Shown: positions 1-64,000 of the stretch, piece by piece
How positions within the stretch are numbered: the first letter of the stretch is position 1
Layout: every line of letters begins with the position of its first letter
NCBI GenBank assembly: GCA_023920165.1
Contig: CP089276.1
Span: forward strand, 2,294,001-2,358,000
Direction of reading: 5' to 3'
Length of the DNA: 64,000 nt
From: Curvularia clavata
Taxonomy: Eukaryota
Notes under the pieces: model-generated
Told to the model about the DNA's origin: nothing
Seen by the model: the letters and a program-made list of their open reading frames with translations, nothing else
Databases searched by the model: none
Translations under genes and position numbers: made by a program

Positions 1-641
1 TCTACCAACGACACATAATCACCCTTGGCGGTCGCCGACTCGTCGTCTGGTACGCAGTAATCACGCTCGTCGCATTCATCGTCATATTCCACCACACAGC
101 TCTCATCCACGTCTTCGCCCAACTCTCCTTGTAACGGTCGCTTCGGTTTCTCCCTTTGTTGCTTCTTTCCCGGGTGCTGCGCCGTCGGCCCCTCAAGCTT
201 GCCCAGCTCTTTTGCGCGCCAGACGAGCGGTATGTCGTCCTCATTCTCCAATGTATTCACCGCGCATGCGACATTTCCGCACATTCCATTCTCATCGTCC
301 CAGAAGGGGCATTTCTTGCTGTATAGGCTCAACCGGTAGTGTGAGAAGAAGTCGGTGTTCTGGGTAATGGAGTTGAGGTAGGGGTGTATAGCGTCGTTGA
401 GTTGCTCGAGGGTACTGTAGCTTGCGCATGCGTCTGATACTATGGCCCCAGGCGATATCTGGAATGTAGGCTTAGCGCTCTGGTCCTCGACAGGACTGGG
501 TGCACATAAAGAATGATTGCTTACGTCGCAAACGTTTGGCGGAGGACTAGCCGCTTTTGAAGGCGCCGCATGGCTTGAAGCGCGCGAGTTACCTAGCAGC
601 GCGAAGACTGTCAGGTAGAACACATGCGCTGCGGAGCGCAT
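1..641 (-). CDS. ERO1: Endoplasmic reticulum oxidoreductin 1, 5' part (runs off window start)
   Basis: ATG 641. Exon 1 (641-525) encodes signal peptide MRSAAHVFYLTVFALLG. Intron 524-459 (GTAAGC..CCAG). Exon 2 reads ISPGAIVSDACASYSTLEQLN..DFFSHYRLSLYSKKCPFWDDENGMCGNVACAV..ECDERDYCVPDDES..GDYVSLV, with the CPFW and CxxxxC shuttle cysteines typical of Ero1. Not in the ORF track. Confidence 0.93.
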   Translation of the reverse strand, partial: MRSAAHVFYLTVFALLGNSRASSHAAPSKAASPPPNVCDVSNHSLCAPSPVEDQSAKPTFQISPGAIVSDACASYSTLEQLNDAIHPYLNSITQNTDFFSHYRLSLYSKKCPFWDDENGMCGNVACAVNTLENEDDIPLVWRAKELGKLEGPTAQHPGKKQQREKPKRPLQGELGEDVDESCVVEYDDECDERDYCVPDDESATAKGDYVSLV

Positions 642-1297
642 GGTGGTACAGTTCCGTCTGTAGTACTAGTCCTCCGATCAGCAAACGTTTGCAACAGGCG
701 TCTTGGTGACGTGGAAAGATTCGAAGCTTACAATTACGTCTATCCCGAGTATATGAAGCGGCTCGGGAAATTACAGGCCGAGAGAATGTGTGGGGAATGC
801 GAAGAGGCCAGCGTGTATGTATCAAACGCAGTGATTAATCCAGCGAGGATCCTGGCTGTGGCGGTGCGAGTTTTGCTCTGTTTGGGAAATGCAGACTGAA
901 AGCAGATTAATCTTTGATGAGACGCCTGAGTCTAGTCCGCAAGCACAAAGGGCCAGAAGTGAAAGATACAGAAGGAGCGAATATACTAATATATTAAATG
1001 GGTAGCTTGGCTCTTGGTTTCAAATCACACGTTGATGGGGCCACTGCGTGGATCCCCGAGCTTGTAGCAATGTGGCCATTACCAGAGATGTGGCGGTGGA
1101 TCCCCGATGGACCCTGGCATAAGGCTGGAGGGGCAAAAGGCTGATGTTCGACGGACCACTCTTCGTGCAGGATTGAATGAAACCCAGCAAATACCAAGCA
1201 ACCGAACAAGAAAAAGAAAAAGAGATAGGGATAAAGAAGAGATAGTAGTTTGTTGTACGTTGTTGGCGGATTTTCGACCTACTCAACGCCTCAAATC

Positions 1298-1918
1298 ATG
1301 GCCGAACCCACACAACCACCTACTGGTAGTTGGACTGATGCATTTCCCGCGCCACGGATTACTGCGCCCTCGATATCACGCGAGGACGTCCTGTCAGATC
1401 TGTCCTCTCCCGAATTACTGCTCGTGGATGTGCGACGCACCGACTACGAGGGTGGCACCATTCGCGGAAGCATCAATCTGCCTGCGCATTCGTTTTACAT
1501 GAACAGGGGCGTCTTGCATGACCTGTGCCGACGGGCTGGCGTCAGGAGAGTTGCTTTTTACTGCGGTGAGTTTATGGTTTTTACCTCAACATAATCCTTG
1601 TGTGCGAGGAGGCATTGGTAATATCATCAAATGTTGTACGCGCGTGGCGTGAGGTGCATGCCACTTGGAAGTCTGTCTTGTTGAAATACGACTGCATATG
1701 CATATACAGGCCAGATTGGCTAAGATGCACTAGGATCATCCAACGGGAGAGGCCCCAGGTGTTCCGGCTGGTTTGCAGACTACATTGCAGAAAAAGGCGA
1801 CGACCAGATCACGTCGTTGACATTGACCGGAGGCATTAAAGGTTGGGTCAAGGCTGGCGAACCTTTTACGCAGAACATGGATGGTTTCGAACCAGAGTAC
1901 TGGAAGCAGTTCAATTAG
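1298..1918 (+). CDS. Cdc25-like rhodanese-fold phosphatase / arsenate reductase (Ych1/Acr2/Ibp1 family)
   Basis: LLVDVRRTDYEGGTIRGSINLPA motif. Intron 1566-1733 joins the active site FYC-GSSNGRGPR (CX5R). Continues LTGGIKGW and ends YWKQFN*. Confidence 0.85.
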
Positions 1919-2047
1919 ACCTTTTCAAAAGCAACGAGGCATCGGTAACATCAGTATTCTCGATTAAGTGCGAAATGGGTATTTTACATGAACGTCGTAT
2001 ATTTTGATTCTAGTCACAGGCCAACAAATGTCTGTTGGAGCATTACC

Positions 2048-5000
2048 TCATTCATCATCCGTGTCATCGTCGACTACCCGCCTGGCCCTTTTCCTGGGAA
2101 AGACAGGCTCCTCGTCCTCCATTTCAGAATCCGAATCTACAACAACCAACGGCTTCCTGTTTGTACCCGCCGCAGGCTTGGCGAGCGGTGAATCGTCGTC
2201 ACTATCGCTACTGACAATCGCGTCGTCATCCGTGGGATCGCTTGTGAAGATCTTTTCTCGCCTAGGAGTCTTCTTGGGTCGGGCAGCTTTCACAACTGCT
2301 TGCGTTCCCGCCCCAAGGCCAGACATGTCGAGACTCGGTAGACTGGAAGTTGGGGCTACCTCCTCTTCATCCCCTTCGACGATGAAGCTGGCAAGCTCAG
2401 AGTCCAATAAATATGCTTGCGTGTCTTGTGGCTCATCCGTACCCAGTGTGTCATCAGACCCAATCGTATCCGCTTGAGATGCAATATGAAATCGAGGATC
2501 TGTTGGCGGGGGAGAAGACTCGTTGCCCTCTTGAGCAAGTGCAGAGACACGCCAGTTGGGGGTCTTTGTTTTTGGTGTCTCGTCATCTGTTATGGGCTGG
2601 TCGACGGGCGTTTGTATAGTACCACTGGCTTTCCGTGGCCGACCACGAGGCGCCGGGGTTTTCGGAGACTTGGGGATCGTGGTCTCCTTTGTTTTCGAAA
2701 CAGGCTTTTCTTTCGGGGGCGGCATCGCTTTCTCTTTGGGTTTTGCTGACACTCTTGTCTTTGGTTTTGGGGCAGGCTTTGCCTTTGCGTTCAGGCCCTG
2801 GGATGCAGGGAGATCATCTTCCCACATGTCTTCGTCAATGATAGGGGCAGCTTCTGTGTTGGGAACAACTAGATTGTCCCCGATATCTGATTCGCAGTCA
2901 GAGAAGTGCATATTGAGCTTGAAACTATCGATACGATTCTCGTCCATGTCATGCATGCGTTGCATCATGGAGGCAAACGCCCGCGTAGCACGGCCTGGGC
3001 CAACCCGGCGAGCTGAGTAGGGTAAAACCCGTTGTCGCTCAGGGAATTTCCCCAGATCAAGCATGTCGACCATCGGAGCGTCATCATCATCGAACACCGT
3101 TTGGTACCTCTTTTCAAGATCCTGGGTGGCGTCCTCATCTAGAAGGACTGACTCCAATGAAGGTATGGCAAAAGGCTCTTCGCTTGGGTAACTAGGTGCA
3201 CCCGCTTTTTTTGCACGACCTTTAGGTAAAATTTCCTCGTCCATACGGCCTGCAGTGACGAAGCCGGTGATGACGCCGTCGGGCATGTGGAACTTCTTCT
3301 CAGGCTTTTTAGCACGACGTCCCTTCTTCGGCTCTGGAAGCCAGTCTTGCTGCGAATTTTCGATTGGTATCTCTACCACTCGGCGATCGACAACGGGTTT
3401 AACATCTGCGGGCAGAATTCTGCGAGATATGTCGTCATGGAAATTAAAATGACTGCCCGAGGCAATGAGTTCCTGCATCCTGAGGTAACTGTCATTTGCC
3501 TTGTTCGCATCGTTCTCCTCTTTGCCTTGCATCTGAAGCATGACAATTCTTCCTTCGCGCTTTCGTCCTGTACGGCCCATTCGTTGTAACATACGGATGG
3601 GCGATGCCTTTGAGTCATAGCAGATAATGAGATCTACCTCACCAATGTCCAAACCCTCTTCACCGATCGAGGTCGCAATGAGTGTATTAAATTCACCATT
3701 CTTGAATTTTTCAATGGCCGCTAATTGATCTTTCTGAGTCATGCCTTCCGAGTTCTTTCCGTGTGCTTGTCCAACAAAGATGCGTGGACGGATCATTGGT
3801 TCGTGTCTCTTCAGGATGCGCGCAATTTCTTCTGCACTGTCACGGAAATGTGCAAACACCATGATTCTTGTTTGTGATTCCCCTACCCCCTCGCCTTCTG
3901 CGTTTACAAAATGGTCCAGGATCACTTGCTGCAAATATTCCAGTTTGGGATGACCAACAAAGTTCTCGTCAGCCATCCATGCCTGGAGGCGCACCATAAG
4001 CTTCTTCCAAGGGTCGCTATCCAGAATCTGCTTCTTGTACTTCGACTTTGTCTTGGCGCTCTCTTCTTGAAATTCTTTCATCTTAATATAGAAAGGTCCT
4101 ACACCATGGTACTTTAATAAGTCCATTCCGTGCGAGATGGATGAAAGGATGGAGAAAAGGGTATGGACAGTGCTTTGAAGGCCGCGATTTGCATTATGTC
4201 CACTTTCTTGAAACCATTTCTTCTTGGCTTGTTGGCAGCCATATGGGGTTAGATCGCGAGGGTCCTTGCTCCAATATGCATTCAGACCAGCGAGAGTGTT
4301 TACTAAAGGCTGTAAGGCTTCGCTGTAGAGCTCCATGCACATTTCCATCTCGTCCGTATTCTGAAAAACCTGCTTGTCGATCTTGCGCTGGTGGACGTAG
4401 CTGCATATGTCCATTGAGTTCTCCGTTCGAATTTCTACCTTGGATATGTCGAGGCCGTCAATGACCTTCTGCACTGATTCGACGTCAGCACCAGGCGTAG
4501 CTGTCAATGCCAAGACCCGAAAGCTACTGTTGAATCGTCGGAGAAAGGTCACAACTTCAACATATGCATATGCACCAGTCGCCCGATGAGCTTCGTCAAC
4601 CACCAGCAACACAATCTTCTTGGGGTCTGCATATCCGGCCTTCAAGTCGTTCAAAAGCGTCTGCGGTGTCATGAAGAACACTCTTTTCTTCTTCCACTCT
4701 TCAGCTCTCAGGCCTGTCGCAACACCTCCCGTAAGCATCGTGGTATATGAGCGGGGTATACCTGCGATTTTGAAACACGCATCGACCTGCTGAGCTACAA
4801 GTGGTTTGGTGGGAGCAACAAAGACGATCTGAGATTCGACAGTCCATCGGAACCAGTTAAGAATGATGGTCGCGGCAATGAACGTTTTACCGAGACCGGT
4901 GGGGAGAGCGACCAAGAGGTTATGGAAAAGGCCTCTTTGGACAATATTGAACTGGTAATCTCGAATCGTACCCAGGTTTGTTGGGTAAACCCATGTCTTG

Positions 5001-6007
5001 ATCGCTTCTGGATCCAGTTTGTGATGAGTAGGCGGCTCTGCCTTCTGGTCGGCCACAAAGTTGTAACGTTTGTTGGCCTGAGATCGCGCGATATCATTGC
5101 TGGTGCCGATGCCTCCAAACAGGGTCGTCTGTCGTAGACCATTCTGAGGCACCACAATGCGCTTGCGAGCACTGGCTGTTTCTGTTTCATCTTGCTTCTG
5201 TGGAGACGAGGAAGAAGAAGCGAAAGCGTCCGACGGCAGATCGGCCAGATCCTGGGTGAAGTCATATTCAGCAATTACAGTGCCCCTTCCAGGTGCGGCT
5301 GAAACGGGTAAGCGAGGAGATTTGTCAATGTCAATGGGCGAATCTGGTATCCCAGGAGATGATGGCGCTTGCGGTGCTGGCCGAGTGGACGTTGACTGTC
5401 TTCCTGGTAGAGATGTTGTCTTGGCAGCATGTGCGCCACTTGGTTTAGCTGGCTCAGATGGCTTGTGTATGCCTATGGCGGTGGGCGGTTTTGCCCATAT
5501 TGCTCCTCTGGGTTTCCAGGGTGGCGAGTGTTCTCGGGGCGGCTGTGTGAAGAAGACATCTTCCATATTCAGGTTGGTAGTTGGAATATGGATGCGTTCC
5601 TGGCGCTTATTGGCCCGCGTATCCTTTGCCGGTGACACATACTCGGTTTCGGAAACAACAGTTTCGCATGATCTTGACCGTGCTTTCTTCCTATGACGTG
5701 AAGGCACAGTCTTTTGAGGGGGCGAAAGATTATCGCTGCCTGAGTCGGACAATGGGTGGTGAGCTTCCTCGTCTTCATCCTCATCAGAAGAAACAAAAGG
5801 ACCTTTGCGTGTGGTGGTTTTTGCATTGCGTGAAACGGGCGCTGTCTGCCTGGCGGTAGTGGTTTTGGTGGAAGTACCGACTCTCTGGCGCTTGGCCGGC
5901 GGTGGTGAGGGCGGGAATGCAGGAGTGTTTTCCTTCTCCGCCTGCGTGGCGGCATTCAGAAACTCAGTATCATCAAACTCATCGCCGTACTCGTCGCTGT
6001 CGTCCAT
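2048..6007 (-). CDS. MPH1: FANCM/Mph1 DEAH-family DNA helicase
   Basis: Intronless ORF, ATG 6007. Motifs IRDYQFNIV, LPTGLGKTFIA, VVDEAHRATG, ALTATPG, ATSIGEEGLDIGEVD and RMLQRMGRTGRKR. Confidence 0.95.
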   Translation of the reverse strand: MDDSDEYGDEFDDTEFLNAATQAEKENTPAFPPSPPPAKRQRVGTSTKTTTARQTAPVSRNAKTTTRKGPFVSSDEDEDEEAHHPLSDSGSDNLSPPQKTVPSRHRKKARSRSCETVVSETEYVSPAKDTRANKRQERIHIPTTNLNMEDVFFTQPPREHSPPWKPRGAIWAKPPTAIGIHKPSEPAKPSGAHAAKTTSLPGRQSTSTRPAPQAPSSPGIPDSPIDIDKSPRLPVSAAPGRGTVIAEYDFTQDLADLPSDAFASSSSSPQKQDETETASARKRIVVPQNGLRQTTLFGGIGTSNDIARSQANKRYNFVADQKAEPPTHHKLDPEAIKTWVYPTNLGTIRDYQFNIVQRGLFHNLLVALPTGLGKTFIAATIILNWFRWTVESQIVFVAPTKPLVAQQVDACFKIAGIPRSYTTMLTGGVATGLRAEEWKKKRVFFMTPQTLLNDLKAGYADPKKIVLLVVDEAHRATGAYAYVEVVTFLRRFNSSFRVLALTATPGADVESVQKVIDGLDISKVEIRTENSMDICSYVHQRKIDKQVFQNTDEMEMCMELYSEALQPLVNTLAGLNAYWSKDPRDLTPYGCQQAKKKWFQESGHNANRGLQSTVHTLFSILSSISHGMDLLKYHGVGPFYIKMKEFQEESAKTKSKYKKQILDSDPWKKLMVRLQAWMADENFVGHPKLEYLQQVILDHFVNAEGEGVGESQTRIMVFAHFRDSAEEIARILKRHEPMIRPRIFVGQAHGKNSEGMTQKDQLAAIEKFKNGEFNTLIATSIGEEGLDIGEVDLIICYDSKASPIRMLQRMGRTGRKREGRIVMLQMQGKEENDANKANDSYLRMQELIASGSHFNFHDDISRRILPADVKPVVDRRVVEIPIENSQQDWLPEPKKGRRAKKPEKKFHMPDGVITGFVTAGRMDEEILPKGRAKKAGAPSYPSEEPFAIPSLESVLLDEDATQDLEKRYQTVFDDDDAPMVDMLDLGKFPERQRVLPYSARRVGPGRATRAFASMMQRMHDMDENRIDSFKLNMHFSDCESDIGDNLVVPNTEAAPIIDEDMWEDDLPASQGLNAKAKPAPKPKTRVSAKPKEKAMPPPKEKPVSKTKETTIPKSPKTPAPRGRPRKASGTIQTPVDQPITDDETPKTKTPNWRVSALAQEGNESSPPPTDPRFHIASQADTIGSDDTLGTDEPQDTQAYLLDSELASFIVEGDEEEVAPTSSLPSLDMSGLGAGTQAVVKAARPKKTPRREKIFTSDPTDDDAIVSSDSDDDSPLAKPAAGTNRKPLVVVDSDSEMEDEEPVFPRKRARRVVDDDTDDE

Positions 6008-6063
6008 CGTGGATGATGGCCAGGGCAGCAAGGTTTGGGCGTGGCGGCAACGTGAAGGTCACG

Positions 6064-6069
6064 ACGCGT
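6064..6069. promoter_or_regulatory. MCB-like element (ACGCGT) upstream of MPH1
   Basis: Perfect ACGCGT 57 bp upstream of the MPH1 ATG, with a second GCGCGT at about 6079. Fits MBF-type G1/S control of repair genes (inference). Confidence 0.4.
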
Positions 6070-6447
6070 CGGGGTCTAGCGCGTTTGGCCAGGATCAATG
6101 AGGAAAGGCAGCGCCGGCCCCTGCAACGGCCGCGGTTTCCCTTCCCACCTGTAAGGCTCAACCGACGTGCATTCGCAGCGTGGTGTCGGCCCGATGCGCG
6201 ATACCCAGCTGGGCATAGCATGGGCTAATAAAAGTGCTGCCAGGACGTGACTCGCCGTGCCCCTATGTAATAAACTGGGTTCGCTCAGGCACAATAAAAG
6301 CTAGGCCTGCTCCCCCAGATTCTCGTTGCACACGCCCACACTCGTTTCTTTTTGGCTGTATACTTTTTGCTCCGGCATCCAACCTGACACGCTCGCTAAT
6401 CGCTATTTATTCATACTAATTCACGCCACGCCAAACCAAACGACACA

Positions 6448-7083
6448 ATGAAGTACTCTACCGCCGTCCTCCTTTTCGCCGCCGGCGCCCTCGCCCAGGA
6501 TGTCACCAGCGCTCCCTCGTCCGCCGGTCCCATGCCTACTGGACTCACATCCGCCGTCCAGTGCGCCTTGAACTGCGATGCTGGCGACGTCAACTGCCAG
6601 GCCAAGTGCCTGGGTAACGCCCGCCCCAACGCCTCGCAGGCCATCGCCACCAACGAGTGCGCTGCCAAGTGCGACCAGGGTGATGGATCCCCTGCCGCCA
6701 CCGAGGCCTTCTCCAAGTGTGTCGACGCCTGCATCAACAGCCTCTTCCCCAGCAGCCAGACCGCCTTCCAGGACGGTGGTGCTGGTGCTGGTGCCGCTGC
6801 TCCTAGCAGCGCTGCTGCCGGCAGCGCTGGCTCCGCCGCCAACTCTGCTGCCAAGCCTACCGGTACCAGTGGTGAGTTTGCGACAACTTCAGTATTGTGC
6901 TTTTCATCATCGTTTGCTAATTCCGTGCTAGGATCTGCCTCTGGATCTGCGGCTCCCTCTGGCACTGCTGCCGGCTCTACTGGAAGCCCTTCGTCCACTG
7001 CCGCAGCTGGCGCTGCTGACAAGACCTCTGTCCAATACTTTGGCGCTGGTCTTGCCGGTCTGCTTGCTGTTTTCGCTTTGTAA
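6448..7083 (+). CDS. Small secreted, probably GPI-anchored Cys-rich, Ser/Ala/Thr-rich cell-surface protein
   Basis: Signal peptide MKYSTAVLLFAAGALA. Eight-Cys domain (four CxxxC pairs), S/A/G/T-rich linker and hydrophobic C-tail GAGLAGLLAVFAL. Likely intron 6872-6931 (GTGAGT..GCTAAT..TAG, 60 nt, in frame). Strong C-ending codon bias. Confidence 0.85.
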   Translation: MKYSTAVLLFAAGALAQDVTSAPSSAGPMPTGLTSAVQCALNCDAGDVNCQAKCLGNARPNASQAIATNECAAKCDQGDGSPAATEAFSKCVDACINSLFPSSQTAFQDGGAGAGAAAPSSAAAGSAGSAANSAAKPTGTSGEFATTSVLCFSSSFANSVLGSASGSAAPSGTAAGSTGSPSSTAAAGAADKTSVQYFGAGLAGLLAVFAL

Positions 7084-10000
7084 ATCGGGACAAGCACTGC
7101 GTTTTGTCATTGTTAGATACCGTACGAGTGCATGGACGACCAAAGCGATCGCTAAGATGAAGCCTAATGTCAGCATTGCCTCTTTGTTTGTCAGATGTGC
7201 AGCCAGTCAGGGTGCTATTTGAGTAGCCTGGTTGGTTGTTGGTTGTTGATTGTGGTGGAACTTTTGGATAGTTGAATCTTAATGTTCTTCTCCATACTTG
7301 CACTACGTAATTGTTTGACTTCAGTGAAATCGTCGCGTGTATGGGATCCACGCTGGGGCCACTAGCGCTGGTAATGATGGCTCGTGCCTCAATGCAGGTC
7401 GGCCCCGGCATCATCTCGGGACACACACGCACATGTCATCAGAGGCCTTCATCCCGACCCTGACCACGGCCCATTCAATTCGAGTGGCCATTGTACATAT
7501 TACAAGTAGCATCGCTAGATGGATGAGACTTGCTTTGTCGTCCCTGCGAGATGGAATTGTTTTGAGTCACCTGATGTCAGGATCGTATGGGGTTGTGGAG
7601 ATGGCCTTGTTCGCGTCCTATGTGTGGCGGTCCCACTCCGGTATAGAGCAGGTTATTGGGCAGACTTGGTCATGCGTGCAATGCCAAAACTCCTGTCCTA
7701 GCCCGGCCTTGGGGGAGCAAGGCTGTCATCATATGCTGTATTCATCAACACTGAGTGCGATATCTGGATTGGTATAGACGCAACTAAATGTATGTACGGC
7801 CTGGATGTTACAGCCAAAAAAAAAAAGTGCGCGCGCCGTGGGTGAGCGCATAGTCGATGTCTAGCAGTAGCCCAACTGGTTGAAGAGACCCTGTCGCGAC
7901 CCTCGTTGGCTTCACCGAGGCCACCGGAGCGTTTTCCGTCCTTGAATCTTGTCGCCACCTGCTTATTCTTGTCATACAAGTGTGATGTCAAACCATTCCT
8001 TTTCCAGGAGCTGGGACTCGCCATTCTTTGCTGCTGGCTTGCTGTGCCCCTGAAGTATAGTGGCAGTCCAGTCCGGGGCACGTTTGCCACTCCTTTCCCC
8101 ATCCCATGATTCTCTTCTAATCTCCTTCTACCCGAGTTGCGATGCGACTACAGAAAACTGCTCGACACATGTTGGTTTTGTGACGGAAACTATTGCCCTT
8201 CGTGGTCGTCCGTCATGTCTTGCCTCGCATTTTGAAATGAGCTTCCTTGGGCCACATAGCCAACCCCTAACCCCGAGTTCATGGGTGTCACAGTGGTAGT
8301 ACGGATTTGGCCCAATCAGAGTTCCTTAAAGCAGTCGTGAGCATTCTTTCTGCTCCTGTCTCAGACGAGGGCTTTGTCCATGGCTGCACATGGCTTATAC
8401 CGCCCATCAAAAACAATCGTCCAATATGTGCATAATTGTTGCTTACATGTGCCAACAAACTCTCAACGTTGTCCCTGTGGTGAGCGCAGCCAGCATTCCA
8501 AGGTGCGCCTAGTGATGGGATCACCCTTGTAATGCCGATCGTGCGTGTTCCGAACAGAACCGAGGCACTTGCATCAAAAGCCGGGTTAAATTCTGGCAAT
8601 AGTCATTATATTGGCCTTGGACAAAACGCGTAGAGAGGCTTCAAGGCACCAAGCAGTTGCAGTGACGTGATGCGTCGATACCAGTGGTATGAACTATGCT
8701 GAACGCTTGAGGTGAAAATCGGCACAGGCCCACGGCAAGCTAGCACACCCTTGCTGCAGTTGGTATGGTGAGCGGATGTGCGCCAGCGGACACAGCGAAC
8801 ATCGGCAAAGATCTGGGTTCAGCCAGGCTAGGCCGGCGAATAAGAGACAAGCTGTGTGACGCTGCTGAAGATTCGCTGGCATGCGGCTGGTGTTTCGAAG
8901 GGGGCGACTAGGGCCCTGTCTACCTAGTGATGCCGCTGGGTCATCCCGCAACCGAACGGCTGCATCACCGCTTCGCAGACAAACGTGCGACACGACCACC
9001 ACGAGTGTTCTCAACACCCGTCCCTCAACCCAACGAAGATTGGAGATGATCACGGTCGGGCCGTCTGAGACCGGGCTGATGTGGCCCGAGGCGGTGGATG
9101 TGTGTAAGAGAGTCATACGCGAACAGGCCTAGCAGACTAGGGCCGCGGAAGGAATAACAATCAATGAAGGCGGCGCACTATGATTTGCGCCTCTGCGTGA
9201 GCAGCAAGACGAGGCAGCAACAGCCTGTCCAGCCTGGTGTGACGTTATCCGTGTGTTGTGGGAGATGCGGCATGCCCATCTCAGACTCTGTCGAACAAGC
9301 TGCGAGATGTCGTTGGACCCCTGTCGAGCGCTAAATCCATTTAGTATCTAGACCACCATACATCGCCTCCTTCAACCTTCGTCGCCGTCCCTACGCCATG
9401 GACGTAGCGCTTGCTGCACCATGGCTTGCAGTATCAGGCGATACGGCGCATGTGTCGGACGAGGCGGGATGGGGGTTGTCGAGTGCGGATTCCATGAGGC
9501 CAGCCAGATGGCTCTCCAAGTACGGGCCTGCAGAGCGACCCATTGCCGGCGGCATGACTGAGACATGCGGAGGAACTGCCAAATAACATAGATAGTCGGC
9601 CTATGAAGGGGGGCGTTGGCCATGAATAGCAGACAGGGGTAGTGGAGATCGTGGGTTGACGGAGCGGAATGAACATGCAAAAAACCATCAAAAAAACACG
9701 ACGTGGCCAGACGGCCATCAGCGGCCCCCCGAGCATGGCAGCAGAGCGGGCACGGCAGCGGCATGGGAAGGCGTTGGCGCTGCGGCGAGGATGCTGTTGC
9801 TGGCAGCACCGATGAGCAAAGAGAGATATGCGTAAGAAGAACTAGGTCCCACGGACGTAGCCTTGGGCCTAGCTTGGCACCGTTAGACCCATACTACAGC
9901 GAGTCTATCCCGCCCTCGCCATCTCTCAATTCCTTCAACCACTGCTCCCTTCTCCACTGCTCTCCCCCCCGCGCCGCCCTCGTGAGAGCCTGATCGCGAA

Positions 10001-10259
10001 ACAAGACTTGTTTTCGCCGTCGGCCCCATCTGAACATTGGCCCAGGATCTTCACACTACCTGCTTCTGACCCACTGCCCACCAAGTTCGCGTGTATGCGC
10101 CCATGGGCCTTCCCATGCTGCGTTGATATCTCTACTTGACGGGCTTTTCCTTCACCAACAACCCTGGCGACAGCCCGCGCCTGATTCGAGAGGGGTTTCC
10201 GCTGGGCTCTCGCCCGCCTTTTGTATCAAGTCTGTTTCCTTGTCTAGCATCCATTCGCC

Positions 10260-13200
10260 ATGGCGGATCCGAAGAATGACGGAGGTGAGGCTCCGTCCTC
10301 GACGACGACTGGGGACCAGTCCAATGCACCATCGCCGCGCAACGAAGAGGACGCGCCAAACGATCAACGCCTTCAACCGGGCGCTGCAACAGAAGCTGCG
10401 CCTTCAAAATCCACCAGCAGGGCTTCTTCCACCCGGAACTCGACGCCCGCTGCCTCTCTCGAGGTGCGGCAACCTGCACCGGACGCTAACGACGCGTCTG
10501 CTGCCATGGACGACGTGCGGCAGTCACTGGAACCAGCCAATGTTGCACCAACCAAAGCAAAATCATCATCCAAAGAGCCCGAGCAGAATGGCGAGGCGCC
10601 CTCGTCTTATGGCACGCGCTCGCGAGGCCGCCCAGGCCGGTCGCGACCAAATTACGCAGAGGACGCCGAAATGGATTTCGAAGTTCCCGCTGCATCTGCG
10701 AATGGCAACGTGTCTGACCCGCCGTCGCGTAGTTCCGTGGCTCCCGACAGCAGTCATGCTTCGAGTGTGAGTGGGAAGAAAGGCTCCAGCTCTGCCCAAG
10801 GTAATGCGTCGTGGGGTAATTCCACCTCCAACACCAAGGACACCGCGGCGAATCTGACTGTTCCCGGCACATCAGCCACCGCTGCATCGGCTCAATCCAG
10901 CGCCTCGCAGCCTCAGCCCCCAACAAAACGGCGCAAAAACGCTGCTGCCAATGCCGCAAATGGTAGTCACCAAAGTGGCCCGGCGCCAAGCCAAGCAGGG
11001 GCAAAGCGCGGCGGCCAGGCCAGCAACGCCTTGGTAGCCGCCAACAGCGCGCGAGAGTCCAACATGATGACTTTTGAAAATACAGGCGCTATCCTCAAAG
11101 ACGGTCACCTGGAAGCAGACGATGGCCAGACCGTGTCCGTTAATGGTAAGTCGTGTCTTGCTGGGGCTGCAGCTGACGGTCGCTCCGACACGCCAGCCAC
11201 GTCCTGCGGCTTGAGCAATGCATTCTAATTGGGTGTTCCAGATCAAGTGTACCTTGTGTGCGAGCCGCCAGGCGAGCCCTATTATCTCTGCCGAGTTATG
11301 GAATTCATCCACGTCGACAACGACCCCAAGAAGAAGGTTGAGTCTCTGCGCGTCAATTGGTTTTATCGCCCACGGGATGTGCAGCGTTACAACAATGACA
11401 CCCGTCTGGTCTATGCGACAATGCACTCGGACCTCTGCCCCCTCGCATCCCTGAGAGGAAAATGCCAGATCTTGCATCGAAGCGAGATTGGCGACCTAGA
11501 CGAGTATCGCAAGACCAAAGACAGTTTCTGGTTCAATCAGGTCTTTGATCGTTTCATTCATCGCTGGTACGACGTCATCCCCGTGTCGTCAGTCATCAAC
11601 GTCCCCGACAAGGTCAAGAAGGCGCTTGATGAGCGATGGAAATATATTTGTCTCGAGACGAGTCGCGTCAAAGAGCTGACCAGCGCTGTCAAGAGCTGCA
11701 AGCGCTGCGTTGGGTATTGTGCAGCGTAAGTCTAGATTCCAATGGAACACGTGATGACGCTAACTGGATTAGGAATGACTCGGTGGAATGCGCAGTGTGC
11801 CATAACACATATCACATGAACTGTGTTCGCCCTCCGTTACTAAAGAAGCCATCTCGAGGTTTTGCTTGGGCCTGTGGGCCGTGTAGTAGGGCTCAAGAGA
11901 AGAAACTCGAGGCTCGCTTGGGCACCACTAACGAGGATGCTGAGGAAGAAGAGATAATAGACGAGGAAGAGGAGGAAGCTGGCGCCGACACAAATGCGCC
12001 AACTCCAGATCCCGATTCACAAATCGACACCCACCCCGCGACGCAGGCGGAGATTGCTCTTGCTAAGATGTGGCCTATGCGGTATCTCGGCATCCACTGC
12101 CGGGTGGAGGACGCACTGCAGTACGACGACCGAGCGATCTACCCGCGCGCTAGTTCGCGACTAGGCCCACGACACCAAGCAAACGTCAATGTTTGGCACG
12201 GGCATCCTGTCGAATTCGTCAAGCCCGCAGAGATCAAGAAGAGATATGTCAAGGCAGCAGGCAACAAGAAAGAAGGCAAGCTTTCGAAAGAGACCGTCGC
12301 TGCAATCGAAGCCGACAAGGCGGAGAAGGCCAAGCGTCCAAAGTGGGTGATGGATGAGCCTCCTGGCTACGTCCGCCGTGGTGAAGATCTCCCAAACAAG
12401 GACTCCAAGTGCACTGCCGAGCTCATGTTCAAGATGCCACCTTTAGGGGTACATTCTACAAGAGGAGAAGACAATGCACCGACAGTCACTGAAGAGCAGG
12501 TCAAGGCGTACATGGATCGGGCGAAGGCCTTGGCCAAGTCGCACGTTGGAGTGGAACCGTACAACACGAACTTCCTGGACAAGTGCTTGGCCCTTTTCAC
12601 CAAGCACCAATACGACGCTGATGTTGCCTTGAAGCACGTCAAGAAAATTGACAAGCGGAAAGATTTGAAGGAACCCGAATTGACCAAGGAGGAAGAGAAG
12701 AAGTGGAACGAAGGCGTCGCAAAATATGGTTCGGAGATCAGACTCGTCCGCCAGCACACGAGCAAGACAATGTTCTACGGAGATGCCGTGCGTTACTACT
12801 ACATGTGGAAAAAGACACCCAAAGGCAGGGAGATCTGGGGTTCTTACAGCAGTCGCAAAGGCCGGACAAAGAAGGTCGAACCTGATGCACAAGCTCGACT
12901 CGTGGACGATGTTGCGGATGACCAAGACGATTCGGCATTTGACAGCGCCAAGGCCATTCAACGCAAGCGTGTTTTCCAATGCAAGTTCTGCGCAGTCCGA
13001 CACTCTCGACAATGGAGAAGGGCTCCAGGCGTAACTCCTGGCCAGATGGTACCGCCTGATGGCCGCTCCAAGGACAAGACTGGGTATCTCATAGCCCTTT
13101 GTCTGCGTTGCGCAAATTTGTGGCGCAAATATGCGGTGACTTGGGAAAACGTTGATGAGATTGCCAAAAAGGTTGCGCAAGGTGGAGGCAAGGCTTGGAA

Positions 13201-15565
13201 GAGGCGAATCGACGAAGAGCTCTTGCGCGAGGTCTATGCCGCACAGTCAGACCCCAGCTCGAAGAACGGCACTCCGGAGTATGCTGAACTCCCAGCCGCC
13301 ACAGCCCAGCCGCCTGCGGAGCCACCGAAAAAGAAACAGAAAACTGCAGCGATTGCAAACGGAGATAGCGGGACGTCGACCCCAGTCAATGAGCCTGCTC
13401 CGAAGAAGGAAAAGAAGGAAAAGCCTCCTCCAGTCGTCAAAGCACCAACTCCCCCTCCAGTACCATCACCTCCAAAGTATCGAGCTTTGCCCTGCGCTGT
13501 GTGTCGATCGGCAGAAGGCACACGTCTGGAATGTGCAGCTTGTAGAATGACCGTTCACAAAGCCTGCTATGGTGTTGAAGAGACAAGACAAGCTAACAAG
13601 TGGTACTGCGATCCATGCAAGAACGACAAGAAGGAGAGCGTCTCATACGTAAGTCACATTCTCATAACACCAAAGTTTCTACTAACATACATTTAGACCT
13701 ACGAATGTGTTCTATGTCCGCAAAAGGATACCGAGCAGGACTTTTATGAGCAACCGAAAGTCACGCACAAGAAGAAGACGGACCGTGACCGGGAAAAGGA
13801 ACGGCTGGAGAAGGAGCTTGTCGACAAGGCCAAAGAAGAATATCGCCTTCGCCAACTTGAGAAAGGCCGACCCCTGGTTCCTCGTGAGCCACTCAAACGC
13901 ACTGCTGACAACAACTGGGTCCACGTGTGCTGTGCTCTTTGGCACCCTGAAATCAAGTTCAGCAACGCGGCTCGTCTCGACATGGTAGAGGGTATCGGTG
14001 CTCCAACACTTCGATACGACGCAGTCTGCAAGCTGTGCAAAACGACCAAAGGCGCATGTACGTCCTGCCTGCAGTGCCACGCGACATTCCACGTTGGCTG
14101 TGCTCATAACCATGGTTATACACTCGGTTTCGACATGACCCCTGTCAAGGTCTCTCGCAGGGATGCAGTGCCCACGGTCACTATGAATGGAGAAACAGGT
14201 ACTTTGCTTGCGGCAATCTGGTGCAAGGAGCACACGCCTAAGACAATTGTTCATCCTATGAACGAGGAGGTGGAAGGAACAGATCTGATTGCTCTACAAC
14301 TGTTCGCCCGCGAGTTCAAGCAAGCTGATCTCACCCTGACGGGTACCGCACGCAAGGCCAATCTGGTCGACCAGTCGACGCGCGTTGCGCCGCAGGCCGC
14401 GCCGGCAACAGTTAACCGTAGGGCATCTACAGTGACTGCCCCTACGCCCACTTCTGCACGAGGAAGACAGTCAAATGCAGGTATACCAGTCAAGGAAGAG
14501 TCAAGCGAGCCACCAGCGTACAAGTCTGAACGCAAGTGTATACGCTGTAAGATTGAAGCTAGTCCGCGATGGTGGAGGTTCGACGGAGAAGTGGCACCTC
14601 CACAAATTCCTCGGGTTGTGGACGGGCCATTGGAAGTGAAGGGAGCCGTAGACCTGAGCGGCCACATGGAGAGGAAGCCTCTTGTCGAGGAAGGCAAGAT
14701 AGTCAATGGCAACAGTAGCGAGGATCAGCCAATGTCGGACGCGCCAGCTGTTGCTTCGCCTGCCCACAAGAACATTCGCTTGGACACTAGCAGACTAGTT
14801 ACGCTGCCTGGTGCGTATCTGTGCCAAAAATGCCACTGGAAGAAGAAGAACGGGACGGACGACGAGGAAGAGGAGCGAGCCAGGTCCGTGTCCATCTTCA
14901 AAGAACCACCACAGCAGTACCCTCTTCCGGCAGCACAGATTCCGCAGTATGCACCGCCTCCGCCTGCGCTGGCTGGTCCATGGGCATTGCCCAGCGGTCC
15001 ACCAAATCAACCGCCTCCGTTGCCGTCGTGGCATAGTGGTGTACCGCCAGGGCCTAGCCACGCTCCCCACCACCTCCCGAACGGAACTGGTTACGTACCA
15101 CCGCCATTGCCAGCGCCTCCCGTAGGGCATAATGCTCCGTACCATGCACCGTACCCTCCTCAGCCAAATGGATATGCGGCATTTTCGGGGGCACCGATGC
15201 ACTCGGCGATTGTTGCCGCAGGCCTCCGGCCGCCGTATTCTGGACCGCCCATCAGTGGCCCTCCGCAGCTACATCACAACAACGGCGGTATGCTGGTGAA
15301 TGGGGCTCTGCAATCACCAAGGACGATACCCTATTCTCCTACTCATCATCAAGCACATCCGGCGTCACGTGAAAGTCCATTCATTGCCCCTCCGCCTCCT
15401 ACGGTAGCCCAGTATCCGGGTCTCCACGGCAGTTCTGCAGCTGGCAGACCAGCGACGCCTATGGACACGGTGATGCGAGATGCGCCAGTGGTTAGCTCTG
15501 CGCCAACTGAGCGCGCCAGCACCGGAGCAAGTGCAAGTCCATCGCTTCGCAACTTGCTACATTAG
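10260..15565 (+). CDS. SNT2: Snt2-like chromatin protein (BAH, PHD, ELM2/SANT, further PHD/ePHD fingers)
   Basis: Introns 11146-11241, 11726-11772 and 13649-13696. BAH (VYLVCEPPGEPYYLCR..VNWFYRPRD), PHD (CAVCHNTYHMNCVRPPL), YPRASSRLGPRHQA, SANT-like VRYYYMWKKT and ePHD NWVHVCCALW. Confidence 0.92.
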
Positions 15566-16360
15566 ATTTTTGCTTAGTCACTATTTCATGTACCGGTAAC
15601 CTATTTGTGTTTTCCTTTTCGTTTCTTCATGTCATTGTTACTTCAGCATGGGGCCGGAGTCGATGCCTTTGGGCATTTTTTAGCATGGAGTCGAATCGAC
15701 TGAACCGCACAGCGGCATTGCGAAACGGGATGGGGAATTGGACTGCGACAAGGCGGGGGTCTGGACAGAAGCATGTGGAGGGGTCATTGTTGGGTCTGTG
15801 ACTTTTAGGCGTTTGGTGGCATTATACCACAACGTTTACTGCATGTTTGTCTTTCTTTGTTTTGCGTCTGGTTCATGGGGGGGGGGATCGGCATGGCGGC
15901 CTATATGATTTACAGTTAGACGGCCAAGGACGGCCAATAAGTTGGGTTGGGCGTGCTCAATCGGCGCGCCAAAGCAAGCATGATTGAATATTGAATTGTT
16001 CGGCCTTGATGTGGTTGCATGGATGCGTCTTATTCGAACCATTGCTGCCACAGCCACAGTGCAATAAGGGACTTACGAGGCTGATATCAGCAGCAAGATG
16101 AGCTGACGTAGGCCACATACAATCATGTGGGCGGCAAGGCTTCCGGGGCTAGCGGCGTGGTACCAGCTCCAGCCTTGTAAGGAGGGTGCGAGGGCACGGG
16201 GCGCCGACCCACGCCAAAGTATCCACGCGTCCCTTGCATGTCCTCATCACCCCGACCTCCCCCAACCTCGAACCCACTCACCAGCCACATTACCACTGTC
16301 CCGCGGCCTTTTTCTTTTTCTCTCATTACCAATTCGAATCTTTTTTTCCCGAGTCATATC

Positions 16361-16381
16361 CTCTCTCTCTCTCTCTCTCTC
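16361..16381. repeat. (CT)10 microsatellite
   Basis: Direct read; lies in the pyrimidine-rich region upstream of the RCR-like gene. Confidence 0.9.
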
Positions 16382-16907
16382 CTTGCTTCCATCTCTTCAT
16401 CCTTCTCTCCTGAACACTTGTCGTCGTCAGCAACGACCCCCTGCGTCCCTCGCCCCCAACTCCAAAGTAAGGTGTTTGGCTGGCTGCTTGCCGCACACCT
16501 GAAACCAACCACCACCAACGCCACACACGAGTGAAACAGGACTCGTTGCCAAACCTTCGGCCCCCATACACGCGACCAGGCAAGAGGCAACACATTGCAT
16601 CCGGCTTCTCGGTCGACCGAGGGAGAGCGCCAACTAGGAACGAGTGGCGCAGCAAGCTTTGGTGCGTCTGCTACCCGCCGGGCTTGCATATTAGCTGTTG
16701 GACTGCGGCACAGAAGTAGTGCTCTGTACACTACTTGCAATCCTTTCCCCGCCCCGCGCGCTTTGCACTTTTCGACGCTCGCTCGAGATTTTGTCTTGTG
16801 AATTTTCATTCTTCATTCTGTCGTTGTCGATATTCTTGTTGTTCGAATTACACGCATCCACGTAAAAAAGAGGTGGACACAGAGGAAGAGACACATTTTC
16901 AGTAGCC

Positions 16908-17657
16908 ATGGCTTTGTCAAAGAGGTATTACTGCGTCGAGACGATAGATGGAGACACAGAGTGCTTTGCCGAGAATGGGTTCTGGTACACAGAGGTACGT
17001 TTTCTTTTGATAGACGAGGGATTTGCAAACAACTAACGGTTTGAACAGAAAGGCATCATTATCAAATGGGTCATTTTTGCCCTCTTCTTCTTCATATTCT
17101 TCGGCTGGTTCGTGGGCGGCCGCATCCACGCAAAGAGGCGGTTACGCAAGGGGCTTCCGCTGCTATCCTACCATCGCGTACGTTGCTCACTTGACCACTT
17201 CTCGTTCGCATCACACACCTAACACGCATGCCTCCAGTTCCTCATCTCCTACGCCGAACGCCGGCGCTTCGGCCAAGTGCCCCAGAACCACTTCACATTC
17301 TACCAGACACAGAACCCTTACACGGCACCCAACGGCCAGCAATACGCACAGCGCCAGGACGGCGCGTGGACAGAACCCCCGCCTGTTTACCACAACTCGG
17401 ATGCTCCGCCCCAGTACTTCGCGCCGCCGGCTCCGTCCAAGCTGAACCCCAACCAGCAAGGGCCCGTGTACGCCATGGAAATGGGCCAGTACGGGGGTCC
17501 CGCACCACCGCCACCAGCGCAAACGGGCCCGCAGCAAAGCGGCGTCGTGGGCGGATCCGATGCACAGCAACCACAGAGTCAAGAGACACCGCAGCAATTG
17601 CCGCCTCGGCCGGCACAAGCCAAGATTATGGGTATGCTGGGTCGATTCAGACGGTAG
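16908..17657 (+). CDS. RCR-family (resistance to Congo red) single-pass membrane protein with PPxY motifs, probable Rsp5 adaptor
   Basis: Introns 16995-17048 and 17178-17237. Spliced protein MALSKRYYC..FWYTEKGIIIKWVIFALFFFIFFGWFVGGRIHAKRRLRKGLPLLSYHRFL..EPPPVY..APPQY. One TM helix, a basic stop-transfer segment and PY motifs. Confidence 0.8.
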
Positions 17658-17987
17658 ATGTGGTGTGTAATCGTAACCAAAAAGGGGAAAAAAGAAAAAA
17701 CAGGACAGTGTGACTGGATCATGCATAGGTACTCCCATCTGCCTATTTCTCCATTTTTTTGTATAATAAAAACGTAATGGCGCGGGGAAAGGGCGTATTG
17801 TCCAACTGATTGTATATTTATTCAACGCATGGCACACACACACAGCATTCTTAAGGAAGAAGAGGTATAACGGCATTTAGTTTATTCATTTGCTCTCTGG
17901 CAGTGAAATAAAGATTCGTAAAATTCGTAAGAAACATGTACATGTATGGCGCATGGTATATGCCTGTAAAGGATCCAGTGAAGAAAA

Positions 17988-18770
17988 TCAGTCAATATCC
18001 ATGGCATCTCCATCTTCTGCTGCCTGGACTGGGGGTATATTACTGTGCATGGTACTAAGCGGTGTTGGCGTTGATGGTGAAGTCGAACTAGTAGTCCTCT
18101 TGGCAAAAACACTCGCAGGCTCCGTAACGGGATTCACCTGCCTATCTCGTATCCGCTGCCTCGTCTCGACAATGGCCTTGCGCACGTTATCCTGTGCCTC
18201 GGGGACAGTCAGACTAGTCGGTACGTTGTACAGCACCATCTGGTTATGCTGGGTCGGCGTAGGCTCCGGGCCGCGCAAGATGTGTGTGGGTATCTTGGAC
18301 AGATGCTTTTCTATGTCGGAGAGGAAAATAGGGTTCTCTTCGTCCGACTCAATGTCACTGAGCTCGGCGCTCAGATCGGAAATGTAGACGCGGTGCGGTG
18401 TGTCCTCTACCTCCATGGAGTCGTCTTGGGCTCGCGGCTTGCGGTCGCGTTTGGGGCGGGATGAGGAGGAGAAGGCGAGAGGGTCCGCGCCAGCGACAGC
18501 ATGCTGGGTGGGTGATGATAAGATGGGAGAGCCGTTTGCGGCTTGAGAAGAGCCTGGGACGGGAATGTAGAGGCACGTGCCATTGTTGTCGACTGTGAAG
18601 ATGCCGTCAGTACTATGTTGCGCTACGGTACAGGAACAAGGCGACGTACCCAGATTCAGCAGGTCGAAGCGCTTGCTCAGCCGCTGCTCGTTCTCCAGCG
18701 AGCCGTCGGCAGGCCTCTTTCTGCCATGGGGCGCATTCTGGTGGCTACTGTGCGCTACGACTTGCGCCAT
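17988..18770 (-). CDS. Conserved fungal hypothetical protein
   Basis: 260-aa ORF with a likely in-frame intron 18649-18593 (GTACGT..ACTGAC..CAG). Motif-like blocks RKRPA..EQRLSKRFDLLNL, HRVYISDLSAELSDIESDEE and MVLYNVPTSLTVPEAQDNVRKAIVETRQR. Confidence 0.75.
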   Translation of the reverse strand: MAQVVAHSSHQNAPHGRKRPADGSLENEQRLSKRFDLLNLGTSPCSCTVAQHSTDGIFTVDNNGTCLYIPVPGSSQAANGSPILSSPTQHAVAGADPLAFSSSSRPKRDRKPRAQDDSMEVEDTPHRVYISDLSAELSDIESDEENPIFLSDIEKHLSKIPTHILRGPEPTPTQHNQMVLYNVPTSLTVPEAQDNVRKAIVETRQRIRDRQVNPVTEPASVFAKRTTSSTSPSTPTPLSTMHSNIPPVQAAEDGDAMDID

Positions 18771-19083
18771 GCATGCATCGCAACCTCTATGTGCTTTCGA
18801 TTCGGAGCTCGCAGAGGAGAAATGGATGGCGGCAGGAAATGGAAGTCAGGGCCGAAAACAAGCGGTGGTGGTGAGATGTAAGTATGGAGTCGTGATCCTG
18901 GGCTGGTCTGGTCAGGGTCGTTGATATAACCGCACTTGGCGCACGGCACCTGCGTGAAGCTTCGAGAACAGAGGGCAAGCGCAGCCCCGCACTCGGCTAC
19001 TCTCTGCCTGCAGCTCGGCGCCCGTCCGCCGCCGCCGCCGCCGCCCACGCCGCCCACCCACGCACCCACAGTTTGGCAAGTGA

Positions 19084-19589
19084 ATGCTGCCTCGAACGAT
19101 AGCGGCCGCCCCTCTGACTCACCCACGGGCCAGAGTCTCCCATCGAGGCCGACTGCTGCTCTCCTCCCTGTCGTCCTTCTCCCGCACCCCCTACCCCCTC
19201 TCCCTCGTCGCCCCGCTCACCACTGCGCACCCCGCCACCATGTCGCTCGCCAACGAGAAGCACGAATGGGGCGCCGTCCGCGTGCGCCAGACATTCCTCG
19301 ACTACTTCAAGGAGCGCGGCCACACGTTCGGTAGGTTCTGCCGCTCCAATGCCCCCGTCCACGCCCATTGACCTTGCCCGCCCCAGTCCCTTCGTCGTCG
19401 GTCGTGCCCCTCTCCGACCCCACCCTGCTCTTCACCAATGCTGGCATGAACCAGTACAAGGCCATTTTCCAAGGCACCATCGACCCCTCGTCCGACTTTG
19501 CCCAGCTCAAGCGCGCCGCAAACTCGCAAAAGTGCATTCGCGCCGGCGGCAAGCACAACGACCTCGACGATGTCGGCAAGGACAGCTAC

Positions 19590-19620
<31 letters not shown>

Positions 19621-22258
19621 GGAGCTTCGGCGACTATTTCAAGAAGGAGGCCATTGGCTTCACCTGGGAGCTGCTCACAAAAGTCTACGGCATCGACCCC
19701 AAGCGCCTCTATGTCACCTACTTTGAGGGCACTGCGGACCTCGAGCCCGATCTCGAGGCCAAGGACCTCTGGCTCAAGGCCGGTGTCCCCGAGGACCACA
19801 TCTTGCCAGGAGATATGAAGGACAACTTCTGGGAGATGGGCGACCAGGGCCCATGCGGACCTTGCTCAGAGGTGCACTATGACCTGAGAGAGCCTGAGAA
19901 CGGCCAGTACAGGAATGCGGCTTCGCTCGTCAACATGGACGACCCAGAGGTCATTGAGATCTGGAACAACGTCTTCATGCAGTACAACCGCGAACCCGAC
20001 CGATCGCTGCGGCCGCTGCCCAACAAGCACATTGATACCGGTATGGGATACGAGCGACTTGTCTCGGTGCTGCAACATAAAAAATCAAATTACGACACTG
20101 ATGTCTTTACCCCGCTGTTCCAAAGGATACAGGAGATTACTGGAGCGCGGGAATACAGGGGCAAGTTTGGTGATGAGGATCCGGATGGTATCGATACCGC
20201 CTACCGAGTCGTCGCTGACCACGTCCGAATGATGAGCTTCGCCATTGCCGACGGAGGTGTCCCGAACAATGTTGGCCGAGGCTACGTCGTACGTCGCGTG
20301 CTGCGAAGAGGCGCCCGTTATGCGCGCAAATACTTTGCCTGCGAGATTGGCGACTTCTTCTCAAAGATTGTCCCTACACTGGTCGATCAGATGGGCGACA
20401 TGTTCCCCGAAATCAGGAAGAAGCAGCAGGACATCATCGAGATCCTGGACGAGGAGGAGAAGGCTTTCGCCAAGTCGCTGGATCGTGGCGAAGTCATTTT
20501 TGAAAAGTATGCGCAAAAGGCAAAGACAAAGGGATCAGATGAGCTGCCAGGTGACGACGTTTGGCGGTTATACGATACCTACGGTTTCCCTGTCGATCTG
20601 ACTAAGCTCATGGCCGAGGAGCGGGGCTTGAAGATCAAGGACGAGGAAGTCGAGGCGGCGCAGGAAAAGGCTCGCGAAGCCAGCAAGGGCGACAAGAAGG
20701 CCGCTGGCCTCCTTGTCAAGCTTGACGTGCACGATCTCGGCGCGCTCGAAAACATGCCAGAGGTTCCCAAGACGGACGATTCCCCCAAGTACGGCCGCGA
20801 AAACATTACGGCTGTCATCAAGGCCATATATCACAACAAGAAGTTCCTCAAGAGCACGGCCGAGGTTCCAGCCGGCGAGCAATTCGGTGTCCTGCTCGAC
20901 CGTACAAACTTCTACGCCGAGCAGGGTGGTCAGGAGTACGATACCGGAAAGCTGTTGGTTGATGGAGAGGCTGAGATTAGCATCGAGAATGTACAGGTAT
21001 ACGCCGGTTATGTGCTACATACCGGTTACATCAAGTACGGAGAGCTGAGTGTAGGCAGCGAGGTCATTGCCGAGTTCGACGAGCTACGGAGACATCCTAT
21101 CCGCAACAACCACACCGGCACACACGTCCTCAACTACGCCCTTCGCGAGGTCCTCGGTAACGAAGTCGACCAAAAGGGATCGCTCGTTGCACCAGAGAAG
21201 CTACGTTTTGACTTTTCACACAAGGCTGGACTGTCAGATGCGGAGCTTGACAAGGTGGAGAGCATCTCGTCCAAGTACATCAAGGATGATGCCCAGGTAT
21301 ACGCCATGGACGTACCACTTGCGTCTGCCAAAGAAATCCGAGGTGTACGTGCCGTCTTCGGTGAGACCTACCCTGACCCAGTCCGTGTCGTCTCGGTCGG
21401 TGTGCCTGTAGAAGAGCTCCTCAAAGATGTCAAGAACGAAAAGTGGGAGAAGGTTTCAGTCGAGTTCTGCGGTGGTACCCACGTGCTCAAGACGGGCGAA
21501 ATCAAGGAACTTGTCATCCTCGAGGAATCCGGTATCGCCAAGGGCATCCGCCGTATCGTCGCAGTCACGGGCCAAGACGCATACGATGTCCAACGCATCG
21601 CCGCTGAGTTCCAACAGCGTGTGGAGAGCATGGGCAAGATGCCCTTTGGACCTCAAAAGGAAGCAGAGGCAAAGAAGATTGGCGTCGAGCTCAACAACCT
21701 CACCATCTCCGCCCTGGCAAAGAGCAAGCTCCGCGAGCAGTTCGCCAAGATCCAGAAGAGCATTCTGGACGAGCAAAAGGCTGCTGCTAAAGCAGACAAC
21801 AAGCGCGTTCTCGACGAGGTGACCAAGTTCTTTGAGGATAAGAACAACAAGTTTATGGTCAAGAAGCTCGACTGGTCGAGCAACGTCAACAAGGCTATCA
21901 GCGAGGCTATCAAGACTGTGTCTGGCCCGAAGAGCGCCTTGAAAGATCGCTCGCTCTATCTCTTTTCTGCGTCGCCCGAGGAGGGTAAGGTTGTGCATGG
22001 ATGTTATGTTAGTGAGGTAAGTCATTGTTCCCTCCTATACAAAAAAGAGTACAAGATGCTAACATGATTGAAAAACAGCCTTTCAAAAACGCAGGCGCAG
22101 ACGGCCCCAAGTGGGCATCCGCCGTCACACCTATTATCGGTGGTAAGGCCGGTGGCAAGCCTGGTGCCCAGACTGCGATTGGTCAAGGTACAAATGCGGA
22201 TAAGGTCGATGAGGGCGTCGAGGAGGCGAGGAAGTGGATTGAGGGATTCAAGATTTAG
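19084..22258 (+). CDS. ALA1: Alanyl-tRNA synthetase (cytosolic start 19240; putative mitochondrial start 19084)
   Basis: Introns 19331-19386 and 22017-22078. Motifs [50 protein letters not shown], editing NHTGTH and EFCGGTH, C-terminal GGKAGGK. Confidence 0.97.
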
Positions 22259-22650
22259 GTTGTTTTTGTTGGAAGAGAGAAAAGGATGAATACCATATAG
22301 ACAGTTGATTGAATGGACGCATAGTCTGATCGTGAAGTGTACTGTACTGACAGCGTGGTGTGATATGTGTCTAAGAGGCACAACGAGTGCATCTTATGGC
22401 GAGACAAAAAGGGACAAGCAGTGTGGTATTCCTGTTAGTAGTCTGACAAAAACAAGGTTTGGGTGGGTGTGTTTCCTTCTCCCTCTGACGATTTCTATAC
22501 CGGACAGCACATGGAATTTAGCCACAAGCTACAAGGCCGTTCTTATCCACACCAAAGTAACATGTATAAACAGCGAAAGGACGCAATACACTTCAAATTC
22601 ATTCTACAACACTAAACACAAAACACCTCCGACAAGTCTTCCTAACTTCC

Positions 22651-24660
22651 CTACCCCCTCCAAACCAACCAGACATACCATACGCCCCCGCACAGCACTA
22701 CTCTTCCCAAACTACTCTTAACCTCGTACCAAAAAAGACCTAGACCACTTCTCTTCCTACCCGCCTGCCTCACCGTCTTCGTACTTACGCCCGAATAATC
22801 GGCTGCCGCTTTCGCTCTGTCATGCTCCAGCACATTACTTCTAGTTTGAGCGCGGGTAGAGCGGACAGAAGGATTGTTGGCGCTGCGTTCGGACGAGGTG
22901 GAGGAATGCGACGAGTGCGATTCGTAAGTGCTGTTGCTTACATATTGGGCGTGGGATTTTTCGTGTTCGGCTGAGGACATTGGAGTTGAGGTGATTGGTA
23001 GGAGAGGTGTGTCTGTGGTTTCGGAGGTAGCCGGAGAAAGGATACCGCTGGTGATTAGAGCAGCGCGGAGGATGAGGAGGAGCAAAGTGAGGCCGAAGAG
23101 GATGCCATAGTTTATAAACGTGCCGATTTGATCAGGGAGGATGCAGAGTTTTGTTTGGACTGTTTTGCTTGCATCACCGCTTTTTGGGTTGCCGTGCACG
23201 TCCACGGGGTTCCAGAGACTGAGCATTACGACGCCCGGGAGACGGACGCCCATTGCCCAGCTGATGCTCTTGACGGTAATTTCTCTGATTCCACCGCCGG
23301 CACTCGCATATGCCCTGTGGACTACCTCGCAGTAGTCATGGTCGTCGCCCGAAAAAGCATATCGTATATCTCCCACTTTCTCGGCAATATCGGCTGTGAT
23401 CTCGCGATTGAGCACATTCTGGTATTGGTATCCGCCACGCACGGCAATAGCATTACGGTCATCGTGTTCCAGAGGCGGCTGTCCAGGTGGAGGAGGGGTC
23501 GGAGGCCAATGCTCACGAAGAGGACCACATGGCGTCCCTGGTGGTCGGTAGAGCGGGACGTGTGAGAGGAGAATTGTCGGAAACTCTGTCACCTCGTCGT
23601 CCGCATGGGGAAGCTGAGACTTTGCTAGGTCCTCCTGTTTGATCTCGCTGTGAGACATTCGTGGGTATGGCCTCAGACCCTGCTGATTACGTAGTTCGCG
23701 CTGCACAAGCCGTCTCTTCCGTTTCTTCGCATCATCAAGAAAATCTTTCGTAGGTCGCCAGATGTTTTCAACCTGCTGCGGGGAATCCTGACCCAGCGCA
23801 CTCAGCGATACGCTGTCGATGGAGACAAAAGTGTGGTTTGCAATGACATCGATCCGGTTCCCATCGCCAAAATAGGCATTGAAACGGTTTCTGACCCCAA
23901 TCTGAACACCCTTTGCGAATCCCAGGTCGTGATTACCGGGTAGACTGCTGATTAGCTTTCTCCCTGATTGTCCAGGCCGCGCGTCCATGCCTCCATCGCC
24001 CCAGTGTTTGAAAAACAGGTCACTGAAACGCATGTACTCCTTCTGCCAAAAGTCATTTCCATATTTCCGGTATTGCTCCTCAGGTGAGGTTGTCGTGCGT
24101 GTTGACCACTCACGGCCGCCGTCAAAGAGGTCGCCGAGGAAGAAGATGGTATCGGGATACAGGGTGGTTTGGAAGCGCGAATATGTCCTCCGTAGATACA
24201 GATCTGTGTACTTGTAGGCCAGTGGATTTAGAGGCCATGGGCGGCCAGGATACGTGTGCGGGTCAATGAGCTGCGGGTCGGCGACGAAGATGAGTCTGTG
24301 AGGGTTTGCACCAGCTTCCTGCATGCCTCTGTTAGTCTTGCGCATCTGCTATCCATCCATTGCGCTGCATCATACCCAGTTCTCCCACTTGTCCCAATGG
24401 CAGCTGTCTACAGCGCTGTTGAATACGCCTCGTTCGCCCCAGTACAGGACAACCCACCATACTACGACCAGCGCATTCGCAAGTGTGGCAAGCTGTCGGA
24501 GACTCCAATTCGAGTTCCGCAAGGCATTCCTCCTCTCCTGCACGGCAGGTCGTATCCGGTACAAGAAGAATGCTCTCGCGAGTCTCCAGGCTTGGTATGT
24601 TAAACTCTCTGGCTCAGAGTATGCGCCGACGGGAACGCCATACTCGTCGTATGTTGTCAT
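22651..24660 (-). CDS. CDC1: Cdc1-type Mn-dependent metallophosphoesterase (GPI remodelling), membrane anchored
   Basis: Intron 24375-24319. N-terminal TM, then VADPQLIDPHTYPGR, FLGDLFDGGREW, LPGNHDLG, LLSHVPLYR, FSGDDHDYC, EITVKSISWAMG and C-terminal TMs. Confidence 0.88.
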
Positions 24661-24993
24661 GGTCTGTTGGAAAAGAAGGGAAATGACCGGCGCAGCATTT
24701 TGGGGTTCAAAAGGTCATGTGTGAAGGAGGCTAAACGCTGGTCGTCATTGTGCTGGGGACTTGTTCTAGGGGCAAGAGGTGTGGCATTCGTGGTCTGGGG
24801 AAATTGCGGCCAGGGTCCAGGGACCAGCTCGCGGTTCGAGGGGCTCGCCATGCGTGCGCCTTGTGGGCTAATCTTCACAACCTATGCACACATTACAGCA
24901 TACTGACTAAAGCACACCACTTTCAAAACGGTTATGAACAGGCAAATGATATCATTTCACAACAGGCTATAAGTACAGACAACAATGCAAGCT

Positions 24994-27124
24994 CTAGTAT
25001 TCTAGAGTGACCTTTTGACCCTTGACCCTTCCAATTACAATTTCAGGTGCATACTTGGGAATGACCTCGTCGTCGTGCAGCATCTCGAACTCCTCTGACG
25101 CGTCCTTGCCCATGTGGCTGAAGAGCGCCTGGGGACCACCTGGGTGCTCGTCTGTCCAGTTGGTGACGTCCATGACGATACCCTTGACGGCAATCCACAG
25201 GTCATCCTTCTTGTTGTGCTTGGCAACCTCCTCCAGAGTGAACTCCTTGTCGGGGATGGTGAACTTCTGAGGCGCGTTGGGCTTGGAAACCTTGCCAGGG
25301 TCACTTGAGTCGGCCTTGCTGGACATGACTGGGGCAGCAGACGCCTGCTTCTGTTGTGCAACGGGGTCTGCCGAGCTGACAGCAGGCTGGGAGCCGCTGG
25401 CGCCGTTACCCCACTCCACTGAGACCTTTCCGGGCTGCGATGGGTCAATGTGGAGCGAGATTTGGCCGAGACGAGATACTGCAGCACCGCCGGCCTTGTT
25501 GAGTGCCTGCTGGAACAGGTACTTGGACGCAGACTCTCCAGCCACGCGACCATAGACAACGCAACCGAGGAGCGAGGAGCCACCAAGACGGTTGGCACCG
25601 TGGACACCACCAGCAAGCTCACCACAGACGTACAAGCCCTCGAATGGCTCGCCGTTGGAGTTCAAGCACTGCGCCTGGTCGTTGATCTCGATACCACCCA
25701 TGGTGAAGTGGAGCACAGGCTCCATCTGGGCAACGTGGAAGGTGTCGTTGATGTCAAAGGGCATGTTGTGGAAGTACTTCTTGTTCCACTCATCCTTCTT
25801 CTCGCCCTTGGCAATGGCGTTGTAGCTCTGGAACTCGGCCTGGAGCTCCTTCTCGCTCACGCCAATCTCCTTGGCAAGCTCCTTGCCGGACATCTTCTTC
25901 ATCAGGCCACGGCCTGAGTAATGCCTGGTGTGGAAGTCGAGGACGTTGGATGCTTTTGAGTTGAGCACGAGGCGGATGGGCCAGTTGCCCTTGTCCTTCT
26001 CGCCCCACATCATGCCGGAAACGTAGTCACGGTGGCCAAGGTCGTCGCAGAAGCGCTTGCCCTTGTTGTTGAGGAGGATACCGCCCTCACCACGGAGAGC
26101 TAGACATGTCAGAAGATGATAATGAAGTTTAGTAGCTCATGTACGTACCTTCAGCAGCCAAAAACTTGGTCTTGGCCGTAGGGTCCTTGGGGTCAACGAG
26201 ACCAGTGGGGTGAACCTGGACCTTGTCCATGTCGATGCCGTTGGCACCAATCTTCATGAGCATCTTGTGTCCGTCACCGGTGGCGTGAGCGCCGTTGGTG
26301 GTGGACAGGTCGTAGGTGTCTGGCCTCCACTTCTTCAGAAGAGAGTCTTCTGTGAAGTCGGCGGCGTAACCACCAGTGGCCAGGACGACGGGGCCCTCAA
26401 TCGTTGTCTCCTCGCCGTTGAAGGTGTATGTGACACCGGTGGCGCGGTTGCCCTCGGTGTTGACCTTGGTGACCTTGGCCTTCTTGACGAGCTGGACGCG
26501 CTCGGGCTCCGCCTCGGCGAGCTCCTCGAATCGCTGCATGAGAGCGTATGTAATGGCCATACCGGGGAACTTGGCATCGTGGCCACGGTGGGTTCGAGGC
26601 TGCGAGTGACCGCTGCGAGGTCTGTCAGTATGCGCTGCCATGGTCGGCTATGACAGGAAAACTCACCCCAAGCGCGAAACGAGAGTCAGGTCGAGGTTGA
26701 AGACGTCCATCAGCCACTCGACGGCGGCAGCCGACTTGTAAGTAAGGACCTTGATCAGGTCTGGGCGCGCCTTGTCGCGCGCCGACTTGAGTGTGTCATC
26801 GTAGAACTGCTTGACGCTGTCGGGAATGCCGGCATCCACCTGTGTCCTGGTGAGAGCACCGTTGATTCCGGATGTGGCCTTGGTGGAGTTGCCTCCCATG
26901 AAGTCTGCGGCGAATCAGTCTATGCGCGCGTGGGGTATCCAAGGCAAAAGACTCACTGTTCTTGTCGAGGAGGACAACATTGCCTCCAGCAAGGTAGATG
27001 GTGTGAGCAGCGCTCAAGCCGGACACTATAGGCGTTGTCAGTCATGCGCATGATGGGGGGCGTGATGCAGCGGCGAAGATGATTACTTACAGCCAGCACC
27101 GACAACAATGACTCTCTCAGGCAT
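24994..27124 (-). CDS. Soluble FAD-dependent fumarate reductase (Osm1/Frd1-like) with C-terminal cytochrome b5 domain
   Basis: Introns 27090-27026, 26956-26905, 26666-26613 and 26148-26100. Motifs MPERVIVVGAGLSGLSAA, GGNSTKATSGING, VQVHPTG, HFTMGG, GVHGANRLGGSSLL and b5 motif EHPGG. Confidence 0.93.
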
Positions 27125-28400
27125 GATGATGGAATGCAGATACAAAACAAGGGGAAAAAACAGAAGATGAGTGAGAGTCTGGAGAGCAAGAGGAAAAGTC
27201 TGGGGGACCGGCTTCTGCTTTGTACGCAAGCAACTTGTGCCTCGGAAGTGGAGAAGACGCTAACCCGCATGTCTCGCCCCGGTCGGCGGCGGGCGAGGCC
27301 AATCAGGCGGCGCGTGTTTGTAGGGCCAAAGCGCGAGCCTCACGCATCGCAAGCAACCTGGCGTCATCTATTTCCCAGCCGACGTCTGACCACTTGTGCC
27401 TGTTGCATGTGAAGACAGCGCTGCATCGTGGGAGTCGCCCGCATGACAGATCTCCACGCCGTGTGGTTGGTGGGCTGCGCCCGGCGCAGTGCAGCGTACC
27501 CAGCGGACGGACGGCCGAGGAACTGGGGCTTGCAGGCGGAAACCTGGGGCAAGTCACGCGTGGGAGACGTCTTTGGCATGTGAAGGCTTGGGCGTGCCAC
27601 ACATGCAACGCGAGAACCATGTCTAGCCTCATACCCTTCGGACATTAGACAAAATACAGCCCGTCTCTACGTGCTTCAATGGCTTCAAGGCGTTGCTTTT
27701 CGTTGTTGCATGGCTGTGAATCTCACGATGCTGCTTTGGGTAACTGGCCGCGAGAGCATCAAAGCCCGATCGGCTTTTGCTCGTACTCAGGACCAACCAG
27801 CGGGCAAAATTGCCGTCTGAAGAGTTCGAGGCCACAGTCGTGTCATTAGACTTTGTCCTATACCGACTTTTCTTTCGTCTTGTCCTGGTTGCTATGGGTT
27901 GTGTTCCTGCATCGGGGTAGCTGATATAGGCTATATGCTTCTCGGGACAACTCGTGCCGAAAGCGTGGTACAAAGTCAACCAGAATGCATTCATCAACTA
28001 TGCGAGGCGACGGCTCTGGGTGATAATCCGTAACTAAATCCACTGGTTGCCAGCAATTCCTCAGTGAAGAACGAACATTTATTACCGAATCATCCGCCAG
28101 AGTCGGGGTATCGCAATGGATGAACGGATGGCCTGAGTCAAGTTACTCATCACTCCAGCAATATATCCAGGGACGCGAATATTTCCAATATAAAATTCTA
28201 GATTCCCTTATTGTGTACTGACTACCAGAGCGCGCCAATGCCAGCATTGCATATTTGCCCGACTTCATATCATTGGCGTCATACATTTGCCTCGCGCGGA
28301 TATTGCAGGAATCGGCAACTCAACGCCCCTCTTGGTCTCGACGGCAAGTAAGACAACTTGTCCATCCGACTCTCTGCATGCCACCCACTGCTATCCTCGC

Positions 28401-29350
28401 TCAATGGCACGCGACCGACTTGGTGGATGAAGACTGGCTGAACATGAGGTATCCGACGAACGCACCAACTGCCACTGCCAGCATGATCCAGCCATTGTAT
28501 GTCATGAAAAGCAGCCTGTAACTAATCAGTGCAAACCTCCTCGTCTCAGCCAGCAAACTTACATGATGAAAAAGGAGTAAAAGACCTGGACAGCATACAG
28601 GACGGCCTTGATAATCTTCATCTGCTGTTCGGTGCTACGCCCAAGACTTCCATTTCTCCCTGGGCCAAGTAATGAGCTCGATTCGTTTGTTTGACCGTCG
28701 TCTTTTGGTGGCGCGTAGATGCCTCAGCGAGTGTTTCTCAACTCAAGGGAGGGAAAGAGACGGAGAATAGGGGAAAAAAGGTAGGCAGGTAGAAGGAGAA
28801 CATGGAATATAGGTAGGCAGGAACCGAAGAAGAGTGATGTCCCCTATTCTTCCAACTCCCTACCTACAGTCACAAAATTCATATCCCTTCCAAATCACCA
28901 TTTCAAGTTTGATTATTCAAAGAAAAGACGTCAAACTCACCTCTCGGGCTCTCCAAAACCCCCTTCGCATACCCCTCGTACCGCCTCGATATCTCCCTAA
29001 CCGCCTCATACCCAGCTGTGAGCAGCACAACCGCCAGCAGCGAGAAAATAAGCGACCCCGTGCCTGAGATATGCCAAGAGGGGAAAACAATGCAGAGGTC
29101 CGTTGTGTCCCAGGTAAACAGCATCTATTCAATCTTTGAATTAACCAGGGGTTCAATATGTTTGCAGGCTGGCAAGAGGTAGCCAAGCAGCATGTAGATT
29201 CATGCCAGTTTGGATGGGTGAATTTGGGGTCCATACATTCATGTTACATTTTGGACCGCTGCCGCCCATGCCAGGCATGTCGTGGTCCATGTGTCCGTGG
29301 TCCATATGACCGTGGTCCATATGACCGTGATCCATGTGCGAGTGGTCCAT
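28401..29350 (-). CDS. CTR2: Ctr2-type (vacuolar/low-affinity) copper transporter
   Basis: Introns 29236-29125, 28940-28702 and 28562-28516. His/Met-rich N-terminus, CNMNMLFTWDTTDLCIVF, MLLFMTYNG (MxxxM), GAFVG (GxxxG) and C-terminal ACH. Confidence 0.92.
29282..29350 (-). repeat. 15-bp coding repeat encoding (MDHGH)-type metal-binding pentapeptides
   Basis: Encodes MDHSH-MDHGH-MDHGH-MDHGH-MDH at the CTR2 N-terminus. Confidence 0.9.
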
Positions 29351-29746
29351 AGCGAGCGGTGTCTATGAGCTTATCCGTAAAAAGAGCTGTCTAGGGTGTC
29401 TTCGTTCTACGAGAGAGAAAGAGGGAGGGAGAGTTACGTTCGCAGGAAAGACGCCGAAGCTAGGTTGTGCTGACTTGTCACGAGACGTGTCGTGTAGGGT
29501 CCTAGGTATGGCGTTCGCGTCGCACCAGTGATGAGATGCACGAGCCCGCGATAATGCGGGGCGCAGCGCGGCGATAAGCACCCCACCCATGCCGCGAACT
29601 CTCTATTACACTAAGACCTTGGGCTTCTTCGACTTGCTCTTGGATCCCACGAAGTGCTTACGGGAGGTCCACGGCATCGCCGGATTCCAAGAGAAAAGAG
29701 AAAAAAAGGTTTTGCACTTGCTGAGTACAAAAGCGCAGTGGTCACG

Positions 29747-30468
29747 ATGGTTGCGCTGCGAGCTTCACGACCTGCCTCTGGGCTCATCCAGAGCGCGTTG
29801 CGACGACCCGCGTCAAGCATACTCTGTACCCGTTCACAGCGCTACTTTTCACATTCAAGACCAAGGATGTTGCTAGGTCCACCACTCAACATTCCGAAAT
29901 GGTCCGTATACCTGTCCACAACATCCCAATTCCTACAACACTTACTAAGCAATCATCTTACAGGGTCGCCGAGAATTCGCACATGCTCAAACCGCCCATT
30001 AACAATTACTGCGTCTACAACGACTCGGTAACGGTAATGATTGTCGGCGGGCCGAACGAACGCACAGATTACCACATCAACGAGACTGCAGAATGGTTCT
30101 ACCAACACAAAGGCTCCATGCTGCTCAAAGTCGTTGATCAATCCCTCCCAGAAGGCCAGCAGTTCAAAGACATTCACATCCACGAGGGCGACATGTTCCT
30201 GCTACCACCGAATACACCGCACAATCCTGTAAGGTTCAAGGACACGGTGGGGATTGTTCTGGAGCAGAAGAGGCCCGATGGGAGTCTGGATCGGTTGCGC
30301 TGGTATTGCCAAAATTGCGGAGAAAAGGTGCACGAGGCAGCGTTTCATTGCACGGATCTGGGGACGCAAATCAAAGACGCAGTCAATGCGTTCAAGGCGG
30401 ACATGGACAAGAGGAAGTGTAAGAACTGTGGGACCATTTGTGACACTGCGCCACCGCCCAAGGCTTGA
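29747..30468 (+). CDS. BNA1: 3-hydroxyanthranilate 3,4-dioxygenase (canonical start 29867; upstream in-frame start 29747)
   Basis: Intron 29902-29963. [63 protein letters not shown] and rubredoxin-like CQNC/CKNC. Confidence 0.95.
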
Positions 30469-30547
30469 AAAGCGAGATGCGGAAACGGCAGACAGTGCAT
30501 GTAAATTATGTATCATAAGTATGAAGAGGCATATTTAGCAATGGAGG

Positions 30548-32705
30548 CTATAGCCCCTTCCACATAATCTTCGAGATGTGGTCCGTCTTCTTCCGGCTCG
30601 GCTTGACCAGGCCCAAGTATCTGAGTTCGGCCAGTGCTCGTTGAAAGAGCGCCCTGGAAATGGATTAGCATTTCTGCGAAAAAGAAAAAAAAAGAAAAAA
30701 CGCGGGAATCAAAACTCACATGGTCTTGGGTTCATTCTCTTCAACCCCATCACCCGCAATCGCATTAAAGGCTGACCACAGATCGCTCACGTTGATCAAG
30801 GTACCTGATTCAAGGTACATCTGATACACAATAGCAGTCGCGGGCTGCGTCGCCGAAAGAGCAGTTGGATTGCCATCTACGCCGCTGCAGCACTCGCAAC
30901 CCAAGTAGTCATGAGGAGAAGCCAGCGCACGCTCTACAGCGAAGCGAGGCTTGGGTTGGAAGACTTCGGTATGGGGTGACTTGAGGTCGTACATCAGGAT
31001 CTCGGAAAGAAACAGCCCTTTGGGGTCGATGAATGCAGCAGTGAAGTATGCTTCGAGCTCGTCGTGGAACTGCGTGACTAGGTCAGAGTAGGCCTTGTCC
31101 TGTTCAGACAACGCTGCCTTGTGCTTGCTCAGGAGCACCTTTTGTGCAACGACAGTTGTGCGGAGACTGTCGCTGCGAACATCGTGCTGAGTGCGGAGAG
31201 GAGCATCGGTGTTTTGTACCAAGCTCTGCAGCTTCTGCTCAGAAGAAGCAATGTCTACCGAGAAGTACTGGCCCACAAGATCCTTTAGTGATGCAAGCAA
31301 ATTCACTAGCTTGTCTGATGGAATCTTCTTGATGGACAACATCGTCTCGCGAACAAGAGGTGATCCGGCCAGCTCACCAGCTGCTGCGCGGGTCCAGAGA
31401 GACGAAAGCCGCACGTTGGGCGACATTTGCAATGATTCTCGTATGTTCGCAATGACCTTGGTAGCGTGGCTCATTGTAGTCATGACTTGTTGGCCAGATC
31501 GTATGTGCTGAGTGATTTCACTGAAGAGGTGATCGTTGTCTTCAAGCATCCTACGCACCTCCTGTGTGTTGCCTTTGTCCAGCATATCTTCTACGCGATG
31601 GCGGAAAGACGGTAGATTCCGTACAGCCTCGAATGCATCTTCTGTCAGGCTGCCAAAAGCGATATCACAGCCGAGGAATATACTAGGCACATTGGCGTAG
31701 AAGTGCGACATGTAGGCATACTTGAGACCATCACAGAAGTCTTGCGTATTCTGTACGTGATCTTTTTGTCGATCAAGCATGCGACGGCAGATGTTGGGTC
31801 CAATGTGCAGACCAACGTCTCTGCTAGCAACCGTTGCATGGAAAAGCTTCTCGATGATCTCGTCCGACTGGGTAACATCAAACTTTTTTCCCTCGAGATA
31901 ACGTAACGAGTTGCCTGATAAGCGCTCCTCGAAGCTCTCTGCTGATGTCGCAATTCCAAAGAGCAGAACAAAGGGAAGGCGATCTAGCCACGAGCTGAAA
32001 TGATTAGCACGAGTCGTGAAGGCACATTTTCTACTCACTGAAGGAGGTCAATTGTGTCAACGAGTAATCCAACATCGAAAGCTTCGCTATCCTGCAAAGC
32101 AACTACAATCCTAGAGGCTCGTGTCTTCTTATGCCATTCGTGGACATGGCCGAGGTCATAATTCAGAAGCTTTGGACCATATCTGGAAGCAGACGGCCGA
32201 TTCGCATCCTCTTCATCATCATCTTCAACGCGCAACGTCACTTTCTTAATGAGATTCTTCAGCAGCGTCTTCAGATTGGGGCATTCACTCGAGGTCAGGA
32301 CAACGTAGGCGCTGTTTTCATCCCTGACCCGTCTGCCAAGACGCTCAAAGAAGGGCCCGTGAGATGCAATACTTGGCCCTGCAACAATGAGCGCTGTCGG
32401 TATAGCAAACTTGGGCTCATCTGGAGATGAACTTGCGGTGGTGATGAATTGAACAATCTTCTCTTGGGTTGCGCTGTCAGCACCCTCGAGTGTGCTCTAG
32501 TGTTGCTGTTAGATGAATTGGCGAGAAGTAGTGGGGGCTTTGGTCTTACTTGGATGCGCTCCTCCTGTTGTGCCCACAGGCTTCGGTACGTTGTTAGTCG
32601 CTCTGGCAACTGCGCCTTAGGGTCGAATTTGCTTGTCCGTTGCCGCTTCGGCGCCCGGTCCATCGTCGGCGGAGGCTCGTAGACATAGCATCTTTGGTGC
32701 TCCAT
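30548..32705 (-). CDS. ORC3: Origin recognition complex subunit 3
   Basis: Introns 32549-32497, 32038-31995 and 30719-30654. Motifs LQDSEAFD, LPFVLLFGIATS, KYAYMSHFYAN, PRFAVERALASPHDYLGCECC and winged-helix end FQRALAELRYLGLVKPSRKKTDH. Confidence 0.92.
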
Positions 32706-32780
32706 GCTGTTCAGTTGCAGCCGCAGAGATCTCGACTCGTTGATATCGTTGACAAAGAATGGCTAGGGGCTAAGTTTTGA

Positions 32781-32836
32781 GGCGCGACAGTCGCGAAGCG
32801 CGTGAGCACGGGACTTGGTGAACGGTCAAAGCGCGT
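32781..32836. promoter_or_regulatory. Cluster of four CGCG (MCB-core-like) motifs upstream of ORC3
   Basis: GGCGCGA, TCGCGA, GCGCGT and GCGCGT lie 75-130 bp upstream of the ORC3 ATG. Confidence 0.35.
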
Positions 32837-32995
32837 GAACATCACTTTGCGAGCAAGACGATATGCCAATCAGAAAACATCCATGATCGGTTCGCAGTGG
32901 GCTGCAAAATGTATGCGCTGTGCCCGAATTCCTAGCAAATGCCATATGGCGGTAGACCGCATCACGTGATTGATATACAGAATGCAAAAACAAAA

Positions 32996-33114
32996 ACATA
33001 CGACAGTGGGGATTCGCCAGTGGTCACCCACCTGACTACTAGTCCACCGGTCTCGAGCTTAAGTATGATTGATCGAACGGGGAATCCTGCTTCCTCGAGC
33101 CTATGGTCGTATGT
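32996..33114 (-). rRNA. Dispersed 5S rRNA gene (119 nt)
   Basis: Minus strand ACATACGACCATAGG...CTTAAGC...TAGTAGTCAGGTGGGTGACCACTGGCGAATCCCCACTGTCGTATGT. Terminal helix I pairs, and a T-run Pol III terminator follows. Confidence 0.96.
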
Positions 33115-33822
33115 ACCATGTGGATAAAGAATAGGCCCTCATGAAGCCGGATAGCATTGAGCGGGAAGAAGTGCACGTGACTTTTCACGTGACGTCTAGG
33201 TCCATAAGGACAATCAAAATAAGATTTCTATATTTTGTTTTGTAGACAAGTACGGTGATAGAGGGATAAGATATTATGGCTTTGCTTTGCTACTTTGATC
33301 ATGCGGAGGGCGCCTGCAGCGGCCACTTAGGTCTGCTTGGTGCCTTGTACCATTATATTTGCTAAAGCCAGGCAGGCGGTAGCCTCATTCAAGACTCTGC
33401 TCCAACTAGAAGAAACATCATCCTTTATTGCTTTGCACTGAGTCCACAGGTAGTCTCTCGAAGTGATGTTGGGCATAACACTAGGCTGGGTCCGACTTGG
33501 TGTCAATTGGATCGCGACAAGGTCTGGCTTAGCAGTAGGAGGGTTGTCGGGAAATCCGCCTCTACAGGTCTCTCGGTCGGTAGACCATCGCGGAAGGTTA
33601 GGTACTGTCACCAACTTTGGCATGCATGGGGAGGGATACACGACGCATACTTTCCTCACGGCATCTTCGTAACTATACTTAGACTCTTTGTGACACCATA
33701 TTGGCGTAAGGGGATGCTCTCCTGTTATCGCATTACGTCACCAACAGGCAAGGCATGATACCGTCTATTTTCATGCGTTGTGCGGAGGGTTGAAGGGGGG
33801 AAGCGGGACGCGAAAACTCTCC

Positions 33823-34799
33823 TCAGTCGTGGTCCTCTTCGGTCACACCAGGACAGCCCTCCATCGCTGCGTCTGAATACTCATATCCACAATAAAGACA
33901 GTAGTGGTACTTCTCGCGAAGGAAAACCAAGAGCTTCTGGAGACGCTCTGACACGGGCAACGCCTCAAACTCGGCAAGTTCCGGATCTTCGTCTTCCAGC
34001 TCGTTTTCTAGAGTGGTGTAAAAGGGCGCTAGATCCCGGCCCTGGGCGATCTTGGAGTCGTCATCGTCGTCTTCTTGCGCTAGGGCTGGCAATCGTGATG
34101 CAAGGCTGTTGTTTAACTCTCGCTGTTGCTGCTTGTCGCGCTTTGCCTCGACTCTTCTTCGTGCTCGAGCCCGCCAAAGCACGTTAATGTCCTGGAGCGG
34201 CTTCTCGCTCGTCTCGGCGGCACCCTCTGCCTCAGCCTCCCGATCGGCAAGCCGCTCAGCTGTCCTCTGCGCGTTGTCCAAATCGCGTTGGGCCTTTTTC
34301 TCCTTCTGCTCCTGTCGCATCACTTCAAGGTAGTCGCCCTCTTCCTCTTTTGCACGTTTCGCCAATCGGTCTGCCTCCTCGAACTGTTCTCTAAACTTGC
34401 GCTTCTTTTCCGATTCGAGTCCAATTCCGCCTTTGTCCTCCTTGACACTGACTCTGATTGGCTCTTTGCGCGCGTCTTGCGATTTTCCCAAAGCATCACC
34501 TTGCTTAAAACCAAACTTGGCCATCATCTTGAATCCCTTATTCGATTCTGGAAGAGCCGTGGCGAGGGCAGCTTCTCGGGCGGCTTCCGCATCCGCTTCA
34601 CGTTCGGCCTTTGTCTTTTGTCGCGCTCTAGCTTCGCCCTGTTAGCCCATTAGTCTGGGGTCGCTGTGTTGGCAGAATCATGACGCACCTCTTTCCGCTT
34701 GCGCGCGGCACGCTGCAGCGACGTTTCATACTTGGGGCCCTTTGGCGCATCGTCGAACACCATGTTCATGTAGTCATCTTCGTCGTCTGATTGCGCCAT
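33823..34799 (-). CDS. G-patch domain protein with C-terminal DUF4187-type Cys motif (GPATCH11/Cmg1-like)
   Basis: Intron 34688-34639. MAQSDDEDDYMNM, G-patch SNKGFKMMAKFGFKQGDALGK..KEDKGGIG, and FLREKYHYCLYCG..CPGVTEEDHD. Confidence 0.88.
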
Positions 34800-36572
34800 T
34801 GTGTTGTAGCGCGGTAGTTGGTGTTGGTAAAAAAGTCAAGCGAAATCGCGAGTCAACTGGAAAGCTTGACTTCAGTGGCCCACCTTGGATAGCGTCGCTT
34901 GGCGTATGCCAGGGCGGGTGATCCCCCAATAGGCGGGGCGATCCCCCAGCGCCCCAGACTTATCCTCCAGACCACATGCCTACTCGACAATTTACTGACA
35001 GGTCCCAGCAATGAAATACAGCGCTTTGTTTGCGAAAATTCGAGTAAAAATACAAGTAGCACCTAGAGCTAACTGTTGGTCAGGGAATTGAATACGATAT
35101 ATAGTTGCGGTGAAGTTTAACCCCTGTGCGTTTTATTGAAGAAAAGCAAATCGTAAGATTGATTGATTAGTTTGGCCGGCTATATTGTGTACTAGTCCGC
35201 ATTGGGACGACAGCAACCATCACTGACCAGAGCCCTCGATTGCCAGCATTGCATTGCACAACTTCACGATGACGCCAGAGAGGGATTTGCAACGGCATGT
35301 AGCGCATCCAAGCGACATGCTTCTGGCGGCTTCCGACATAGCCGCTGGCAACAAAGAATGGCCCCAAGATCCAGGAACGAGGGTTTGCGCCACCCGCGCC
35401 CGGCAGTAATCCTTTGACAAGCCCTGTGCCGCCGATATGCACACGACTAATGCCACCGTTGTGAGCGTGATTTGCTGGAGATGGGCAAAACACGACGCCG
35501 TCATGTCGATCGACGAATGGAGCTGCGACGGCGCTTCTGAGCTTGGTCACTGCTCGCTACAGCGCGCAATTTGTCGCGGGCGGCATCTTGACAGCTTTAC
35601 TACGGATTCTGCGCCGGCTCGACGCAGGATCCCTTAATTACGCGCCGTCAGACTTCATGTGAAGCCCGCAGGGATCGCTATCCTTCTACGGACTAAAATT
35701 CTGTTGACAGCACCGAGTCACCTGCTGGGTTGGGATGATTTCCTTGCCTGCACGAAAGAGGCGCTGCATCCAAATTGAGATGGACGGCCGGTCAGCCCCG
35801 GTTGGCATTGGTCGCCGCCGCCAGGGATGTCACTACTCCTCTAGCTCGACTCAGAAAAGACGACCATGACTGGTCTGGGGTAGGTTATTGCTACCTCATC
35901 CTCCGATCCACCCAGGGCTTCTTCCGCTGTTCGCGTGCCCACTTCCACTTTGCCCAGGCATTACTACAAGGCGCCCCTACGCCTCTTGGCCTCCGCTCAT
36001 GCAACCACTCACGGCTCGGTTGACTCCCGCGCTATACGAGCTCCGTGGATAACCCAGCAACAAGCAAACAGAGCATGTGCCAGTTGACCCTCTGCATTGT
36101 CTGACCTCGGCTTCCTGTTGCTAGATAGGTGGCAAGCATCTCGGAGTCCCATCCTGATGAGGCTACTCTCGGGCCCCCCTTCGTCTCCTTCACGGCCATT
36201 ATGTGGCCCGTCTCTGATCGTACCCTTTTCCATGCTGGCCCGGCAGGGACTTATTGTTGGTTGCATCGCCAATTGCAGCATCGCATGAGAGGGGCTTCTC
36301 GGTTCATGCTGTGCATGTGAAGTCCTTTTACACCTTTCCCCAGGTTACCACGCCTCTGCCCTTTGCTTTCCCCGCATTCCACCCACATATCTTGGGTGAT
36401 TGTGGTGATCTACTGCTCGCGGCCCGGTTCTATTTAACATTCGTCTGATTCTCTGTCTGTCGACCAGCCGCAAAGTTTGTGCGACTTTCACGTCCCTCGG
36501 TTGACGGGACATCTCACGGCAACCCAGTTATTCCGAGCATAAACCTGCTGTAGTACCAGAACGACACTCACC

Positions 36573-37746
36573 ATGGACGACAAGGGAGCATCGACACGTG
36601 CCGAAAATGTCTACACTACACCCCAGACCAGAGGTGGTGTTATGAACAAGCTGTACCCACCAGGTGAGAAGCCGGGTGCCAAGGGCCGCATGAAGAACCA
36701 CTGCCGGAAGTTCTGGTGGTGTGGTAAGTGAATCCCGAGGATGCCAACGGCTCGTGTGTTTGTTAACATGTGGCAGATTGTTTGGTGTTTGCCATCATTG
36801 TATTGGTCGTTTTGCTGCCAATCATCTACGTCGCTATACCAAAGAAGGCACAGAGTGAGATCAATGCTTCGACAATCGAGGTCCTCTCGCAGGAAGTCAC
36901 CAACCCGCACCCGGACGGTGTCCATCTAAAGATGGATACCGTCATCAGGAGTGACAGCAGCTATCACCCTAAGATTGACGGCTTCCGCGCTGGCCTATCA
37001 CTCAAAGGACAGTCACCCTTCATGTACATCAACATTCCCCAAGTCAAGTCTGAGGCAGAGACTCCCGTCACGGTTGATCAAGATGCTCCGCTTGTCAGCA
37101 GGGAGGCATTTTCCGAATACACCAAGCTAGTCCTAGCTAGTGAGGAATTCAATGTCTATCTGAATGGCAAGACCAACATCCACCTTTCCGGTCTTCCGAA
37201 AATGGACGTCAAATACAACAAGGTTGTTACGATGAAGGGTGTGTACTGAGATGGTCTCACATATACTCATATACAAGCTAACAGTGGCCAGGTCTGAACA
37301 AGCTCGAGGGCCTCAACATCAGCGACGTTCGCATCCTTTCTGGCGAAAACATCCTTCCCGACAACTCCAACCTCGTTGCCAACGTCACCATCCCCAACCC
37401 CTCGGTCATGACGCTCGATCTTGGTAATGTCACTTTGAACCTCAACGTCGATGACAAGGAAATCGGCTACGCTCTTATCCCTAACCTGTACCTCAAGCCC
37501 GGCACCAACAAGTTCGCCCTGCAAAGCCGTGTCGACCAGTTGGTCATCCTTGGTCTCATTACCTCAAAGTACAAAGATGCTGTTCTCCCTCTGCAGATTC
37601 TCGGCAACTCGAGTATCAAGGATGGCGAGCATTTGACTTACTACGAGGAGGCGATTAAAAGCAACGTCATCAACCTGAACTTGGACGTTGGACCGGCGCT
37701 CGCGGGTATCGGTCTTAATACTACGGCTTTTGGCGGTTCGCGTTAG
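36573..37746 (+). CDS. DUF3712-like single-pass membrane protein
   Basis: Introns 36724-36776 and 37239-37291. KNHCRKFWWC followed by a TM, then PKKAQSEIN, YNKVVTMKGLNKLEG and IPNPSVMTLDLGNVT. Confidence 0.8.
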
Positions 37747-38084
37747 ATGATCAGATTGTGAGAGAGAGGGGGTTGGATGATGTCGATGATAATGTTGGAG
37801 AGGTGTTGTGTTGCAGATGGTAATGAGGTGTGATGTTTGTATGATATCCCATCGTTTGAGAGAGAACAGAAAATACATAGTTATTACTTTGTGTTTCTGC
37901 GTGTTGTTAATCATTGGGCGTAGTACAGACTAAAGCTTCTTTGACTCCTCTCGTACAGAAAATGAGTGGGTATACTGGACACTGGACAGCTTAGGTATAT
38001 GATAAGCGCGAAGACACCTCAGTACAAACACCCATCTATCCCCACCCTTCTTCTCCCTCCCCAATCTGCTCCCAGCGATATCCT

Positions 38085-38648
38085 TCATCCCTCAATCTCC
38101 CACTCCCCTTCAAAGAATTCCACAACAGCCACCGCCCCCTGCCGCCCCAACGCTCCCTCCAATCTACCCATGCTCTCCGCGTCTCCCGCAGCAGCCGCTA
38201 GAGCTAGCAGCACGAGTTCTCGTAGACTACCCACGATGTCACTGAGAGCAATGACTTGAGTTGTGCTCAGCGGCGGTTCAGTGGTGCAGTAGGGGAGAAG
38301 GGTGGAGACTGTGGTTTCGGTGGGAAGGCTGGGAGTGTGAAGGGACATGTGGCTGGGATGAGCGTAGGTGCTGTTGTTGTGGTTTTTGCTGGTAGTGAAG
38401 GCGTAAGTCCCGGGATGGTGATTTGCTGCGCCGTGTGCTTGGGGCAGAGTAAGGTTCTCGCGTCGGGGGGAGTGCTGGGGATGAGCGTGGACTTCTCGGG
38501 ACCCAGCTGAGGTGGCTTTTGCGATGAATTTGATATGTCGGGTGGAGCTTCGAAGGTATTTTGAAGGTGGTGGCGTGATGAAGCCACTGGTGATTCATTT
38601 GTTAGCAGAATGCTTGTTAGTCAGGGGCAGTGATGCTCACTTTGGCAT
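38085..38648 (-). CDS. 169-aa hypothetical protein with an 8-nt first coding exon
   Basis: ATGCCAAA (38648-38641), intron 38640-38587 (GTGAGC..GCTAAC..CAG), then exon 38586-38085 open in frame (510 nt total). Ends LLPYCTTEPPLS..LSDIVGSLREL..VVEFFEGEWEIEG. Confidence 0.65.
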
Positions 38649-38813
38649 TTCAAGGGCGAATGCAGTGTACTATGGATTGCTGGTGGTTATGGTAATAGAC
38701 TAGAAGAGTGAGTGGAATTATGGTTTCGGTTTGTCTTGGTTCTGTTCACAAGTTGTAAAGGTTTGGATATGCGGAAGGAGCAGGAAGTGTGGATAGGGAA
38801 GGAGCGATGGACT

Positions 38814-38815
<2 letters not shown>

Positions 38816-38881
<66 letters not shown>
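38816..38881. repeat. Perfect (CA)33 microsatellite
   Basis: Direct read. Confidence 0.98.
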
Positions 38882-38882
<1 letters not shown>

Positions 38883-39198
38883 CTGTATAGCACGTAAAGG
38901 CCCAAGGGGCTTCATCAATACAACGAAGCAGTTACGAGAATATAACTCAGGAACCAACTGGGTCAGGTGGGTAGCGTGGCTCTATCGTCTATGTATGGCT
39001 GGTCCTTGTAAATTTTTAAAGATGGCTATTTACATGGCTATAGTACATGTGAACACACAAAACCTGAACTCGTACTGCAAACACATATGTCTGCATCTGT
39101 AAACCGGGAGGGTATCATGAGAGGAGAGTATGGAAATGATAAAGAAGTGTCCAGGTAGTTAGGTGAGGTCTATCGCGTGTACATTTCTGGTACTTCGC

Positions 39199-40031
39199 TT
39201 ACGAAGTCTTTTCTGCCGATCGCTGTTCAGTGACCGGGCTCTCAGCTTGAGCTGTTGCGTCGGCTGCGGGAACAGGTTCCATGGATTCGGATTTTGTGGA
39301 TTCGGGCTTTGTAGTCGCCGACTTTGTAGGGTCGACATTCTTCTCTTCAGAATGCCCCTTGCTTTCAGTGTGTCCCTTCCAAAAACTCAACAACTTGGAT
39401 GGCACGGGCTCAGGGTGCTTTGCCTTGAATTCTTCAAGCTCTGCTTTGACAGCTTTGAGCTCGGCTTGTACTGCTTCCAAATCCTCTCTGATGTCGTCTC
39501 TAGCGTTTTTGGCCTTTCTTCGTTGCCTCCACTGCTCCACAAGGATTACGGCAATACCAACAGCAAAGATGAAGGTCTCGGCAACGAAGTTTGCACCCAT
39601 CTCAATGGCCTTTTGTTCGGAGAGCGGCCGGATGCGTGGTCGGGCCCTTTCTTCTGCTTTCTTCTTGATAGCCTCTCTCTCCTTCTCCGTAAGAGCTTCT
39701 TCTGCCTTGGTCTGTTCCTCAGTCAGGACAGTGGGCGCGGCCGCCTCCTTCCGTCTGGCCTCTGCCATAGCAACTTCTTTTTTGATCTGCCGATCTATGA
39801 CAGCGGGGTCCTGGAGAAGGCCGAGGCGCATGCGCATATCGACGCGGTGCAGTCCTTGGGCAAACTTTACGCATACTCGGCGAAAGCGTTCGTGCTCGTG
39901 TGCATTGCGTTTTATGGCATTCTGGGACGTATCAGTTGCAGTCCCAGAGACGAAATAGCACGTTGACGTACTGCCACGGGCTTCGCAAGCGTCCTGACGA
40001 ACAGCGAAGTAACTTTGAGGGTGAGAGACAT
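39199..40031 (-). CDS. OPA3-family mitochondrial protein
   Basis: Intron 39971-39922. MSLTLKVTSLFVRTLAKPVANAIK..FAQGLHRVD..IRPLSEQKAIEMGANFVAETFIFAV plus a coiled coil. Confidence 0.9.
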
Positions 40032-40508
40032 GTTTAGCGGTGCTGCGGCCGGCTATCTATTCGGAAATGTACAAGCAATAGGCGAACAAAGGTGCATTGC
40101 CAATTCTACGGGGCAGAAGACATGTCGGAGGGCGGAAACGGCGCTTCGTAGTGCTGCTTGTGGTGGTTGAGCTTGTTCTAGAGCGGGACGTTGGATTTGC
40201 AGCTGCCTGACGACAGGCCGGACATGGCTCCACAGCCGCCGACGACAAGCCGCAGCTATGGAATTGAGAGCGCAACACGATGCTGTCCAATGCATTGAAG
40301 CCACATAATAGCCACGGGACGACTAGATCGGATTCAGCCGCGTCTCATCACTCTTACGGTATCAGGCCAAAGGTTGATTGTGCACGCAGCAGTGCATGTG
40401 CACGGATCGGGAAGGAACCCCATGGCCCTAGCAACGGCGCTAAGCCGCTGAGTGTTTACGACCATCAACACAGCGGTTCCATTTCATCATCTTCACACTC
40501 CATCGCCA

Positions 40509-43246
40509 ATGTCTGCCTCGACGATACACGCAGATGCCCCGCCGGCTGTGGTGCAGGACCCCGAAGGCCTTCAGTATGAGACAGGAGTGCAGCTGGGCAA
40601 AGGCGGCTTCGCCATCTGCCATCGCGCAAAGCTGCTGGGTCACGAGCACCTCGGCAGCAGCACCGTCGCTTTGAAAATTGTCAAATCCAAAATGGAGCCG
40701 CCCAAACTGGCACAAAAGGTGCTATCTACCTGAACACGATGGTGACGCAGGCTGTGCTGACAACCCAAACAGTTTGTGACGGAGCTCCAGATCCACTCGA
40801 AGCTATCCCACCCCAACATTGTCGAGTTCTTCCGCGCCTTTTCCTTTGAATCGAGCACCTACGTCGTTCTGGAGCTGTGCGAAAACGGCTCGCTGGCCGA
40901 CGCCATCAAGAAGCGCAAGTACTTCACCATGCCTGAGATCCGCCGGTTCATGATCCAAACATGCGGCGCCATCAAGTACCTACACCAGCGCAACATTGTC
41001 CATCGCGATCTCAAGACCGGTAACTTGTTTCTCGACCGCGACATGAATGTCAAGGTTGGTGACTTTGGCTTGGCCGCATTGTTGGTATCACAGAGCGACT
41101 ATGGGGCGATCCGTCGAACGACCATGTGCGGCACGCCCAACTACCTTGCTCCAGAGGTTTTGGAGAAGACTGGAAAGGGCCACGACGAAAAGGTCGATCT
41201 CTGGGCCATTGGAATCATGATGTACACACTCGCTGTCGGTAGGGCGCCGTTCCATGCTGCGAAGCGCGAAGATATCTACCGGAAGCTGAAGGCGCGCGAA
41301 TACACCTGGCCAGACCTCGCAAAGTTCGCCAACGAAATTACTGACGATCTGCGTGATATTGTTTCTCTGCTACTCGTACACGAAGATGAGCGACCGACGC
41401 CTGACCAGATTGTCGCGCACCCATTCTTCAAACTGGGCTATATCCCGCTAGAACTCGACAGCGGATGCACCTCGAGGATACCAAAATGGCCCAAGAACCG
41501 CCCACCGACTGCTTCGACGATTAGACGCGGATACACCGAGGAGTGGTGGCAGCTTTGCAAGTCCTCCGCCGTCGGTGAATATGAGCCTGGAAAGTCGTTT
41601 GGTGCATACGGTCGCAGGACGAACAAGACAGTAGCAAGAGACTGCCAAAAGGAGATCGAAGCCGGCAAACAGCCCAGCATTCCCTTTGCCAAGGACGTCG
41701 TATATGTGCCTTTCCCTGCGCGTGTGCAGTGGCCACACCACCCACCTGGAGGATTGAGCGAGATATCAGAGGAAAAAGAATCATCACAAGAAGGCCACGC
41801 ACTTACTGAGACCACTGGCAATGACCGAACCAAAGCCCGTGTGCCCAGGAGCTCAAGAAGGGAGCAACCTCCAGTTCAGACACTCAAGGAGAACGCGGAT
41901 CCAGTTGAAGAACCTGAACAGGCACACAGGATTTCGGACAAGCAACCGACTCGTCTGAGGGCAGTTCGCAAAATCTCGAACCCTGGTCGCGTCACAGCCA
42001 ACACAGCAACAGCGCCTGCGCCACTACGTGTTCCTCGCGAAGCACGAGCGACAACTCGTTCGAGGGCTACAAAAGAACCCGCCAAGGAGACCTCAAAAAC
42101 TTCTTCAACGGGACTTCCCGACCTGCCGCCACTACGAGTTGTCCGATCGAGCACCCGAGAGAGTGACAAATCTGAGCCGGCTTCTCAGTCGTCTCAGTCG
42201 TCTCAATCGTCTCAATCGTCGACTTCGCGAAGCGCTCCCCGCTACCGCACCATTGGCTCTGATATGCCTGCAACCGACCCGGTAGCCGTACTGGCACGTC
42301 TGATGACCTTCCGTGATAACCTGGAAAGAGTACTAGACAAGAAGCCCACCAAGTCGAGACGGGAGCAGCCACCACAATTGCCATTTGTTGCAAAATGGGT
42401 CGACTATAGCCGCCGATATGGTGTTGGATATGTTCTCAGCGACGGCAGTATCGGAACGCTCTTGTCCGCGGAGGAGCAATACCCAGTCACAATTGCGTTT
42501 GCTACGGACGGATACAACCATCTGCGGAAGGCTGGAGGCAACCGGGAGCTCGCCAAAAGCGTGGCATTGAACTATTATACAACAGTCAAGAAGGATCGAG
42601 GGCTATCGCAGATCGAAGTGCTTGACTCGCGGCGCGTTGAGGAGATCCGCACAGTTTGGCACAAGTTTGGGAAGTACATGTGCGCAACATTTGGCGATGA
42701 GGAGAAGCCGCTGAGGAAGGATCCTCGTGTAAACTTTGTCCGCTTCTATCAACGATTGGGCAATGTGGGGATCTGGGGATTCGACGATGGATCATTCCAG
42801 GTGAGTACCTTAGCGCCTTTTCCCCAATAAACTCAACTAACAAATGCCAGTTCAATTTTCCCGATCACACTAAGCTTGTCCTTTCATCAGACGCTGGATA
42901 CGGACACTTTTTGTGCCTGCCACTTGACGCAACGTCTCTCCTCGAAGAGACGGGCAGTGTACCTTGGAAACACGTCAAAGCTCGTGCTAATCTACGTGGC
43001 TCTCTGCAGCAGCTTTTGTATGGCTCGGCGGACAAGGAAGACAGCTACAAGGAGCTCACAGAGAGCAACCTCCTGCGGGCAAAGATCGAGTTCATCTATG
43101 CCGTCGTTGTGGAATGGTGCCAACAGGGAGGGCTTGGGTGCCTGGTAGACCCCAAAATCTACTCTTGGGGCGGCCCCCAGCTTGAGGAATCTAGGCGGTT
43201 AGACTGGGCGAGTGTCGGGCGTTTTGGTGGCGATGTTTTCTCATGA
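40509..43246 (+). CDS. CDC5: Polo-like kinase (Cdc5/PlkA)
   Basis: Introns 40719-40772 and 42801-42850. LGKGGFAICH, HRDLKTGN, GDFGLAA, TMCGTPNYLAPE, and polo boxes KWVDYSRRYGVGY and FQFNFPDHTKLVL. Start codon less certain. Confidence 0.92.
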
Positions 43247-44011
43247 TGACTGAACGATGGCTTTCAGCGTGCAAGCGACGGCGTTTTGTGGTTTACTTTT
43301 GATTTTGGGACTTATTTCTACAAGGGCTATAGGCATTTCCGTGGCGTTGGAGTTGCTGGACCAAGTGTTCGCCTTTATTCGGACACTCGTTTACGACCAG
43401 TTTGCATATCGAAGGGCGTTGGGGTAGCTGTAGCCATGAAGAACGATTTGGTTGTGAATGCCAGTCCTGATGCCTAAGGCGTGACGAAGCGACACGTAAG
43501 CGGACACCAGTGTACACACGCGGCGGCGGGTGTTGTTTGTTAGCAGCACATCAGGCAGAAACGCTGCCCAAGAGCCGTAGCAGCCGCCGTGTATGCGCAG
43601 TGCAGTGCAGCCGGAAAAAGATAATGTTTAGTATAATCACGCCGTGTCGGAGCAGCCCAGGCAACTATCTATGTACCAGTATATGCCGCAACAGCTTGCG
43701 CGTCCGACAAGTGGGCTGTGGCTGTGCTGGGGCGAGTGGCATTCCGACGAGCCCGAATGAAGGCTCGCCTTGTCGTGGTCCCTCTCTGACGTTGATCCCC
43801 GACTTCGAGACGATCGCGGCCAACTCACCACACCCTCCCACACTTTTGAGCCGCCGCTCCTCACCCCTCCCCCGAACCCGAGCGAGAGCATTTGGCTCTT
43901 GACGCCTATTGACATCATTTCTGCGGTATTCTAAGCGCAGCCCTACACACCCAACCCCCCACCGCTGGCCGACTCTAGCTACCACTGCCAGCTCGAGATC
44001 GGGCATCAACC

Positions 44012-47000
44012 ATGGTACACGGAAAAAGTTCACTCTACACAACGGCACCCAGCTAATCAGTGCGGTGTGTAGGGGAAAACCAACCGCGCAGCGCGCAAGG
44101 CCGTTGGTGGCCAGTCCGCCGCAAGGGCAGCCCCCAAGGCCCAGTTCGCAACCAAGGCCGTCTTCGAGACCACCAAGAAGAAGGAGGTCGGTGTCTCGGA
44201 CCTAACGCTGATTAGCAAAATCTCCAATGAGGCCATCAACGACAACTTGAAGAAGCGATTTGAGAATGGCGAGATATACGTGCGTCGACCCGCTTGCGCC
44301 GACCCCACGCCGCATACACACGCCGCAACACAATGGCACAGCGACTGACAAGAGGCGCAGACATATATCGGACACGTTCTGGTGTCTGTCAATCCGTTCC
44401 GCGACTGTGAGAGGAGTCATGTGCGCTTGCATGCGGCCGAGGCTAACAGCTGGCAGTGGGCATCTACACCGACCAAGTACTAGAGAGTTACAAGGGCAAG
44501 AATAGGCTGGAGGTGCGACTCACAGGAGCTGGCTAGGCATTCAGAACTGACCACGCATAGGTTCCGCCCCATGTCTTCGCAATTGCCGAGTCTGCTTACT
44601 ACAACATGAACGCATACAAGGAGAACCAGTGTGTGATCATCTCAGGCGAGTCAGGAGCAGGAAAGACTGAGGCAGCAAAGCGATTGATGCAGTACATCGC
44701 CAACGTCTCCGGCGGAAGCAACTCGTCCATTCAGGAGATCAAGGACATGGTGCTAGCCACTAACCCCCTACTCGAATCTTTCGGAAACGCAAAGACACTG
44801 AGGAACAACAACTCATCGCGATTCGGAAAGTACCTTGAAATCCACTTCAACGCCCAAGGAGAGCCAGTCGGAGCAAACATCAACAACTACCTTCTGGAAA
44901 AGACTCGTGTAGTGGGCCAGATTACAAACGAGCGTAACTTCCATATTTTCTACCAGTTTACAAAGGCGGCTTCGTCACATTACAGGGGTAAGATCTGGCT
45001 ATATTTACTTCAGCGAGTCTGCGCTAAAACATTGTAGAAATTTTCGGCCTGCAACAACCGCAATCCTACGTTTACACGAGCCGTTCGAAATGCTTCGATG
45101 TCCCAGGAATTGACGACCACGCCGAATTCAGCGACACGCTGAACGCCATGAAGGTGATTGGACTGCCACAGGCGGAGCAAGATAACATTTTCCGAATGCT
45201 TGCCGCTATCCTTTGGTTAGGCAATGTATCTTTCCGGGAAGACGATTCAGGCAATGCGGCTATTGTAGACCAATCTGTGGTCGATTTCGTGGCCTACCTT
45301 CTTGAAGTTGACGCTGCGCACGTCAACAAGGCGATTACGATTCGTGTCATGGAGACAAGCCGCGGAGGACGACGAGGGTCGGTATACGACGTGCCGTTGA
45401 ACTGCGCGCAAGCAGGCGCTGTCCGAGACGCACTTGCCAAGGGTATCTACTTCAACCTCTTCGATTGGATCGTAGAGCGCGTCAATGTATCCCTGCAAGC
45501 CCGTGGCGCCACCGCTCACTCCATTGGTATTCTCGATATCTACGGCTTTGAGATTTTCGAGAAGAACAGCTTTGAGCAGTTGTGCATCAACTATGTCAAC
45601 GAGAAGCTGCAGCAAATCTTCATTCAGTTGACCTTGAAGGCGGAGCAAGAAGAGTACGAGCGAGAACAGATCAAGTGGACTCCCATCAAGTACTTTGACA
45701 ACAAGATTGTCTGTGACTTGATCGAAGAGAAGCGTCCTCCGGGTGTTTTCGCTGCCCTGAACGACGCCTGCGCAACGGCGCACGCGGATCCGACGGCCGC
45801 CGATCAAACCTTCGTCCAGAGGCTTAACGCTCTTTCGTCGAACCCCAACTTCCAGCCTCGCCAGGGCCAGTTCGTTATCAAACATTACGCTGGCGACGTG
45901 TCGTATGCGATTGACGGAATGACAGACAAGAACAAGGACCAGCTGTTGAAAGACCTGCTGAACCTCCTCGGCCAGAGTAGCAATACTTTTGTCCACACTC
46001 TCTTCCCCAACCAAGTCGATCAGGACAACAAGCGACGGCCCCCTACTGCTGGAGATAAGATCAAGGCTTCCGCTAATGACCTAGTGACTACTCTGATGCA
46101 GGCTCGTCCATCCTACATTCGTACCATCAAGCCAAACGAGAACAAGTCGCCCAAGGAATACAATGACTCAAACGTGCTTCACCAGGTCAAATATCTTGGT
46201 CTGCAGGAAAACGTGCGGATTCGAAGAGCTGGTTTTGCATCGCGTCAAACCTTCGACAAATTCGTGGAGCGATTCTTCCTGTTGTCGCCAAAGTGCTCTT
46301 ACGCTGGAGAATACACTTGGACCGGTGATTACGAGACTGGAGCCAAGCAAATCTTGAAGGACACTAACATACCTGCGGAAGAGTTCCAAATAGGAACGAC
46401 CAAGGTATTCATCAAGACACCAGAAACCCTGTTTGCTTTGGAGACGATGCGTGACCGATACTGGCATAACATGGCTATTCGTATCCAGCGAGCTTGGAGG
46501 AACTACCTACGCTACCGAACCGAATGCGCAATTCGAATACAGCGATTCTGGCGAAAACTCAACGGAGGCAAAGAGTTTATTGAGTGGCGTGACCAAGGAC
46601 ACAAGATTCTTCAAGGTCGAAAGGAAAGGAGAAGATACAGTTTGGTCGGTTCTCGAAGGTTTATGGGCGACTATCTTGGCATTGGAAACCATGGCGGTCC
46701 TGGCGAGATCATTGCCCAAGCCATTGGCATTTCATCCAATGAGGAGGTGCCGTTTTCGTGCCGAGCCGAAGTGCTTGTGTCTAAGCTTGGTCGATCAAGT
46801 AAACCGGAGGCTCGTATGCTGATTCTGACCAAGAAGAACGTCTACCTGGTGAAGCAGGTCATGGTAAATCGCCAGGTTCAGATCCAAGCAGAGAGAACAA
46901 TTCCAGTGGGCGCCATCAAGTTCATCAGCTGTTCTACCCTCAAGGACGATTGGTTCTCGATAGGCGCAGGCTCCCCAACGGAGCCTGATCCGCTCGTCAA

Positions 47001-48071
47001 CTGCGTGTTCAAGACCGAGTTTTTCACGCATATGACCAACGTACTACGAGGTGCACTGACACTCAAAATAGGCGAGACGTAAGTTGCCCGTGTTATGATA
47101 AACACATAGACAAGGCTAATGCAATTACAGCATCGAGTACAACAAGAAGCCCGGCAAACCCGCTCAAGTCAAGACGGTCAAAGACCCTGCAGTACCAAGA
47201 GACGATTTGTACAAGAGTGGCACCATCCACACTGGCCCGGGAGAGCCACCCAACTCTGTGTCGAAGCCCACTCCCAAGGGTAAGCAGGTTGCTGCAAAGC
47301 CCATCACAAAGGGCAAGCTTCTACGGCCCGGTGGCCCAGGTGGAGGACCCTCGAAGCTCGCGTCTCGTCCAGCGCAACCGAGAGCTGTGCCTCAGCCCGC
47401 TGCTGCATCGCAATCCAGGCCTGTTCCAGCACCAGTCGCTGCACTGTCAAACGGTACAAGTGCTCAGACACGTGAGGTTTCGGCAGGTTCTGCACGTGCA
47501 CCACCTCCACCTCCACCTATGCCACAAGCGCGTGCTGCACCACCACCTCAACCGAAGGAGCCTCGGTACAAGGCACTGTATGACTTTGCGGGCCAAAGTG
47601 CCGGCGAGCTGAGTCTTGGGAAGGATGAAATCATTCTGGTCACGCAGAAGGAGAGTAACGGTAAGTGGATCTTTGCCTCTAACGAGAAAGCGAGTAAAGA
47701 GTCAATGACTAACAAAATGAATTACAGGTTGGTGGTTGGCTTCGCGTCTTGACAAATCTGCATCCGGCTGGACGCCATCTGCTTACTTAGAGGAAGTCGT
47801 TGAACGCACATCTGCTCCTCCCCCACCACCAGCGCCACCCGCTCGCCCCGCGAACGGCAAGCCTAAACCGCCCGCTCCACCTGCTAAACGGCCCGCCGCT
47901 AGGAAAGCTGTCAACGGTGATTCTGGCAGAGATAGCGGGTACAGCGGTAGTGGCGGTAGTACCATGGAGAGCGCGAGAGACAGCAGTGGCAGCATCGCTG
48001 GTGGACTTGCAGAAGCGTTGAGACAGAGACAGGCAGCTATGCATGGGCGAAAGGCGGATGAGGATTGGTAG
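44012..48071 (+). CDS. MYO1: Type I myosin (motor, IQ, TH1, SH3, acidic tail)
   Basis: ATG-only first coding exon. Introns 44015-44072, 44280-44360, 44407-44456, 44513-44560, 44988-45037, 47079-47130 and 47661-47727. Motifs [25 protein letters not shown]3 ALYDF and C-terminal DEDW. Confidence 0.96.
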
Positions 48072-50282
48072 ATTTGATTGTTGAAGACCAACGTTAGACT
48101 CGTTGCGGAAAGAGAAGAATTGGTGACGCTAGCACTTGACCACGACCTTGTCCAGCTGGACGATCTAAAGCATACATGATTTTCAATAGCCACTTCAAAA
48201 TCTATACCCAAGGACATCGTTGTTTGACTACATAGCGGTCCACGCACGTGCACACCTTTGAGACGGGCCCCGATGTTGGCTTTAGCTGCTATGGGATGCA
48301 AGGCAGGATGGAGAATGGTGGGTGGTCGGCCCGACGTGAGTTGATCGAGTTACAGTGAATAGAACCTGCTCACACTCGTGTGTATCTTTCCCCAGTCACG
48401 GGCGTGCGGATGCATGGATATCAGGATCAAGTTTCGGCGAGAGTTTCCGTCGCTGACTGATATGAAGCAAAGAGGGTCCTTGACATGGATTATCTTGTTC
48501 GGCACATGATTAAAAAAACAAAATCATTTAGGGCTCTCTCAAGTATAGGTAATACAAAATTTCCGTGTCGTTTTGTTGTGTTGCGTCAAGGCTAGCTAGA
48601 GGAGGGGGTAGGGGAAATTGATCTGCTCAATCTGGCGGTACTTCGGCGCCTTTTTTTTTACTTGGGCAGAAGGTATATGCGCATCATTGATTTGTTCTCC
48701 TCCTATGGTGTAACATGGGCTTCAGATTGCGATACGAAAGGTGGTTCGAGCGATGCCCATGCGAGATTCATAGTTTATACTGTGGCGACTGGCTGCTAAA
48801 GGGGATGTAGGGAAGGTCTGAGCCGATATGGAGATATCACTTGAACACTGTCGTTTCGTAACAAAATACAACAGAGTTTGGTCCAGATGAGATACTATAG
48901 TATATCTTCATATGTTGCTCTTGCATTGATATCTTGCGTAGATTGAACACAGGTCAAGTGGGTTGATGTCATGTATCAGGTGATGCAGGCTTCGATAGTG
49001 AATCAAAGATAATGACAATGATTATGATGACTAGATGCATTTACGCTGGTGCCGTGGTAATCAACATGCCAGTATAGGGCCGTGGATGTGGTGAAGTGTC
49101 CTGACTGTATTACTCTCCTCCTCTTCACCGAAAATAAGGATCGGCGGCGAGAGCTGGCCTGGCGGAGCAACGAAATCCGATGCGACGGCTTCTAGATAGC
49201 CGCCATCCGATCATCTGGTCGCATCTTCGATGAACCATAATCAAAGCACCCCCTCGTGTGGCGCACGCTCCAGAGCCTTTGGCGATGCGATATGCAGCTA
49301 ACGTGCCCAACGGCTCGTTGGCCCGGATTCCCGCTAAACATACCCGCCTCCCGGGCCGCAACCACTTCACAACCATATTGTTCCACCACTGATTGGCATG
49401 CGCCGCAGACGTGCCACTTTTGACTGCCTAATATGCCTTGCAGAGGGCTATACAGGTGCCTTGCAGACTAGTCTCGGAAGTTCAGGACCGCCATCACCGC
49501 CGTCTAACAGAGCGGAGGCAACGAATCAATTTCGACGTTGCTGACCCTGGTACACGAAGCTCTCTCTGTCTTGTCTTGTCTGTCTCTCTCGCTGCGTGTC
49601 ATGCAGTGGTAGGGGTCCACCCGCATGTCACCTGTCCTCGTGTAGCCTGTACACGCAATGTCTGGCTGTATACTTGCTCAAGACACGGGGCATATCGGTG
49701 GGGGTACACACACAGGGCATTAGCAGCGGTACCGTAGGCTAGGTAACTGTCTTTTTAGCAACATGGCCTCCGGCGCCGCCCATTACCAGCCGCACGCCAA
49801 GCGCTAGATTGATACCACACATGAGCCTCCACCCTATCTGTAGATCGAGACGGGTCTGCTGCGTTTTCCCTTCGGTTGATTGCCGCCCGTCAGCCAATGG
49901 TGCTGGCGGGACGTCTGAGACGTGCGAGCCGTGGGCAAGGTACAAGGCTTGTTTCCAATAGATCCGGTATTCCAGCGTCGTCTCTTTTTTTGGGTCCATG
50001 CGTTGAGGGAAGCGATCAACTTACCAACGCTGCGCGAGTACTAAAAGATGACCACGTCCTTCAGTTGACCATGTTGGACTCGTACCGCTCTCTCTAGCTT
50101 GTTTTTGCCCTACCATACACGCACCCACGCCCTCCTTCCTTCGCTTTCTTTTCGTCTGTGTTTATTTTTGAATTCTTCGTTCCCCTCCAGAGCATTGGTT
50201 TGCAAGGTGTGGCGAGAAGCGCGGCTATCCGCCCCAGATATCCCGAAGTTATTGGGTTAATAATTCGGGGTTTGGATCATCA

Positions 50283-53200
50283 ATGGCTTCAATCAACCTG
50301 GCCAACGCTAGCCCTACTGGTGATATCAAGCAAATCGACTTAAAGCATCCGGCAATCCAGATACAGCCGCTGACTCTCGACACTCCTCTTTTGACGCCTG
50401 CTGCAACGCCAGAAGACGCTTCGCCAGCGGAAGAAGAACCAATGGCGGGCAAAAAGCTATTTTCAATGGAGAGGCCAGACGACAAGGCGAGGAGCCTTGC
50501 GGCAAAGTTGACTCTGGAGGAGCAGGTATGTTTTGTTGTTTTGTTTTGGAATTCACCATGAGAAAAGTCTGGCCCATGAATTCGACGGTCGTTTGAAAAT
50601 GCATGGGAGTTTTGTTACTACAGACTGCAGCTCAGTGCTCTCACGCTTATTGTGAGTCTGGAATCAGCAAACTCCGGCATTTGGACCATCGGACATCGGC
50701 AATGAAGGGGCGTGGCGCTTCCTTAGCCGGTCTAGGCGTCGCCTGACGTCTTGCAATATATGAAAGAGGCGGAACGAGAGCAAACCCCTGTAGGCGAAAG
50801 TCAAGCTGACGTTTCTTAGATCTCGTTGCTTGCAGGAGCCGACTTCTGGCGCACTGTGGCTATTCCTGAAAAGGGCATTCCGTCGATCAAGACTTCAGAT
50901 GGACCCAATGGCGCTCGCGGAGAGTTCTTCACTAACGGCACGCCTGTACGTACTCCGGCTTGGCGCTGCTCGATTCCAGCTGACGGATCTAGGCTGCTCT
51001 GTTTCCCTGTGGCATATCTATGGCATCCACGTGGAACTTGGACATGATTGAAGAGGTTGGTCGTCACCTTGGCGAGGAGGCAAAGGCTCGTGGCGCTCAG
51101 GTATTACTGGCGCCTACAGTGTGCATGCACCGATCTCCTCTTGGGGGCCGCAACTTTGAGTCGTATTCTGAAGATCCTTTCCTGACCGGAAAGCTTGCTG
51201 CTTCTTACATCCGTGGTCTTCAGAGTAAGGGCGTTGCCGCTACCATCAAGCACTTTCTTGGAAATGAGCAGGAAACCGAGCGGCAAGCATATGATGCTAT
51301 CATTGCAGAGCGTCCGCTGCGTGAGATCTACCTCAAGCCTTTCGAGATTGCTGTTCGCGAAGCTTCACCATGGGCACTCATGAGCTCTTACAACATGGTT
51401 AATGGGGTTCATGCGGATGAGTATGTGCACTCGATTAAAGAAGTACTCAGGGGCGAGTGGAACTGGAACGGGGCTATCATCTCGGACTGGACAGGCACAT
51501 ACGCAACTGCACCATCAATCAAAGCCGGTGTGGACGTGGAGATGCCAGGCCCATCCAAGTGGCGCAAGGTTGACCAAGTGAAGGAATGCCTCGACAATGG
51601 CGAGCTAACCCCCCAGGATATCGAAGAGTGTGCTGCAAGGGTACTTTATCTTGTCGATCGAGTCAAAGGATTGAACAACATGGCCCCCGAGGAGCCGGAA
51701 CGGTCAATCGACAACATGGAAACACGGGATCTGATTCTCCAAGCTGGCATTGAAGGTCTGACGCTACTGAAGAATGAGAATAACGTCCTGCCAATCAGGG
51801 ATGCGAAAAAGATTGCAATGATAGGACCAAATGCTAAGCGTGCGATTGCCAGTGGTGGAGGAAGCGCTGGCTTGAACCCTTACTACAACGTCACACCCTG
51901 GCAAGGCCTCCAGAACCGATTCGACGGTGTTCTCACATTCGCGCAAGGCTGCGATAGCTCAAAATGGCTACCACTAGCCTCTCCCTACTGCAAATCAAAT
52001 GGCGAGACTGGCGTGCGGTTAGAGTACTACAAAGGAGACAGATTCAAGGGCGAACCTGCTGTTGTTCAGCATAAAGTCAGCACAGATCTCTGGCTATGGG
52101 ACTCGGCGCCTATGGAATTACTTCCAGACTTCTCATTCAAGGTTAAGACTACACTTACACCAAAGTCATCTGGAAATCACAGCTTCAGTTTTGCTTCGGT
52201 GGGACCAGGTCGTATGTTCATCAATGGCGAAATGTTCATTGATAACTGGAATTGGACAGAGGAAGGCGAGGCTATGTTTTCTGCCTCTGAGGATGTGCTG
52301 AAGTCAATCTACCTTGAGGAGGGCAAACCAGTCGAGATCCTGATCGAGAGTACTAGCGAAGTACGGCCCGCTTCGAAAGTTTCCGTCATTGGTCGACGTC
52401 ACGACTATGGTGGTTGCCGTATTGGATATCAAGAGGAGGATAAGATCGATCGCCTGCAGGAGGCCGCGGACATTGCCCGGGAGGCCGATGTGGCTGTTGT
52501 GGTGATTGGACTGGACGCAGAGTGGGAGTCCGAAGGATACGATCGCCAAACAATGGACCTTCCAAAGAATGGCTCTCAAGATCGTCTGATCGAAGCCGTC
52601 CTAGCTGCCAACCCGAGGACAGTCGTTGTCAACCAGTCAGGAACACCCGTCACTATGCCATGGGTACACAAAGCCCCTGCAATCTTGCAAGCATGGTACC
52701 AAGGTCAAGAAGCTGGCAATGCTCTTGCAGATGTTCTGCTTGGAAACAGCAGCCCCAGCGGCAAACTGCCAACGACTTTCCCAGTCCGCATCGAAGACAA
52801 CCCGGCGTACCACAACTGGCCTGGTGAGAATCTGAAGACCATTTATGGAGAGGGAATCTACGTGGGGTACAGGCACTACGAGCGGTCCAAGATTGCACCA
52901 CTCTTTCCATTCGGCCATGGTCTCACATACACAACCTTCGGCTACGGGTCACCAAGCGCCAGCAGCACTGTCCTCTCTGAAACCGACGACATCACCATCA
53001 CCGTGCCAGTCACAAATACAGGCTCGATAGCCGCCCACGAGATCGTTCAGGCATACGTCAAGGACGTCAAGTCGACACTCCCACGCCCAGAAAAGGAACT
53101 ACAGGCTTTCGGCAAAGTATTCTTGCAGCCGGGCGAAACCAAGGACGTAGTACTGAAACTGAACAAGTACTCAGTAGGCTACTTCGACACAAGTCTAGGT

Positions 53201-53382
53201 CAGACTGGTGCTTGGATTGCAGAAGAGGGAGCATTCGAGGTATTAATTGGTGCGAGCAGCGCTGATATCAGGTATGTTTTTGTCCTATGCAGAAATTTTA
53301 TGTCAATGAATGAGGTACTGACTGTCGAAACAGGGCCAAGATTGGCTTCGAAGTCAAGGAGAGTTTCCAATGGATTTTTTAG
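50283..53382 (+). CDS. Intracellular GH3 beta-glucosidase with PA14-like insertion and Fn3-like tail
   Basis: Introns 50526-50819, 50946-50992 and 53272-53333. Motifs SDGPNGARG, GGRNFESYSEDP, KHF, ISDW nucleophile, ESEGYDR and FPFGHGLTYT. No signal peptide. Confidence 0.93.
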
Positions 53383-54227
53383 GCAGTGGGAAAGTGTAAT
53401 GAGTACCCATGAGTTTTCTTTTGTTTAGCAGCTGGGAAGGCGTTGGCGGTTTTATGAGAGCGGAACTGTGCTCCGTCTGGTGGGCAGGTGACTTGGGGCA
53501 TCGCACAAAGAGGTCTTTTTTGTTCACATTGCCCCAATAGGTAGACAGCTCACATTGCGCATGAGAGCATGGCCGTGACGCTAGTCGTAATAGAAAGTTT
53601 GGATCATGTTCCAATATTGTCAAGGTTTGGAAGCAGACCAATCACATGTCGGTGGGTTTGAAAACAGTCTCAACACAGCAATAGAGACCTAGGTAGATGG
53701 GCGCATTGTGAGAGCTAGTATACGTACGTGGACAACAGTGTGAATGCCAGTCCTACTGTCCCTGACCACGTGACACTCGTGAGTGGGCGTTGTTGCTCGG
53801 CTAGATGACGCGCTGATTTTCTGCCACTGACCGCCTTCGGGCCGTCCAGTTATCCCGCCGGTCCCTGACTGAGAAACCAGATACCACCACCATTCCATCA
53901 TCGCGACTACCGGTTGTCCCTGATTGATCGCGCCTTTTAAGTCGCTTGCTACTGTCGCGTATATCTGCAGTATCGTCCCCTTTCCTTTTGGCGTGCTCCC
54001 CCGACCAACACCGGCTCCAGTGCCAGCTCGGGCTGCTCTGTTCCTCCTAATCAACAACGATCGCCCACGATCTAGTCCGGGGCCCTACAACACCCGACAG
54101 CACCTTGCACAACATCGCGAAACGTCCATGAGCTCCACCACTCTTTGACCCGTTGAAGCCACTCATACGCGTTCATTCTCTCGGGCACGCGAATCTGCTT
54201 AACGCCGGCGAGCCTGGTAAAGCCGAC

Positions 54228-57200
54228 ATGAATCCAGCGCACAGAGACGGGTGGCCGCCGGCACAGGGAGCTGTGTCTGCACAGAGTCAACCGCAGCCGG
54301 AGCAAGCGCAAGGCCAAGCGCCAGCTCCACGCCCTCTTGGTCCCTATGGGTGCGTACTTTTTTGTTTGTCCTGCCCACTATGGCAAACACAGGTGGAGAA
54401 GCTTTGAAAAGCGCCTTTTCACCATCTTTTGACTAAACACAAGCTGACAATACGAGCGATAACAGACCGAACAACGCGAGCTCACAAGCCCCACCCCATG
54501 CGTCACCTGCGCAAGGTCCAGGGCCAGTCCTTCCGCCACCGTCGGGTAGGTAGCACATGCGAACGACGCGACCCTAACGATGCTAATTTCATCATAGGCG
54601 CCGGTTATTACTCTTCAAGCGCCGCGGCTGCTCACAATCAGAACCTCCCCACGCTTCCAGGATTGACTGCGCAACCTCAGCACTCGTCGCCTCATATGTC
54701 CGCTCAGCGACCACCTTCTTCTGACGCTGCAGCGCAAGGTCACCAAGGCCCTCAGGGCCCCCCATATTCGTTACCGGGAATATCGCAAACGCTACAACAA
54801 CAGCAACAACAACAACCGCAGGCGCAATCGCAACCCCAATCGCAACAGCAGCAGCACATGCCGACTTCGGAGTCGGCGAATGCGGACAGGGAGCGAGAAA
54901 TGCGCGAGCGCGAAGCGAGAGAAAGGGAAATGGAATCGCATCCCATGCATCAGCAGGAAGATATTGTAAAGCGCGAAGCAGAGCAGCGGGACCGAGAGCT
55001 TCATGAGCGCCAGCAGCGCGAGCACGCCGCGATGCAGAATCACTCGACGCCAATGCAAATCCACCAGCCGGTTGCAGTTGCTCCGTCTGCGCGAACAATA
55101 CACGGTCCCAATGGTTTGCTTGGACAGTCTGGGCAAATGAATGGGCCAAATTCACTTGCGCCTCCAATGGGTGGCGGTCCAAACGCGTCTGGCCCCATGT
55201 ACGGTAATGCGCCTGCGCAGCACGAGCAGACGACACCCCGAATGCAGCACGCAGTACAAGCGCCGACACAAGCTCAGATGTTGATGCCCTTTGCTGGCCC
55301 TCCTGGATCCATGGCTATGGGTCAGGGACAGCAGCCGATTCTCAATGACGCATTGAGCTACCTCGACCAAGTCAAGGTGCAATTCGCGGACCACCCCGAC
55401 GTTTACAATCGATTCCTCGATATTATGAAGGATTTCAAGAGCGGTGCCATTGACACCCCCGGCGTCATCGAGAGGGTGTCGACTCTATTCGCAGGCAACC
55501 CGGCCTTGATTCAAGGATTCAACACGTTCCTCCCACCCGGCTACAAGATTGAGTGTGGTACCAATGGAGACCCGAATGCGATTCGAGTTACGACGCCCAT
55601 GGGTACTATGGTCTCGACGATGCCTGCTCCAAGACCACTTTCGCCACCAAGGAGCGGTGCTGCCAACGGTAACAATCCCCCACAGCACGATGGTGGCTAC
55701 TACGAAACTGCGCAAGGCCGACCTTGGCCTCAACAACAGAGGCCTCAAGGACCTGAGGGACAGGAAACCATGTTCTCTCCAAACAACCGCTCTTTGGGAC
55801 AGCCTTTGTATGGACCGCAGCAAGGACAACAGGGTCACCCCCCACATTCACCAGAAGTCAACTCGCGACCTCACCCTGACCCTGCTGGCCCAGGTGCCCC
55901 ACTAGCTCATCAGCAAGAGCAGAGGGGTGTTTCGCAGCTGCAGAATGCAGTCTCTGTTGCTACCGGGCGCTCGCTCATGTCGCCCAGCGTTGACGCTAAT
56001 ACACCCCAAGGGCAATCCCTGAATGGTTCTGCTCAACTCCCTCAAATGGGTGGACCCGCAGCCGAAAAACGGGGACCAGTGGAATTCAATCACGCTATCA
56101 GCTATGTCAATAAGATCAAGGTAAATGATATTTCTTCCAGGGCGGACCTACGAGCACGGACACTAACTATGGCGCAGAATCGATTTGCGGCTCATCCTGA
56201 CATCTACAAGAACTTCTTGGAGATCCTGCAGACCTACCAGCGGGAGTCGAAGCCTATTCAGGACGTATACGCGCAAGTCACGCAGTTGTTCGGCGGCGCG
56301 CCCGATCTTCTCGAAGACTTCAAACAGTTCCTGCCAGAATCTGCCGCTCATCATAGGGCACAACAACAGGCAGCTAAGAACGCTGCTGAAGATGCCGTCA
56401 TGCTCAGCAACGTGAGGGGTGAGCCGGGATATGGTGCGGCAGCAAACCAGCAAACACCTGGTCGTGCGGACACTTCGCGTTTGCCTCCCATGGGCAACTT
56501 CGCACCTACACCCACGGCGAATCGCGACAACAAGCGCAAGCGTGAGCGACAAGGACCTATAGCTGCACCTATGCCCGCACCCATGTCCCAAGAGCCGCCG
56601 ACTTCCAATGTTCGCGGTGGTTACAACCAAGTGAATGCGAACAAGGTACGTAAATGATTTCACATTCCCCTTGGCAGGGCTTGATCGGAGCATGCCGTGG
56701 TTTCTTTTTCTGCAGCACGCCCAACGCTTTTCATTCCACTTTCCATCTTTTCCTTTTTCCGAAAGCTCCACTCTCCTTCTCCTCCGCTCCTCATGGTCAC
56801 ACATGCCGCTGCGACGAGTACTATCATTGCATATGGCAGTAGCGGCGACAGGTTCCGCTTGCCTTGCGGTCTTGAGGACGCACTCTCCTTACAATTCCTC
56901 TCCCCAACTGTTTCAGACATACGTAGCAGGTCGAGCAGATCTAGCCACATCATTTTTCGCGTTTCTAAGCGACCGTTATGTTTTGAGAAGAATTTGTTTG
57001 CTGATTCATTCAAGCGTGCAAAGACCGGCCATGCTACAAAGCAGACAATTGCAGATGGCCCACCAGTCTCGCCTACCCTGACACCCGCGCTGCCTGAACC
57101 GATCCCACCTACGACAACAACTACTCCCAGCCAAGATGAGCTTGCCTTCTTTGATCGCGTGAAGAAGTTCATTGGAAACAAGAACACCATGAACGAATTC

Positions 57201-59720
57201 TTGAAGCTTTGCAATCTCTACTCGCAGGATCTGATTGACAAGCAATTACTGCTCTATCGTGCACAGTCCTTCATCGGCGGTAACCAGGAACTCTTTGCAT
57301 GGTTCAAGAAGTTCATGGGTGAGGACGACGAACAACAAAAGTCGCGCCCCAAGACTGTCAACTCTCGTGTCTCGCTATCCAACTGCCGGAGCCTGGGTCC
57401 TAGCTATCGTCTTCTTCCTAGGCGCGAACGAGAACGCGTATGCAGTGGACGTGACGAGCTTTGCCGGTCTGTCTTGAACGATGAATGGGCTTCTCATCCA
57501 ACATGGGCTTCGGAAGATTCGGGCTTCGTTGCTCATCGCAAGAACACGTTTGAAGAGGGCCTGCACCGGATTGAAGAGGAACGCCATGACTATGACTTCA
57601 ACATCGAGGCTTGCAGTCGCACAATTCAGCAGCTCGAACCCATCGCCAACCAGCTACTCACAATGAAGCCCGAAGACAGGATTGGGTTCACTTTGCCTCC
57701 CGGGCTTGGAGGACAGAGCGAGACAATCTACAAGCGTGTCATCATGAAGATCTATGGTCGTGAGAGGGGTAAAGATGTCATCAAGGAGCTTTTCCAGATG
57801 CCCTGGAGTGTGGTTCCAGTCCTCCTTCATCGGTTGAAAACGAAACTGGAAGACTGGAAGGCTGCTCAGCGAGAATGGGAGAAGGTCTGGCGTGATCAGA
57901 CTCAGAAGATCTTCTGGAAGTCACTGGATCACCAAAGCATCACAGTCAAGCAGGCCGACAAGCGACAGTTTCAGCCCAAATCGCTCACCAACGAGATCCA
58001 GGTTCGCTACGAAGAGCAGAAGCGTCTCCAACAGATTCAGGAAATATCACAGCCCGACTATCAGTTTGCCTTCTCCTTCAAGGATGAAGAGGTGCTGTTC
58101 GATGTGGCTCGTATGATGCTTACTTTTGCCGACAACAGCACGGGCGCTGAGTTTGCAAAGGTCGTGCCTTTCATCAGAGAGTTTGTCCCCCTCTTCTTTG
58201 GCATAGACTCGGCCAAGTTTGAGCAGCGGGTACACACTTCCGGACGCGAGACGCCCAATGATTCCGGTGAGGACACTCCCTCACCAGACGAAGATGTCTC
58301 TCAGCGTTCGTTGAAGACAAAGAAAGGTGACCTTCGCCGCGATGTTCTCGACCCCCGCAGTAAGTCCCGGAAAGACAAGGAAGATAGCACAGCCTCTGCC
58401 AGCCGGGATAGCACGCCAGACAACTCGATGGAAGACGAGGCCGCTGCCGACAGCTCCAATTCCATTCCGCGCGGAGATCGACCAGCTAGTCATTGGGTGG
58501 AATATGCCGCTACCCCAACTGCCTTTGGAGACAAGGAATTTGAGCACGAAGAGCCTTACCGTCGGGTGGAGTACAACATGTACGCCAATGCCTCGATTTA
58601 CTGCTTCTTCCGCATGTTTGTGATGCTCTACGAGAGGCTGTTGAAGCTCAAGGAGAGTGAGGAAGAAGTACAGAGGCTTGTCATGCGCGCAAAGGAGCCC
58701 AAGGCAGCGCAGAAGCTCAAAATGCTTGACAAGCAGCCTGAAGACTTCTTCAAGGACACTTCGCCTACAGCAAACTACTACCAGCAAGTTCTTGATATGT
58801 TCCACGACCAGATTACTGGAGACATTGAGATGAGCTTCATCGAGGAGACGTTGCGCCGATACTATCTGCAAATAGGCTGGCAGTTGTATTCATTCGACAG
58901 GCTGCTCAGCTCACTGGTTCGATTTGCTCTTGTCGTTGTAAGCCAGGATAGCAAGGACAAGAGCCTTGACATCTACAACCTGTTCAGAAAGGACCGAGTC
59001 AATGATACTACCACGCACAAGAGCGAGATTGCTTACCGAAAAGCTGTTGAGAAGTTTGCTAAGGATGCAGACACATACCGCATTACCTATGTAAGTAATA
59101 GCTACTCTGTTGCCAGCCACGACATACTGATATTCCGACAGGATCCTGCCAAGATGGAAGCATATGTCCGGTTGTTCAAGAAGGACGACCCCACCTTCGA
59201 ATTCAATACGCTGGACCGAGTCAAGCGCTGGCGGGCATACGTCGCCTCGTACATGGCTGTCGAGCCCACTGAAGAGGTTGATCTATCGCGCGTCAACTAC
59301 CCCTACTTGAAGAAGCGCCTGGCGAAGGCCGAAGGCCTTTCCGAAGATGATCGTTTCGACCAGGTTCAGCACGATGACAAGATTACTGTTTCTATCAGTC
59401 CTGCTGCCTATGTCATGACGTTCATCAATAGCGAGCCTTTTGGTACGGGTGGTGTACAATACTTCCTCCAGCCAGACTCTGTGCGCGCAGGTGTCAGTGA
59501 GTCAGTTCCCAAGCCTAGCGAGGAGTACAAGAGGCTCAACGATGAGCGTCGAGAGAGGGTCCAAGAGATTCTCGTCAGGAACAACAGCTGGATGAAGGAT
59601 CTCAGTCGTGATGAAGTGGAGGCTAAAAAGACGGCTTTCAAAAAGGACATGGAAGAGCCCAGGAAGGTGGCCGACGACGAGGATGTGGATATGGATGGCG
59701 CAGACGGGTTCGCGTACTAA
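54228..59720 (+). CDS. SIN3: Sin3 histone-deacetylase co-repressor scaffold
   Basis: Introns 54350-54465, 54546-54597, 56121-56177, 56646-57014 and 59091-59141. PAH1 DALSYLDQVK, PAH2 VEFNHAISYVNKIKNRF, PAH3 ELAFFDRVKK, and HID GPSYRLLP..CSGRDELC..VLNDEW. Confidence 0.95.
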
Positions 59721-60039
59721 CATGTCTGTGTTCCGCGTTGGTGTGTCATTGGAGATTTGGCGGCAGCGTTTGGTCCTCGGCGTTGCGGGCTTGGATGTCC
59801 CACTGCGACGGGTTGATTTGACTTAATGATCTTCACATCACGCGCATGGAGAGGGTTGGCGTACAGCACATGGCCTACGTGCACAGCATAGCACTTCCTT
59901 TGCGTTCCTGGGGACTGGTGTTTGGTGTGGTGTTCCGGATGATAACCCGACTCATCTATGGTTCATTTGTGTAATTTAGTGTCTTTCTCTCAATTTACAT
60001 TTTGCATTCAAGCCTCTTCCTTTCTTCATCCTGACGTAG

Positions 60040-60732
60040 TCATTTGACGTTCTTGGCCAGCCACTCCTCCCACTGCTCTACAGTCCAACTGCTACTAATG
60101 TCATTATTTACAATACCATCAAATACCACCGTCGGCGTCACATGCACTCCCGTCATACGGTTTGCCTTGACCTGCACTTTCACATCATTCGTAACCCCAT
60201 TCCCAGAATTTAAACTTCCGTCCTCACCCGGCTTGTCGCTTATCTCCAACAAGCCATACACTTTTTCCTCATCGACACCCACACTTCCCGCTACCTTGGC
60301 CAGTCGCCTATACGTCTGGTTCCTCGTCTCATTCACTACGCTCACGTCGAAGAAGTCCTTTTGCTGCTCAAACAACTTCTGGGAGAAGTCCCAGAACTTG
60401 GTGCTGTCAATTTTTTGCACGGCGTAGGCTGCCTCGTGGACGAGGGTGGAGGAGGGGTGCCAGGGTTGAATTTGCTGACGGAAGATGGTGACGACGCGGT
60501 CGTTGTAGGTGGAGAGGAGGGTGTTGCGGAGTGGAGTGGTGAAGACGGTTTTGAAGAGTTTGGCAGAGAAGGGACAGACGTAGTCCAGGTCTGTGGGTTG
60601 GAGGGGTGAGTTTGGATACATGGAGAGGGGAAAAAAGGGTGTATGCTTACAGATTTCAAGGGTATGAACGGCTTTTGGCTGAATGGAGGCTGAGGCTAGC
60701 TTTTGGCCTGCGAATTTGGGTGCGAGAGCCAT
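60040..60732 (-). CDS. DsbA/thioredoxin-like fold protein (monothiol CPFS)
   Basis: Intron 60650-60591 restores HTLEIYLDYVCPFSAK. Also has QIQPWHPSS and the cis-Pro loop GVHVTPTV. Confidence 0.88.
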   Translation of the reverse strand: MALAPKFAGQKLASASIQPKAVHTLEICKHTPFFPLSMYPNSPLQPTDLDYVCPFSAKLFKTVFTTPLRNTLLSTYNDRVVTIFRQQIQPWHPSSTLVHEAAYAVQKIDSTKFWDFSQKLFEQQKDFFDVSVVNETRNQTYRRLAKVAGSVGVDEEKVYGLLEISDKPGEDGSLNSGNGVTNDVKVQVKANRMTGVHVTPTVVFDGIVNNDISSSWTVEQWEEWLAKNVK

Positions 60733-61136
60733 TTGTGCAGTTTAAGATGTGGGATGGAAATGGGTAGGTGGAATTGAAGGGGCTTCGAAAGACGAGTATG
60801 ATAAGGAAGAATGGAATGTCGGGCGTATATATCACACAGAGAAAAAGCACGCAATTGTAGGATGAGCTATCAGATGCTGGGAGCTTCGGGTATGACGACA
60901 GTCGGTCCGGTAGCAATCGACATGTGATATCCCGAAGCCATTGGGAATACCGAGAACAGAATGACTAAGAAATGAATGGTCTGGGCCATTTCTAGGCTTT
61001 TCGTAAATTCATAGTACTTGTGAATTTACTAGAGAAACGAAATCTATAGCCTGGGAAATAAGGCGTCAATTGAGACTTTCCCACAGCCTAGAGAGTAGCG
61101 TGCCCCTCCCCCACTTTGTCCACATAGGTACGCCCA

Positions 61137-61182
61137 AAGCTCCAAGCTCCAAGCTCCAAGCTCCAAGCTCCAAGCTCCAAGC
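61137..61182. repeat. Heptanucleotide tandem repeat (TCCAAGC)6 plus a partial unit
   Basis: Six perfect copies at 61141-61182, in the divergent promoter region. Confidence 0.95.
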
Positions 61183-61290
61183 CTTCATGCACCGCTTCGT
61201 CATAACTTACCCTGCCAGAGTTCTTTTTCCGGGTACAACCACTGTCTCTACCCGAGTATCATTCCATGCTAGTGTTCCTTCTTAACAACG

Positions 61291-62403
61291 ATGCCTGATC
61301 CCAATTCTGCCGACGATGATCTCCTCGCCCGTCTCAACGCGCTCAAAAAGTCCTCTGTTAGTTTAGATACCAACTACAGCGCCTCCATAGCACCTGCAGA
61401 CCCGCCCAGAGCTACCGACGATCTTGCGGCACGATTTGCACGCTTAGGCTCTGCATCGCCTGCATCGTCTCCAAAGCCACGAGCAGAGGGCAAGAGTTAT
61501 ACAACTGCACCGACGGTAGCCCCAGGTGCACCGAGCTATCTTGAAGGCGTAGCTCAGAGTGTTGGTGGCTCTAATGTCGAATTCAATGATGAGGATGAGA
61601 AGAGCCTGGAAGAATTGCTGGGCGAATTGAACGACACTGTTGGGGAAAGAAAGGACTGGGATGTAACCAAGCAGGAACAACAAGATGTTGGGAAGCTCCT
61701 TAAAGATATGCGCAGAATACTACCAGAAGTGGTCAACAGTCGCGCCCAAGGACAAGGTGATCTTGATAAAGCAGAGAGGTCGGCGGATTGGGAGAGTATT
61801 GAAGTCAATGTTGGGGGTGGAGAAGTTGACGCAAAGCAAAACACCGACGATGAAGTAGACGAAGAAGGTAAAAAGAAGACTGAAGATGATGAGGCCGACG
61901 ACATTATTGCAAAAGTCATGGCGGAGCTTGAAATTAGCAAGAAATACGACGATCCTTCCTCTCCTACATCAGAAAACGAAACGCCAGGCTCAGGGGACAA
62001 GGAGACTCAGAATGACACTGCAGATGGTGCCCTGAATCTTCCTTCAGCACCACAAGACCTGCCCGTTTATGATACCACCATTGAAGACCACTTCACCGCC
62101 CGTCTAGCCGCACTCGCCGCACCATTCCAATCAGACCCCCTTGGCCTCCCCTCTGCGCCATCATTTGCCCCTAGAAACAAGCCGCCCGTGTCAACGAATC
62201 TGCAAAAGAAGATTGACGACGAGGTTGATACGTGGTGCATCATTTGCCAAGACGATGCAACACTCAAGTGCCTGGGCTGCGACAACGACTTGTACTGTCA
62301 GAACTGCTGGATGGAGGGTCATCGGGGTGAGAGTGCTGGCTTCGAAGAAAGACGACACAAAGCTGTTTTGTACTCGAAGAAGAAACCACAGGCTGCTGCG
62401 TGA
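61291..62403 (+). CDS. ZFYVE19/ANCHR-like protein with C-terminal B-box-type zinc finger, no FYVE domain
   Basis: Intronless ORF. WCIICQDDATLKCLGCDNDLYCQNCWMEGH..H, with an acidic central region. Confidence 0.75.
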   Translation: MPDPNSADDDLLARLNALKKSSVSLDTNYSASIAPADPPRATDDLAARFARLGSASPASSPKPRAEGKSYTTAPTVAPGAPSYLEGVAQSVGGSNVEFNDEDEKSLEELLGELNDTVGERKDWDVTKQEQQDVGKLLKDMRRILPEVVNSRAQGQGDLDKAERSADWESIEVNVGGGEVDAKQNTDDEVDEEGKKKTEDDEADDIIAKVMAELEISKKYDDPSSPTSENETPGSGDKETQNDTADGALNLPSAPQDLPVYDTTIEDHFTARLAALAAPFQSDPLGLPSAPSFAPRNKPPVSTNLQKKIDDEVDTWCIICQDDATLKCLGCDNDLYCQNCWMEGHRGESAGFEERRHKAVLYSKKKPQAAA

Positions 62404-62951
62404 AAGAGAGTTTGAGCATAATTTTGACTTCGGATTGGTCTAGATGGAAAGAGGGCTATTGAGGGAACGGGGACGAGGAAGCTCGCATAAGAGTAAGACC
62501 TGGCACGTCGATTTACTTGACTGTACCCATACGGTTGCACCTCGATGTTCAACGAGAAGAACAGGAGTACTCACAGCACCATGACTGATGGCCAGACCAT
62601 GTATGTTGTATCAGGACATGATTATCGTATATCCAGAGGACGATGTCGCAGGAGAGCACAGCAGGCTATGCCAACCGCTACAGTACCTCCCTAGAGCTGA
62701 AGAGTTGCACAACACTGACACCTGCTTGAAAACAATGTTTCTGTCCAGCCATCTTGTTCTCCAAAATTGGGCACTCCAACCCAGATCGAGGTGAGCAGGT
62801 CATACGTGAGCTCCCTCACAGGAACAGCAACATATCAAAGTGGAAAACACGAGAAGAGCAGCTGTGGTATCGATTAAAGCCCTGCAATGTTGGCTGGGCC
62901 TGGTATCTCCAAACGCATTACAAGACATACTACGAAATCCTATATTGTATT

Positions 62952-64000
62952 TCAATCTGCATGCTTCTCATCGAAAGCCAGCATGACGCTCATGGCTCTC
63001 TCGTACGTCCACATGGTCACGGCGCTTGCAGGCGCCGCTTTCAGCAGACTAACCGTCAGACCCCGATACATGCCTCTTCGTCCTTCGTACTTCCATATAT
63101 GAGCCAAGGTGTTGACAACACCAGTGTACGTAGGTATATTTCGATGGACGTAGCGCTCTCGCGTCGGGCCTTGGACTTGTAATCGCTTGCGGGTCGTGTC
63201 GAGCGGGTAGACGGCGGTCTTTGAAAGAACGCTTGCAGCTATGCCTGCGAGCGCATCTGAGCTGCCAAACGGTAGGGGCACTGGGGAAGCGGCAGTAATT
63301 GGCTTGAAGCTCTCGTAGCTAGCGAAAAAGAGACCCATATATGGGACAATCTGACTAATGCCGGCTCCAAGACCACGGAAGAACCCAGTGGGCCCTTCAT
63401 GCTGCGCAATGTGTTTTATAGAAGCTATAATGGATGTGTACACGCGCTCGGTTCCTTGAGCCGCAAAACGTGTGCGGAGCAAATCAAGCGGATATGTGAG
63501 TGTCGTTGCGGCAGCACCAGCCGAAGCACCGCTGATGAAGTTGTTCACAGAGCCAGGCGGCGCATACGGTGGAGGGATAGCCTCGAGTATATGCGACACG
63601 TAGGTGTAGGCCGAGAATTGCACGCTGCCGTACGTCAGGTACATGAGCTCGGCTGGTATGTTGCCCTTCCACAGCCCTGTGACGCCCTCCTCACGCAGAA
63701 TCTGCTTGAGAGTACCCAATGTTCCTTTGTAGACGGGCCCCCTGACATGGCGAACGCTGAACGGGTCCGAGAGTGAGTGAATCTGGAGCTGCAGCCGGAT
63801 CTTGATCACATCGAGAGGCGCTATTACAAAGCTGTTCGACGTCAGCCAAGTGAAGGACGCGCCCGAGAGAGGGGAAATACCGTGATACCAGGCCTGCGAC
63901 TGCACCCGCAATCACTACCTGCCGCTGGGAGCCCTGCGATATAGATTAGCCCCGCGTCTCCATATGGCCAAAGTCGACAAGACGGTACCTCATGCTTCAA
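62952..64000 (-). CDS. TPC1: Mitochondrial thiamine pyrophosphate carrier (start codon outside window)
   Basis: Introns 63988-63934 and 63880-63832. [55 protein letters not shown] and [14 protein letters not shown]: three carrier repeats. Confidence 0.9.

Follow-up and report, generated by a model that had tools for sequence, protein, structure and literature searches.

The first in-frame ATG of the 3-hydroxyanthranilate 3,4-dioxygenase gene (3-HAO; yeast BNA1) of Curvularia clavata is probably its normal start codon, and the 40-codon extension that it opens is probably a cleavable mitochondrial presequence inherited throughout the class Dothideomycetes; we put the probability of this reading at roughly 0.7. 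The two-exon gene lies on the + strand of the analyzed stretch of 64,000 nucleotides (hereafter the window), to whose numbering all positions refer. The initial annotation had proposed the presequence character of the extension, which proved to be real, transcribed, under purifying selection and of presequence-like make-up; import into the mitochondrion is what this make-up predicts.

Gene structure and identity of the enzyme

Based on exon 2 alone, the gene product was assigned to the Pfam family PF06052 (E-value 3.1e-57, 192.9 bits at a cut-off of 25, profile positions 13-150 of 151), and this exon shares 80-92% identity with 3-HAO sequences of Pleosporales. Residues H85, E91, H134, C163, C166, C200 and C203 are invariant in an alignment of 50 homologous sequences, and the same short His/Glu/His and Cys4 motifs were found in the exon 2 translation of the window. 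We take H85, E91 and H134 to be the iron site and the four C-terminal cysteines to be the Cys4 site. Yeast Bna1 and animal HAAO belong to the same PF06052 family, with which the protein studied here shares the near end-to-end profile match, the His/Glu/His residues and the four cysteines. By homology the gene product is thus 3-HAO, with a predicted activity on 3-hydroxyanthranilate. This reaction yields the compound from which quinolinate is formed, and quinolinate is the committed intermediate in the de novo synthesis of NAD+ from tryptophan.

Depending on the start codon, the protein comprises 219 aa (ATG 29747) or 179 aa (ATG 29867). The coordinates of all features are collected in Table 1. 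Both genes flanking 3-HAO are located on the opposite strand, with introns (CT..AC joints) at 29125-29236 and 30653-30718. The genes of the window include an alanyl-tRNA synthetase gene and a fumarate-reductase-like gene.

Table 1. Features of the 3-HAO locus, with positions in the window.
Feature	Position	Strand	Basis or remark
5' untranslated region of the 3-HAO mRNA, minimum extent	29606..29746	+	Spliced RNA contigs; lower bound
Exon 1	29747..29901	+	Splice joint in contigs of 4/4 runs; Trp codon split TG/G
First in-frame ATG, proposed main start	29747..29749	+	A at -3, G at +4; first ATG on the contig-covered mRNA; matches the initiator Met of extended relatives in the alignment
N-terminal extension, 40 codons, proposed mitochondrial presequence	29747..29866	+	Composition, conservation in relatives, dN/dS
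Highest helical hydrophobic moment, residues 3-20 (best 18-mer)	29753..29806	+	
R32-x-F34-S35-x-S37-...-M41, proposed MPP site after residue 33, Icp55 or Oct1 trimming	29840..29869	+	
Inner in-frame ATG, Met41, the "canonical" start of the initial annotation	29867..29869	+	Lineage-specific residue
Intron, 62 nt, GT..AG	29902..29963	+	Removed in contigs of runs X1, X3, X8 and X15
Exon 2, including the stop codon; encodes the cupin catalytic domain and the C-terminal Cys4 site	29964..30468	+	

The upstream ATG and its presence on the mRNA

The upstream ATG (gtcacgATGgt) had been described as standing in strong context, 120 nt ahead of ATG 29867 and in frame with it, and the sequence bears out each of these points. 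Neither a stop codon nor a further ATG lies between the two; ATG 29747 is the sole ATG in 29590-29866, and the closest upstream in-frame stop is the TAA at 29612-29614, from which no in-frame ATG is found up to 29747. The translation of the extension agrees letter for letter with the 40-residue peptide quoted by the initial annotation, including its eight arginines and the lack of Asp and Glu; it further contains no Lys and nine Ser and Thr residues.

RNA contigs from four runs, each of a different study, cover the gene. They lack the introns of 3-HAO and of both neighbouring genes and are therefore derived from spliced RNA. The upstream ends of the spliced 3-HAO contigs are at 29606 (X1), 29620 (X3), 29636 (X15) and 29664 (X8), so that in 4/4 runs they extend 83-141 nt upstream of ATG 29747. 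Contigs set a lower bound on the 5' reach of a transcript, and neither its 5' end nor transcript proportions are visible in them. The first AUG on the contig-covered part of the 3-HAO mRNA is the one at 29747. A start of all transcripts downstream of 29747 had been named as the observation that would speak against an upstream start; the contigs of all four runs begin upstream of it. Those of X1 and X3 align without gaps and differ from the window at two positions within 29606-29900; one X8 contig matches the window fully over 29664-29900. Between the contigs of the neighbouring gene and those of 3-HAO, positions 29552-29605 have no contig cover among the matches listed. Out-of-frame ATGs are present at 29554 and 29589.

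Conservation of the extension in annotated relatives

In order to compare N-termini, the best 120 homologues were sorted by the number of residues that precede the PLNIPKW block at the end of exon 1. Extensions of at least 25 residues (median 43) were found in 46/120 homologues, and 28 start 1-6 residues before the block, 24 of them with Met-Leu-x-x. Another five have 9-24 residues, and 41 models have no PLNIPKW block, mostly because they consist of exon 2 only or are mis-spliced.

The 46 extended sequences resemble each other in composition and layout. Their extensions measure 32-61 residues in 44 cases; 37 contain no acidic residue and 44 at most one, and at least five basic residues are present in 43, with an overall Arg:Lys ratio of 301:29. 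The mature 3-HAO domain, unlike the extension, consists of 13% Asp and Glu. Across orders, three blocks can be aligned: an initial block resembling M-x-x-L-R-P-A, then R-T-x-x-A in the middle, and finally R-x-F-S-x-T. The motif R-x-[FLIYVM]-x-x-[STG], with its Arg 13-15 residues before the PLNIPKW block, occurs in 30/46 extended homologues, and the remaining 16 lack it in this strict form. The initial annotation had suggested examining relatives for the upstream ATG and its frame; both are conserved, in 46/120 homologues and in 20/49 loci of raw DNA (see below), and lost in some lineages.

Searches with the extension itself returned little. A 52-aa extension used as query against longer proteins gave no match, the sole match of the Stemphylium extension was itself, and in a library of representatives at 50% identity almost all alignments began at query residue 39-45, leaving the extension unmatched.

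Raw DNA and selection on the extension

Because gene models favour long open frames, raw metagenomic DNA was tested as well. Exon 2 retrieved 76 metagenomic loci, of which 70 were examined after six with an incomplete match had been dropped. Exon 1 could be recognized by pattern in 49 of these 70, and the other 21 were uninformative. In 20/49 loci (16 distinct peptides), an ATG located 40-55 codons upstream begins an open frame that contains no more than one acidic and at least six basic residues. Another 25/49 (8 distinct N-termini) have the short form, whose Met precedes the PLNIPKW block by 3-6 codons, and none of these 25 has a qualifying presequence-like ATG 30-62 codons upstream. The remaining 4/49 loci are special cases.

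For three close pairs, dN/dS of the extension was 0.34, 0.20 and 0.19, and differences by codon position were [7,2,9], [10,0,13] and [8,2,13], second positions changing least. The low ratios and the spared second positions indicate translation of the extension and purifying selection on it. This selection is weaker than that on the enzyme proper (exon 2 of the same three pairs: 0.02-0.09), as is usual for leaders.

Taxonomic distribution and losses

All carriers of the extension whose taxonomy was looked up (Decorospora, Stemphylium, Glonium, Verruconis, Cercospora and Lineolata) are Dothideomycetes and represent both subclasses, and Xylona and Phylliscum, which belong to other classes, have the short form. 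For the remaining named species we assume the class from general knowledge; on that basis, all presequence-like extensions belong to Dothideomycetes. Likewise, the named species that we take to be Leotiomycetes, Sordariomycetes, Lecanoromycetes and yeasts all show the short form, save for one Sclerotinia model. This exceptional model has an acidic lead-in of 23 residues.

The leader has been lost in some lineages. In the models of Pyrenophora teres and P. tritici-repentis (183 aa) as well as in the metagenomic locus L006, only nine residues separate the start from the PLNIPKW block, and their upstream frame is acidic and not presequence-like. Two further loci, L011 and L012, retain an in-frame relic of the middle and R-x-F blocks without an upstream ATG, and a newly acquired Met precedes their PLNIPKW block by ten residues. 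The existence of lineages without the leader means that it is dispensable, which fits an enzyme that works in the cytosol too, and the losses are evidence against an essential role in the matrix.

Lineage-specific origin of the inner methionine

The initial annotation called ATG 29867 the canonical start and proposed alternative use of the two codons. This does not agree with the comparison of relatives, where Met41 is replaced by Arg, Lys, Gln or other residues. A Met at -7 to -3 of the PLNIPKW block is present in only 2/46 extended homologues, and one within six codons of the block in 4/20 extended raw-DNA loci. Models from Alternaria (219 and 216 aa), three Bipolaris, P. seminiperda, Plenodomus and Stemphylium keep the extension and have no inner Met, so that translation can only begin at the upstream ATG there. 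These relatives therefore point to ATG 29747 as the ordinary start in this clade, and by this comparison Met41 is best seen as a lineage-specific substitution of a basic residue and not as an ancestral start. The strong context of the first ATG (A at -3, G at +4) disfavours much leaky scanning, and the data do not support a second isoform regularly made from the inner ATG.

Evidence for mitochondrial targeting

Matrix presequences are N-terminal, rich in Arg and almost free of acidic residues, and they carry an Arg-x / Phe-Ser junction. The extension, with 40 residues before Met41, is within the presequence length of some 15-55 residues; in extended relatives it is strictly N-terminal, with an abundance of Arg, Ser, Thr, Ala and Leu. 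Judged from the single sequence, it differs only weakly from chance. The combination of no acidic and at least eight basic residues was found in 2.8% of stop-free 40-codon stretches (1282/45619) of the GC-rich window, and the hydrophobic moment was not above that of shuffled sequences, being reached by 210/2000 shuffles for 18-mers and 930/2000 for 11-mers. The term "textbook" presequence, used by the initial annotation, was thus too strong for one sequence. It is the conservation in relatives, together with transcription, that makes the extension more than a chance frame.

Across the family, 41-43 of 47 extensions, which are related and hence non-independent sequences, exceed the median of their own shuffles in hydrophobic moment, and the most amphipathic 14-mer begins at median residue 3 of the 47. 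An AlphaFold model of the Decorospora homologue, which has 89% identity in exon 2, was built on the 50-sequence alignment. Its residues 1-40 have a low pLDDT of 46-63 and no secondary structure, including no helix, and the fold begins near residue 42, so that the extension lies outside the cupin domain.

Signals for other destinations were also considered. A PTS2 signal was rejected since 0/52 extensions match the pattern, and a signal peptide was rejected since no suitable hydrophobic core is present, the longest hydrophobic run being 3-4 residues in 40/52 extensions. A PTS1 was rejected as the C-terminus is not SKL-like.

Putative processing of the leader

The end of the extension had been matched to the motif for sequential cleavage by MPP and Oct1, which the accessible part of PMC3128517 gives as RX↓(F/L/I)XX(T/S/G)XXXX↓ (arrows mark the cuts). 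The formal fit stands: R32, F34 and S37 are 10, 8 and 5 residues before the M41-L42 bond, all three motif positions agree, and the second cut would fall before L42. The proposed MPP site between Y33 and F34 has Arg two residues ahead of the cut. However, cleavage by MPP followed by Icp55 fits the same residues, and Oct1 would expose Leu. Two residues after Arg, 27 of the 30 motif-bearing relatives have Phe, and the position that follows is occupied by Ser, Thr or Ala in 30/30. Removal of Phe alone by Icp55 would thus expose Ser, Thr or Ala in every one of them, and the Ser that follows Phe in our sequence fits such a removal of one residue by Icp55.

For comparison, the accessible part of PMC3128517 reports that Phe begins the Oct1 intermediates of 11/14 yeast substrates, that most yeast Oct1 products start with stabilizing residues, and that Phe and Leu are primary destabilizing residues. 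The protein studied here shares with yeast Oct1 substrates the motif positions R32, F34 and S37 and a Phe as the first residue of the predicted MPP intermediate. It differs in the destabilizing Leu predicted at the mature N-terminus after Oct1 cleavage. An Oct1 cut would expose Leu here and in 12/30 motif-bearing relatives, so that the resulting product would not begin with a stabilizing residue. For this reason, we refrain from classifying the protein among the Oct1 substrates.

Alternative explanations

Two alternatives concern the choice of start codon. If the upstream ATG were unused and its open frame due to chance, the protein would start at ATG 29867 and comprise 179 aa. The unremarkable frequency of such a composition in the GC-rich window is compatible with this, as are the many public models that start elsewhere or are devoid of exon 1 (41/120 without the PLNIPKW block). 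Yet in most relatives, which have no Met near 29867, the upstream ATG is retained together with its frame and the motif; in addition, dN/dS of 0.19-0.34 with spared second positions points to translation, and the upstream ATG is part of the mRNA and stands in strong context. A chance frame is thus already contradicted by conservation, and we consider it highly improbable. More can be said for a substantial use of both codons, in which ATG 29747 would yield a matrix isoform and ATG 29867, reached by leaky scanning or from a second transcription start, the cytosolic enzyme. The two ATGs share a frame and are not separated by any other ATG, the second one likewise has A at -3, and lineages without the leader show that a cytosolic enzyme is viable. 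The sporadic recurrence of a nearby Met (2/46 homologues; 4/20 loci) could even reflect repeated selection for a cytosolic share. In the same way, two in-frame ATGs bracket a presequence-like stretch in yeast HTS1, VAS1 and LEU4, which encode dual cytosolic and mitochondrial enzymes from two in-frame AUGs. In contrast to these dual-AUG enzymes, the second ATG is not conserved here and the first is in strong context, which disfavours leaky scanning. The absence of the inner Met from most relatives, including the closest ones read, argues against a conserved design. Furthermore, every contig covering the gene includes the upstream ATG, and no transcript class beginning between the two ATGs was seen, though contigs could not show one. 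Overall, we regard substantial dual use as rather improbable and retain ATG 29747 as the main start.

A different question is whether a translated and conserved extension has to be an import signal. It could instead form a disordered regulatory tail, for example with sites for basophilic kinases (R-x-x-S), or direct the protein to another destination. Such a role would agree with the missing helix in the AlphaFold model and with the unremarkable amphipathicity of the single sequence, and R-x-x-S is indeed also a kinase-type motif. The 3-HAO enzymes described so far, moreover, are cytosolic, as stated for yeast in the accessible part of PMC9624242. A regulatory tail would, however, leave several family-wide features without a ready place: the strictly N-terminal position, the scarcity of acidic residues (44/46), the preference of Arg over Lys by 10:1, the length of 32-61 residues in 44/46, the F-S directly after R-x, and the location of the most amphipathic segment at the extreme N-terminus. 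Other destinations find little backing, as no PTS2, hydrophobic core or PTS1 was found. We therefore judge a function other than import to be unlikely and prefer the cleavable presequence.

A possible matrix location of 3-HAO in Dothideomycetes

The presequence reading would imply that the leader arose at, or close to, the root of the Dothideomycetes and has been retained in most members. The Arg-rich, acid-free N-terminus would be recognized by the TOM/TIM23 import route, and MPP would cleave after R32-Y33. Subsequently, Phe34 could be removed alone by Icp55, leaving Ser35 at the N-terminus, or together with seven more residues by Oct1, leaving Leu42, and the cupin enzyme would be active in the matrix. 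Met41 may give a little cytosolic product by leaky scanning, and nothing requires it.

This location would be unusual, since 3-HAO is treated as cytosolic in yeast and animals, and we know of no matrix partner enzyme for it. The 3-HAO of fungi outside the Dothideomycetes starts about four or five residues before PLNLPKW (28/120 homologues; 25/49 loci), compared to 40 extra residues here. The kynurenine pathway already touches mitochondria elsewhere, with Bna4/KMO on the outer membrane and Bna3 being partly mitochondrial, but neither of these is 3-HAO. The accessible part of PMC9624242 describes yeast Bna1 as a cytosolic iron enzyme, in line with the view of 3-HAO taken by the initial annotation. 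According to the accessible part of PMC7072712, yeast mitochondria do not make their own NAD+, which counts against the matrix reading.

The full-text literature searched, outside of which most subscription journals lie, yielded no description of 3-HAO as a mitochondrial protein or of a signal that would target it. The accessible parts of PMC4217691, PMC7842363, PMC4289922 and PMC11650718 do not address mitochondrial 3-HAO or its targeting. The extended protein is already public in the form of automatic gene models, and its meaning and class-wide distribution appear to be undescribed. In our case, a familiar enzyme is combined with a familiar type of signal, and its targeting is predicted. Public 3-HAO models are often wrong at their 5' end, and proteome-wide predictions of localization for these fungi will therefore miss the leader.

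As a broader and tentative scenario, which we rate somewhat below even odds, the 3-HAO step may have been moved into the matrix in the common ancestor of the Dothideomycetes. Reversion would then have occurred in P. teres and P. tritici-repentis, L011 and L012 would carry a relic, and Met41 would represent an initial stage on the way to a cytosolic or dual form. In this case, carriers would be needed that bring 3-hydroxyanthranilate into the matrix and release quinolinate or its precursor from it. Alternatively, a catabolic (decarboxylase) branch towards glutaryl-CoA could operate inside the organelle. A mitochondrial branch of NAD+ synthesis is, at this point, speculation.

The Dothideomycetes are a very large class with many crop pathogens, in which a leader kept for as long as the class has existed would put the 3-HAO step in a different compartment. 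A matrix 3-HAO would raise questions about metabolite carriers, the supply of iron and the balance between NAD+ synthesis and tryptophan breakdown, for which the natural losses of the leader offer ready-made comparisons.

Genes surrounding the 3-HAO locus

The 3-hydroxyanthranilate dioxygenase (3-HAO) gene lies between a divergent copper transporter gene upstream and a convergent ORC3 homologue downstream, and close to two further genes whose families, the alanyl-tRNA synthetases and fumarate-reductase-like proteins, are dual-targeted in yeast via alternative starts.

Features surrounding the 3-HAO gene (window positions)
Feature	Position	Intron	Strand	Domains and remarks
Alanyl-tRNA synthetase	19335-22067		+	near 3-HAO
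Fumarate-reductase-like flavoprotein	24994-26136		-	cytochrome b5 domain; near 3-HAO
Ctr-family copper transporter	28903-29350	29125-29236	-	PF04145 (E 3e-14); divergent neighbour of 3-HAO
95-codon open frame	29589-29876		+, other frame	from an out-of-frame ATG; overlaps the 3-HAO leader
ORC3 homologue	30716-32047	30653-30718	-	PF07034, PF18137; downstream, convergent to 3-HAO

The copper transporter carries a Met/His-rich repeat at its N-terminus. In three of the four sequencing runs, the RNA contigs lack 15 nt at 29295, which correspond to one five-residue repeat unit, so the metal-binding repeat is polymorphic in copy number. As the transporter contig extends to 29551, the uncovered gap between its transcript and that of 3-HAO measures, on the contig evidence, some 55 nt at most. 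The ATG at 29589, which opens the other frame across the leader (the 40-codon N-terminal extension proposed as a mitochondrial presequence), falls in a stretch covered by none of the listed RNA contigs. On the downstream side (30500-30800), single RNA contigs of runs X1 and X3 continue from the 3-HAO message directly into the ORC3 homologue gene, which suggests that the 3' ends of the two transcripts overlap.

Loss and recurrence of N-terminal extensions

The leader was apparently lost secondarily in some relatives, namely in the protein models P0284, P0286, P0313 and P0003 and at the metagenomic loci L006, L011 and L012, the last two of which retain an in-frame relic of the leader that lacks a start codon. 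In P. teres, P. tritici-repentis and one metagenomic relative, 3-HAO starts nine residues ahead of the conserved mature block. Basic, acid-poor N-terminal extensions also occur among distant representatives of 3-HAO in its long, animal-like form (P0202, P0228, P0210, P0149; P0192, P0197), and the enzyme may have acquired leaders on more than one occasion. P0202 clusters with Chlorochromonas danica records, a chrysophyte alga being the source of one cluster among these representatives. Two other distant representatives begin with a long hydrophobic segment resembling, by its appearance, a membrane anchor.

Quality of public gene models

The 5' end of public 3-HAO models is often wrong, as seen in P0005, P0006, P0037, P0015 and P0315 and in 41 of the 120 best homologues. 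The errors comprise starts placed within the intron, skipping of exon 1, intron retention and over-extension upstream. Localisation surveys resting on such faulty models would overlook the leader.

Follow-up and report, generated by a model that had tools for sequence, protein, structure and literature searches.

A putative UGA-CUA readthrough extension with a PTS1-like end on a fungal DsbA-like protein

Introduction

The window, by which is meant the whole 64-kb stretch of DNA analysed here, carries on its minus strand a gene for a DsbA-like protein. Its reading frame stops at TGA followed by CTA and, were that stop read through, would run on to a PTS1-like Cys-Lys-Met (CKM). Here, it is proposed that readthrough of UGA CUA would generate a minor isoform ending in CKM, which would be imported via Pex5, with the bulk of the protein staying in the cytosol. 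From the comparison of sequences, this proposal taken as a whole is rated quite likely. Part of the DsbA-like protein is probably sent into peroxisomes.

To date, most fungal cases of functional stop-codon readthrough concern glycolytic and NAD(P)-linked enzymes. The same signature now appears in a protein with a thiol-redox fold, across several classes of filamentous ascomycetes that include many plant-associated genera. This would give the family a first functional lead, namely peroxisomal redox chemistry. It would also offer a well-conserved test case in which weak, non-canonical PTS1 ends (GRL, PRL, xKM) are combined with low readthrough. For gene annotation, the implication would be that an isoform is being missed in hundreds of genomes.

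The gene and its two stops

The minus-strand 3' end of the gene reads AAG AAC GTC AAA TGA CTA CGT CAG GAT GAA GAA AGG AAG AGG CTT GAA TGC AAA ATG TAA. The first-pass annotation had reported a TGA-CTA with an in-frame tail at this place, and its letters and coordinates agreed exactly when the window was read again. The gene has two exons; at 210 codons it matches most orthologs in length, and its N-terminus in exon 1, MALAPKFAGQKL..., agrees with theirs (Table 1).

Table 1. Features of the DsbA-like gene and its putative extension, in window coordinates
Feature	Position	Strand	Basis or remark
Exon 1, DsbA-like gene	60651..60732	-	ATG 60732-60730; 27 codons plus 1 base
Intron, 60 nt, GT..AG on minus strand	60591..60650	-	Joint in contigs of X1, X5, X15, X10
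Exon 2, rest of 210-aa Thioredoxin_4/DsbA-like protein	60043..60590	-	Translation, homologs; CPFS near exon start; C-terminal helix ...EQWEEWLAKNVK
Putative leaky stop context TGA CTA	60037..60042	-	Sequence; TGA 60042-60040, CTA 60039-60037
In-frame putative readthrough extension, 14 codons, LRQDEERKRLECKM	59998..60039	-	Sequence; length and second-stop column as in locus L001
PTS1-like tripeptide Cys-Lys-Met	59998..60006	-	Aligns with GRL (L001/L004) and FKM (L022); fits consensus [SAC][KRH][LM]
Second stop TAA	59995..59997	-	Sequence

Contigs from four public runs (X1, X5, X15 and X10) join position 60651 to 60590 and skip 60591-60650. Because the 60-nt intron has been removed, these contigs are taken to derive from RNA, an origin read from that removal alone. 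The intron is the only joint in the contigs of the four runs; contigs, of course, drop rare forms. Spliced contigs from three studies give unbroken cover of 59300-60590, the extension included. This cover is not proof that the DsbA-like mRNA reaches 59995, because the convergent Sin3 transcript may supply RNA there, and contigs carry no information on transcript end, strand or level. Across 59835-60409, runs X1, X5 and X15 have zero differences from the window.

The DsbA-like gene had also been singled out as the sole complete gene of the window to stop at TGA CTA. By a rough check, no other ORF of at least 250 codons ends in this way, and two shorter frames, which may or may not be genes, end likewise. 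In numbers, 194 stop-to-stop ORFs in the 64-kb window reach 100 codons, and 3 of them close on TGA CTA. One of the other two, at 20599-20601 (+), closes a 121-codon ORF. The second, at 24904-24906 (+), closes a 100-codon ORF whose extension would end ...HNRL; this ORF may be a spurious frame, because a 380-codon minus-strand ORF ends nearby (stop 24996-24994).

A single-cysteine DsbA-like protein

With exon 2 as the query, 1933 homologs were found at E<=0.001 among 1966 candidates. The top homolog, P0001, has 210 aa and is 97% identical; the best named homologs are from Pleosporales (Alternaria, Bipolaris, Stemphylium), at 87-88% identity. A Pfam search with exon 2 alone gives no match at E<=0.1. 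At full length, P0001 reaches 29.2 bits against Thioredoxin_4 (PF13462), above the cut-off of 23.2 bits, and 15.9 bits against DSBA (PF01323; GST kappa/DSBA), below the cut-off of 25.6.

A profile of 35 orthologs matches PDB 3gn3 (2.7e-10), S. aureus DsbA and BdbD. The AlphaFold (AF2) model of P0001, made from 50 aligned orthologs (pLDDT 85.6), is a thioredoxin fold with a helical insertion. When this model is used in Foldseek, the best matches are 3gn3, MdbA, BdbD and S. aureus DsbA (E 1e-9 to 2e-7; target TM 0.63-0.77). The PF13462 match, the profile matches, the model and the PDB matches all bear out the earlier label of the protein as DsbA-like with a thioredoxin fold.

The active site reads C-P-F-S and is invariant in the 50 aligned orthologs; the CxxC of DsbA-type oxidases is absent. 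A regular expression applied to 150 distant representatives located the active-site motif in 76, with CPFS in 56, CPYS in 9, and a second Cys in 3. With a single active-site cysteine, the protein is DsbA-like but no CxxC disulfide oxidase.

By eye, no signal peptide is visible in the N-terminus (MALAPKF...) and no PTS2-like N-terminal motif in MALAPKFAGQKLASASIQPK.... The native C-terminus lies at one position in all intact orthologs (...EQWEEWL.KN[VI]x), and a native PTS1-like C-terminal tripeptide is found in 0 of 223 close homologs.

The tails of orthologous loci

A scan of metagenome contigs with the ortholog alignment gave 248 stretches coding for a relative; the 80 best among them were used. 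The C-terminus could be aligned in 79 of these 80 loci. They yield 62 distinct tails of 63 nt, each read on from the homologous stop. PTS1 ends are described by three patterns: [SAC][KRH][LM], [STAGCN][RKH][LIVMAFY] and x[KR][LM].

In frame 0 (61 tails), these patterns are matched, in that order, by 9, 22 and 28 tails. The corresponding counts are 1, 2 and 3 in frame +1 (62 tails), and 0, 0 and 1 in frame +2 (60 tails). Among 11,628 shuffled tails the rates are 0.35%, 2.0% and 1.5%, the first of these being the rate before a TGA CTA context is required as well. The x-[KR]-[LM] ends that are seen include GRL, SKL, SRL, ARL, PRL and KM types.

The PTS1-type end goes with the stop context. The first-pass annotation had suggested that the 3' ends of orthologs be aligned for TGA CTx together with an in-frame PTS1-type end, and the outcome is positive in several fungal classes. 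TGA CT is present in 29 of the 61 distinct tails, and 25 of these 29 have an x[KR][LM] end, versus 3 of the 32 tails with TAA, TAG or another TGA context (Fisher 6.5e-10, a value uncorrected for the relatedness of the sequences). The four TGA-CT tails without such an end close on AML, SKI, ASL and ARQ.

These counts do not represent independent events, because the loci are mutually related and represent the 80 most similar of 248 stretches. Given this kinship, they were also grouped at 80% protein identity, which gives 30 groups. Six consist purely of loci with TGA-CT and an x[KR][LM] end, and two mixed groups include such members. Three have TGA-CT with a different end (SKI, ASL, ARQ), two have an x[KR][LM] end following TGA TTA or TGA CCC, and 17 have neither feature. 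Locus L077, which reads TGA CTT and then LEGSKL, is counted among the 30 groups and left out of the 61-tail counts. In these sequences, stop context and PTS1-type end are conserved phylogenetically, which is the criterion used in PMC4207609. Only a quick tree was made, with weak backbone support and with 15 intron-containing loci left out; no order of events is drawn from it.

Spread of the feature among fungi

The loci were placed by their nearest named protein relatives, and four classes are covered on this basis. Alternaria-like loci have extensions that end in GRL and GKL. The ends are SKL, TKL and AML in Ophiobolus- and Parastagonospora-like loci, SKL and SRL in Didymellaceae-like loci, and GRL in Lentithecium-like loci. 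Aureobasidium-like loci have the extensions LGDSKL and LEGSKL, and Cladosporium-like loci end in SRL and PRL. Outside these, a Cadophora-like extension (Leotiomycetes) ends ...MKGRL; Knufia/Exophiala-like loci (Eurotiomycetes) end in NRM and YKM, with ARL after TGA TTA; and a Microdochium-like extension (Sordariomycetes) ends in TSKI. The canonical ends SKL, SRL and ARL occur in five separate groups.

The feature is absent from loci nearest to Lecanoromycetes, Thermoascus, Xylona and Exophiala xenobiotica, and from several without a close named relative. Loci that lack it mostly have TAA, TAG or another context.

Extension length varies from 6 to 19 aa, and no alignment of the interiors between groups is possible. 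Even the Alternaria-like loci have variants of 14, 12 and 11 aa, with frame and end kept in all of them. Many extensions from different classes have in common the start L-x-[D/E/G]-G. In L012 and L044/L075, CU has been lost (TGA TTG, TGA TTA), yet the first extension codon is Leu, as in the window (60037-60039), and the extension retains a PTS1-like end (PRL, ARL). For the Leu first codon and the L-x-[D/E/G]-G start, a linker, shared ancestry or a longer readthrough context may be the reason.

Some loci differ in their introns. An extra intron follows directly after ...PTV[VL]FN in L056, L058-L061, L064, L066-L068, L070, L072, L077 and L079. In most of these tblastn passed straight through, because the length of the intron is a multiple of three; that of L077 is not, and there the match ended at residue 157. 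L056, L058 and L059 have another intron further upstream, and L037-39 have introns elsewhere.

The CKM tail of this gene

How, then, does the tail in the window compare with those of its relatives? In the nucleotide alignment, GAA TGC AAA ATG TAA in the window occupies the columns of AAG GGA AGA TTG TAA in L004 and AAA GGA AGG TTG TGA in L001. ECKM-stop therefore aligns column for column with the Alternaria-like KGRL-stop, with class kept at the last two positions only. There, K replaces R and M replaces L, and the ten residues before differ freely. The nearest sequence that also has K-M-stop is L022 (protein identity 79%), which closes with ...TTC AAA ATG TAA and has Phe at -3. Selection on the last residues would be expected to leave just such a pattern, with conservative change in the last two and free change upstream.

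One other history of this tail was considered, in which it once ended ...KRL and then lost a stop. It is ruled out, as the second stop stands in the same column as in the Alternaria-like loci.

CKM fits the consensus [SAC][KRH][LM] but is a doubly sub-optimal PTS1, with Glu at -4. Glu at this position is unfavourable for a PTS1 and may weaken this one; the RKR further upstream may favour Pex5 binding.

About 40 nt past the second stop lies a 23-nt block, ATAGATGAGTCGGGTTATCATCC (59937-59959, minus strand), that is common to L002, L004 and L022, where its flanks have diverged. The block lies between convergent genes and may be part of the 3' UTR of either the DsbA-like or the Sin3 gene.

Distant members of the family

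When 1.84 billion representatives were searched with a profile, 1430 matched at E<=0.001, and the best 150 of these were examined. The C-terminal helix is intact in 77 of these 150. Of these 77 proteins, 6 end natively in SKL, AKL, SHL or ARL, versus a rate of 0.38% for internal tripeptides in the same proteins. Savitreella ends natively in AKL and the dinoflagellate Oxyrrhis marina in ARL. A Candida tropicalis representative, which is outside the 77, ends natively ...FASKL. Other named clusters include Mortierella, with NKL, and Pycnococcus, with PRL.

One protein in the 90%-identity cluster around P0362, the Candida tropicalis homolog, carries the label of an 'Asgard group archaeon' metagenome-assembled genome; the bin is probably contaminated with yeast.

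A broader idea may be put forward tentatively, as possible rather than probable. Here, the eukaryote-wide CPFS DsbA-like family would be an unrecognised thiol-redox enzyme of the peroxisomal matrix. Its members with native SKL, AKL or ARL (yeast-like, protist) would be fully peroxisomal. The ancestor of the filamentous ascomycetes would have put a leaky UGA-CU before the tag, thereby fixing the ratio of cytosolic to peroxisomal protein, and the arrangement would later have been lost in many lineages. The L-x-[D/E/G]-G start shared by the extensions hints at one ancient event.

Neighbouring genes

The DsbA-like gene is convergent with a gene for a Sin3 co-repressor (56685-59720, plus strand; PAH, Sin3_corepress and Sin3a_C domains), whose stop is at 59720. 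On its other side, it is divergent from a gene for an ANCHR-like protein with a B-box zinc domain (61291-62403, plus strand). Between these divergent genes stands a perfect heptamer repeat, (AAGCTCC) x 6.6, at 61137-61182, just upstream of the ends of the spliced contigs (~61010-61030).

The contig of run X1 extends ~280-300 nt upstream of the ATG. It has 19 differences from the window in the 350 bases of 60651-61000, and 1 in 59300-60590. This suggests that the DsbA-like gene has a long 5' leader that is unusually variable.

How the extension might be made

The proposed mechanism starts from a cytosolic 210-aa single-cysteine (CPFS) DsbA-like protein whose UGA would lie in a weak-termination context, UGA CUA. 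There, a minor fraction of ribosomes would decode the UGA via a near-cognate tRNA, and this readthrough would add 14 residues that end in Cys-Lys-Met. The CKM end would serve as a weak PTS1 bound by Pex5. The Pex5 pathway would, in turn, import the minor isoform into the peroxisomal matrix; the bulk would remain cytosolic. In peroxisomes, the isoform may have a thiol-redox or glutathione-dependent role.

According to the available part of PMC4207609, UGA CU is sufficient for readthrough in Ustilago maydis and in HeLa cells, UAA and UAG are less leaky, and the residue placed at UGA can be Trp, Arg, Cys or Ser.

The RNA after the stop folds no better than its shuffles (z +1.08), and 180 of the 200 shuffled versions equal or surpass it. 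An Rfam search of 59400-60200 at E<=1 finds no SECIS. Its single match is a sub-threshold one to a plant-virus pseudoknot family, on the opposite strand at 59434-59459 (E 0.082; 23.9 bits versus a cut-off of 38 bits). As neither a SECIS nor a stable RNA structure is found, readthrough would rest on the short context alone, and would thus be low. Low readthrough, of course, fits a minor peroxisomal pool.

Alternative explanations

The alternative that survives best accepts the feature as real in the family but holds that the tail has decayed in this species, so that CKM after Glu is no PTS1 and the protein is purely cytosolic. Such decay would account for the departure of CKM from the GRL, SKL and SRL of its relatives. 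It would also be in line with the loss of the feature in whole lineages, and with two Pleosporales relatives (one, L024, has TGA TGA; the other, L013/L014, has TGA GTC and no PTS1). However, TGA CTA, the frame and the exact position of the second stop have all been retained, the changes from R to K and from L to M remain within PTS1 classes, and L022 keeps K-M-stop too. The strains in X1, X5 and X15 are without difference across 59835-60409. Further, CKM> is given among the PTS1-like ends of plant monodehydroascorbate reductases (MDARs) in the available part of PMC8615211. Decay is therefore considered unlikely, and a CKM end that still functions as a weak PTS1 is preferred.

The extension might also be produced by other means, either by A-to-I editing of UGA to UGG or by a rare alternative splice that removes the stop. 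A-to-I editing prefers U before the edited A; here, the base is G. There are fungal precedents for both routes, in that stop-loss A-to-I editing exists in Fusarium (PMC13123824, as far as available) and cryptic PTS1 isoforms of GAPDH and PGK are made by splicing in fungi (PMC3798809, likewise in part). Neither, however, needs CT after TGA or frame 0, and it is to these that the extension is tied. For splicing, the 60-nt intron is the sole joint in the contigs of the four runs, even if contigs lose rare forms. Both routes are accordingly seen as very improbable beside readthrough in the UGA CUA context.

A different role for the x-[KR]-[LM] end can be imagined, for example as a degron or a C-terminal recognition signal that marks readthrough products. 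GRL, PRL, FKM, YKM and HKL do lie outside the strict [SAC][KRH][LM], which only 9 of the 61 tails fit. This makes it understandable that another role should be considered, but such a role would not lead one to expect canonical SKL, SRL and ARL in five separate groups, or native SKL, AKL or ARL in distant homologs. It is given little credence, and the ends are better read as PTS1-type signals.

Finally, pure chance, by which a whole genome could yield one gene that combines TGA CTA with a loose PTS1 match, and a UGA read as selenocysteine, which the thiol-redox fold might bring to mind, are hardly credible in view of the conservation seen in 8 of the 30 identity groups, the lack of a SECIS at E<=1 in 59400-60200, and the statement in the available part of PMC4207609 that fungi lack the selenocysteine machinery.

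Relation to known systems

Readthrough-derived cryptic PTS1 isoforms were reportedly described by Freitag in 2012, as cited in reviews. Those derived by readthrough of UGA CU(A) include Tpi1, Pgk1, Art1 and Rpe1 of U. maydis and human LDHB and MDH1 (Stiebler 2014, PMC4207609, in the part available). In Table S2 and all 7 supplements of that paper, as available, the terms thioredoxin, DsbA, disulfide and isomerase bring up only triosephosphate isomerase. Reviews name PGK, TPI and GAPDH in fungi, and the word 'thioredoxin' is absent from their available text (PMC9549241, PMC3798809). Among the papers listed, none was found that ties the DsbA-like/PF13462 family to readthrough or to peroxisomes, in a search that lay outside subscription papers and bioRxiv supplements. 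Thus, the UGA-CU readthrough/PTS1 mechanism is known, and its occurrence in the DsbA-like family is, with no paper found, apparently undescribed.

The present case resembles the readthrough PTS1 isoforms of U. maydis and man in that UGA is followed by CU, the in-frame extension is short, and only its C-terminal PTS1-type tripeptide is conserved. In both, too, the feature is patchy among species, and some relatives have a native PTS1. In place of a glycolytic or NAD(P)-linked enzyme, the cargo here is a protein with a DsbA-like thiol-redox fold, and many ends are non-canonical (GRL, PRL, xKM).

With the bacterial DsbA, BdbD and MdbA proteins (PDB 3gn3, 3eu4, 5c00, 3bci), the protein has in common a thioredoxin fold with a helical insertion. 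It differs from them in that identity is ~20%, the active site is CPFS and not CxxC, the protein is eukaryotic, and no signal peptide is seen by eye.

Another comparable system is mammalian GST kappa 1 / DsbA-L. This DsbA-fold protein has been reported in peroxisomes, and it too joins a DsbA-type fold to peroxisomes and antioxidant function, in the available part of PMC10458997. The fungal protein differs from GST kappa 1 in that its PF01323 score, taken on P0001, is below the cut-off and no GST kappa chain is among the Foldseek matches listed. The PTS1 of GSTK1 is native and not derived by readthrough, whereas the PTS1-like end of the fungal protein would be reached only when UGA CUA is read through.
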